This document shows positions 1 through 64,000 of a stretch of DNA of 64,000 nt, one piece after another; the first letter of the stretch is position 1, and the number at the start of each line of letters is the position of its first letter. Below the pieces are notes generated by a model. That model worked only from the letters and a program-made list of their open reading frames with translations, did no database searches and had not been told where the DNA came from. The position numbers were made by a program, and so were the translations under genes. This DNA is from Somniosus microcephalus (Eukaryota). The stretch covers positions 22,692,001 through 22,756,000 of the forward strand of contig CM126228.1 of NCBI GenBank assembly GCA_052327205.1, written 5' to 3'.

Positions 1-121
1 AGTGCTGAAATGATGAGAAATTTTGTTTTACCATAAAGGTTTAACAAGTTACAGTTAATTGTGCAGCAAAAGGCATACCACCCTAATGCAATTACTTATG
101 TTGGTCGATGCAATAGCCATA

Positions 122-395
122 CTGCACACAGCAAGATCCCACAAACGGCAATGAGATAAATGACCAGTTACTCTATTTTTGGTGGAGTTGGTTGAGGAAA
201 GAATGTTGCCCAGGATACTGGAAGAACTCTGAACAAGTAGACAGGAAATCAGTTTAACATTGCTTTCAAAGACAATGCAGCATTCCCTCAGTACTGCACT
301 GAGGTTTTACCCGGGGTTTTGTACTTAAGTCCTGGAGTGGGGCTTGAACCCACTATCTCCTGACTTCGAGGCAGGAATGCTATCCAATAAGCAAG
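122..395 (-). mobile_element. Degenerate DeuSINE (SacSINE1-like)
   Basis: Matches the other copies in the window (gcacacagcaagatcccacaaac...ggcttgaaccc...ctgact). Confidence 0.75.
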
Positions 396-794
396 CTCAA
401 ATTTAGCAGTGTAAAGTGATTGGCATAAGCAATGAGAAAGATGAGAAACAGACACTTGGCCAAGAAAGACAATCACAGACTGTATAGGCAAAAAAAAAAT
501 CTAACTATTGTATTTAATACATTTCTCAAAAGCAACAGCATTCCACTGTTAAGGGGTTTTTCCACTGAATTGATGCTTTCTGGTTTAAACTCTTTCAATG
601 GACTGAAGTTTATACCAAATGCAGACACCTATAGTGTCAAGAGGCACTGCAATATGGAGGTGATCATCATAATACAATAGAATACGGTCTTTACTGGTGA
701 ATAATTAACAACCCACACAACCAATTTCCCCCAAAAGAGAGGACAAGTTGTGAAAGGTACATACATACACACGTTCTTTCATTTCTGCCTGCAT

Positions 795-921
795 GGAATA
801 GATTTTCCTGGTCTTGCATATTGTGTGGACTTCTTTACCAATGTGCACTCCTCCCTTGCCCAGTGTTGCTGTATTTGCTGCACCCAGTACACCCAGGCAC
901 AAGACCAGGAAAATCTAGCCC
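795..921. mobile_element. Very short MITE with 18-bp perfect TIR
   Basis: TAGATTTTCCTGGTCTTG at 799-816 and CAAGACCAGGAAAATCTA at 900-917. Terminus resembles the GGGCNxGATTTT of the larger MITEs. Confidence 0.7.
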
Positions 922-1706
922 ATACTTTTTTTTTCTTCTTACTTTCACATTCTTTCTTTCTCTTTTTTTTTCTCCCTTTCTTTTGGAAAAACAGGCAGAC
1001 ATCCCCTTTCAAATAACCACACTGTGGTCAGTTACAATTATTATTGTAACTTTTTGGGGGGAGACTATGCACTATTGTAACTTATTTGGGGGAAAATATG
1101 CACAAGTATTACTTAACTGATCTTATTTCACGGATATTTTCCCTGCCAGTCAAGCAGGAGAGTTTGGTACAAACTGAGCAATCGGGAGAGTATTTTATCT
1201 TGTGGTAAAAAAATGTCCTCAGGATCTGTCTAAAGGGTTGTGCTTACTCATAGTGTAGATCAAGATAGACAGTCCGAAATGGTGCCAACACCCACAGTTT
1301 AATCAGTTTATCTCATATTCCATGGATCGAGACCCTCTACAAACTCATCCCAACCGATGACCCAGTACCGTGCCCTTCAATCTTCCAACTCTGGTCTCCA
1401 TTCATCCCTCTTTCCTTCACTCCACCAAAGACAGGGCCTTCAACCATTCGAGCCATACTCTCTAGTTCTCTTTTGCTATATCCTGCCGCCTTCCTCTCCC
1501 CAATTTCAAAAGTCTGAGTAAACCTTCGGTCACCTCCATTAACTCTTCTGTTACTGCTTGCTGCCTTCTGTGAAGTGCCTTTGGATACTTACTATGTCAA
1601 AGGCACTATATAAATGCGAGCTTCTGCTAACCAATCAGCTCACTCAAAAGCGACATTTGCAGTGACATTCATTTCTGTTATATAAAATAGTATAGATGGG
1701 TTGTAC

Positions 1707-1853
1707 CTTTGATAGGACTTTCTGATTGGCAATTGTAGTGATGAGACCTGCACAACAAACCAGTGCACTGGAGCTAGAGAGTCCTGAGCTGGCTGGGATT
1801 GTGCCATCAACCATACAGTTTATTCCACTGGAAACAGGGGGGTTGAAATGTTC
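1707..1853 (-). CDS. GALK2: GALK2 coding exon 5 (147 bp)
   Basis: ttttcag|GAA...AAG|gtacaa. Translates [49 protein letters not shown], containing the GHMP-kinase ATP-binding motif PxxxGLSSSSA. Phase 0/0. Confidence 0.96.
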
Positions 1854-3378
1854 CTGAAAAAGAGAAAATAATTTTTCATAGAATAAATTTATGTATCTGT
1901 GCAGGTAAATCAGTAATACCTATTTTATATATTGAGTTTAAAATATGTATTTCTTACAAAATATTCAAACACAATCTACAACAACAAAGAGAAAATAAGA
2001 CTTTTATGCACTGCAAAGAGAAAGGAAGACTGAGAAAGGAGGACATGGAAAACAAGCAAAAAATGAGAGACAGAAAGAATAAAATAAATGGGATTTGTAG
2101 ATAGTCGTTACTATAGTGTATGTTGGCCTAGTTCATTCCAAATTTGTTACAGATAATGTTGTCACTTAAAATTCTAGCAAAAAAAGTCTTTAAAATCAAA
2201 AAAAAAAATTAAATAATCTGACCAACAAACTTACAGTGGAATAATACTCCAGTGATATTCCAAAATACAGGCTTTAAGGCACTTTAACTGTTAGACAACA
2301 GTGAGTGTTTCACTTGTTTTCCAAGTGGGTAAGCTCTGAATGCTCGTGGTTAAGTTGAAACATCCAATAAAAGTTTGTTGTAGTTATTTAAATCTACCCC
2401 GTAACACATTATAATTTTATATACTCAAATGTGAAATGGCACGCTGGTGACAGTAGAGGTCGCAAAACAGAGACCAAGAAGTGCAAAACTACATTTTACA
2501 GAAGACAGTGTTTATTTTGAAGGAACAATTCATCAATTCCAAAAATACTTTCTTTGAAACTAAATCAACTAACCACAGAGGACAAAGACAAGTATGGAGC
2601 AGGATATTTTATGAAGTCAACAAGTTATCAAAGATTCTAGGACTGCCATGTGAAGCGAGTAGCGCATTTTCCAGGGTCAGATGGCACTAGTTTAGTTTCT
2701 AACCTGTCTAAAGTTGCAGCATCCTGCAGCATATGGAGTTTCTTGGGGAAACAAAAGGTTCCTCCCTATAAAATCACTGGATGGCTTGGAGGCAAAGAGA
2801 TTTGACTTTTTTTTTTAAACTGTCAAGGAATGTGTATTTCTTTCAATATACTACTCAACCTTCCATAGCGATGGCGGGGGAGAGAGGCAGCAAGGGAGGG
2901 ATAGTTCAAAGGGGATAAGCTATCAAAGAGATAAGTTATTCAATATTTTAACAATATTTTGAAAACAAAATCCTTCTAATCTTAGCCTTTATGCTTGTAG
3001 TACTTTCATAATTTTAAACACTTCTATTATGCTGTATTTATACTGCATCTACAGGTCTCAGACTCTTTTACACTGCCTAGTTGAAACTGCTATACTACTA
3101 CCAAGAAAGGTGTGTGTGTGTGCAAAACTATGCATATGCAGTCTGTCTCCTGAGCACTTTTTAACCTTGAATTGTTATCACACTAAAGTTGTACTCTAAA
3201 GGTGTCAAACTCCAGGAAGTCTCACACCACTTCTCTCTGAAGTCAGGCTCCAACTCCAGATACTGTATATATCATCAATTTAGCATCATTGGAAAGCAGA
3301 AATGGCTTTGCAGTAATGTAGAAGCTACAATATAAATGTACAATTAGATTCCCTTCTTTGATAATGTCTGATTTTGTG

Positions 3379-3560
3379 AATGTAAGAAGTCACACAACAC
3401 CAGGTTATAGTCCAACAGCTTTATTTGAAATCACAAGCTTTCGGAGCGCTGCTCCTTCGTCAGGTGAAGGTCAAATAAAGCTGTTGGACTATAACCTGGT
3501 GTTGTGTGACTTCTTACATTTGTCCACCCCAGTCCAACTCCGGCATCTCCACACCATGAT
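3379..3560. mobile_element. Penelope-like element remnant: perfect 50-bp inverted repeat
   Basis: 3379-3428 is the exact reverse complement of 3471-3520, and the spacer holds a hammerhead core. This is typical inverted pLTR architecture. Confidence 0.75.
3431..3467 (-). ncRNA. Minimal type-I hammerhead ribozyme motif
   Basis: Minus strand: UCAC-CUGACGA-A-GGAGC(AGC)GCUCC-GAAA-GC-UU-GUGA. Stem I UCAC/GUGA, stem II GGAGC/GCUCC, palindromic loopless helix III (AAGCUU). Confidence 0.7.
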
Positions 3561-3639
3561 TTTGTGAATACAGTGCTAGTTTTATTGTTGTTTTTAAGTT
3601 TCCCATCATAACTATGTCCCCTTATCCTTGATATCATCC

Positions 3640-5060
3640 GATTGTTGCACCTTTATGACTTCGATATCTTTTGTAAAATGGAATGCCAAAACAGCACACA
3701 ATACTGAGGAATAACCAATGTCTTGTACAGATTGATCATCACATCTAGCTTTTGCATTAAAAGCTCCCACATATGAAACCAAGAATCCTGTTTTCCTCTT
3801 TTATCATATCTGCCCACAATCCTGCTTTGAAGGATCTGTTTGTCTGTACACCTATAATTTTCTATTCCTCTGCTCTATTGAGGATTTTACCATTTAGAAC
3901 GTATTTTCATCCTGTTTTTCTTTGCCCCCAAAATGTACATTCATCCCATTTAACCACATTTGCCAAATATCTGCTCACATCCCAAACCAATGAGTTTCTC
4001 CTCCAGTCTCTTGCATTCTTCCTCTCAGTTTCTATGTTCCCTCGGTTGGTATCAGCAAATTTTAATGGAATTACCTCTTCGTCTATCTCCATCATTTATG
4101 TATATGGACAACAAGAGGTTCCAACACAGATCTTTGAGACATGCCACTAGCTACATCTTGCCAATCCAAGAAACGTTTAGTTATCCCTACTCTTTGCTTT
4201 CTGTCAAACAATCCCTTCATTCATGGTGCCACTTTATCTTTAATATGAAGGACCTTAACCTTTGCACTTTATGAAAGACTTCTTGGAAATTCACATATAC
4301 CACATCTACTGCATTCCTTTTGTCTACATGCTTGAATTCGATTAAATTACTCAAGTGCAATCTTCCCAAAACAAATCAGTGTTCATAAGCCTCAATTGGC
4401 CCATACCTTGCCAAGTGTTCACTAATATTACCACTGATGAGGCTAATTGGTCAATAGTTATTTGGCTTATTCATGTTCTCTTTTGAACAGGTGTAATGTG
4501 GTCCACGCTCCAGTCCTTAGTACAATTCCTGTTTTCAAATAATTTTTGAAAATTATGCTTACCACCTCTATTTCATCACTAACCATCTTCAATATTCCAG
4601 TATGGACCATCCAGACCTAGTGACTTATCAACTTTAAATTTCATTAGCTCTTTTAATAGTTTTCTTTTTAATATTGGTATCTGTTAATTGCTCTATGTCC
4701 TCCACTGGTCTCCTGTAGTTCTTCATTCACCTTTTTTGTAAATGCAATGGTAATATGTTGAACACCTATCATTCTTTTACTCTCTACCATAAGATTGCTT
4801 TCTTTGTATCTCAATGGTCACCTCTGAAATTTGCTCACTATTTTGTTTTTTTCTTTATCCACTTTGCAACTAAAACTTAATTATATATTATGATCACTGG
4901 CTCTTAAATATTCTCCTACCTTCAAGTTACTTACTTGCCCCAGTTCATTCCCATACCAGCTTTAGTACTATATATTCCCTAAACTACAATCCTGAATGCA
5001 TTTTATGAATCCTTCCCCATATTGATCACTTATTATTCCTCTGGACAGTTAAAATATGCT
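3640..5060 (-). mobile_element. Old, fragmented CR1-type LINE
   Basis: Minus-strand RT-like remnants (e.g. 'LKFADT' in ORF 3907..4095) with many stops. Confidence 0.65.
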
Positions 5061-6946
5061 CCAAGTAAGGGATGTCAAGGATGAGAACAAGTTAAAGGTT
5101 TTAATAAGATTTGGAGACAAACTTTTTCTATAGATAGGGTGTAATCCTGTACAGACTAGTACCGAAAATCATATGGTTACACTTACATTGAGTGGTGTGT
5201 AGAGTCTCAGAAAAAGGTTGACTATATGTATGTTCTCCCAGACATTACTTTTCAAATTAAAAAAATCTAGATATGCACTTGCCTACATTTTATTGAAAAA
5301 AGCCTAAATTGATGGGCATGAGGCAATGGCCTCTTTTGGTTTCTCCTTAAATATACTTCTGCCATTAGGCAGTATTAATACTTTAAATTTGTTCTAGTTG
5401 ATAAGTACTAAATAAAGATAGTTATCCTTACAATAATGTCTATTTTCCCACAATGTAGTCCAGCTACTCAAAATACTGCACTTTATACTTTTCACCTTCA
5501 CAGCAAAGATTCCGTGACAAAGCTATTTTCCCATAACTCAGCTAACCTCTTTAAACTGGCTGGATCTTGCAGTACTTGGGGAGAAAAATACAATTATGAG
5601 TAATATATTTTACTCCAGAGTAAACTGGGTATTTAAGTCTTAAGATCTGTTGCTTGGGTCAGGACAGTTGCACAAATAAGAATACGGAAATGCCTCTAGT
5701 GACCAGAAATCTTGCCCTTTGCCAACATACATACGCACACAAATTCCCTTAGAACTAGTTCATTTTGGCAAAAATAGGCAAAAAAATAAAACAAATTCTT
5801 GAAATTTTAAGTAGAAAGTGAACGAGGCTATTTTATAGAACTTTACCATAGTGAAATGCGAGTATAGAGTTTTAAATTACTTACGTAAAATGTGAAACTG
5901 AATGAAAGCAACATTTTTGTAATAAAAATTAGTAGTTATGTCTTCAATTCCTTTGCCAGCACTATAAGCAAATTATGAGCTAAAATATAGATGCCAGTTG
6001 TTTTGTCCTAAAAAACTGTAGCCAAACCCATGTGAAAAAAAAGGTTTGAGTAATATGTCTAAGCAGGGCTGATCCACAGGGTTCGTCCCTTGCATGAATA
6101 TAGCTTATAAAGCTATCACGCAATGTTTCACAAAGTGCTTTGGTTTCAGAAGAAAATAAAGTCTGCCAAGTATTGCTTTACTCATATCCCACTGGAGTTA
6201 GAAATTTGAATTAATATAAACAGGCTATACCCTTGGAACCTTTTAACACTCTTCATTTAAATTGCTTATTTTAGTCTGTAGCATTTCAAAACTACTTCTG
6301 GGACCTGCCATTGTAATGTAAAAACCTGCACTATGTGGCCCCCAGCACCATGTAATGATATTCTGCACTATAGGGGTTTAGGGAGGAGTTTGAAGTTTTA
6401 CCCTGCAATTTCCCCCATTATGATTTCCTAATCTCAGCTAAGCAGTTGTCAAGTAGAAGAGAAATGCTTACCCCAAGGCTGGGAGAAATTCTGACAGAAC
6501 TAAACCCACGCAGGTCTTAAACAATTCCTAGCAGCTGGTTCAAGTGTGTCACTGGGAGGCACATAGGACATGTTGAAAGTGCCACCGTATGGTTGTTGGA
6601 GCATATGGAAGTATAAGGTCCCAACCATCCATTTCTGCCCCCATTATAAATGCCGATCTTTGTCTGGACAGGAAACTGTTTTCTGGCAGTATCAGCAATC
6701 AGTACAGTTGTGTTTGTTTGGGGCTCTGCTTTCCCACACATTATTCATGACCATCTTTTGGATTTATACCCCTGCAGGGATCAAATCTATAGTAACCATA
6801 TCCTCCTAACATACTGTAGTAAAATTAAGATGCCATGGCAAATTTAAAGGAACCCTTTATCTAACATTTTGCTAGCTTGCCACGGTCCTCAAGCTCTCAA
6901 TATACCACCCTTCTAATGCCCAAAAGCTGTTAATTTGACCCAAGTA

Positions 6947-7273
6947 CAGTAAACTCTTTCGTATCCGGCACCGACGGGACCGGGATGGTGCCAGTTGATT
7001 AAAAATTCCGGATAACGGAGAGGTGTATCTACCGAGGCTATTTTTAACAAACAAAAACTCCTGTTATTGAGGTGTTCGGAGAGACTTCCGACAGCGCCAA
7101 GATGCCGTGTAGTGGCGGTTTGGAGAACTACCCCCGCTGACTAACTCAGCCACCGCGGGAGACTCGGACTCGGCAACATTTCCGGTTATTGAGGTGTTGT
7201 TTTCTGAGTATCAATTTTGCCGGTTAATAGAGAATTCCAGATAATTAGGTGCCGTTTAAACGAGAGTTTACTG
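6947..7273. mobile_element. Tc1/mariner (Tigger/pogo-like) MITE
   Basis: TA|CAGTAAACTCT...AGAGTTTACTG|TA. Subterminal TATCCGGCACCGACGGGACCG is shared with the COPS2-intron MITE family. Confidence 0.85.
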
Positions 7274-8179
7274 TACAACTCTGTCAAGCACCTGACATAT
7301 ATACACTCAGAAGAGATCCAAGGAAGATATACAGAGGAACCTGACCGACTTTCACAATTCAATGGAATAGTCAGAAAAATGGGCAGAGACTAACTATATT
7401 TAGTGTTTAGCCTGGCGCTCTCCTCTGAAATTTGTTCAACTATATTGGAATGGAGTTTGATTTTACTGAGAGGGGAGACAGGAAGAAAAGTGTGTTTTTT
7501 GAGGATGGAAGAGGATGTTGGCACTCTTTTGTTGTTTTGACGGACAATCCCTTTTCCTTTTTCACACCTTCCACACTATTACGATTTGGTGCGTAATGTC
7601 GGAATGCACCCTTAGTTGCCTCAGCAATAGTGTGTGGACATCTCTGTTATGCTCGGCAGACTCGGTGTGTTATTGCGTCTTTTCCAGATACTGAAGGTTC
7701 ACATTCTTATGACTACTTTTAAAGGAGTTGGGCTGATTCTTAACAAAGTGGATGAACAAAGTCCAAAAATCATCTTGCAATATCTCAGCTCCCTCAGGAT
7801 AAGGAAACTGAGCTGCTTACTTTTATCATTGGGCTGCCCAGCTCTGTCATATGCTGAAGTGGATTTCTTTTTAGCACAATCTAGAGTTGTGCTGGAACAA
7901 GCTCACTGTCCCAGTGTCCGACATCAGTTTTTTTTTTAAAATGTGGGCTCATGCTCTAGCCATATTTTGTTCTGCCTATTACAGACAGATCAAGATGTGG
8001 ATTTGGAAAGAAATCGGTCAATTCTTCCACATTCTGCATGCTCTTTCTGCCAATTCACCTCTCTGGGACAACTCTGGATATTCCTCCAATAATAGGAGAG
8101 ACAGGCTTCTGGGCAGAATAAGGGCTGGTGGTACCAATGCCAGGTACTAGACTGACGGAATTCCAGACTTGATGACAAT

Positions 8180-8922
8180 GGCCCAAAATTTGCGATCGGA
8201 GGCTTCCCGCGGGCGGATGCCTCCGACCTGTAAAAAATCTACGAATTTACCTGGTGGCACAGGAGGTACGGAAACTTACGCTCCTGGGCTTCTCCGGGTA
8301 CGCGCGGGCAGAGGCCCACATATCCCAGGGGCGCAGGCGGTTCGCAAGTGCCCCTGGGATCACGTGGGCCAGCCCAACCAATAAAAGGGAATCCCCATTC
8401 ATATTTATGGGAGTTCCGTACATACGGAAACCCCGTAAGTATGAATGGGATCACTTAAAAAATACACGAACACATGAAATAAATGTTTAAAAATTACATA
8501 ATTAAAATGCTATTTAATTAAATATTTTAAACAAAAATTTAATTTTTTGAAAAAAAATTGTTTTAACGGGGCTAAAAATAAACGTACCTTATTGGACAGG
8601 GTTTTTAATGTATTAATCAGAGATTAAAATTTTATTTTTCTATTTTTTTTTTTTTTTAAAACGCTTATGCTGGTAAAAGCAGGCCTTATGCCTGCTTTTA
8701 CCAGGCGTAAGAATTTCACGGGCTTTCAGCAGGCGGAAGTTGGGCAAATAGCGCAACTCTCCTTCTCCCGGGGATGCGGAGGATCTGTCAAGAAGATTTC
8801 CGACAGATGGCAAGTTCTGGGTTTTAGCGCATGCGCTTCGCACGCCTAAACCCGGAACTTGCGCAGCCCCTACAAATGCATACACACCTCGTACGCATCC
8901 GTAGGGGTTGCAAGATTTTTCC
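8180..8922. mobile_element. PIF/Harbinger-like MITE, family A
   Basis: GGCCCAAAATTTGCG terminus. Colinear with copies at 10012, 27303 and 30885. AT-rich core. Confidence 0.8.
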
Positions 8923-10011
8923 AGTATGTCACTTTTTAACCAATGATTTTGTTATAGTATTTCACTTTCATTTCCATGTAATCTTCACGAAAAGAATTGC
9001 TTAATTCCAAACTGATGTTGGAAAGACTACAGAGGATTCAATAGCTTCTTCCATATTAACTGGAAATGCCCTTGGAAATCTATCACGGAATTGTGGTCAC
9101 ATTAGACTCTCTCCATTGTCTGCTAAACTCCCACTTGATCCAAGAATGAGTCACTTAGTTTGCCCGATACACCATTCCTGTCTTGTGACACAAGGTGATC
9201 CACAAATCTACTTCAATGAATACCGCCACAGTAATCAAGGTATCTTTGTTTCCGTGTTTGCAGTTGGCAGTACTAGGAGGTGTGATATTGGATTCAGGAT
9301 TCTGTGCCTTCGCCCTTCCCTTTTCCCTGGGAATGATCTCTGTGTACCCATTCTGATCATCAGCACCCCTTTTCCCGTGTCCTTACTGATCAACCTGTTG
9401 ATCCAAGAAGGTAGATTTACAAGTCTTGTGTGTAGCCACAATTTAGCTTATGCTTCCAATCATGCTACTCAGGTAGGGTTTACCACAAGTACTAGAACAG
9501 TCAGCTCCTAAATGGAGAAAGGATGGAAAGAACTTAATGTATGTAGTTTGTCTGTAGAATATAACTTAATTGTCTATCCTTACAACCATGATGTAGAATT
9601 AAGTCACCATTATTGTACAGAATTGACTGTTAAATGCTATGGGATTAGATATATTTCTTAAGGCTAAGGGGATCAAGGGATATGGGGAGAAGGCAGGGAC
9701 AGGGTACTGAATTTGGATGATCAGCCATGATCTCATTGAATGGCGGAGCAGACTCGAGGGGCCGAATGGCCTACTCCTGCTCCTATCTTCTATGTTTCTA
9801 TGATTCATTTTGTCTTTTGAGTTTCATTGGGTTCTTGTATTTGTTACATATTTATTTTAACGAAAACTTGAAATATAAAGCATTTTAAAAAACCTTATTA
9901 TTAGCAGCACATATAATTTTTCAAGTAAACAAGAGAGTTGAAGCAATTATAAATAGAAATGCAATAGCTTAAATCAATCAGAGTACATTGAGATTTGTAC
10001 AAATGTACAAT

Positions 10012-10670
10012 GCACTCTATTTTGTGCTCCCGATGACCGAGTATGCTCGTAAGCCTTCAGAAAGGCCCCTCAAGTTCTGGGTTCCCGCATGTGCGAAAAC
10101 CCGGAACTTGCGATCTGTCAAGGTACGCCTTGACAGATCATCCGCACCGACTCAAAAATCACTCGCTGGCGCAGAATTGAACTATTTGCCCAACTTCTGC
10201 CCAGCAAATGCCACGAAACCCTTATGCCTGGTAAAATCAGGCATAGGGCCTGCTTCCACCAAAGTAAAGGTTAATTTAAATTTCAAATTAAAAATTTAAA
10301 AATAAAAAATCATGCACAAACATTTAAAATTAGTTTATGTAAATTTTGGACCAGATTAAAATGTTTTTAAAAAGTTTTTTAATTAGATTTTTATTTTATA
10401 TGCTTTATTGCAGGGACTTTCAATTAAATTTGAAATGGGAACATTTATTTTTATTCCAGTTGTATAAATTATTTAATTATTTGGGGATTCCTCATAAGCT
10501 TATGGGGATTCCATTCGTAAATGGAATCCTCAAACATATTAGGAATCCTCCTTTCTGATTGGAGGACCTGGCCCACGTAATCCCAGGGGCGCTTCCAAAC
10601 CTCCTGCGGCCCTGGGATCCGTGACCCAGGATCCAAAGCCTCCGAAGCCCGGGAGCCTGAAGGTAAGTGC

Positions 10671-10707
<37 letters not shown>

Positions 10708-10757
10708 GGGTTGGAGGCGTACTCCAGAGGCATGCCTCCGACCGCAAATTCCGGCCC
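10012..10757. mobile_element. PIF/Harbinger-like MITE, family A (opposite orientation)
   Basis: Ends GCAAATTCCGGCCC. AAT on both flanks (3-bp TSD). Confidence 0.8.
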
Positions 10758-11939
10758 AATATTCCTATCCAGAGTGTTTTTTCTAAAAACGTACAAGGTG
10801 CTGCATACAAATGTGATTCCACTAAAAAAATTGACAAATTAATATTATTGCTTTGTACATCTTTAAATGAAAACAAATATTCTAGTATGTATACTTGAAA
10901 GTCTGTTTTAATTCAGACCAAGAACCACTTTGTATCTATTTATTTGCACTGCTATCTGCAGATAGAAAGTTCACCTAATGCACAGAAGAGACATCCATTT
11001 GGTACAATGTCTAATGACTAAACACACATTTTGTGTATCACTCGACAGTACTACATACAGATTTTATAACACAAATTGGCTGAACTGTGCAAACTGTGCT
11101 TTGCCTGGAAACTAGGCCTCACTCCTCTTGAGAATGCATGTCCTAGGCAATGCTTCTGCTTTGAGACGTCAGCATTTTTTAAAAAAATGATGGTACCCTC
11201 CCTCTTTTTTTCCCCCAGACCATCTCGAGGATAACACTTGTGCAAATCTTCCCTCGTTCAAAACAAACACAAGGTCAAGATCTCAGTAAATTAGGGAATC
11301 AAACATTTGACCATTCTGTGAAACATTGGTACCCTAAAACATTACCCAGATAATTTAAAATATAGATAGGAAAGCGTAATCCTGGGATTTTAAGTGGCCT
11401 TTAAATATTTATTATTGAATTCTGCAGTACTAACAACTGTCAAGTGGTATTTCAACATACATATTTGTTTTATTTTTCATTGCTGTGATTCCTCATTTCA
11501 CTGCACACTGAAATTATCCATTACTTCTCCACAACAAACTGTTCGAAGACCAAACAAGAACATAAAATGTTTCCATGAAACCCCATGATGAGGCAATTCA
11601 TGAATCATGAATATAGTGGTCATGGATTCTGAACTGAATAGTTTGTGGAAATAGCTATTAAATTTAATCGGACAATGAAGTGTAAGCAGACTGAGTGGAT
11701 CAAGGCAGAATGGTGCTAATGAGCTTATTTCCATAGAGCCATAGGAAACAGAGACAGGCCATTTGACCCATCAAGTGATTTTCTCAGCATAAAGCACCCA
11801 GTCTAATCCCATTTTTCTGTTTAATAACTCTTTTCTCAAATACCCAGACTCTGCTTCAACAATTATTTGTAGCAGAGCATTCCATACTCTAACTACCCTG
11901 TGAAAATACATTTTTCTAACCTTTCCTTTAATTGTTATT

Positions 11940-12681
11940 GGCCCGGAATTTGTGGTTGTGGTCAGCAATGAAACTGTCAGTGCTCGCCGTCATTACAGTG
12001 TAAAACAGACAGCAATTTCTGGCGTCTGCACATGCACAGTTAAACACGGAAATCCAAAAGCTGCTGTCAGCAATACCCTGTTCCTCCACAGAATACATTG
12101 TTGCAGTCTTCGCAGATGCAATCAACACAGAATCAGTGATTTGACATGAACTTCAACTTTTTACACACTGTTCTTGCTGTAGAAACCATCGAAAATGTTA
12201 AGCCTTGTTGAATGAGGTGTAACTGAGTTTTAACAGTGAAATAAGTCATAATTACTGCTGAGCAACCTCTCTGGCCCTGAAAAACTAATTTTATAAATGT
12301 GGAGTGTCATTCCCTCAATTCCATGATAAACATTACATAGATTAATTTGTTTATGATATTTCAGTTTCTACTTTAATCCCATGTGTATGTCCTAATCTTT
12401 ATTTCGCTTTCTGAAACATGATTAAAAGTAAATGATAATCCGTGCTTTTTATTTCATGGTTTGCTGGCTGCGAGAATTCTTCAATCTGATTGGCTGCTCA
12501 GCCTGCATGATAACTTCACCATTCCTGGACGCCACAGATCCCCTATAGATGGCACCAGATTGAAAGTCACGTTGGAATAGGGAAAATCGGCTCCACAGAA
12601 CCTGTTAAATCTTGGTGGGCAGTTTTCTTCGAGGTCAGTGGCGAGCACCTTCCCTTCGCCGCTGACTGCAAAATCCAGGCC
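11940..12681. mobile_element. PIF/Harbinger-like MITE
   Basis: ATT|GGCCCGGAATTTG...CAAAATCCAGGCC|ATT. Confidence 0.75.
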
Positions 12682-12699
12682 ATTACTTTGATCAACAGA

Positions 12700-13385
12700 T
12701 CTTACTGATCAACAGAAACAATCTTACTATTTGCCCTACTGTAACTTCTTAATATTGAGGACCGTATAATAAGTCTATATTGAACCTATTCTGTTGCTTT
12801 TATATAGTCCCCAAACTGTGCACAGTATTCCAACTGCAGCCTAATTAAGATAGTCTAAGTTCAACATTACTTCCTTACTTGAAAAACAAAAAAAGTTTGC
12901 CTTTTATAACCTTACCTACTTACATTGCCACTTTTAATGACCTGTGTATTTCTCTGCCCCTCTATTCCATTTAAAATCTTACTACTTAAGGTATACTTCC
13001 TTCTGCTATTTGTGCTTCCAAAATGTAGTACAGTACTTACCATTTCTCTAGATTAACCTTGGTCTTCCACCTATCTACCCATCCTCTTAGACTTTCTATG
13101 TCTTCCTACAGCCTTTCACAGTCCACGTCATGATTTGCCTTACCTCCCAATTTGATGTTATCAGCAAATTTCAATATTGTTCCCTCATTATCAGGTCCAG
13201 AGCATTTATGTGTATATATACTAAATAAGAGCAGCCCCAACACAGACCCCTGTGGAACATCATTCACCCTTTGCTCCTACCCTCCCAACAAGCTAAACAC
13301 ATGGTCACATTGTCTTTAATTCAGTGAGCTTTGCAACAACTCTCTTACATGGATCTTATCAAATGCTTTATAATAGAGGTACCCA
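12700..13385 (-). mobile_element. Degenerate CR1-type LINE fragment
   Basis: Similar to the fragments at 3640 and 39285 (tcagcaaatt, cacagtattccaactgcagcctaa). Confidence 0.55.
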
Positions 13386-13599
13386 ACCTTTTTATTTTGC
13401 TGAGCGCTGAGCCCACCCCCTCCCTACACCCGCCCCCCGCCCCGCCTTTGGGAGATTCATGTCCCATATACATCCGCCACCATCCCCATCTGCTACAGAA
13501 ACCCTCAGTCCTTTGTCATCTCCAGACTCAACTATTCCAACGCTCTTCTGGCCAGCCGCCCATCTTCCACCCTCCGTAAACTTCAACTCATCCAAAATT

Positions 13600-13890
13600 G
13601 TAATAATGACCAAATAATCTGTTTTAGTGGTGTTAGTTGAGGGATAAATGGTGGCCAGGACACCAGGTAGAACTCCCCTGCTTTTCTTCAAAATAGTGCC
13701 TGGGGATCTTTTATGTCTACCCAAGAGGATAGACGTAGCCTTGGTTTAACGTCCCATCTGAAAGACGGCACCTCTGCCAGTGCAGCAGTCCATCAGTAGC
13801 CTAGATTTTTGTGCTCAAGTCTCTGGAGTGAGACTTGAACCCACAACCTTCTGACTCAGAGGGGAGAGTGCTGCCACTGAGCCACGGCTA
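13600..13890 (-). mobile_element. DeuSINE (SacSINE1-like)
   Basis: Deu-domain sequence plus tRNA-like head (cttgaacccac...ctgagccac). Confidence 0.85.
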
Positions 13891-14091
13891 ACACCTTAGT
13901 CACCAATTTGGGACTACCATATAGATTTTGACCTCTATATCCAAATATAATCAAAAGTACAGAAAGGATTTGCTTTCATAAACATCTGAGTAATGCTGGT
14001 ATTGGTTTGTCCTGTATTCAAAAACTGGGACCCCTTTAAAAAAAATACATTTATATATACCTATATACGAAAAATAATTGTTTTACCTTAC

Positions 14092-14182
14092 CTGAATTCC
14101 TTTAAATCCACAAAGAAAGTAGTAGTGCCATAGAGGTTTAGCTGTGTCAATGTGGACCTTGTTTATATGAACATTATAGTCC
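14092..14182 (-). CDS. GALK2: GALK2 coding exon 4 (91 bp)
   Basis: ctacag|G GAC...ATT CAG|gtaagg. Translates DYNVHINKVHIDTAKPLWHYYFLCGFKGIQ, matching GALK2 '[20 protein letters not shown]'. Phase 2/0. Confidence 0.95.
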
Positions 14183-15499
14183 CTGTAGTAGAAATAAATA
14201 AAGGCCAGTGTTGGAGTAACTATGCACTAAAGAATAGCTAACTGCTGCCACCTACTGGTTTAGTAGCAAAGATCACCAATGAACTTGCCATAATACAAGT
14301 TCCAAAAAAAATCCAAGGCATTTAGTAAGCGATAACTTAATAAACTAGAATGGTTAACAATTTAAAAGCTATCGCATGTTTCAAAATAGATCCCTGATGG
14401 CCGTAACAGACAGCGGTGTGGGCCTTAAGTTATTGATAACTTGATATAAACATTTTGCAGCTGGATATTTAATTTTTGATATCTCGCAATGGATTTTGAA
14501 AAATGCAGAAACACAGCAAACATTCCATTTTAATTCTTCAAGGGATAGATTTTTTTTTAATCTTGCAAACATTTAGAAAACTAGATTCATTTCTATGACA
14601 TCTATTTACCACCAATTTACTTATGCTCCCCCTCTTCCCTGCCGCCCAATGGCCTCCTGCATTACATACCTTCCCAGTTACCAATATGGCCTGGAGACAC
14701 ACACCCAGGCCAATCTTCCTATATAATCTAAAAGGTCCATATCTGTGCCCCAGAATCAGAAGACCTCCAATTATCACATCAGGATACAACTTCCCACAAC
14801 AGCATGACTAAGATCAGAACACACTTTGTGAGGAATCTGCAAAGCACAGTACATTTGGCTCCAATAAGCTATAATACTTATTGCTCGATCACTATCCATA
14901 TAATCAAAAGCGTTCCATCTTGTGCACATTCATAGAATCAACTCTTTTAAAGAATCACATTTCTGTAGGACTGAAAATCATGATTGGCTCAAATAGCCAC
15001 TTATCTCAAGTTAACAATCAAATATCCAATTGATTAAATGTGAACATGTCAAAAGGTAGCAAAAAGTACAAAGGAGGAAGAACACATTTAGATAGCGTCT
15101 TATTTCTCAGAAATGTCCCAAAGCGCTTCACACGTAATGAATTAATCACTGCTGTAACGTTAGCAAATGGAGCAGTCTTATCCACAGCAAGATCTCACAT
15201 AGAGAAACGACTTGAATTACTCGTCAATCTGCCTTTTTCCCCCCCATGATGTCGATTAAGGGAGGAATAGTACCATGGGATCTTTAATTGGCTGCAGTGG
15301 TCCAAAGTGGCGGCTCACCACCACATTCTCAAGAGCAATTAGGGATGGGCAATAAATGCTGGCCCTGGCAGCAACGCCCACATCCACAGCGGGCACCATC
15401 TAGGAAGACCACCAGCTGGGAAGCCTGCCCTTTAAAATATTTAATTTTAAATCATCTGATCTTTTCTTCCTACACAGGATATGTGTTCCCAGCTTGAGG

Positions 15500-16617
15500 G
15501 GTCCATTCGTTTCTCCCACTGTTAACATCAAACATTCTGTTAGCTGGTGCTCCATCACGGGCAAATCCTTTTCTCAATAAGTGCCATAAACCCGGATATT
15601 AAGCTGGGGTGGGAGTGCGGCCTGCCGGGGCTGGAGCAGGAGAGAAACAACCACGATGGTGCCAGCATGAGGCCCTGGCAATTTTTACTCCTTGCCTCAT
15701 TTAAATGTCCTGCCGCTATTTCCTGCTCGAGGTTGATGTGGAGGCCGGTGGACAAGAGTGGGAAATTGTATGGTTACAAGTTGCTACCGGGTACCTGAGG
15801 AAATGGTCCTCAGCAAGGTAAGTGTGGGGATTCCTGACTACTACCGTCGAGGGAGTGGGGGAACCCAAGGCAAAGGGGTCCCCCCAAGGTTTCCTTGTAG
15901 GACTAGTCTGATCCTCCTGGCCCACAAGGAAACCATTAAAAAAATGAAAAAAAATTAAATTTACCTAGGCCTCTTCTGACCCCGATCCTTCTTGCCGCTA
16001 GCTTTTGCTGGCAGCTCCGGAACTATGCATAATTTGTGCATTTCACAGTTAACATAGCGTTGGGATCCAAATGACATCATCGGACCCTGATATTTAAGTA
16101 TTTACGAGGCCCCCGCCTGTCTGTGGCGAGCTGCCTCGACACTTCTGAAAACATGGAAGATAGGAGCAGGAGTAGGCCATTCGGCCCTTCAAGCCTGCTC
16201 CGCCATTCAACGAGATCATGGCTGATCATCCAAACCCTAGCACCCGGTCCCTACACCGACAGCCATCCCACCCAAGCCCTATCCACGTAACCCCACGTAT
16301 TTAATCCCCCCTAACACTAAGGGCCAATTTTTTTTTTTATCATGGCCAATCAACCTAACCCGCACATCTTTGGACTGTGGGAGGAAACCGGAGCACCCGG
16401 AGGAAACCCACGCAAACACGGGGAGAATGTGCAAACTCCACACAGACAGTCACCCGAGGCCGGATTTGAACCCGGGTCCCTGGCGCTGTGAGGCAACAGT
16501 GCTAACCACTATGCCACCGTGCTGCCCAGGAGTTAAAATGGCGAATGCAGCAAGTAGCACCTGCCCACCATTTTAACCCTACCATTCCGACTGGGTAGGC
16601 AGGGTTAAAATCGGGGC
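15500..16617. mobile_element. Degenerate GC-rich MITE-like element, interrupted by a V-SINE
   Basis: Right end GGTTAAAATCGGGGC resembles other MITE termini. Left boundary approximate. Confidence 0.5.
16148..16527 (-). mobile_element. HE1-like V-SINE
   Basis: tRNA head (GGTGGCATAGTGG...GGTTCAAATCC), V-domain (GTGGGTTTCCTCCGGGTGCTCCGGTTTCCTCCCAC) and CR1-derived tail. Confidence 0.9.
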
Positions 16618-16941
16618 TAACTTAGTCAGAAGCCAAACTTCAAAATATGCATAAAGTGCAGAATATCATTCTCCACTGTGACTGCTTTTTATTCCTGAGC
16701 CACTTTACCTCAAAATTCCAGCAGAAGTGATTGTGTTGCTTCCCTTTGATAAAAATGTTAGATACTTATTCTGAGAAGGACCAATTTTTATCTATTTTTT
16801 AACCTGAATATGATCAAACAGATTCAAATTCAGTACAACAAGCTTTCAATCGGTTCCTAATTTGGCTTTGTTTATTGGACCAGGCAAGATGCAAATAAGC
16901 CCCATAGGTGGTAGGCTTCCCTTCAAGAGTCTCAACTCTCA

Positions 16942-17314
16942 GGCAGCACGGTGGCATAGTGGTTAGCACTGTTGCCTCACAGCGCCAGGGACCCGGGTTC
17001 AAATCCGGCCTCGGGTGACTATCTGTGTGGAGTTTGCACAGTCTCCTCGTGTTTGCGTGGGTTTCCTCCGGGTGCTCCGGTTTCCTCCCACAGTCCAAAG
17101 ATGTGCGGGTTAGGTTGATTGGCCATGATAAAAATTGGCCCTTAGTGTTAGGGGGGGATTAAATACGTGGGGTTACGGGGATAGGGCTTGGGTGGGATGG
17201 CTGTCGGTGTAGGGACCGGGTGCTAGGGTTTGGATGATCAGCCATGATCTCGTTGAATGGCGGAGCAGGCTCGAAGGGCCGAATGGCCTATTCCTGCTCC
17301 TATCTTCTATGTTT
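16942..17314 (+). mobile_element. HE1-like V-SINE
   Basis: Near-identical inverse copy of 16148-16527. Confidence 0.9.
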
Positions 17315-17406
17315 CCTCCCCCAGTCACTAGTTGCAGCCACAGAACTCATCACCGAATTCAGTGCCCAAAGTGGAATTCTCATGTGCCAGTTTTTTTATT
17401 CTTGCT

Positions 17407-17578
17407 ATTGCTGGAAATCTGAAATACTCAGCAAGTCAGGCAATATCTGTGGAGAGAGAAAGAGAGTTAACGTTTCAGGTCTGATGAAAGGTCATCGACC
17501 TGAGACGTTAACTCTGTTTCTCTCTCCACAGTTGCTGCCTGACCTGTTGAGTAATTCCAGCATTTTCTGGTTTTATTA
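17407..17578. mobile_element. Penelope-like inverted pLTR remnant with mutated hammerhead core
   Basis: Imperfect palindrome. CTGATGA-aAGGTC atc GACCT-GAGAC-GTT at 17481-17509 (GAAA changed to GAGA). Confidence 0.75.
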
Positions 17579-18839
17579 TCTTCAATTAAGTTGTTTTGCA
17601 GAAACTCTAAATCCAGTTCAGCCGGTAAGTATGCAACATGTAAAATACAGGTGTAGATAGAATTTAACAAGCTGCAAATAAATGGGAAAACTGGTGTCTA
17701 TGGACACTATTTTTGATTCAGAACAGGTATACCACACTATGCTACTTAGTGCCTGGCCAGGTGAAACATCAGGTGAGATAACTAGATATTAAGTGGCAGC
17801 TATCACTGGAAATAGCAAAAGCAGGACCCGGGGACTCAGGCTAAGCACAGTAAACTGCATTTAAAAAGAGTTTAAAATACACATTTGTTCTAAACAAAAG
17901 AACCCAGTTAAGCATTATTTTCTACTGTGTATTTATGAAAAAATATATACTGTACTGAGATTGAGATTATATTGAGACAGACTTGCTGCAGAAATCTACA
18001 TTCTCAGTGCAGAAGTTGGTCTTGAGGTGCCAGTGAACCCTTGGGGACCTGCCTATAAACAATACATTTGAACAAAATAGCTCTTAAATAACATTAAGCC
18101 CATATTATTGTAATTATATTTGAACTGATACTCAAAAAAAATGGATCCATAAATAATGTGTAATTATACAACTAGTTGTGTTGCATTAGAAGATATGAAA
18201 GTGAATATAATTCTAGTAATATCTTAGCTAAAATATATCAATCTAAATTAGGACTTTACCAAAACAATTCATATAAAACATGGTTTTTGGCTCCTTCCTT
18301 AATCAAGAAATTATATAAACCACCCTTTTCACATCAACACAAAGACTGCTCTTAGAAAGCATCTAGCACATTATTGAATTTTTTTTATTTTCACCATACC
18401 AAACACCATTTCCTAGTTAAAAGGTGCCAGGTTACCTATTCATAGGCATCTGTCAATTGGTCTCTGTTAACTGGCTGCTCGTGGATCTGTAACAGCAACC
18501 TAAGATAGTCTGTCTCCAATTCTTCTTCCTCCCTCCATGGGTAAATCCCTGGCCTCCTTTTGGCACTTCTTCCAATAGCATGGCTTTGATCAGCAATACA
18601 CTTCATGAAAAAAATTACAGATTCAAACCAAGATCTTACAACTCTGTGGTGCACCCGCTGGCCTACGGTACATTAAAAGACTTAAAACAAAAAAAAAATT
18701 TCAAAAAGTTAACTTCAAACATAACTTTACAGAATTTAGCACCATCAAGACTTTCCAGTAAACATAACGCCCCATTAAGAAAGTGGAATGTAAGCTGCTA
18801 CAGTTCTCTCTCACTCCTGTTTCAAATTAAATTGCTTAC

Positions 18840-18963
18840 AGGTATACAGGGTTAGTGTTTGCCAGCTGGATGATTTTTGTTTGCGTTGGTGTGGCAGCTG
18901 CTAAGATATCTTGTTCTAAAGCCATTGGAAGCACAGCATAGCCACAGTAATCAATGTGTTCAC
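18840..18963 (-). CDS. GALK2: GALK2 coding exon 3 (124 bp)
   Basis: ttgcag|GT GAA CAC ATT GAT TAC...TAC CT|gtaag. Translates [41 protein letters not shown], with the galactokinase signature GEHxDY. Confidence 0.97.
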
Positions 18964-19873
18964 CTGCAACAGATTTAAATGATTAAAGTTACTTTCATAC
19001 ATGCATGCCTCTTAAGTGGATAAGTACATTTCAAATTTTTATACACTTACTAAAGTAAATACTTGAGAAGTTCATATATAAAATAAGTTTATGATCACGT
19101 GTGTGAAATCAAGTCTGGCATTTAGACTGGCCAAATTCCATTAGTTAATGGATAATATTGAAAGGGAATATTTTCTCCCCTCAATTTTCTCTCCTATTTC
19201 CTGAGACGTAATGGGGTATGAGGTTCCACATATATCCGCATCCTTCTGGCACCCTGTCCAAGTAGCCATTCTTTAAGTATACTAGCCAGTGAGTGTCATT
19301 AGGCTATTAAAACATAGCCTAATCCTGTCCTTTCACACACATTTTGCAGTAGTGGTCATTGGATAGTGATCAGAAGGAGCGGAACCTTGGCTGGTTTGTA
19401 CCCTCTTAGCATTAGAGTGCTGATGCCAAATGCGGACCCACAATGCCACTTAGACTGAGATCATCACCCCCCAGGGATCAAATCTGGGAGCAGTAAAATG
19501 AATTCTACTTTAACAACTTTGCCCAACAGCATTTGGATCATAATAAAAGCATTCCACATTGAATATCTATTTTTGTAGTTTTAAGTATTGGTCCTATAGT
19601 GGGCTTTATATGTATAGTCCCACATGCTAATGGTGTTTAAATCAACCCTCTCAACTGCCTTTGCTGTTTAAAGTTTTTTGTGACCATCTGATTCTCATCT
19701 TTTTTGAGAAATGGAATGGAATGCAGGTTTTATTTTGTTCTCAGAATTTGGATTATACTATAGCCTTCATAACAATCATAAACAGTTCAAAATTTATCCC
19801 TTTATCCTTAAATTTATCCTGGTTAAAGTTAATGTCCACACAAATTTGTTTGATTCAGATTTGCAATGTTATC

Positions 19874-21250
19874 AGCCTTAGCTCAATGGTGGCACTCTTG
19901 CCTCGAAGTGAGAGTTCAAACCTTGCTCCAGGACCCAAGCACATAATCCAAGCTGATACTTCAGTGCAGCACTGAGGGAATGCTGCATTGTTGGAGGTGC
20001 TGTCTTTCATATGAGACATTAAACCGAGGGCCCATCTACCTGCTCAGGTTGCCGTAAAAGATCCCATGGCACTTTTCGAAGATGCGCAGAGGACTTTTTT
20101 TTTTAATTCGCTTATGGGATCTGGGCATCGCTGGTAAGGCCAGCATTTATTGCCCATCCCTAGTTGCCCTTGAGAAGGTGGTGGTGAGCCGCCTTCTTGA
20201 ACCGCTGCAGTCCGTGCGGTGAAGGTACTCCCACAGTGCTGTTAGGGAGGGAGTTCCAGGATTTTGACCCAGCGACGATGAAGGATCGGCGATATACTTC
20301 TAAGTCAGGATGGTGTGTGACTTGGAGGGGAACTTGGAGGTGGTGGTGTTCCCATGTGCCTGCTGCCCTTGTCCTTCTAGGTGGAAGAGGTCGCAGGTTT
20401 GGGAGGTGCTGCCGAAGAGGCCTTGGTGAGTTGCTGCAGTGCATCTTGTAGATGGTACACACTGCAGCCACGGTACGCCGGTGGTGGAGGGAGTGAATGT
20501 TTAAGGTGGTGGATGGGGTGCTAATCAAACAGGCTGCTTTGTCCTGGATGGTGTCAAGCTTCTTGAGTGTTGTTGCAGCTGCACTCATCCAGGCAAGTGG
20601 AGAGTATTCCATCACACTCCTTACTTGTGCCTTGTAGATGGTGGAAAGGCTTTGGGGAGTCAGGAGGTGAGACACTCGCCGCAGAATACCTAGCCTCTGA
20701 CCTGCTCTTGTTGCCACAGTATTTATGTGACTGGTCCAGTTAAGTTTCTGGTCAATGGTGACCCCCAGGATGTTGATGGTGGGGGGTTCGGCGATGGTAA
20801 TGCCGTTGAATGAAAAGGGGAGGTGGTTAGACTCGCGCTTGTTGGAGATAGTGATTGCCTGGCACTTCTGTGGCACGAATGTTACCCGCCACTTATCAGC
20901 CCAAGCCTGAACGTCGTCCAGGTCTTGTTGCATGCGGGCATGGACTGCTTCATTATCTGAGGAGTTTTGAATGGCGCTGAACACTGTGCAGTCATCAGTG
21001 AACATCCCCATTTCTGACCTTATGTCCGGTATCCTGGCCAACATTTATCCCTCAACGAACATCACTAAAATAATTTATCTGATCATTCCTCTCATTGCTG
21101 TTTGTAGGACAGTGCTGTGTGCAAACTGACTTGTGTTTTTTCTACATTACAACAATGACGACTCTTCAAAAGTATTTAATTGGCTGCAAAATGCTTTGGG
21201 ACAGCCTGAGGTTGTGAAAGGAACTATATAAATGCAGATTCTTTCTTTCT
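19874..21250 (+). mobile_element. DeuSINE split by a LINE insertion (SINE parts ~19874-20094 and 21025-21250)
   Basis: SINE sequence stops at ...gcagaggac and resumes at tccggtatcctggcc. Confidence 0.85.
20095..21024 (-). mobile_element. 5'-truncated CR1-clade LINE with open C-terminal reverse-transcriptase ORF
   Basis: ORF 20160..21044: MFTDD (FADD catalytic motif altered), LGVTIDQKLNW, RSVMEY, ending HHHLLKGN*. 3' UTR and A-tail follow. Confidence 0.92.
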
Positions 21251-22584
21251 TATCACCTATAACTATTTCACTAGCCCCATTCATCGGTGTATTGACTACA
21301 TTTAAGTACATACATCATGTACAAGTTGTAATTTTACTGAAAATATATACTGGTCAAAAAAGCTACTGACATCAACCATTTACAACAATTCTCATTAACT
21401 TTTGTTTACTTTGGCTTGCTGGGTCTTTCAAAATATTTCCCTTTAAACAGCATGTGCTGGGAATTGGCTTGGAGCAGTTACTGAGCCTGACAGCACTGGC
21501 ACGAACAGTTAAGTATAGTACTGCCAATTCTAGCTAATATCAGGATAAGCAAGACTCCAGTAGGTGGTCTTGCATCACTTAGCTTGGCATCGATGGCAAA
21601 TGCAAAGTTTTGAAATATTTAAAGCTGTTTCTATATACTCCCACCTAATATTTGTGGTTCTAATGTCGTTTCTCGTTTCAAGTTTGTTGCCTTGTTTTTC
21701 TTGCACTTAATAAAATTCCAAATAAATAAATTGTTTTCATGAAAAACTCAAGAAGCCTGCCCTTTCATCTGGGCTCAAGCAACATCTTGTTCTATTCTGT
21801 CATCTCTCCTTAATCTGTCGAAATCTCATCACCAATGGAGGGCAGTAAGCAGTTGTCTTGTGCATACATCTGAGTGAGAAGACATCCCTGCATACACGGC
21901 TACTCAATGGTGCTGCTACTTGTTGGCACATGGAACTCGGTTAATTCGGCTTCTGAAAGGTGTTCATGTTTAATTCATTCAATATAGAACAGAAAAAGGT
22001 GAGTGAAGAGAAAAAAAAGAGAGATTTCACTTAGCAACAGTCAGTTTGTTCAAGTGACCAGTTTCAGACCTTAGGACTGAAACTGGAATTCCTGCCAAAA
22101 GGATGTTCAGCAAGGACACTGCAATCTGTGCAAAGTGATATGACATGCGAATGTGTAGAGGAATGTAAACTTGTGTGTGTAAGAATCAGCTGACGAACTG
22201 TGCATTGACCGGTGAATACCAAATAGGGCAAGGCCACTTCCAGTTTGATAAAGAAATCAGTGTATAAAAAAAGAAACTTTTGCACTAAGTTGCGAAAAAA
22301 AGAAAGAAACCTACAAGATTTTAGCACATGCTTATGCTCGGAACTGCTGACAAAACTCCGCTTGTAAAGTGCGTTATACTCTGAAGAAATTATACTCCGC
22401 CTTAGTTTGTTTTTTATGTTAAAGTAGAAAAAATAAAGTGATTATAACCATAAGATTGAATTCCTTACTACTCAACTGAACGATAGAAGATTGTTTAAAA
22501 CAACCCTACTCCACCATAAGGTGTAGTTAGATGACTGTTTAAGGAAACTAAATTAGTACGCACAGTTGAAACTGAAACTTCTGA

Positions 22585-23445
22585 AGAACAAAAAAAACTG
22601 TACACGCTGGAAATCTGAAACAAAAACACAAACTGCAGTAAACACTCGGGAGGCCCATCGGCATCTGTGGAGAAAAAAGACAAGTTAATGTTTTGGATGT
22701 GATCTTAATCGGTGCTCAAAAAAATGAACAGCTTTTAAATAGAAACCAAACATAGGGAAGGGGCGGAAAAGAAACAAAAAACACACTGAAAGAAGAAGTA
22801 TGGGTAGAATGACCTGTGATGTGCTTAAAAGTGAACCAGAAGATGATTAAATGGCTATTATTAAAAATGAGGCAAAAGGAAAAAGCGTAAGAGATTAGAG
22901 ACAGAATACAGACATAACACTTAGATACCTGAGGCAGTGAGGGTGTAAGTCAGGTCTGAAAACAGGATAAGCAGGAAAAGCAGAGCAGGATCCAGTGCTC
23001 TTAAGAGAAGAAAAGCAGGCCAACACCGAGGGTGCAGATTCCTCCGCCAATACGGTGTTCAGACAGAGGATGCCCACCCCATGTGCCAACTCATCTCCCC
23101 GACCAACACCCATCCCACAACACCTGACCCTGCCATTAATAAAAGTGCAAACTATATTTAAGGTTTTAAGTGATTAAAATTAATGTTATAGTCAGAGGGT
23201 TGAAAAGTGCCCGAGAGAAAGGTCCTACTGCCTCATATTAATATCTGCTCAGCCATTTAATCATCTCCTGTCTTTTACTTTACGCATATAACAGGTCATT
23301 CTTCCCATATGTCCTCAATCATGTGTTTGTTTTTCCTTTTCATCCCCTTCCCTTTCTGAGTGTCTATTTAAAAGCTGTTTATTCTTTCAATTTCAGTGAT
23401 GGGTCACAACTAAAACATTAACTTGTCTCTTCTCTCCATGGATTT
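22585..23445. mobile_element. Old Penelope-like element with inverted terminal duplication
   Basis: ~22660-22875 and ~23225-23440 are degenerate inverted copies. Terminal motif is shared with 28734. Confidence 0.6.
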
Positions 23446-23688
23446 TGTTTTTGAAATTGAAGCAATATCGGATTAATAATTACATCTTTTCTGATTGTTA
23501 AATAACTTCACTTAACTGTCAAGCCAGTACTCTAATGGTGTCTACAGCACTCACTGTTTAAAACCAGCAAAGACAATTGATCTTTGCCAAAAAAGGCTGA
23601 AAATATTCAAAGGAGGATGTTTTTAATGAGTCTCTGATAGCTTTACAGAACATTGGCACATGGAACTCGGTTAATTTGGCTTCTGAAA

Positions 23689-24110
23689 CTGGATGTTATC
23701 CAGGTCTTGCTGCATACAGGCATGGACTACTTCAATATCTGAGGAATTCTGAATAGAGCGGAATACTGTGCAATCATCAGCGAACAGCCCCATTTCTGAC
23801 ATTATGATGGAGGGAAGGTCATTGATGAAGCAGCTGAAGATAGTTGAACCAAGGGCACTACCCTGAGAAACTACTGCAGAGATGTTGCAGACCTGAGATG
23901 ATTGGCCTCCACAACCATCTTCCTTTGTGCCAGGTATGTCTCCAACCACTGGAGAATGTTCTGCCTGATCCCCATTGACTTCAGTTTTACTAGGGCTCCT
24001 TGGTACCACACTCAATCAAAAGCTATCTCGATCTCAAGGGCAGTCACTCTCACCTCACTTCTGGAATTCAGCATGTGTTCATGTTTGGACCAAGGTTGTA
24101 ATGAGATCAG
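23689..24110 (-). mobile_element. CR1-clade LINE RT fragment
   Basis: ORF 23671..24015: SQGSALGSTIFSCFINDLP...LFADDCTVF. Confidence 0.85.
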
Positions 24111-25155
24111 GAGCCCACTACATCACTACTGTCAGGAGGTCTGCAGACAATTCCCACCAGAGACTTGCATCCTTTACTGCTCTTTAGTTCTACCCACTGT
24201 TTCGGCTGCTTGTTCACCCTTACTGAAGTCCTTTCTTTCCACTGCTGTAATTGTGCCTTTTATAAATATGGCTACTCCTCATTTCCCAATTTCCCTGTCT
24301 TTTCTCAAGGAGAAATAGCCTAGAATATTTCGCTCAAAATCATGCACAAATTGTAGCCAGGTCTCTAATGGCTACTATATACCTTTTAAACTGAATTTGT
24401 ACTTCTAACTCATTTGTTTTATTTCTTATAATACGTGCATTCATGTACGGAACTCTTATTTGGGTAACTCCCCACCCTGCCCATATGCCCTGAAAATCTA
24501 TTTTTCACTTTTTGACCTATCACATTTTTGGTTGCTGATGCTCTGTACATTGCTATACAGGCAATTTAATGTGTCTTTAGTTTTCATCACTTCTACATTT
24601 TTAACAGGTATTTTATTACTTCCTATACATTTTCTGCTCCTGGAGTATTTATTTTACTTTTCTCTCTTTTTGTACTTTGGCCTTTGCTCTTATCACCTCT
24701 TTTTCTTATTGGTTAGGTTGCCTCTCTGCAACCAGCCATAGAAAAGTCTTTTGAAAGAAATTGCGGTCATTCAGCCTCTAATTTTCACTCACTCTACCTC
24801 CCTCGGCCTTAAATAAATCTAATCATGCTGCTGACTGAATGCATGTGTATAACTAAGACATATCATGAGGATGTATGTCACAAAGCAGTCTATTTATTTT
24901 AATGTTTACAATCTCTATATTATTTAGAACACTGTATACTGGTGTTACTGATGATAGCTTAGCTGTGGAAAATTTGTCTCTCAAATTTCATTAACAATCT
25001 GTACAAAAGCTGACTGAAGTGCATTGTTATATAACACAGAAGTTGAACTAGACACTAGTTAGCTAACGGTAACCTTACTGCAATTAAATGCCAGATATTA
25101 AAGAAATGCCTTTGTAGAAAATAGTCCACAGTACATTCAAAATTTATTAACATAC

Positions 25156-25244
25156 CAATTAAATTCACTCGTCCAGGAGCTCGTGCATAAAATGCAGGTG
25201 GCACACCATATTTAGATATAAATGCATCTTTTAGCTTCATAAAC
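25156..25244 (-). CDS. GALK2: GALK2 coding exon 2 (89 bp)
   Basis: cttcag|G TTT ATG...ATT G|gtatg. Translates RFMKLKDAFISKYGVPPAFYARAPGRVNLIG, with the APGRVNLIG galactokinase motif. Confidence 0.97.
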
Positions 25245-25794
25245 CTGAAGAAACAAAACCAAATGCCAAAGTGTAAATGATTCTTGCAATACAAAACAGA
25301 CAGTAAATCACCCACCTGAATTTTAAGAGGATTCTATTAGTCCTCAAACTTTTATATATATATATACTATATAATGTATCTCAATACCAAATGATGAGCA
25401 CATAATGAAAAACAAAATCACAGTAAATAGATGGTATAGAACACAAAGCTTGTAATCAAAGGAATGCTCCACTTGAACTAATTCTTGGTTACCGCTCCTC
25501 CATTTTGTAAACTTATACCCGTGAAGCACCTTGTAACGTTTTTCTATGTTAAAAGTCGCTGCAGTTACTTTGGTTGCTGCTGCTGTTGCAAAGCATTTGC
25601 TAGAACAGCTGGACGGGGTAGCTGCGAGTTTTGTTGCATCTCTCCAGGAAGATGAATACATCTAAATTGTTGCAAGCATCCTTGAAACAACAAACTTTTA
25701 CATTGTTGTGCTGGGGCTGTGAAAATCAGATTAAAATGCCAATGGTAATTTCTAACTCAAGTAGAAACCCTATTTAATTGTGGCAAGTGGTAAG

Positions 25795-26060
25795 ATTTAT
25801 AATAAATCCAAAAAGGAATTCAGGAGAAACTTATTTACTCAGAAAGTGGTAGGAATGTGGAACTTGCTACCACATGGAGTAGTTGAGGCGAATTGCATAG
25901 GTGCATTTAAGGGGAAGCTAGATAAGCACATGAGGGAGAAAGGAATAGAAGGATATACAGATAGGGTTAGATGAAGAGGGGTGGGAGGAGGTTCATGTGG
26001 AGCATCAACACCAACATAGACCAGTTGGGCTGAATAGCCTGTTTCTCTGCTGTAAACACT
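25795..26060 (+). mobile_element. CR1 LINE 3' end
   Basis: RRNLFTQKVVGMWNLLP...FKGKLDKHM, followed by a CR1 3' UTR-like tail. Confidence 0.8.
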
Positions 26061-26062
26061 AT

Positions 26063-26895
26063 GGGGTCGATTTTCAGTGTGCCGTGGAGTCGGGATTGGA
26101 GGCGTGCAGGGGGTTAAATTCCCGAATTCGGGGGTCCCGACACCATCCCGCCCAAAACCCGCCTCCATGTAAGTTTCAAAGGAGGCGGGTACCCGCCCCG
26201 CACTGGGACCCGCCGACCCGAGGCGGGAAGGGATTAGTGCCAATTAACTGCCTGTTAACAGGTAGTTAACAGGCAGTTTTTAGCCTAATCCCTATTTTGA
26301 AGGTTGTCGTGTGGGATTCCCGACGGCTCCAAACCACGCCAAGATAGAGTCGTCGGGCCGTCGGGTTGAGGGACTTGGAGGGGTTGAGATGTCAGTGTTC
26401 AGGTGAGTGATGGGTGCATGAGTGCAAAGGTAAGTGTGTTTGGTGTGTCTAAAGTGTGTAAAGAAGTTTAAATTACCTGTACTTACCTTTACAGCCTTCC
26501 TTCCTCTAGGTTTCGGGAGTCCATCATTCAGCCGGCACAGAAAGCAGAATGGCTGTGATCTGTCAAAAGTGACAGCCTGCAGCTTTCAGTGCCGGTGAGA
26601 TTTCTAACTTAGTCTGCGTAGAAGGACTCATGTTAGAAATAAGACTGTCAGTGTTTGACAGCTTCAAACAGCTGTGAAACAATGATATTTCATCTGTCAA
26701 CACGTCTTGACAGATGAAATTTCAGTCTGTGACGTCACTTGTTGCCGGGTGGCCCTTAATTGGCCACTGGGCGGACTCAACAAGGTCAATCAAGTTAAAA
26801 TCGCGTGGATTGGCCGCATCTCAATGGAGGCGGGACTACAACCCCGAAAGTTGTAGTCTCGCCTCCTTCCCGGCTTCTGAATGAAAATCCAGCCC
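26063..26895. mobile_element. PIF/Harbinger-like MITE (GC-rich)
   Basis: GGGGTCGATTTTCA...TGAAAATCCAGCCC imperfect TIRs. Confidence 0.7.
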
Positions 26896-27302
26896 TCTAT
26901 GTAGATTTACATATTTCCTGTTGTAAGACACAAAGTCAAATTGCTGTAAATAAGCAGATCCTGAGGCCAGAGGTTAATTGCTGGGATGTTTGGCAGCTTC
27001 TTTTAATTCTCAAAAGAAACCAGCAGTAAATTACTAGCTTTCTCTCTTTTTAGACTTTTTCCTTTAAATAAAGGAAAATAAATAAACGTGTGACACTTCA
27101 AATGCAACACACACATCTCAAAACCTTTATACGAGCAGACCTTGTGACATTGCTGTTGCAAGGGGTTGCAGGACATGGGAGGTGTGAACACTGCCACTGA
27201 AAGGATTTGAAAGGAAGTTTGAGCGAGATATGCTTAAAAGGCAATGAGGTGTTTCTGATTAGTTCCTGGAGAATAAACCTTGCCCATTGCAGGTAAATAA
27301 AT

Positions 27303-28041
27303 GGGCTGACATTTGCAATCGGAGGCTTCCCGCGGACGGACGCCTCCGATCTACAAAATTTCTACGAAAGTACCTGGTAGCCCGGGAAGAATGGTGGCTT
27401 GCACTCCTGGGCCTCTCCGGGTCCGCGCGGGCAGAGCCCCACATGTCCCAGGGGCGCCGGCGGTTCGTAGGCGCTCCTGGGAGCATATGGGCCGGCCCAA
27501 CCAATAAAAGAAGAGAATCCCCATTCATACTTTTGACAGGTCCGTATGTACAAAACTCTCAAAAGTATGAATGGGGATCACTTAAAAAATACACCAACAC
27601 ATTTTTTGTTAATTACATATTTAAAATGAATTAAAATGCCATTTAATTAAATATTTTAAATAAAAATGTAATTTTTTGAATTTTTTTTAATGTTTTTACG
27701 GGGCTAAAAATAAACTTCCCTTTTTGAAGAGTATTTTAATTTATAAATGAGTTATCAAATTTCATTTTTCTATTTTTTTAAACTCTTAAGCTGGTAAAAG
27801 CAGGCCTTACGTCAGCTTTTACCAGGCGTAAGAATTTGACAGGCATTCAGCAGGCGGAAGTTGTGCAAAAATGGCAACTCTCCACCCACAGAGGCCCTTT
27901 TCTTGGGCATACAGATGATCTGTCAAGAGAATTCTTGACAGATCGCAAGTGCTGGGTTTCAGCGCTTCGCATGCCTGAAACCGGCACTCACGCGGCTCCT
28001 ACAAGTGCGTACGCACCCGTAGGTGTTGCAAAATCTGGCCC
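27303..28041. mobile_element. PIF/Harbinger-like MITE, family A
   Basis: GGGCTGACATTTGCAA...TTGCAAAATCTGGCCC. Colinear with the 8180 copy. Confidence 0.85.
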
Positions 28042-28733
28042 ATGTTCTCCTCACGTGTTCTAGTTGCATATGGCACAGAGCGAGCAGGTCCTTAACCAGG
28101 ATATCAAACAGCAGAATCTTACCTCTGTTCAAGATGCAAATGTTTATAGTGAAGTCCAAGAAATATATTTTTTTAAACTAACTTCTTCTTTACGAAATAT
28201 CTCTGCAACAATACTTAATGCCATCTGCTTAACTAAACATGTTTTAAGTTCAGGACTTTTAACAGATGCTCATCCAAACTTGAATAATGGTACCGTTCTT
28301 CCCGTAGTTAGCACATCTTATATTAATTATTTTACTGCTGGTTGCATTTAAGTTCTCTATCAGAGGCATATGATCTCTGTGCAAAGGCAAATAAATTGTG
28401 ATATGGGACAGCAAGCAAAGAAATTAGTTTCCAATTCATAATCCTTTAAATTTACCTTAAATAGGTTTTGACTGTATAAAAAAAATCTAAGCCCAATAAA
28501 ACTAAAAAAAGTTTTGAAATGCTTTTTTATAAAAAAAAACCTTGACCAGGTTTGATATTACCATAGCTGTTGTGCTTTTGTTAATAGCTACACTTCCACG
28601 TTTTACAGTATATTCTTCCAATTTCTTATTGGCCTCCTTACACCATGAAACACCTACAGATGAGATCCTGGGCAAAGGGCTTGCTTCTACAACTGTGCCA
28701 ATACTACTCTGAAACCAGCCATTAGAGGTGTAA

Positions 28734-29213
28734 GATAGCAAAATACTGCAGATGCTAGAAATCCAAAATAACAACAGAAAATGCTGGAAAAACTCAGCAG
28801 GTCAGGCAACATCCATGGAAAGAAATTTGAGTTGACGTTTCGGGTCGAAACCCTTTTTCAAAACTGGAAAGAAAAGAAAATAGATCGAAGGCAGGGCTGC
28901 GATCAAACAAAAGAAGTAAAAGAGACAATAAAAGGTATTCGAAACCAGACGAGATGGTAATAGGCCAGAGGAGACAAAAGTCAGCTGAGATTAGGTGTGA
29001 AGTGTACTGGCAGGTAAGATACAGCTGCCAGGTGGGAGAGAGAAACAAAAGGAAAGGGGGGGGGAAGGAAGACCCAAAACAAAGGGGTGGAAAAAATTAT
29101 AAGTAAAAAAGTAATAGGGGCCGAGGTTATGATCTGAAATTGTTGAACTCGATATTGAGTCCGGAAGGCTGCAAAGTGCCTAATCGGAAGATGAGGTGCT
29201 GTTCCTTGCTTTT
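28734..29213 (-). mobile_element. Penelope-like retroelement 3' fragment with GIY-YIG endonuclease C-terminus
   Basis: 29207-29127 (-) encodes KEQHLIFRLGTLQPSGLNIEFNNFRS*. 14-bp TSD CATTAGA(G/A)GTGTAA at 28720-28733 and 29214-29227. Degenerate hammerhead core at ~28828-28865. Confidence 0.85.
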
Positions 29214-29594
29214 CATTAGAAGTGTAAACCTGGCCTAGGAATGATTCTCCAGACTTTTTCTCACTGTGGGGAAAAACATATGTTCAGTGCCATCCAAACA
29301 ATGGCACAGCTAAGATAAGGCACAGTGTGTGTGGCATTGCAAGTGTGAATCCACATTCCACCCCTGGTGAGGTACATTGGTGCTCCATTACACTACATTA
29401 TTATACTGCTGATCTTCAGTGAGTTCCACTGTATCAGCAAATTGGAACCATTTGAAACCAACTGGGGAGGGGCAGACATATGGTTTTGCGTAAGTATGTA
29501 TCCAACGCTCTAATTTATCACCACTGTTAGCATTAATGATTTCAAAGTGAAGTATTGTATGGGTTAGGGCTGCAGTTAGCTGAAGGCAGTCTTG

Positions 29595-29982
29595 ACCCAG
29601 TGGTAGCAATCTCACCTGAGTCAGAAGATTGTGGATTCAAGCTCGACTCCAGAGACTGGAGCACAGTACTGAGTACTGCACTGTTGAAGGTACCATTTTT
29701 CAGATGCGATATTACATTGAGATCCCAGCTGCCTCCTGAACGTGGAGACAAAGATCCAATGGCACTATAAGTGGTGGGGGTGTCCCAGCCAACATTTATT
29801 CCTCAACAAACACCACTAAAATAGTTTATCTGGTCATTTATTTGATTGCTGTTTGTGGGACTTTGCTGTGCACAAATTAGCTGCTGCTTTGCCCATATTA
29901 CAACAGTTACTGCACTTCAAAAGTAATGCATTAGGATCTTCTGAGGACGTGAAAGACACTATATAAATACAAGTTCTTTCTT
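29595..29982 (+). mobile_element. DeuSINE (SacSINE1-like)
   Basis: tRNA head, Deu domain and ctatataaatacaagttctttc tail. Confidence 0.85.
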
Positions 29983-30884
29983 TATACTGTCCCTTTATCA
30001 TTGATGCAGCTGTCCCTAGACATAAACGTAGCAGCATTTGACACTGTGTCGAGTATAACATTAGATGATAGGAAGCCAGGTTTAGTGGTCAAGTGGTCCA
30101 TTGTAGCTTCTTGCCACTTTTTAAACTTGCTGCCTGTGGAGTCATTTCATATTGCCAGAAAGCAGACATTCCTACCTGCTTTCCCTTAAAATTAAAAAAA
30201 GTGCCACAGGAGCAAGCTTTGTACATGCATGTAATAAGCACTTACATGTTGTCAGTTCTGCAGGTTCTCCTCTCAGTGCAGTATAATTGCAGCTTTAGAT
30301 GTACAATAACATTCTAATTGCTGGCCAACAATATGCCCTTACACTAAGCTCAAGAGGTTCACCATCCATACCAGTGTAATAATCTGATGGCCTCAGTCAC
30401 TTCCAGTTATGGGCCAATTTGTGCTATAAACTAGGACCAATTAGGAACTGGATTAAGACCACTCTCCCCAGATAACTACATTTCTGGGGCCAGTGCCAAA
30501 GTACAATATTTCTTACGCCAGCTGTACAAGAACAATATGTTGGTTTTCCTTAGATTGTAGGGAAATAGTTTCCCGTTGTACTGGCTACCGGCACTTGCTG
30601 CTTTGTACTTTGTTAACTAGGCACTCCTCGCTCACACCAGTGCACATAACCAGAGCATTAGGAACCTTACAGCCATCGGAGAAGATACTCTAATAATTTA
30701 ACCCAAAAGTAGAAAATGTTGCAAACACTCAGCAGGTCAGGCAGCATCCGTGGAAAGAACAGATGAATTAATGGTCTGGAATTCGCTGCAATGAGGATAT
30801 TGGTGACGAGCATCGCAAGTTAGACTGTTGTGTTCCCCGATCCTCCAGTGGCGAATTCATGTCACAATTTGCTGGAAAAATAAT

Positions 30885-31775
30885 GGCCCGGAATTTGCGG
30901 TCGGAGGCATACCACCGGAGTACTCCTGCAACCAGATAAAAAAATCCGCACCTACCTTCAGGCCTCAGAGACTTTGGGTCCTGGGCCTGCAGGCGTATGC
31001 CTGCATATAGGCCCATGGATCCCAGGGGTATAGGCCCATGGTTCGGAAGCGGCCCTGGGATCACGTGGGCCAGCTCCTCCAATCAGAAAGGAGGATTCCT
31101 AATATGTTTATGGGGATTCCATTTACGAACTGAATCCCCAACTGAATAAGCATATGAGGAATCCCCAAATAATTAAATAATTTATACAACTGGAATAAAA
31201 AATGTTCCCATTTTCAAATTTAATTAAAAGTCCCTTCAATAAAGCCCCTCCAAGTCACACACCAGCCTGACCTGGAAATATATCGCTGATCCTTCATCAT
31301 CGCTGGGTCAAAATCCTAGAACTCCCTCCCTAACAGCACTGTGGGAGCACCTTCACCACACGGACTGCAGCGGTTCAAGAAGTCAGCTCACCACCACCTT
31401 CTCAAGGGCAACTAGGGATGGGCAATAAATGCTGGCCTTGCCAACGACGCCCAGATCCCATGAACGAATAGAAAAAAGCATATGCAATAAAAAAATTATA
31501 CATTTTAATCCAGGCCAGAATTTACATATCCTAATTTTAAATGTTTGTGCATGATTTTTTATTTTATAAGGGTTTCGTGGGCATTTGCTTAACAGCAGTT
31601 GGGCAAATAGCCCAACTCTGCGACAGCGAAAGTGATTTTTGGGTCGGTGCGGTAGATCTGTCAAGGCAAACCTTGACCGATCGCAAGTTCCGGGTTTTCC
31701 CGCATGCGGAAACCCGGAACATGCGGGGCTTTTCTGATGGCATATGATGCACATCAGCAACGCAAAATCTGGCCC
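30885..31775. mobile_element. PIF/Harbinger-like MITE, family A, with nested CR1 3' fragment (31246-31474)
   Basis: MITE sequence is interrupted after AAAGC (31241-31245) and resumes at AAAGC (31475-31479), by comparison with the intact 10012 copy. Confidence 0.85.
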
Positions 31776-32194
31776 ATTTAGAATACGCCATAGCGAACAT
31801 AGCAGCGGATCAGAAGTGGTGTGGCCAATGTCTGATACACATCCAAGGTCCGGCAAAAAACGGAACAACAGGCTATTTAACAGGGACACGTTTAGGAGTA
31901 ATGGCTCTGATCTGAGTATGTGGGGATCTATGGACAGAATGTCCAGGTCGGATTTAATTTTAATATTAAAACATCAGTCAGGGGAGAAAGAGAACATGTC
32001 TGGCTGTCAAAATACTTATTTTATTACTTAATTGAGGTTTAAGATTTCAATGAAGTTCTTAGAACAAGTCAGTAAAAATGTTACCCTCAGGCAACCTGCT
32101 GAGCGATTGACTAGTTTACTGATTCCGAGCCCCCCAGTACCATTCTGCAGTGGTCTAAGTGGCTGTGGCAATCACAGTGCTGTTAATTCAGCCA

Positions 32195-32850
32195 CCGCTT
32201 GGGCTGATAAATAGCAAGTAACATTCGCTCTACACAAGTGCCAGGCAATGACCATCTCCCCTTGACATTCAGCATCATGACCATCCCCGAATCCCCAACC
32301 ATTAACATCCTGGGGGTCGCCATTGACCAGCAAATCAACTGGACCAGCCACATAAATGCCGTGGCTATAAGAGCAGGTCAGAGGCTGGGTATTCGGCGGT
32401 GAGTGGTTAACCTCCTGACTCTACAAAGCATAAATCAGGGGCGTGATAGAATACCCTCATTTGCCTGGATGGACGTAGCTGCAACACTCAAGAAGCTTGA
32501 CAACATCTAGTCCAGGGCAGTCCACTTGATCGCCCAGCCCATCCACTATCTTAAACATGTGTGTGCTATCTACAGGATGCACTGCGGCAACTCGCCAAGA
32601 CTTCTTCGAAAGCACCTCCAACACCCAAAAGAACAAAGGCAGAAGGTCCATCACCTCCAAGTGACCCTACAAGTCTATACACCATCCCGACTTGGACATA
32701 TATTGCTGCTCCTTCATCGTCACTGGGTCAAAATCCTGGAACTCCCTACCGAAGAGCACCATATGGACCGTAGTGGTTCAAGAAGGCAACTCAACACCAC
32801 CTTCTCGAGGGCAATAAATACTGGGCTTGCCAGCAACGTCCATGCCTGAG
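32195..32850 (+). mobile_element. Degenerate CR1-clade LINE 3' fragment
   Basis: Colinear with the reverse complement of 20095-21024, with deletions. Confidence 0.85.
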
Positions 32851-34394
32851 ATTTTTTTTTAAATCGCTATCTCACCATTGATTTTAATGGGGGACAGAGC
32901 CATGATAATTAACTGTTCAACTTTTTTGCCCAGGGTCACCATGGAGCAGCACAAAAGTCCCGGCAAGTTATGGTGTGGCATACGTAATGGCATGATGTCA
33001 TCATTTCCTGGAAATTCTGCACCATGATAATGGTATAGCCATAGATGCGTTTCAGCAAGTTCAGGTCCAAACATCTCAGGCGTGGGCCCTTCCTTAAGAA
33101 CACATTTAATCTGGGCTGAATTCAAGCCTTGGTCCTAGAGGTGAAAGGATAATCGACTATCCAACTCCCCGTGTGTCTTAAATGATTTAGTAGTGAAAAC
33201 GTAGTTTCTGCTATTGTAAAGATTTTTTTCTCCCAAATTGGCCATTGGGTCTTTATCTGGTTTTTCGCCTCTCCCGGGAGATCACATGGGTTCGGGGGGA
33301 TGCAGAGTGATAGAAGATTTGAGGTTAGGATCAGATCAGCCATGATCTTATTGAATGGTGGAGCAGGCTCGAGGGGCCGATTGGCCTACTCCTGCTCCTA
33401 TTTCTTATGTTCTTATGTACTCTGTTGGTTTTTGTACCAAATATTTATATTTTTCTTATAGTTATTTAAGCTCGCCCACTTAATTTTGAACTTGAAGTAT
33501 TGTCATCCATGTCACTGTCAAAATTCTTCTTTAAAGTTTGACGTATCAAGCACTCCTACGGTTGAGCTCAGTTCATTTTCCCCTCCACGTTATAGGGATT
33601 AACGCATTAAAACAAATGTAACACAAAAGAGGCGAATGGAGTATTATTTATCGAGTGCATCCTTCCCTTTTTCGCACCTATAATAACTAAGCGCATTGAA
33701 TAGCCACGAGAAGCGGGAGTTCTGAAGAATATCCATTTTCAACAGGACATTTTGAATTAAGCCTGACCATCACTTCAAGTCCAAGGTCGTGCTTTACGAT
33801 CAAGCGGAAACCCCTGTACATTTACGGATGCGCCTCTACCGGCCAGCGTGAAGACTTGCGCTGGCTACTCTGCTTGACTCTTGTGCCCATTCGCCCTGAA
33901 AACATGTTGACTGTGTGCAAGAGGAAGGATCATGACGAAACTGTAAACAGTGTAAATGGGTTAGGCTTGTCCCGTGACAGCTCATGCGCATTCCCGTGAC
34001 AGATATCCAATTTTCGTATTAGAAATCCTGATTAACAGTTGAAAACTATGATGCATTTAAGTGGCTGGTTAAGATTAGTTTATGTCCAACAACGAAACGT
34101 ATGCGGTCCATCAAATAAACCCCACCTGGTATGCTTCATGTAAAATAAACTGATCAAAGGGACTGAATTAACCCGATTACCGTGACCGCCTGAAATATTT
34201 TTTGTCTAACTTTAAAAACTTGTTACTGTCGATTTAAAAGCGGCAACTGATCACGTCCTGTAAAGCCTCAGATTGTTGACAGCCTCCTGTGAAAGACAAG
34301 AATAAGCTCAATGCAGAGGGACAGTTTGACATTTACTGGGGGCTCCAGTTTTAGATTAAGGAAAGAATGAAATTGAAGTGACCTCCACTGCGTG

Positions 34395-34890
34395 AAAGAA
34401 AAAAAAAGATTTGCATTTATAGAGCACTTTCACAACCACCGGAGGTCCCAAAAGAGCTTTATAGCCAATGAAGTACTTTTGAAGTGTAGTCACTGTTGTA
34501 ATGTAGGAAACGCAGCAGCCAATTTGCGCACAAAAAGCAATGTGATATTGACCAGATAATCTGGTTTTTTTCTTATATTGGCCAGGACATCGGGAATAAC
34601 TCCCCTGCTCTTCTTCCATATAGTGCCATGGGATCTTTTACATCTACCCGAGAGAGCAGACAAGACCTCGGTTTAATGTCTCATCTGAAAGACGGCACCT
34701 CCGACAGTGCAGCACTCCCTCAGCACTGCACTGGAGCGTCAGCCCAGATTTGTGTGCTCAAGTCTCTGGAGCAGGACTTGAACCCACAACCTTCAGACTC
34801 AAGAGGTTAGGAACATGAGCAGGCCATTCAGCCCCTCGAGCCTGTTCCACCATTCAATGAGATCATGGCTGTGTGCTACCCACTGAGCTA
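34395..34890 (-). mobile_element. DeuSINE with a small CR1-tail insertion (~34806-34870) in its tRNA head
   Basis: Well-preserved Deu domain. Head motif cagactcaagagg...gtgctacccactgagc is split by a 65-bp insert. Confidence 0.85.
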
Positions 34891-34993
34891 AGTTTGATTT
34901 TTTTTTAAAGCTGAAATGATCAGTCCACCCCGGAAGCTCTGGATCTATTACTAAACACCGAGCATCGGTAAAACTACGGCAAGGGCCTGCTAC

Positions 34994-35049
34994 CTTCCAC
35001 TCTCTGACACCTGTACCGGCTCCTGCGGCGGGGTTGCACCATCCGCCAT
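34994..35049 (-). CDS. GALK2: GALK2 coding exon 1 (56 bp CDS)
   Basis: agaATGG start. MADGATPPQEPVQVSESG-R ends in AG|gtagca, phase 2, in frame with exon 2. Similar in length and 'VQV' to the human N-terminus MATESPATRRVQVAEHPR (from memory). Lies in the CpG-rich region. Confidence 0.8.
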
Positions 35050-35563
35050 TCTTCCTCAAGCGTAGATTTCAATAGGGAAAAAAATCCTTTTCACGGGCTG
35101 CCTCTTTCGGCTGGGAATAACCAGACCACCGAGCATTAGTTCCGCCCATCACGGATATCCTGCTAACCAGTTGCCGGCAGTCCCTGAATAACCGCGCGCC
35201 CATTCACCGAGGGGGAAACCTGGCTCGTTAACTCTCAACAGGACAAGTTGGGAAGGGGGAGGAATAATTTGAAACAAACGCGTCCATTGCAATAAAGTGA
35301 TATAAAGTTCAAGGGGCGAATGATGTCTTATTCGCAGCTTTTTCTTTCCCTCCAGCGCCTTCGCAACCAGAAATGCCGCACGTGATCTCGCCCCTTCCGC
35401 TCGGTTGCTAGGGCGTGTGTCACAGCCAATAACCTCCCCCGTCCGCTCGGTTGCTAGGGCGTATGTCACAGCCAATAGCTTCCCCCGTCCGCGCAAGGGT
35501 CCAAATTGGAAACCGTGCGGCATTGTGGGAAACGTACACACACAAAAAAAAACTACTTCCAAG
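35050..35563. promoter_or_regulatory. Bidirectional CpG-rich promoter and 5' UTRs shared by GALK2 and COPS2
   Basis: 514 bp between divergent ATGs, locally high CpG/GC. E-box CACGTG at 35379-35384, two GTTGCTAGGG (RFX-like) sites and two CCAAT boxes. The head-to-head COPS2/GALK2 arrangement is also known in human. Confidence 0.85.
35396..35492 (+). repeat. 46-bp tandem duplication in the promoter (2.1 copies)
   Basis: 35396-35441 vs 35442-35487 differ at 3 of 46 positions. Confidence 0.95.
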
Positions 35564-35617
35564 ATGTCTGACATGGAGGATGACTTTATGTGCGATGATG
35601 AGGAAGACTATGACTTG
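35564..35617 (+). CDS. COPS2: COPS2 exon 1
   Basis: ATG...TTG|gtatgg. MSDMEDDFMCDDEEDYDL is the CSN2 N-terminus. Confidence 0.97.
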
Positions 35618-36304
35618 GTATGGGCTCTAACTTTGCGATTTTTCAGATGGAATCGGCCTTTTTTTTTTTAATTGCGTTTCTTCGCTAGCTGCTGCCTATC
35701 GTTGTTAGTGGGATTTAGGTGTGGTTTAGGCCGGCGTCTCTCTCCTGGAGCAGGGGCATTGACTGCTGTGTGTGACCGATCTGTCGCTCCCCAGCCTCAG
35801 TTCTCAGAAGCGGGATTTCCGTACGGACTGAAACCCCACTCGTTTTATAAGGATTATTATTTATTTTTTTTAAACCATTACATTCCGGGTTGTATTTTAG
35901 ATGATAAATCCAGGATATCTGGTAACCTAGCGAGGCGGGCCTAGTCTACTTGGTCAGGCCGAAACAGATTGGGCCTGTTCTCACTCCAGAGACCTAACAC
36001 TTACAAATCATCCTGCTGTGTCTATTATCCAAGTCCTATTAAAGATTGACCAAAAGTAATATTTTTCCAATTATGTAGTCCCTAGTACGAACATTGAGGT
36101 TCTCTAAACGTGAGATGGTTTAGGGATTCATAGTGTGCCTTAATATAGTTTGTTAACACAGTGCAATAATCTCTGAACCCTGATACGTGAATTGTGACCT
36201 TAATCAAGTGAATAATTGTATTACTATTGATAATATTGGAATGAAACTAGTTATCTGCGCTGTATATAGTGTTAAGTGTTTGGTTGTATTTGATATTTTT
36301 GTTC

Positions 36305-36433
36305 GTGTGTGTGTGTGTGTGTGTATATATTATATATGTATGTGCACGTGTGTGTGTATATATGAGCATTCTTTTGAAAGTAAAATTAAGTACAGTTAGA
36401 GCATTCTTTTGAAAGTAAAATTAAGCACAGTTA
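36305..36433 (+). repeat. (GT)n/(AT)n microsatellite followed by a 35-bp tandem duplication (36364-36398, 36399-36433)
   Basis: GAGCATTCTTTTGAAAGTAAAATTAAG(T/C)ACAGTTA twice. Confidence 0.9.
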
Positions 36434-37769
36434 TAAAGCACTTGCCCCTGAACTACAAATGCATATATAATTTTAATTAAATCAAGTGCTGTAAAGTATT
36501 GAATTGATCTTTTTAGAACAATTTTAGAAATTATAGTGGTTGGAAGGATTCAGTACATCTGTTTCTATTTGTTTTATGTAAAAATAATATGGGTCTGAAT
36601 ATAGTTGGAACCACAGCTAATACCATTTTCAGTGTTGTCACTAGACTTTAGGGAAATGTACTGAACCAAGTATTGTGTAAATTGTTAATTAACTTGAATT
36701 GCTTCCAATGCTACAGCCACAATGACAGCCATGTAACCATTAATATTTCACCCTCGTGTTATATAGCTCAAAATGCTCTCCAAACACAATCCAAGTTTGG
36801 AAGGACATAATCTGTAATTGGATGATTTTCACAGTTCAAGTAGATATAGAATGAGTACTACTTCATACATCCTCTATTAAGCTCTACTGAATCTTAATGA
36901 CAATATTGGTAAATATTTCTAATTGTGTGACCTGTCTGTTTACTTTCAAACCTAATCTGCCTGTTCTGAATGGTGTGCAGCTGTGATGAATAATTTACTG
37001 AAGCAGTAGTTTACAATACTTTGGAAAATGTATCACCTGGGATCATTTTAAAAGGCAAACATGTCTATATTAACCAGGCAGTTATGTTTTGAGAGTTAAT
37101 CTATTGATTGAATCATAGAATAGTACATTGACGCAATGGGCCGAAGGGCCTCTTTCTGTGCTGTATAACTCTGACTACAGCACAGAAGGAGGCCATTGGG
37201 CCCATCAGGTCTGCCGACTCTTTTGACGAGCAATCCATTTAGTCCCACTCCCCCACTAGTGATCACTGTTTTTAAATGGCCTTTTCTTTTTTTAAGCTGC
37301 ATTGATTTTTCATTTTATGACATAAATTGTGGGGAATCACAGCTGCCATATTTTGAATCGCAATATAAAAGTTTGCCAGTAGTGTGTACTGATGCAGTAA
37401 GCGTTACCACGGTGTACTTTTATGGCTTTGGGACCCCTCCCAAACCTAACAAGTAAGTGATACACAATTCAGATGAATCAAATACTTATTTCAAATTTGG
37501 TAACCATGTATTGACCTAGCTGAAGCACTCCAGATATTGAGTTTGAGTTTGCTACATGTGTCTGTATAACTAATACTCATTTGTCACTGAGGTACTATTA
37601 ATGCTTTGGTTGCATAATGGCCCTTAGTGTCAAAGCCTGTGTGTTTCTTCACTCTAAAGATGGGGCAGGTAATAGAAGGTTCAAATTTTGTGTCTCTTTG
37701 ACCAAGCTTTTGGTCATCTGCCCTAATATCTTTTGTCTTATAACACTCCTGTAAAGTGCCTTGGGGTGT

Positions 37770-37912
37770 NNNNNNNNNNNNNNNNNNNNNNNNNNNNNNN
37801 NNNNNNNNNNNNNNNNNNNNNNNNNNNNNNNNNNNNNNNNNNNNNNNNNNNNNNNNNNNNNNNNNNNNNNNNNNNNNNNNNNNNNNNNNNNNNNNNNNNN
37901 NNNNNNNNNNNN
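37770..37912. other. Assembly gap (143 N) in COPS2 intron 1
   Basis: Run of N. Confidence 1.
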
Positions 37913-38629
37913 AAATATCTAGGATAGAAGATAATGAATGTGTTCTAGTTGTTACTACTTAATGTTGCAAGTAATATCACATGCAGCTTTTGGTCTACAG
38001 TAATGGGTAATCTGACTAATGGGTGAAATTGTTGGTTATATAGATTGTTATAGAATAACAATAATAATGCATGTTCAAGCTATATTACTGTCTTAGTAAT
38101 TGAAATTCTGAAGTGTACAAATATTTTACATACAAGTTATGTCATAATATTGATAATCTTCATGCAAATATTTTTAAAGACACAGTTACACTCTCAATTG
38201 ATCGTTGCTAATCATTTTAAAGCTGTTAAAGAAGAAATCTCCGCAGGAGAAGTCCTATCAAGTTCTGTTACAAAGAGTTATCATTAATGTCCTTTTGTCT
38301 GTTTTTCAGTTGGTTTGAATATTTGTTTGCTTAGTGGTTGACAATAGTATCATCAGGGGGATCGCTGAGGAGAGGTTAATGGATGGACAGTGTGAGGAAG
38401 CTGAATTACCAGTAATCATTAATCCAGGAAGGTTCTGTAATCTTGTTCATTCAGCTCCTAGAGTCATCAATTCAATACCTCTTTCTCGCTAGTATCCCTG
38501 AAGTCAATTTGAACTTACTTTTTTTTTGAGTATATGTACAAATAGCAACTTTTTTGAATGTTGGGGGAGGGCACTATTGATTATAGCATCAACCATCATA
38601 TAGGACCATCAAAGTTATTAGCAAATTAT

Positions 38630-38960
38630 TTTTTTTTTTTTTAATTCATTCGCTGAATGTGGACATCGCTGGCAAGGCTAGCATTTATTGCCCATCCCTA
38701 ATTGCCCTTGAGAAGGTGGTGGTGAGCCGCCTTCTTGAATGGCTGCAGTCCGTGTGGTGGAAGTATTCCCACAGTAGGGAGTTCCAGGATTTTGACCCAG
38801 CGACAATGAAGGAAAGGTGATATATTTCCAAGTCAGGATGGTGTGTGACCTTGGGGGTTAACTTGCAGGTGATGGTGTTCCCATGCGCTTGCTGCCCTTG
38901 TCTTTCTAGGTGGTAGAGGTCGTGGGTTTGGGAGGTGCCGTCGAAGGAGCCTTGGCTTCA
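38630..38960 (-). mobile_element. CR1-clade LINE 3' fragment, ending 70 bp upstream of COPS2 exon 2
   Basis: Same sequence family as 20095-20430, with T-run tail. Confidence 0.88.
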
Positions 38961-38967
38961 GCTGTGA

Positions 38968-39186
<219 letters not shown>

Positions 39187-39284
39187 TGAGAAGACGTGCA
39201 CATTTCATTCATAGCTTTTTTTATCAAACTCTGAGGATGACCTTTTTATGTACCTACTGAAATAATCTGGTTCCTTTAGACTAT

Positions 39285-40130
39285 AATCATAGAATGTTAC
39301 AGTGCAGAAATTAATTATTCAGGCCATTAAATCTGCTCTGGTCTTTTTCTCTGCATGAGCCACCTGGTTTAATCCTAGTCACTGCTCGCTTCCCATGCCC
39401 TTTAATATTCCTCTTTTTTGAACAACTATCTAATTCCCTTTAAAAGAATTTATGGACTCTGTTTCAACAACAGTTTATGGCAGATAGTTCCACATTGTAA
39501 CCACATTTTTGCTAACATTCTTTTAATTCCTTTTGTGATTATCTTGAATTTGTGTCCTCACATTACCATTTTACTGACCAGCGGACACAATCTATCATTA
39601 TTTAGTTTATCGTAACCCTCCATAATCTTGAAACCCTTTATCAGGTCACTCCTTAACTTTGTTTGCTCTAGTGAAAAAAGCCCTAACTTCTCAACCCTGC
39701 TAACATCCTTATGAATCCAAGCTGAATTTTTTTGATTGTTTTTATGGCCTTCATATAATGTGGTGCCCAAAATTTGCACAGTATTCTAAGTACAGCTCAG
39801 CTAATTTTTTGTACAAATACAATGTTACCTCCTTTTGTATTCTGTCTCCAGATACAAAACCAAGTATTCTGTTTTCCATTTTTTAATGGCCTTATCTACT
39901 TGTCCTGACACCTTTTTTAATGACCTATGTATCTGCCTGCCAAGGTCCCTCCTAATCCATTGAAAATGTTACCATTTATTGTGTATTTCCTTTTCCTATC
40001 CTTTTTCTACATTAAACTGCATCTATCACCTATCTGTCCATCCTGCTGATCTATCCATGTGCTCCTGCGGTCTTTCACAGTCCTCGTCATGGCTGTCATA
40101 CGTCCTCCCCCGATTTGGTGTTATTTAGTA
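39285..40130 (-). mobile_element. Old CR1 LINE fragment
   Basis: ORF 39558..39779: LGLFSLEQTKLRSDLIKGFKIMEG, the CR1 ORF2 C-terminus. Confidence 0.8.
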
Positions 40131-40842
40131 TCTCTGTCATTCCCCCACGCTCCACTAAAAATTTTCTTCTGAGACTCATAGTCAAATAAGTGGGAGTTGG
40201 AGTTATATTCTACTTGGCTTCAAGCAGTATAGAACAGTCTAACTTTTTATATCTATTTTGCTACTCTTAATTTACACATTTTAACAGGGTCAATGCCAAT
40301 TAACAAAAAAACCGATGGAGACAACACAATTGGCAGTCCAAAATATAATTTAGTAACTTAAGTAGGATTATCTTAATATCCTTGTTGGCTTGCTTCTCCA
40401 GTCGTTTTTGCTCATTTTGCTAGATTTGTGGTTTGTAATTTATGATCAACCAGTTTCAAATTCGGTTAGAGGTTTGTTCTAGATTTGGTTGTGGTCTAAT
40501 TCAAGGAAACTGTTGTTTAGAATATTAGCATGGTACTTGTCTTTCAGACTAATTTATAATTCTCTTCAGATCCAAGAGTTTTGTTCACGACTCTCAAATC
40601 TGAAGTTTTTTTTTTAATGAAGATGTGTAATTGCAGTTTCTTCTGTTGAAGATTTTTTTTAAATCCTTCCCTCTTCCATAAAGTTCATGAGATTCATCTT
40701 ATCCTGAATTTTTACTTGTCATCAGCAATTTTCTTAAAATGCATTGAGAACAATCTGCAGGTTGCTAAGTCAAGTAAAAGCTGATTGGCTTTAAATAACT
40801 CTGGATGAAGCTGTTGCTTAGTAATTACTTAGTAAAAACTTT

Positions 40843-41839
40843 GGGGGGGAAATTCAGTTGTTTGCACCTCCCGTTAGCGCCTTAAGAGGGCGCTAGTGGG
40901 GCACAAAGCAACTAGCGCCCGGGCGTGGCGATGTTTGCGCCACTCGCGAAATTAACTAGACATTTTGCGACGGCGCTAAACACTACCGCCACGATCTCCT
41001 GCGCCGGCAGATCGTGACGTCAGTCGAGTTCGCAACACCCCGGTAGCGCCCAGGACCGGATATTGAGTGGCGCCCCTTGCCTTGCCGCCTGCCGCTAGCA
41101 ACGACTGGTTGAGGGGAGCGCTTTGCAGTCAGGAAGGGACTGGGGGAGCGCTGTTTAAAGGCGACCGCTTCCTGCCTTTTTTTGTTGGTGACATTTTTGC
41201 ACCATGCATTTTGAGAGAGAGAGACTCTCTTCTGGAGAGATTCAACACTGTGAAGGAGTTTTGCATACTGAGCAGCACTTTGCAGGTTCATTTTGATTTG
41301 CCCTTGTATCTATTTAGAAGAGACTGTGGGGGCTGCATTCTGAGCTCTTTTCCCTGGGTGTCTCCATTGTTCTTTCCAGCAGATTTGATGTACAGGTCTC
41401 TCCAGGCCGAGATTCAAGGCTGCAATGAGCAGGATGTGGATGGAGTGCAAAATCAACCCTCCCCTTTTAAGATAAAAACAAAAAATGCTGGAGAAACTCA
41501 GCAGGTCAAGCAGCATCTGTGAAGAGAGAAACAGAGTTAACGTTTTAGGTCGATGACCTTTCGTCAGAACTCCCCTTTAAGAACTGGCCGGTGCCAGTGA
41601 GTCTGTGTTCCATTGCTGACTGACATCACATGAGCTTCGCCAGCACTCTGAGGTAGCGCCTCACTCCTCGGCCTTTGCGCCTTAAGACAGGTGTGAAGCG
41701 TCTGATTTAGCGCTCCAATCACGTCCAGGGGCGATAAAAGCCAAGTTTGCCATCGGAAGCGATAATTAGCGCCAGGCGCTAAACTTTGCGCACGGCCGCT
41801 AATGGCGCCCCAAACAGGGCGATACCGAATTTTTCCCCC
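40843..41839. mobile_element. GC-rich Harbinger-like MITE with nested Penelope-like fragment (41473-41569)
   Basis: GGGGGAAATTC...GAATTTTTCCCCC TIRs. Insert is flanked by CTCCCCTTT(T)AAGA duplication and carries a mutated hammerhead core on the - strand. Confidence 0.8.
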
Positions 41840-42639
41840 TTTGGATTTCAGCTGACAAGGTGCTTGCTTGACTCCTCAGTAGTGGTTAAATGTGTTGTAA
41901 CTGGTTGAAGTGTAGCAAAGTTATTTTATAACTTAGTTTTTTAAAAATGTCTTTGTCCTTTTGTGGTATCAAAGTTCTGTGAATGAATAGATATTGCAAG
42001 AAACCTCCCAAAACACTGATGTTCATCTTACATGCACAGCAAATGCTATCTGCTTTGGTTTAATACCTTTTACAGCTTAAAATGTAATTTGTTTCCAATA
42101 ATTAAAAACTGCATTTCATTACAAATAGTAGTGCAAAAATCAAGTGCTTGCAAAATACAAAGAACCTCCACAAATCACCATCTAAACCTGCCTAGCTTAG
42201 GAGATATATCCCAATGTTCATCTTTCATCAGAAAATAATCACCGTTAACAGCTGAGTTGTCTAGGCTGTATCATTGTTAACAAGATTGAGACATGGTATC
42301 ATACGGTACATTCACACTTGGTGTTGTGTTGGTGCAAAGCAGTTCTAGTGTAAAAGCAGCCAGAATCTGGACTTGGGGCCTGACCTGACCATGGAGCGAA
42401 GTGGAGGGAGCCTCACGCCACTTCGGGCCATGATGCCTGATTTGCATTATAACAGTTCAGCGTCAGTGGAGGGCCACAATTGTTTCATGCCAGTGCTAAA
42501 CCTGTAATGCAATTGCACCCATCGTCCCAATGAAAGGAGATTACAGAGAAAGTAGCATATTCAACATTTTGTACATGTGAACACTTAATTCACCATGGCT
42601 GCACGCTGCAATTCCCATATTTCAGAGCACAGGCTACTA

Positions 42640-42954
42640 CAGGAAACTTTGTTATCCGGAGGCTAAATGTCCGGCAAGCTCGAGCCACCGGCAAAAATCA
42701 GGAGCCATTTCGTTAGGTTTTTTTTCTTTTTGTTGCTTTTTTTCTCAACAGTCAAGCTCTGCAAGGTCTCGCTGAAGCTAAGCTACAGAGACGCTTGCAA
42801 GATACGGCCGACTGTTTAGAAGCTGTGGGTTTGTTGCCAGATACGGAGCTCAAAATCTCCGTATGTTTCAACATTAGCGCTGGTTTGTCCGGCAGTTTTG
42901 ATGGGAACGGCAACAGCTCGGTCCCGTCGGTGCCGGATAGCACAAAGTTTCCTG
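42640..42954. mobile_element. Tc1/mariner-type MITE, family B, copy 1
   Basis: TA|CAGGAAACTTTG...CAAAGTTTCCTG|TA. Confidence 0.9.
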
Positions 42955-43165
42955 TATTAAACATTTTGAACATTCAGCTGCACATTTTCTTGGAGATGAA
43001 AACAACTCGGGTACAAATCCCCTCTTAAAATAATACATTAAAACAACACATTAAAACAACTGTTAATTTTCTAGTTCAAGTAATTTTGAACTGTAATAAT
43101 TAAGGAACAACAATTTAAGGAATAAATGGCTATCTTTGACAAATGTATGAAATCTAAATATTTAA

Positions 43166-43288
<123 letters not shown>

Positions 43289-43577
43289 TAGACCTCAGTA
43301 GAAACTCCCTGCAATCATACCAATTGTATATGTATTTTAAAAACAAAAACATTTCTCTCTGAATATCAAGGTGGTAAAATAATGATAGATGCACTCACTA
43401 AATTATTTGTTACTGTTCTTTCGGTTAAAAAAAACTCTTCTCCAAAGTTTTTGAGCTTAATCTAGTTCTTTAGTGACCTGTTTTCTTGTGTATGTTTGAC
43501 TGCTAAATTCTAAAAGATTCCACATAATGTCTTAAGTATAAAAGTGATGTTCAATTAAAGACACAAATAGAAGATAA

Positions 43578-43730
<153 letters not shown>

Positions 43731-44154
43731 TAAAACTGATCTGGTAGAACTTTCTTATTGGGTGTTGACGTTTAACATATCGTTTCATAATATTTTATTG
43801 AAGCCATGCGCTGCCATAATTGTGGAGGAGGGAGAAATCTTGAAAAATCAACAGATTTAAATATTATGCTGCTTATCAAATACAAATTTTAAATCCGTTC
43901 TCCTTTCAAGCAATGAATGAAAATTTAAACATTCACAAATGCACTCACCGTGTTTTTACATTGGGTCTGTAAGACTGGCAGTTAATTTGTGGATGAATCG
44001 GTATGGCTAGACAATGAGAAACGGAGAATGGCCAAAATGTGAAGTTATCTGAGACGAGGAGAACAAGCTTGTAGGATTCCCCATATATGATTTACACAAT
44101 CTACATAAACTATCAAATAAAGGGGTTAAACCCAGAAATCAACAACTTGCGGTT

Positions 44155-44945
44155 AAAAGTGCCTTTCATATATTTAAAAAAAAAAAAAAAAAAATCCCAA
44201 GGCACTTCACAGAAGCATAATCAGACAAAAAAGTTAACGCCAAGCAGGTAGGTGACAAGGGAGGCGAGGAAGTGGAGAGGCGAGGGGTTAGGGCCCAGAT
44301 GGTTGAAGGTATGGCCACTAATGGTGGGTTGAAAGGAGTCGGCAACGCACAAGCGATCTGGAGGAATGCAGGGTTCTCAAAGGATTGTAGGGCTGGAGAA
44401 GGTTGCAGAGTTAGGGAGGGACAAGGCCATGAGGGATCTAAACACAAAAGGATGAGAATTTTAATTGGGAGGCTTTGGCAGTTGGGGGGGCTGGTGTCTG
44501 GGAGCCAAGATAGATCAGCAAACACAAGGGTGATTGCTGAGAGGGACTTGGTGTGGAATAGGATAAAGGAAGCAATGTTTTGGATATGCTGAAGTTTATG
44601 GAGGATGGGAGGCTAGCCAGGAGAGCATTGGAATAGTCGAGTCTGGAGGTAATAAAAGCGTGGATGAGGGTTTCAGCAGCAGGTGGGCTGACGCAGGGGT
44701 GGAGGTGGAAGTAAGTGGTGTTTCTGATGAAGAGGAAATTCGGGTTCAGGGTTGCAGAGGACGTCCGGGGTTGCGAACAGTGTGGCTTAGCCTGAGACAG
44801 TGGCTGGGGAAGGTGGATGGAATCGGTGGCAAGGGTATGGAGTTTGAGGCGGTTGCCGAAGATGATGGCTTCTGTCTTAGCAATGTTTAGTTGGAGGAAT
44901 TTGTGGCTCATCCAAGGCTGGGTGTTGGACAAGCAGTCTAACACT
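44155..44945 (-). mobile_element. L2-clade LINE 3' fragment
   Basis: ORF 44438..44944: WMSHKFLQLNIAKTEAIIFG...AETLIHAFITSRLDYSNALL, typical of the L2 RT C-terminus. Confidence 0.88.
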
Positions 44946-46109
44946 ACAGAACAATTTATTTAAAAATGGTATCATACACTGTCAACTGCAAGGATGTAGA
45001 ATGGATTTGTATAATGCATTAGGGAGATGAAACTTTACAAAACAAATTTAGCCGCTACAAAACAAATTTAGCTGCTGCACCACCAATCAGGTGGATGCAT
45101 TAATAATCAGTAAATAACACTTGTACCTGTCTCAGAAGTATATGTCTACATCAGTTGACTTATTTTCTCCCTAATCTATATAGCCATCAGGATAGAGAGA
45201 AGATAAAGTGTTGCATGTGCAAATATGGAAAGTGGCTATGTTGACCTTTCCAGATTTTTCTCTGTTTAATCCTAATTTTAGAATGAATCTTAGTGATGTA
45301 ATTAACAGTTTTAAACTAAAATCAGAATGCTTAAGTATAAACAGAGAGCTAAAGGGACTGAGTTTATTTTTGTAACATCAAGAATGAAGTCAGGGATTTT
45401 CCCAGGATTTCAGGTCCTGATTGCTATCCAGTGATGCCTGCTGGAAAATGCCCTTATAGGCAGGGTCAGCTATGATGTCTTTCACTGTTGAACAGCCTGT
45501 CAGCACTTACCTCATCGGTTCTCATAAAGAGCAGCTATTTGGTTGAAGTTCTGGAGGACTGTTGGCACCTGGGGAACACTATGTTAGCATAAGTCACCAT
45601 CTTCACAAGACAATGAATATAAATTCAATTTTCACATAAAAAAGAATGACAACTTTGATACATTTATGGTAATTTTTATAATGTATCTGATGTACTTATG
45701 CAGTGTTCATGTATGTCCCTACTTTTAGTATGCTTTCCATTTTGTGAACTTCATATGTGTCCAATTATGTTTATTTTAATCTTCTGCACTATGTTGGTGG
45801 TAAAGGTAAATGTGAGGATCTAGGATTAATCAAGCACTTTAGCTTGTCAGTGGAATGCCAACTTTTCTGTTATCTTCTGGCTCTTTTAAAACTTATTCTT
45901 CACTATGATAAACGTCCTAGTACTTTATGAAACTTGTCCTTTCTCTATGATACTTTTCACTTGAAGGTTAAAGAGGGAAGCTAATTCCTTTGAAGAAGGT
46001 CATTTCAAGGATCTCATCAGTGATCCTTGAGTTTAAGGTGCATTTCCAGTTTTGCAATCCTTTATGTCGCAGAAGTAATGTACTTCATAGTAAGCAAATT
46101 TTATGTAAT

Positions 46110-46495
46110 GAAAAGAAAGAACTTGTATTTATATAGTGCCTTTCACAGTGCTTTGCAGCCAATTAAGTACTTTTGAAGTGTAGCCACTGTTGTAATGTAG
46201 GGAAATGCGGCAGCCAGTTTCGCACAGCAAGGTCCCACAAACAGCAATGTAATGTTGCTAGAGGGATATATATTGGCCAGGACACCAGGCGAACTTCTCT
46301 TCTTCGAATAGTGCCATGGGATCTCGTACATCCACCTGGAAGGACAGATGGGCCTCCCTTTTAAATGTCTCATCTGGAAAACACCTCTCACAATACTGCA
46401 CTGAAATTTCAGCCTGGAATATCTGTTCAAGTCCTAGAGTGGGGCTTAAGCCCACACACCACCTGACTCCGAGGTGGAAGTCCTACCACTGAGTC
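46110..46495 (-). mobile_element. DeuSINE (SacSINE1-like)
   Basis: Colinear with the other copies. Confidence 0.85.
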
Positions 46496-47073
46496 TAGAC
46501 TGGTAGAATTCAGGACTCCGAAGCAGTGCACCAGCTCCTGATCAGTTTCCAAAAAGTTTCTCCGTGTCCTTCTCCTGTACATTGTGAAACTAAACAGACA
46601 AAAAGTGTGGAAACAGTGATGGATGCTGGATTAGTAAATAAATCAAATTTGTTAAAGTTTTTCATAAGCATTAGTTCCATTAAGTTAAATTGAAAGAATA
46701 CAGAATATAACACCGCCCAGTACAAATGATCTGTAGCAGTAAAAATAAAAAGATTAATGTTCCCTGTTAATTCCTTACCCCTCCCCTCTTTCTGAAAATA
46801 AATTAACATGAGTTGAGTTATTTTAGCAGTGGACAGTATTTCAGCTCCAAGATATCACTGGACACCTGGGTGGGGAGGGGGGGGTGCCTGTCTTTTGAAA
46901 ATTTACTCTCATGGTGACTCAAAAAAAAAAAATGGAAAATGGGGCTTTTTATATAGCCAGTGAGAAAACAAAATAATTGCTTATCCACAACGTTCCACGG
47001 TATGCCCTTAGGCGCATCTTCTAATCACTGCAGAATTTCCTCCCCCCCCCCCCCCAAGCTCTTTTCCTTAGTA

Positions 47074-47410
47074 CAGGAAACTTTGTGGTGTCCGGAGGCT
47101 AAGTGTCCGGCAAGCTCGAGCCACCAGCAAAAATCAGGAGCCGTTTTGTTAGGTTTTTTTTCTTTTCGTGGCTTTTTTTTTTCCAACAGTCAGGCTCTGG
47201 AAAGTCTCTCTGAAGCTGTTGCTAAGCTACAGAGACGCTTCCAAGGTACGGGCCGACTGTTTAGAAGCTGTTGCTAAGCAACAGTGTTTGTTGTCAGATA
47301 CGGAGATGAAAAGCTCCGTATGCTTCAACATTAACGCTGGTGTGTCCGGCAGTTTTGAGGGAACGGCAACAGCTCGGTCCCGTCTGTGCCGGATAGCACA
47401 AAGTTTCCTG
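47074..47410. mobile_element. MITE family B, copy 2
   Basis: Same TIRs and TA TSD. Confidence 0.9.
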
Positions 47411-49194
47411 TACATGCACTCGCGTTTAACAGCAGACTACAAGGATGTAGGACAAGGAAATGTTACTCTGGTTTCGTTTGAGTCTCATTGTAGAGCCAGA
47501 GTAGAGAGGTTTTAACCTGCATCTATATTCTATGCCTTTTGAGACTGTTTGACATTCCTGGCCTTGAAAGCATAAATGTTCAGTGCTATTCCAATCGCTT
47601 CCGCTCCCTTCCCCACCAAACGCTCCACGTGCCATAACTTGCCGTGGCAAGAGTACTGACAATTTCTCATCACAAGCCAGAAGCACTCGCATGTTATCTC
47701 TCCTAACTAGGAGGGAGAGTGTAGAGAAGGGAAGCATTCTTGGAGACTTTAATATACTTTTTCCAGTCTTATTATTTCTCTCAATTTTGTTTTGCCTACT
47801 TTTTTTTATGGTTTATTTGCTTTTCATTTTTGTTTCTGAACTTGTGTTTTTTGTGGTGTCCTCCTTTTCTGAACCTATTTTCTTTAACTTTTTCTCTTTT
47901 TGTCACATTACTTTTTCTTCCCATTTTAACATCTTTCTGTCCTTTTCACATTTTTATTTCTATCTCCTCCTTCCCTTTTTTTTTTTTCTCCCTTACCTGC
48001 CCTCTCCGGAACCTGTTACATCTACCTTGGTCAAGCAGCAGAAGTCGATGAAGAGGCAGGGTAGCAGCGGGGGAATCGCAGAAACGGACCTGAAAGCTTG
48101 CTTTGGCGGGGAAGCTGAATCAAAGGTCAGAAAAAGATTTGCATAATGTCAGGAGCCAAAGATATGGACCAGAATCTAACTTCAGTGCTTGCTGTTTGCT
48201 TTTTCTTGGGGTTAAGTAAATCAGAGCTACTTTAATCTACAATCAATCATTTAATAGGCCTGGTAGTGTGTATAGGTACAGACATGTGGGAATTGTGGAA
48301 ATAGCAAGAGAGTAAGCACATTTGAACTTTGCACAGTTTCAGGATTATGTAAATCATTCATAATTCCCAAGATTTGTGTAGCCATGTAGGCCTCGTAACA
48401 TGAATTAAACTTGACAAAGTTCCATGGGAATAGTGTGTAGTGTTTACTGATGGGAACAAATTAAGTAAATTGAAATGCTGCAGTACTTGTTTCCTGCCTC
48501 TAGCGTGACCCATCATATATTCTCGTGGAGCAATATATGTTACAGTAACCACTGGATCCTCACAAAATGCCTTGGGACCTGACTATTTTGACATTGAGCC
48601 TGTCTGAGTATGGCCACAAATGTTTTTCTGCTGCTAAAGAAGCTGACTATTATTTTTAAAATTAGAAATAAAGAAATTATTGTAAAAAATTAAACAATTA
48701 AATTAATTTTATCGCTCTTCACCCCCTCTCCTCTTTTTTTTCCCCCCCCCCCTTAGACGAAAGGAAATTCTTCTAATGTGCAGAATAAGCTGCCAGCGGT
48801 CACCGAGCGTAGTTTCTTTTTAACTTAAGAATGACAGTGAGTAGATTTGTCAGTGAAGGCTGATGTGTGCAAGATTACATCTTGGGCAAGATGATGATAG
48901 ATGATCTGGTTTGGGAATGAGGATAGCAACAAGTAACAGCTAGCTGCAGCACCAGTGCACAAGATTGAATGGGTTTGATGAAGAAATGGCCTTTTCTCAC
49001 TTGACACTTCTATACTTAATAACGATCAGTATTACAGACCCAATGTAAACTTTTGGTCCATGCTTACAGTTACAAACCTTGGCATTTCAGCTTGTGATCC
49101 AAATCTGATCACTTTTTTACTATTTCAATTTGGATCATGATCCATACTTAAAAAAATAACATGCAATTGTTGGGGGGAATGCAACTCTATTTGA

Positions 49195-49374
<180 letters not shown>

Positions 49375-49407
49375 TAGCAACTGTGAGTGATACCCAATTG
49401 AATATGA

Positions 49408-49506
<99 letters not shown>

Positions 49507-50194
49507 TGATTTCACTTGGAAAAATATTGTGATTGCGTCAAGAACAGAACATTATCCAGAGAACAGTAAAGAAGATCTGGATTAAGTATCAGAGTTTTTT
49601 GATGACGATAGCTTTTTGACCTGGTACTTGTGTGGGGCAGTTAACTAGAGACTGGTCACTAAGATATGCAATATTGACTTCAGGTAACTCCAAGGCGTCT
49701 CTTGATAGTACGTCCAAGATTGAGAATCTTGGGTATGAACCTGCGCATGGTTGTAGATGTTATGGAGGCAAAAATAGAAGTGTTATTTCTAGCTTTATAC
49801 ACAACTAGAATGAAGACATTTTTTTACGGTTTATTTTAATTCCCTGTTTCACTAGAAGTGAGGAAGGGCATTATTAGTATTATTATCTTTCTGCTTCTCT
49901 CATGTAATTTGCCACCTCTGAACTGAACGCTTCTTCATATTTTAAACTTAAATGTTTTCTACTTGTTTGACGCGTGGAATTCCTGCCAAAAAATGAACAG
50001 GGTGAGAATTATTCACGTGCCTAACAAATAATATCCTAGTAGCCAAATTTAATTTGCAAATTTTACCAATCTGCATAATTAATAGTTTTGCTTTTCAACG
50101 TCATCTGTTTATCATGTCTTTCAAAGATGTTGCACCTCAAAGGTATCCAAAAGGTTAGTGACGGGCTGAATACGCACTTAGTTGTTAAAAGAGA

Positions 50195-50630
50195 GAATAA
50201 CTTGCATTTATATATTGCTTTTTACAGCCATCGGATGCCCCAAAGCACTTCGCAGCCAATGAAGTACTTTTGAAGTGTAGTCACTGTTGTAATATAACAC
50301 GGTAACCAATTTACACACAGCAAGGTCCCAGAAACAGCAATGAGATAAATGACCAGTTAATCTATTTTAGTGTTGTTGGTTGAAGATTTTGTACGTTAGG
50401 ACAGTGGGGGAGCTCTCCTGCTATTCTTCAAATACAGCCATTGGATCTTTTACGTTCACCAGTACACAGTTAAAATTTCATCCAAAAGACAGCATCTCCA
50501 AAAGCGTAGCACTCCGTTAATTCAGACTGTCACCTCAGTGAAGTACTATGTGCTGAAGTCTTTGGAGCAGGGCTTGAACCCATGACCTTCTGATAGAGAC
50601 GAAAGTGTTACACTGAGCCAAAACTGACAC
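50195..50630 (-). mobile_element. DeuSINE (SacSINE1-like)
   Basis: Colinear with the other copies. Confidence 0.85.
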
Positions 50631-50697
50631 CTAGTTAAATTATCAAATCAATCGACTAAATGTGAAAGCATGGAAAAGTATCAATGAGGAACAAGTA

Positions 50698-50996
50698 CAG
50701 GAAACTTTGGTTTATCCAGAGGTTAACTGTCCGGAATGCTCGAGCCACCGGCAAAAATCAGGAGCCGTTTCGTTAGGTTTTTTTTCTTTTTGTTGCTTTT
50801 TTCTCTCAACAGTCAAGCTCTGCAAGGTCTCTCTGAAGCTGTTGCTAAGCTACAGAGACGCTTGCAAGGTACGGCCGACTGTTTAGAAGCAGGGTTTGTT
50901 GCCGTATGTTTCAACATTAGCGCTGGTTTGTCTGGCAGTTTTGATGGGACGGCAACAGCTCCGTCCCGTCGGTGCTGGATAGCACAAAGTTTCCTG
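50698..50996. mobile_element. MITE family B, copy 3
   Basis: Same TIRs and TA TSD. Confidence 0.9.
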
Positions 50997-51766
50997 TACC
51001 CAGTAGAAAATTAGCAAGTTCCCAATTTTTTTTCAAAAGAACAGTCACCATCACAAACTAACAACTACCACAAAACCAACTAATCAAATTGCTCAAGTTT
51101 CTTCACAGTTTTCAGGTGCCATATTCAGGCAATGTTGACAGCTAGGAATTAACAATTATATTTTTGTCTACGTAACAGCAGTAACTGCCCTTCAAATCAA
51201 TTCATTGTATGTGAAATACTTTGGGATGTCTTGAGAGTTATGATGTAAGACATTTTAAGTGCAAGTTCTTTCTTGTGACACAAATCCATAAAAAAAATGA
51301 ACAATACTGGAAAAAAAGTAAATGACTAACCTTAACCATGAAGATGTATGTTTAATGTTATAAATACCTGCTTCAGTCGGAGATTTCACTTGGGCCTTTG
51401 TGATGCTGATTTCCAGCTGTTGTGTGATTCTTCATGGGCGGGATTGTTTTCACCAACTCCTGAGGAACTACAATACCCAGCGTGTACTAAAACAAGCTAT
51501 GACACATGACAACTAGATTAAAAAAGGCTCAAGGAATGATCCTTTGGAGAAATTCTTTGTCTGAGAATTTAGCTTTCACCCTATAATAGCCATATGTACT
51601 GTAACAACGTGGTAGAAAATTTGCAAAGAATAACTAAGACACAAGCAGCACTTATCAACAACACAATTCACAAGAACTAATAATCATCCTATGAGCAGAG
51701 TAAAAATTCAATATAATGTAAGTAATTGGGAATAAATGGTTTGGTGGAGGAACATTATTGGGAATA

Positions 51767-52100
51767 CAGGAAACTTTCGTTTAACCAGAGGTTAAAAGTC
51801 CGGAAAGCTCTATCTACCGGCAAAATTCAGGAGCCGTTTTCTATAAGTTTTTTTACTTCTCGTTGCTTTTTTTTGTTCCCCAGTCAGGCTCTGCAAGGTC
51901 TGTAGCTAAGCAACAGCTTCAGCTAGAGACGCTTGCAGCTGCAGCCAACTGTTTTGAAGCTGTTGCTAAGCAACAGGGTTTGTTGATTCACACGGAGCTG
52001 AAAAGCTCTATGTTTCAACATTAGCGCTGGTTTATACGGCAGTTTTGATCTAACGGCACCAGCTCGGTCCCGTCAGTACTGGATACCAGAAAGTTTCCTG
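51767..52100. mobile_element. MITE family B, copy 4
   Basis: Same TIRs and TA TSD. Confidence 0.9.
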
Positions 52101-52139
52101 TACAGGTAATTGGTTTGGAGAAGGAAAGACAATAAAGAG

Positions 52140-52550
52140 AAAGAAAGACTTGATTTATATAGCACCTTTCACGACTTCAGGACATCCCAAAGCACTTTAT
52201 GGCCAATGAAATACTTTTGAAGTGTAGTCACTGCTGCAACATAGGAAACACAGCAGCCTATTTGCACACAGCAAGCTCCCACGAACAAATGAAATAGATG
52301 ATCAGATCATCTGTTTCAGGTGTTGGTTGAGGGATAAATGGTGGCCAGAACACTGGGAGAACTCCACTGCTGTTCTTCAAATAGTGCTGTGGGATCTTTT
52401 ACGTCCACCTGAGAGGGCAGCCAGAGCCTAATTTTAATGCCTCATCCAAAAGACAACACCGAAGTGCCAGCCTAGATTATGTGCTCAGGACTCTGAAGTG
52501 GGGCTTGAATCCACAACCTTCGGACTCTGAGACAAGAGTCAAGGCAGACA
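52140..52550 (-). mobile_element. DeuSINE (SacSINE1-like)
   Basis: Colinear with the other copies. Confidence 0.85.
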
Positions 52551-52684
52551 GCTCGTTGCCTTGAAAACGTATTTGTACCATGAACCAGATTTTGTAAAAT
52601 GGCATGTAAATAGTATTATAAATATATCTGAGGCATCGCATCTTTCACTATCTGTAGGGTATATTTTTTTTTTACTTTGTATTA

Positions 52685-53019
52685 CAGGAAACTTTGTGCT
52701 ATCCGGCACCCACGGGACCGAGCTGCTGCCGTTGCCTCAAAACTGCCGTACTCTCCAGAGTTAATGTTGAGAGATACAGAGATTCTTATCTCCGTATTTG
52801 ACAACAAACACTGTTGCTTAGCAACAGCTTCTAAACACTCGGGTGTGGCCTGCAAGCTCTGTAGCTGAAGCTGTTGCTATAGCTACAGACCTTGCACAGC
52901 TTGACTGTTCAAACAAAGCAACAAAAAAAAACAAACAAAGAATAAAAAACGGCTGCTGATTTTTGCCGGTGGCTCCAGATTGCCGGATAGCTCACCTCCG
53001 GATAGCACAAAGTTTCCTG
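52685..53019. mobile_element. MITE family B, copy 5 (opposite orientation)
   Basis: TIR CAGGAAACTTTGTGCTATCCGG is perfect at both ends. TA TSD. Confidence 0.9.
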
Positions 53020-53134
53020 TAGTAGTGATATATTTCATCAGTAAATTTGCTGCATTTTGGCAATAGACAAAGCACAGTTGTATTTGGGCTGCAATAAACA
53101 TCATACTGCATTCCAGTTCCTGGACTACTGGAGA

Positions 53135-53790
53135 TTTATTCTTGTCCACTGTACACCCTTTTCCCATAAAAGATTACAGCACAGAAGGTGCCACGTCACC
53201 ACCTTGTGTCTGTGCCAGCTCTTTTCTAGAGCAATCCAGAATTGATCCCATTGCCTCACCCTCTCCCCATAGCCCTGTGTCGTCTTCTGCTTCAAATAGT
53301 TAGCCAATTTTATCTTAATGGATCCAGTGGTTTATGCCTGAATCACACTCTGACAAAGCAGTCCATGCTCCAATAGCTTTCCCTGTTTAAAAACAAAAAT
53401 CTCCTAACCATTCTTAGTGACCATTTTAAATTGATGACCTCTTTGGCAATGACTCCTCACTCGGAGGAAATAATCTTTCAAAACCCTAATTTAAAGAACT
53501 TCAATTAAATCTCCTTGCCTTTCTCTGCTCCATTAGAAATAGTCCCTAGTTTCCTACCTCTATCATTCTGCTGAATCTACGCTGTATACAATCTATGGAT
53601 TTAATGTCCATTCTATAATAGGATGCCCAAAACTGCGCACACTACTACAGTATGGCCCAACCTATGCCTTGTACAAATTTATCATTACTTCTTTACTCTA
53701 ATAGTCAATGCCCCAATTTCTAAAAATCCAAATGTGTTTGTTTTTTTATGGCTTTCTATACCTGTACTCTCATTTCCTGGGAATTAAGTT
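53135..53790 (-). mobile_element. Old CR1 LINE 3' fragment
   Basis: Similar to 39285-40130. Confidence 0.65.
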
Positions 53791-54350
53791 CCCAACACTG
53801 CACACCCAAGACCCCGGGCACCATACTTCTACATCCCAACACCTCCATTCCTCCCACATCTCTAGTCCGCCCTCCCAACACTAGTAACACCAAAATATCC
53901 CTCCCCCCCATACTTCTGCACACTTCCTACTTACCTGCAATTCGGAGCATCTCTGTATCTGCCTGCATTCATCGACATTTTTTAAAATAAATATTAATTT
54001 TATCCACAAATGAACCAAAATACAATTGCTCTCTCGTTCGCAAACGTTTTCTTTTTTGTCATAATTACATCTTTTATCCTTCAAAGCCATAATCCATCTT
54101 TTACACCTTCCACTATTCAGTGTAGTTGTAGACTTCCCTTGTAAAGCATCTTCCAATTTAGTGAGCAATGCTAGGGGAGATCCACTAGTAATTAATAAAT
54201 AAAAATGAGCGTGATGCACGTTATTAGAAAAGTCCATCTGTTGTGGGATTTTCACCCTATTTTGTATAATCAGTTAAATCTCTGGTGTTTGATTAATTTT
54301 ACACACTAAATTCCTATGTATTTTCCAAGTTGGTTTTTGTTATTTTATAG

Positions 54351-54533
<183 letters not shown>

Positions 54534-56083
54534 TGAAATAACAGTTATTAGAATTAATCATTGCTGTTTTGTTTTGATATTGAGTACATGTTAATCTGTG
54601 ATTTCCTGAACATCGGCACATGGGCCTTGTGTTTCTTTTGGTCTTTGAAATTTTGTACAAGATGTACATAAAAGAAATATTAATAAAACATTAAACTAAT
54701 GACACTACTAGAACTCTGGCAAATATTTCTGTTGTTAACCAGATTTAATATACTATCAGATCTCCTGTGGTGTTGTTCAGGCTAAGTCAGATAATGTGTT
54801 GCTTTATAATGACCATGTGAAGTGTCCTGTGGTGTTCTGTTGCTAAGGTGGAACTATGTTTAAGTTGGCCTATAATTTTTAAAGGCACCAAGTCTAATTG
54901 CTGTAAATAAGCAGATGCCTAAGCTCACTTAAAATGTAAATGCTGAAGGAAATTTTCAGATTTCCAAATACTTGTAAAGTTCCCGCTCCAGGTCAATGTG
55001 CAGACTTCTGAGAGAAGCAAATAACCGAGCATGAAGGAATATGTCTTTTTTTTTAATTGTTCTGTTGTACTGTAATCTTTGTTTTATCCAGAATGAGATG
55101 GGTGCATTCAAAAGTTTTTTTTGTTTTTTTTTATTTAAAGTTGATCTCCCATGATATATTAATCACAGGTGGTCTAAAACATGTTTGTAATGCTTAGCTC
55201 CTAACCTGGGTTGCCCCTTTTAAGGCCAGTGCTCGGGTAGTTCCTGTGGGCAAGTGGCCTACGTGGGTCCTGAGGTCAATCGGAGTGGATTCACTGTTTG
55301 GTAAGGGACATTTGCACATTACCAGGCATGTTGAAATTTCCAGCTTCAGGCCAGAAAAAAAACAGCATTGTCTTTCTTTGTGCTGCTAACATTCTGAACT
55401 GTGATGTCTGGAGTATAACTTGTCTTTAAACTTTGTTATAAAAAGATTGCCATTCCCCACCCAAGACTGCATACAATCTGCTCCTAGAGTTTCTACCAAT
55501 GTACTCTAAAAGAGTGCAAGAGTGATCAGGGTTAATTCTGTCCCTTACTGGAATCCCATTGTGCTGCACTACTGGCCTATTAATTTCAGTTTTTAACTTT
55601 AGTGACACATTGGAGATTTTCCAGTGTCTGCTTGCGTGTCTGCGCATGTTTTATTTGCTGTGAATTGTTGGAATTATTGATGAACCAGTGTGCAAGTCAG
55701 TGTCACTGCAACAAAGCACAAAATCCAGTAGGTGGCAACGGTGGCATTGACTGGAGTGGATGCTGTTGAGTGGCGAAAATCTAATCTTCAGATCCAAAGC
55801 GCAAACTTCCAATCGGGAATCAGTCTCTCTCTCTCTCCCTCCCTCCTTTTAAAGATGTGTTTTATTTGAACACTTTGAACTTATATGGCCTATTTAAATG
55901 CAAATAACGTGAGCAGTACATCAAGAGCACACATTGGATGTTATTTCAGAACTATTACCGAGGGAGTTAGTTGGGCCATTCAGTTACATACTGATTTTTT
56001 TACCTGTAGGACCTGAATTTAAATCCAGCCCAGGATGATGGGATGAAAATTTCCATCTGTTGGCATTAAAACTGTCTCCCTAA

Positions 56084-56293
<210 letters not shown>

Positions 56294-56355
56294 TAATTTT
56301 CCTGAATTTTGTTACAGCATTTTATTACAATCCTTATTAATTCTATTCTGTTTAG

Positions 56356-56408
56356 GCCAAACCATACAAGAACGATCCAGAGATTCTTGCAATGACAAAT
56401 TTAGTAAG
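56356..56408 (+). CDS. COPS2: COPS2 exon 9
   Basis: gtttag|AKPYKNDPEILAMTNLV-S|gtaagt. Confidence 0.96.
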
Positions 56409-58361
56409 GTAAGTCACTCTGTGTACAAGAGTGTAAAAATATAACACTTTTTTTCCTGTGTGCTGTGCGCAATTTACAAACCATAGAATGAAATTAAATA
56501 ATTTTAGATATGAGATCTGGTTTACGGTTTAGAATGTGCTCTTTTTCTCCCATTTTGAGGTAGCATTTTTCATAAGGCTAGTAATTATTAAGTTAGTGCT
56601 TTCATTGCTGTTGTATTGGAAGCAATAAGTTGGAGGAAATTGTTGCTGTCCATGTCTGCAAGTGAAGACTTTATTGGAATCGTTGGGTGAAAATCAAATT
56701 GCTGCAATTAAGCAAAACCTATCGAGCGTGAATTATACATTAGGAGTACACTAGTGCCTGAGAAAATGTCCTGAAGAAGCCGAAGATAGATACATTTAAG
56801 GTAGGCTATTTGACTGATCTTGGCTCACCTATTTGGAAAGACCTTGCTCTCTTTCCCCCAATCATAATATCCAACTGTTTATTAATTAATTGCAGGTTTT
56901 TTGCCTCCACTACCATACCCAAAAGCCCACTCCCTGCATGAAGATAAACATCCTGACATTGTACCTAAATTGACTTTTAGTGGTTTGAACCTGTGTCTCC
57001 TTGGCCTCAATATTGAATTGAAGCTACATGATATTTGAATTTTCAACAGTATTTTACTGAAGCGCTTTGTTGTGCAATATTTTCTAATAGTGTTGAGGTT
57101 TAACTATTCTGTTCTGAAGGGAAGCATTTGACATTCTTTAAAAACAAAGTAACTGGTGACTGTTAAAACATTTCGTCTGCCCAATTTCTAACAAGTGGAA
57201 AATTGTATCATTTCTAATCAACTGGATCTTCTCTAGAATGTTGCATAAGCTGTATGAAAATGACCATTGATTGGTTAAATGAAAAACAGGATAGTAAATC
57301 TTGCATATCAAAATGTGAAATTGCATGTCTGCAATTAGCGTTCTGGTTGAATAAAATGTGATGTGGTATACTTGGTCTTAAATAGGAATTTAAATTTAAC
57401 CTGCACTTGAAGAAAAAGGTTCCAATTAAAAATCTATTATTCCTATGCAAAAAAGCCAGAATATTTAGTAGAAAATATTAGCAAATATTATAATAGGTTT
57501 ACTTAAAACTGTAATTCAGACAATCTGACATTTTGCATTGTATAGCTACATCTGTTTCAGTTTAGTGAACTATGGCTGACTTTTACATAAAATTAAAAGC
57601 AGATATGGTTTTAAATGGGCTTAAAGTCATAATTGAGATCAGGGTAGTTACCAGAAAATGAATTTGAGTGCGCTTGCCTTCAGTTTGATGAAGTTACTTA
57701 AGTAGTCCTGTTAATGAACACTGGAGAATAGATTAATTCTAGTCATTTAGAAGTGAAGATAAATTGGCAGTTTTTGATGGGAGTGTGCTGATTTACAGTG
57801 TAAGCCGCTTGTAATGGGCTGATCCTTGTGACTTGATTTGACTGACTTAACTAAAGTCCAGTATAACCAAGGAAGACGCTGTCTGATGACTGCTATTCTG
57901 AATGCTTAAAATTGTATTAACGTAGGTACTCATCAGTTCTTTGATCAATCAGCTAAATAACTTATGTGAGTGAATACTGGGTTCAGACACCATTTAAGAG
58001 CTCAAACTCTGGTAGTTACGTCTGTGTTATCAGCAAAATGGAACAGAATGATTCCAGGTATCATCAATTTCTGGCTAATTTACATTTTCCACAGCCATAA
58101 TTAATTTAAATTTTTTTAAAAATTAGATGCTCAAACCAATATACCTGTCCACTATAAACAGACGAAACATACTTTAATCCATTTAATTTGGGGAAATAGT
58201 CTTGTTCACCTAATTTTCTCGACAAACAGCAAACGTTATAAATGGGGTACACTGTATTAATAGTTGTACTACAGACTGGCAGGCAAAAAGACCTGCTCCT
58301 AGCAGAAAAACAAAGTTCTGATTAGGGAAAATTGAAGTTATCAAGTATGCTGTTTTCTCAG

Positions 58362-58459
58362 TGCCTATCAAAATAATGACATCACTGAATTTGAGAAGAT
58401 TCTGAAAACCAATCACAGTAACATCATGGATGACCCCTTCATAAGGGAACACATAGAAG
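58362..58459 (+). CDS. COPS2: COPS2 exon 10
   Basis: tctcag|[33 protein letters not shown]|gtatgg. PCI domain. Confidence 0.97.
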
Positions 58460-59834
58460 GTATGGCTCAAATATATATGTAACTTACTAAGTAAAGTGTT
58501 TATATGCATGTATTTCCAAAATCTATGCTGTGAATTGTTTGTCCCCCAATATTACTTTTGGGAAATGTTTATACGACGATAACTGCAGTGGCATTATTGC
58601 AAAGAATTTAACGTGCTGAGGGAATTTCTGAAAGCAAGGATTCCCTTTAGTGTACTACAGTCAAATACACGTGTATTTCATTGGCATTTTTCCCTGCAAA
58701 TTACATTTTGCATACAGGCAAACATAAGTAATGTAACTGGTCAATTGTAGTGATGATCAAAGAGAGCTGCAAAGATTAGGAATACTGCCTTCAATAGGAT
58801 TGAACTATCACTGCTTACAGGTACAGTATAAAAACTGGCGTGTTTCATGGACAAGATGAACTCCAGGACATCAGGGATGATGGGAGATAAACTAGGGAAA
58901 GACACTGGTTCAGGGTTAGGTCAGGGTGAGCCACGCAGGGAGTTTGGCTTTGTGGGCAAAGGGAAGGGGGGGATGCGGCAGAGGTAGCTGAACAGGTGTT
59001 CTCGATCTTCGGGACAAAGAGGTCTATAAGCTCCTGCACTTGCTGTTAGAGGGGGTATTGGAGAGGGGTCTAAGGAGATGATTGGTACTGCAGAAAATAA
59101 GCCAGGGGTTATTTTTGCCTTATTAGATAATCCTGGAGTAATGAACGGTTTTGGCAGAGGAGAGCAAGGCCCAATAGTGGTTGACGTGATCCAGATAGAT
59201 CTGATGATGTATGAGTAAACCACTTGTGTGCCAGCTTTACTCAAGTCTGCGTCCCTTGGACTTGAGGGAGCCAATATGGATTTTCTGGAGTTTCATGCAG
59301 TTATTAAGTGTTTGGATCCCTATTTCGGGGGTGTTACAGGCACACATTTGCTAAGGCATTTTCCATAATTGTTTGATCCCATTTGCAATTACACTTTTGG
59401 AAGGGAAGTGCACATCCTAGCACAATAATGACCCTCCTTTCCCACCTTCAAAAAAAAAGCTATGTTCCCTGTAAAGGTCTTATAAAGAAGCAGTTGATGA
59501 CTATCCTGGAAACATGAAGATTGTTCTGTGGCAGCTGGGCCCACCTCCACTTCATGTCCAAGTGAATAGAGCTTGTGGTCACAGTTCTTGTTGATCACAC
59601 CAGGAATTAAGTACACAGACACTTGAGAAATAAACTGAAGTTCACACATCATGAACAATTTGTGTTTCATTATTCTGTGTTTTGGATTTAAGGTTTTCTA
59701 ACTCCTGTGGCTAAATTGGTTAATGTACTCCTCTCGAACTGAGCCACACAGACTAAAGATCCAACGTTTGATTCTACTTTTAGCTCAGTCAGGTCAGCAA
59801 TAGGGGTGCTACAATTAGTCTCAAAATCACAGGA

Positions 59835-59985
59835 ATAAAAACAGAAAATGCTGGAAACACAGTGCTAATGACAGGTAATCAACCTGAACAGTTAAGCCAA
59901 CCTTCCTCTCTACAGATGCTGCCTGACCTGCTGAGTGTTTCCAACAGTTTCTGTTTTTATTTCAGATTTCGAGCATTTGCAGTTT
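59835..59985. mobile_element. Penelope-like terminal remnant (partly palindromic)
   Basis: aaaacagaaaatgctggaaacac ... gtgtttccaacagtttctgttttt. Same family as 17407 and 28734. Confidence 0.7.
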
Positions 59986-60394
59986 TTTTTTTGCTTTATT
60001 CAATATCCATGGGCTAGCGAGGGCAATTTGTTTCTTTTCTGATCAATGCACCATTGGAGTTAACATATACATACTATTTTTGGTTCCTTGTTGCACTATA
60101 CTTCCCACTTTGAACTGCATCTGCCACCTATTGCCCAGCTGCCTTGTAAAATCCAAATCATACTTTTGTATTAAAATCTTGCATGCAGAGGACTTTCTCT
60201 TAAGTGGTGGAGAATATAGTCTTGAATGTATTATGCAGAACAAAGGTATACGATAAAATGCAGCTATTTGCATGCTAACACTATACAATGTAACATGAAA
60301 CTCAGAAGCCAAAGTTCAGTAGCCTGTTGACTGTTAAGTGAGAATGTACTGCCCAAACGAGTGTATTGTTTACGTTTTTTCTTCCTCTTAGTAA

Positions 60395-60869
<475 letters not shown>

Positions 60870-61665
60870 TAGTTGTCGGCTATGACTCAATATTCATTTA
60901 GAAGAAAAGAAGTCCAAAGTTGAATACCTTCAGGATTCAGATCCCATTTCTGATTTGGCATTCAATCATCCAAATTTCAATACTATTCATTTCCAAACTT
61001 TTAGCTAATCATCATAATTAGTTGAACTATTTTATTAGACCAATATAATTTTTTTGCATGCCAATTTAAAATGAATTGGTGATAACCAAATTTAAAGCAC
61101 CTATATATAGACTGGAAATTTTATGTTCAATTTTGTAGGCACTAATGGACTATAAATGCTGAATAATTGGTCAACTGGGCCATAGAATGATGCAGAAGAG
61201 ACTGCAAAGATCAGTCTTGCTATTTAGAATGTGCTGGCTGATCATGGAGCAGCATTATTGACAGCAGTGGAAAGTATTTGGATCATCTCATCTCTTGCTC
61301 TCTGGTCATAGAGAAGCTATGAGAGTGGGAGTTGGAAATGTTTGCATGTTCTCTGAAATAGAGTCCAGGAGGCTATTAACAGGATAAAATGAGTTGAATT
61401 AGTATCTATCGATTTTTCACTCTAGCTTTATTGCCCTCTTTGACTTTTTACACTTTTCACTTCTTATATGCACCTCCAGTGTTGCTGCTTTCAATTAGTT
61501 CTGCAAACCTTGTGTGCTTTCCATCTGCTCACGTATGAATCAAATTTAGATGGAACAGAAAATTAAGCATTACACCTTTAGTGACATCCAATTTATTTTT
61601 ATTGGCAAGTTTTGAAATTTTCTGTAATCCCTTATTCCCTTTTATCAAACCTGTTTTTGCCCCAG

Positions 61666-61724
61666 GAGTTGAACATAGATGTAGCTGATGTAGAGAGCTT
61701 GTTGGTGCAGTGCATATTGGACAA
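61666..61724 (+). CDS. COPS2: COPS2 exon 12
   Basis: ccccag|[20 protein letters not shown]|gtaagt. Confidence 0.97.
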
Positions 61725-61990
61725 GTAAGTACTATTTTTGACGATAATGTGTATTTTATTTGAATTTTCTTAAGCTAATTAGTGAAAGATCAGTTAACAG
61801 CAAGAGAACAGTATTGTTTTCTGTTTTCAAATTGGTAACATTTTATTTACAACTACATTAAGCATTGATTGCCTAGAATTTAACATGTTCATTGAATGAT
61901 GTATATTTGTTCAATTTAATTTATTAACTTGGAATTTTAACGTTCTACATACTACAGTTATCAGCAAATAAGAGTCATCAGTAATCTTGA

Positions 61991-62182
<192 letters not shown>

Positions 62183-62744
62183 TGCAATTTAGTCTTCTAC
62201 AATAATCCAATAAGGAAAAGATGCAGTGATGTAAACCTTAAAAACTGAGAATGGCTGAACTGCTGTTGGTTGGCCCTGAAAACTACCAGAGCTATGGCAG
62301 AAGTGCTTTTTGATCAACTGGTTTGTGTTTTGTTGCTGCATTTGTCCCAAGACACAGCTTTAATCTGAAGAAAAACCAAACTGCTACAGGATTTGTGGTA
62401 TATTGGCATCGTGCCCTCCATCATAAGGGAAATGACGGTCAGAGAGCTGTTTGTGTCAAAATTTAAAAACACAGACTCTTCACTTTGGTGACATCTAAAT
62501 ATTTTAGCAGTAGAAAACCTCTCGCCGAAATGTTAAACAAAACCTGCAATAATTTGAAATGTGTACCAGTTTTTTGAAGATTCATTCTTTCATGTACGAT
62601 TTGGCATGTTTGCGTCATTCTGCAAAATGTCTTGACAACTTCCAAATTATGTGGCCCATGAGTTCTCTGTACCTGCAGTGTAGTAAAACTTGAGACAGGA
62701 ACCTTCGTCTGTGGCACACTGTCACATTAGGTTTCAAGCAGCAA

Positions 62745-62750
62745 AATAAA
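62745..62750 (+). terminator. Candidate COPS2 polyadenylation signal (a second AATAAA lies at 63234-63239)
   Basis: AATAAA about 560 nt after the stop, followed by T/GT-rich sequence. Confidence 0.5.
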
Positions 62751-64000
62751 ATACAGCTCAAATTGGAAATGCTGTAATTTTGGAGTGCTTCCATTTGTTT
62801 TTTTTTCTTTCTCAACAATTCATATGAAAACCATGCACATGTTCCATCTCTTTGGCCCCAATAGATCTGCTGCACATACTGTGAAATATAGCGTTTATTC
62901 AGACAAGTCAGGAATTTAATTGGTTTTTCAACAGAAAAAAACTTTTAAGTTTACATTTTTTGACTAGTTTCAAAGTAGTATATTAACTAGCTTAGTACAC
63001 AGAACTGAAAGCACATCATTTGATAGTTTATATTCTGACAATGCGGGACATGTGGGTGTTGTGTGCCATAGTACAAGTTCAACCTTTGCTAAGCTTTAAT
63101 TGGCTGAAGCTATTTAACTGCAATTATTCTTGAGGGTGCTGCCTGTGTGAATAGTCAAAATACAGCACTTTGATTTTGGAATTTGAGTATGGCTTTGTTT
63201 TTTTTAAATGTCTTATTACTGATAAATCAGAAAAATAAACTAGTTATCATAAACTTCCAGTACTCAACATGTTGTTACCCCTGAATTTAATGGACAGACC
63301 TTTTAATTCTTCTATGTTTCCTAGTTAACACTGTTGCCTGTGTTGTCAGGTTAAAAAATAATTCTTATTAATCTTAATGTGCCCATTTGTTTCCTGGTTG
63401 TGCGTCTTGAATGAAGAATGACCTTAATTTTTTATATTCACCTTTTTTGAGGCTTTCATTTTTAATTTTTTTCCTAAACATTTCACACTTTCCATTGCAT
63501 GCTTTGACCTATTTAAAGTTTGGGGTCCTTTTCAAAAGCAAAGTTTTAACTTTTACGTTGAACAGTGCTAAGCATGATGTATGCTGCTGTTAATTTTATT
63601 TATGCCATTGGCATTCCTGTTCTAATTATTTGACAGAAGATAAATGTACATGATTACAAATTCCGATAGTTTATATATGATGTAGAGTTGCAAATGAATT
63701 TATTATACTTAATGTATTTCAGAACATGCTTGAAAGTGAACTTTCTATAAAGACAGCAGAGTACTGATCTGGAACTATCTAAGCATTCCAGATGTAGGTC
63801 ACTACATTTATATTTTGTATTTAAAAGTTTTAATTTATAGTTTGCAACAAAAAAGAATATGCCCAAGCTGAAAGTTTTTCTAGTCTTTTCAGCAACATTA
63901 AAATTTATAATTTTATATTGAATGTTTAGCTTTGCATTAATAGTATTCCAGCTAATTGACAGTTTTATTTTTTTTATACAAATTGTAAGGGTAGCGGTGT

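What the first reader, a model, noticed from the sequence alone, without database searches (positions are those of the whole stretch)
3379..3520. Intact minimal hammerhead ribozyme inside a perfect 50-bp hairpin, on the GALK2 pre-mRNA strand
Seen: 3379-3428 and 3471-3520 are exact reverse complements. The 42-nt spacer read on the - strand gives UCAC CUGACGA A GGAGC-AGC-GCUCC GAAA GC UU GUGA. All conserved core bases are present, stems I and II pair, helix III is a loopless palindrome (AAGCUU), and the CUU triplet predicts a cut between 3435 and 3434. Established: Penelope-like elements carry such minimal type-I hammerheads in their pLTRs, and these generally need to dimerise to cleave. Inference: GALK2 is transcribed from the - strand, so each pre-mRNA carries this core in intron 4, held in the loop of a 50-bp stem. 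It is the only intact core among the Penelope-like remnants I found here.
Basis: partly seen in the sequence, partly recalled or inferred. Interest (0 to 1): 0.7.

Follow-up and report, generated by a model that had tools for sequence, protein, structure and literature searches.

The report
Young Penelope-type stub in shark intron
This is a recent, tiny insertion of two head-to-head ends of a Penelope-type jumping gene in a shark gene's intron; its miniature ribozyme motif is intact, but it is one of thousands of identical copies, is missing from close relatives, and likely neither cuts nor regulates the gene.

Summary
In detail: an exact 50-bp inverted repeat, a complete minimal type-I hammerhead core, a predicted cut at 3435|3434, on the GALK2 pre-mRNA strand in intron 4. 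The implied specialness does not. The 175-bp unit lies between 13-bp target-site duplications. It is two 5'-truncated, head-to-head pLTR ends of a Neptune-like Penelope element, one with the 37-nt tail; a full-length, frameshifted parent copy was found. The hairpin is a by-product of this known insertion layout. The same 35-nt core occurs 7,759 times in this genome, and 76 loci share this junction type. Such cores do not cleave as monomers (PMC4209133) and may need the element's protein (PMC11167929). No dimer partner lies nearby, and the stem likely blocks strand exchange. No excess of copy truncations at the cut site was seen. The scan has reported this kind of stub 58 times in at least 10 genomes. 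Ordinary transposon debris.

The parts
3369..3381 (+). Left target-site duplication (13 bp; its last 3 nt also match the element's short end)
   Evidence: Identical to 3557-3569; contigs of organisms C, D, E skip 3369-3556 exactly
3382..3469 (-). Arm A: 5'-truncated pLTR copy, sense on the GALK2 pre-mRNA strand, carrying the hammerhead and ending at the family's 'short' 3' end
   Evidence: 3379-3469 is 98.9% identical over 91 nt to both pLTRs of parent copy L061
3431..3467 (-). Minimal type-I hammerhead motif (stem I 4 bp, CUGACGA, extra A, stem II 5 bp, GAAA-GC-UU); predicted scissile bond 3435|3434
   Evidence: Sequence; fold; its 35-nt core has 7,759 exact genomic copies
3470..3470 (.). Inversion junction: one base matching neither arm's parent alignment
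   Evidence: Parent alignments stop at 3469 and resume at 3471
3471..3520 (+). Arm B, paired part: second pLTR copy in opposite orientation, truncated 6 nt 3' of the cut site, so it lacks the core and leaves it in the loop
   Evidence: Exact complement of 3379-3428; 3471-3558 is 96.6% identical to the parent
3521..3557 (+). Arm B tail, 37 nt, ending at the start codon of the parent ORF
   Evidence: Short end to tail end = 37 nt in L061; continuation into the ORF in L049/L061
3557..3569 (+). Right target-site duplication (its first 2 nt also match the element's tail end)
   Evidence: empty-site contigs
3420..3425 (-). AAUAAA of the pLTR, sense to GALK2 but predicted to be buried in the 50-bp stem
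   Evidence: Sequence; fold; function not tested
1704..1853 (-). GALK2 coding exon 5 (approximate ends), downstream bound of intron 4
   Evidence: tblastn with shark and ray GALK2 proteins
14092..14180 (-). GALK2 coding exon 4 (approximate ends), upstream bound of intron 4
   Evidence: tblastn

Best explanation
It is a recent 175-bp insertion of two head-to-head, 5'-truncated pLTR ends of a Neptune-like Penelope retroelement, flanked by a 13-bp target-site duplication, and its intact minimal hammerhead is likely a catalytically silent passenger with no role in GALK2. Inferred mechanism: the element's GIY-YIG nuclease nicked both target strands about 13 bp apart. Each 3' end primed reverse transcription of element RNA, one at the tail end and one 37 nt upstream. 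Both cDNAs stopped after about 90 nt and were joined head to head, which creates the inverted repeat. One cDNA passed the hammerhead and the other stopped just short of it, so the core sits in the loop. In the pre-mRNA, stems I and II are predicted to fold, but a monomer cannot form helix III. The double-hammerhead needs strand exchange of the 50-bp stem with a partner that is not nearby, so cleavage would be negligible. A rare cut would leave both pieces paired and would probably not stop splicing.
For: Shown: TSD and exact empty site in organisms C (X4, X8; two samples, two studies), D (X9) and E (X13, depth 2); flank divergence 3.2-4.5% there against 0.2-0.3% in A and B. Parent copy L061 = inverted partial pLTR + pLTR-ORF-pLTR, with RT (PF00078, E 1.2e-7), DKG, CX4CxxC linker and GIY-YIG-like motifs with cysteines between them (read); full-coverage homologues carry PF01541. 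7,759 exact cores, reversed-pattern control 0. Of 25 distinct insertions in the 30 loci, 15 are inverted, 7 solo and 3 unresolved; 14 of the 15 have one tail end and one short end (p = 5e-4 against a 50% expectation). 76 loci share this junction type; of 25 of them examined, 18 have intact cores and 6 also fold stems I and II. The strand-exchanged double hammerhead is -195.1 against -197.6 kcal/mol for two monomers and -204.9 for an inactive dimer. No further family copy in the window or the 40 kb of GALK2 beyond it. Literature: inverted pLTR + one-sided 30-40 bp tail + TSD is the typical layout (PMC3846280, PMC8557442, passages). Single min-HHR showed no cleavage and dimers low cleavage (PMC4209133, parts 1-2 of 4). 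The Anolis PLE protein nicks and extends both strands, starts RT at two sites that bound the tail, and its HHR cleaves only with protein (PMC11167929, parts 1-2 of 4). Intronic hammerhead cleavage is compatible with splicing (PMC2995048, passages citing Dye et al. and Fong et al., whose papers I did not read).
Against: Cleavage was not measured. The hairpin raises the predicted probability of stems I and II with an open core to 0.14, from 0.011 and 0.0003 in the parent's pLTR contexts, so this copy is better pre-folded than the parent. The insertion appears to be present in two differently labelled organisms, A and B, though their junction contigs reach only 21-23 nt into it (under the tool's 31-letter rule) and X1 may be the source sample. 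The in vitro data come from other PLE families (Schistosoma, Drosophila, Anolis Poseidon). Variation among copies concentrates at the free position N7, so the motif was likely functional in the element's own lineage.
Confidence: 0.9

Rival explanations
1. Conditionally active ribozyme: the 50-bp clamp pre-folds the core, so an RNA chaperone or the element's own RT-EN protein triggers slow cleavage of GALK2 pre-mRNA where the element is expressed, with little or no effect on the mRNA.
For: Stems I and II >=0.95 here against <=0.13 for stem I in the parent context. Protein-assisted cleavage of the Anolis PLE hammerhead (PMC11167929). Family transcripts, some running into the ORF, are present in RNA runs X17 and X18.
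Against: No helix III in a monomer, and no partner copy within about 75 kb of the gene examined. The sense portion stops at the short end and has no ORF sequence, where the Anolis protein is thought to bind. No excess of 5' truncations at the cut site: 7 of 92 scorable among the 100 listed of 652 matches, against a mean of 5.75 per position (by eye); 3 of 30 by script.
Confidence: 0.07
2. The biologically relevant feature is the 50-bp dsRNA stem, which is edited by ADAR or cut into small RNAs that help silence the family, independent of the ribozyme.
For: Perfect 50-bp stem, -101 kcal/mol, on a host transcript. Small RNAs against PLE inverted structures are mentioned for Adineta (PMC3846280, passages).
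Against: Thousands of longer inverted copies exist (15 of 25 sampled insertions), so this locus would add little. No locus-specific RNA reads were available to test editing.
Confidence: 0.08
3. Exapted, selected regulatory ribozyme or cryptic polyadenylation switch for GALK2.
For: Sense orientation, intact core and an AAUAAA on the pre-mRNA strand; apparently present in organisms A and B.
Against: Absent from three relatives. Intactness is the family norm. Orientation is a coin toss, and inverted copies carry a sense arm on both strands. AAUAAA is predicted to be paired.
Confidence: 0.02

Closest known systems
Minimal type-I hammerheads (min-HHR) in pLTRs of metazoan PLEs (Cervera and de la Pena 2014, PMC4209133)
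   Same: Full conserved core, extra nucleotide between A9 and G10.1, G10.1-C11.1 pair, short helix I, palindromic 15.2-16.2 region, location in a pLTR, thousands of dispersed truncated copies.
   Different: Stem II is 5 bp (7-8 bp in Schistosoma). Helix I is extended here by an accidental 50-bp stem from the inverted arm. One search of Penelope + shark + hammerhead ribozyme found only a general review, seen as a listing.
EN+ PLE insertions with inverted pLTR, one-sided 30-40 bp tail and TSD (Pen2a_Av, PMC3846280; PMC8557442 fig. 2 legend)
   Same: Head-to-head pLTRs, 37-nt tail on one end only, 13-bp TSD, 5' truncation.
   Different: Extremely short: no ORF left, both arms about 90 nt, and only one arm keeps the ribozyme.
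Neptune/Nematis-type EN+ PLE (PMC8557442)
   Same: Parent ORF has RT then C-terminal GIY-YIG-like EN with CX4CxxC linker and DKG motif; relatives in sharks, turtles, echinoderms and amphioxus.
   Different: No tree was built, so Neptune against Nematis is not settled; the parent copy inspected is frameshifted.
Poseidon element of Anolis, PAc (PMC11167929)
   Same: Two preferred 3' ends bounding a tail; a hammerhead near the pLTR-ORF junction.
   Different: PAc's cut site is 26 nt inside the ORF and its RT starts lie 111-118 nt into the ORF. Here the cut site is about 123 nt upstream of the ATG and the tail ends at the ATG. Penelope/Poseidon lacks the linker Zn-finger that this family has.

Membership tests
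PLE minimal type-I hammerhead | CUGAnGA ... GAAA ... UH core with stems I and II | tested here: met
PLE minimal type-I hammerhead | Unpaired nucleotide between A9 and G10.1; G10.1-C11.1 pair; palindromic helix III region | tested here: met
   A3456; G3455-C3443; A-GC-U, features as listed in PMC4209133
PLE minimal type-I hammerhead | Located in the pLTR of a PLE | tested here: met
   98.9% identity to both pLTRs of L061
PLE minimal type-I hammerhead | Self-cleavage (as dimer or with protein) | not testable with these tools
   No assay; cDNA RNA-seq showed no end pile-up at 3434/3435 but is not suited to the question
Canonical hammerhead (Rfam models) | Stable helix III and a match to an Rfam hammerhead model | tested here: not met
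   No hammerhead family among 13 matches at E<=5; helix III has one pair and a 2-nt loop
EN+ PLE inverted insertion | Head-to-head pLTRs with a 30-40 bp tail on one end | tested here: met
   37-nt tail on arm B only
EN+ PLE inverted insertion | Target-site duplication with an empty site in relatives | tested here: met
   13 bp; empty in C, D, E
EN+ PLE inverted insertion | Parent with a single ORF, RT plus C-terminal GIY-YIG | tested here: met
   RT by Pfam. GIY-YIG by motif and by PF01541 on full-coverage homologues; a direct Pfam scan of the C-terminal 183 aa gave no hit
Neptune/Nematis clade | CX2-5CxxC linker before the GIY-YIG domain | tested here: met
   C-X4-C-X2-C upstream of the nuclease motifs in L061 and L066 (definition from PMC8557442)
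Neptune/Nematis clade | RT phylogeny groups with Neptune | not tested
   No reference set was on hand
Non-LTR retrozyme | Tandem head-to-tail units, each with a hammerhead | tested here: not met
   Single core, inverted layout, no other copy in the window or 40 kb beside it
Conserved, exapted intronic ribozyme | Retained at the orthologous site across related species | tested here: not met
   Empty site in three relatives at 3-4.5% flank divergence

The most novel reading that the evidence does not exclude
Inversion junctions that leave the core in a hairpin loop turn a poorly folding pLTR hammerhead into a pre-folded one. In tissues that express the element's protein, these copies (this one and an estimated one or two dozen like it) become protein-triggered nicking sites in host pre-mRNAs, coupling host transcript processing to transposon activity.
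Probability: 0.04. Interest if true: 0.6.

Novelty: new member of a known kind. Interest (0 to 1): 0.12.

Why it matters
As it stands, little: one more stub of an abundant shark Penelope-type family. Its modest use is as a natural test substrate. Whether animal PLE minimal hammerheads cleave in vivo, and what activates them, is open (PMC4209133, PMC11167929), and a copy with stems I and II clamped in place is a clean construct for asking whether protein alone can replace dimerisation. The near-strict pattern of one tail end plus one short end in inverted copies (14 of 15) and the correlated arm lengths also bear on how PLEs prime both strands.

Tried and rejected
Rfam scan: no hammerhead model matched; only weak miRNA-hairpin hits below gathering score. 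Idea that 5' truncations pile up at the cut site as a genomic record of in vivo cleavage: 26 of 76 loop-type junctions begin at the base after the cut (by eye), but these use the GTGA microhomology of helix I. In a search that excludes that class, starts at the cut site were 7 of 92 scorable (8 of the 100 listed were dropped as indels or ambiguous; 652 matches in all) against 5.75 expected per position (by eye; 3 of 30 by script). Rejected: no spike. Simple fold-back of one cDNA as the origin of the arms: the short-end arm is the longer one in 7 of 15 inverted copies and in this locus, which a tail-first fold-back cannot give; two RNA-templated cDNAs fit better (inference). My first clade guess, Poseidon, was dropped on the linker motif. 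Expression: no RNA holder was listed for the stretch. RNA runs X17 and X18 (24% and 31% read) gave no reads on GALK2 exon 5 and next to none on the unique flanks, so reads on the element come from other copies and say nothing on this locus. They show no end pile-up at 3434/3435, and 27 and 71 family reads run through the cut site; fragmented cDNA libraries cannot exclude cleavage. Pfam on the nuclease region alone: no hit. The MAFFT step printed nothing and was not used. Fong et al. 2009 was not retrieved; cited second-hand. Supplements of the papers were not read; the min-HHR alignments there might include shark motifs.

Full report
Observation. The arms 3379-3428 and 3471-3520 are exact reverse complements around a 42-nt spacer. 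The - strand folds into one long hairpin, -101 kcal/mol, z -16.7. The spacer holds every conserved base of a minimal type-I hammerhead, with a predicted cut at 3435|3434. An exon peptide matches N-acetylgalactosamine kinase (PDB 2a2c, E 5.6e-7; shark and ray proteins). tblastn places five coding exons on the - strand, so the motif is sense to GALK2 in intron 4. A relaxed scan finds two other cores in the window, each with one change in GAAA. Rfam does not recognise the motif. The host is a cartilaginous fish, probably a shark.

What it is. The unit runs from 3382 to 3556 between 13-bp duplications, 3369-3381 and 3557-3569. A DNA search of the genome gave 972 candidates, 40 of them scored. The 30 fetched (the window's own among them) share the outer ends but differ in their inversion junctions and have their own duplications, so each was built independently at insertion. 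Locus L061 holds a full-length copy: inverted partial pLTR, pLTR, a frameshifted ORF and a second pLTR. Its ORF has an RT, a DKG motif, a CX4CxxC linker and GIY-YIG-like motifs, and full-coverage homologues carry PF01541. A direct Pfam scan of the nuclease region gave nothing. By the definition in PMC8557442 (passages) this is a Neptune/Nematis-type element; no tree was built. The window's arm A matches the parent pLTR at 98.9% over 91 nt, and arm B with its tail at 96.6% over 88 nt. The tail is 37 nt and ends at the ORF's ATG. An inverted 5'-truncated pLTR, a one-sided 30-40 bp tail and a TSD are the described layout of these elements (PMC3846280, PMC8557442; passages).

How common. The 35-nt core occurs 7,759 times exactly (3,930 + 3,829; control 0). 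With the stems fixed and the core free there are 19,275 matches. 91 of the first 100 listed have an intact core, and most variation is at the free position N7 (by eye). Among the 30 loci fetched there are 25 distinct insertions: 15 inverted, 7 solo and 3 running off the locus. 76 loci have arm B starting within 12 nt of the core's 5' side, as here. Of the 25 fetched, 18 have an intact core and 6 of these also fold stems I and II. The scan's own index lists 58 earlier findings of this kind in at least 10 genomes; these are unchecked notes, not support.

Age. Single contigs of organism C (X4, X8; two samples, two studies), D (X9) and E (X13, low depth) run from 3368 straight to 3557, which is the empty site with one copy of the duplication. 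Their flanks differ from the window by 3.2-4.5%. Organisms A and B differ by 0.2-0.3% and have contigs entering the element from both sides, although by only 21-23 nt, and X1 may be the source sample.

How it arose (inferred). The Anolis PLE protein nicks and extends both target strands and starts reverse transcription at two sites that bound the tail (PMC11167929, parts 1-2 of 4). In this family 14 of 15 inverted copies have one tail end and one short end (p = 5e-4 against 50%). Arm lengths correlate (Spearman 0.80, n = 15; the sample was chosen for carrying the core, which may inflate this), and either arm can be the longer (7 of 15). This fits coupled priming from both strands followed by head-to-head joining, and does not fit a simple fold-back. 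The hairpin is the automatic result. The core is in the loop only because arm B stopped 6 nt short of the cut site.

Does it cut? Not tested. In favour: stems I and II form with probability >=0.95, and the open-core fold has probability 0.14 here against 0.011 and 0.0003 in the parent's pLTRs. Against: a single min-HHR showed no cleavage, and dimers only low cleavage (PMC4209133, parts 1-2 of 4). The Anolis motif needed protein and left no read ends at its site. The double hammerhead needs helix I in trans, so the 50-bp stem would have to exchange strands; it scores -195.1 against -197.6 kcal/mol for two monomers and -204.9 for an inactive dimer. No second copy lies in the window or the next 40 kb of the gene. 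I looked for a genomic trace of cleavage as an excess of 5' ends at the cut and found none beyond a microhomology class. Two RNA runs had no usable locus-specific reads, and family reads run through the site. Even real hammerhead cleavage in an intron was reported to allow splicing (second-hand, PMC2995048 passages), and here the two pieces would stay paired (inference).

Verdict. A real, correctly described motif in an ordinary young Penelope-type stub. It is a new member of a known kind, interest 0.12. The boldest reading left open is a pre-folded, protein-triggered ribozyme in host pre-mRNA (probability about 0.04).

Noticed in passing
window 17448-17530 and 41472-41571: Remnants of a second Penelope-like family with a different stem II; each core has one change in GAAA, and 17448-17530 is itself an inverted pair. 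Further fragments near 22607, 28740, 30690 and 59861.
   Followed up: partly
G000, inverted copies L031-L061: 14 of 15 inverted insertions have exactly one tail end and one short end, and arm lengths correlate (rho 0.80), suggesting coupled priming from both target strands.
   Followed up: partly
G000, 76 loci: 26 of 76 junctions join through the 4-nt complementarity of hammerhead helix I, giving a helix I that runs continuously into the long stem; these are cleaner ribozyme-on-a-stem constructs than the window's copy.
   Followed up: partly
G000: Among copies with identical stems, variation sits mostly at the catalytically free position N7 (C, A, T, one G), while 9 of 100 listed have core changes, 5 of them the same G12-to-A change at a CpG; consistent with selection on the motif in the element's lineage.
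   Followed up: no
window 16149-17315: Large 97-98% inverted repeat (about 390-nt arms) of another repeat family in GALK2 intron 3.
   Followed up: no
window about 35550 onward, + strand: Exon-like frames resembling COP9 signalosome subunit 2 (name recalled, not searched), head to head with GALK2 exon 1 at 35049.
   Followed up: no
window 37134-37207: Short imperfect hairpin with weak miRNA-family scores far below gathering thresholds; its arms resemble a repeat also seen in L066.
   Followed up: no
window 20163-21044, - strand: 294-codon open frame resembling the C-terminal part of a LINE reverse transcriptase (resemblance recalled, not searched).
   Followed up: no
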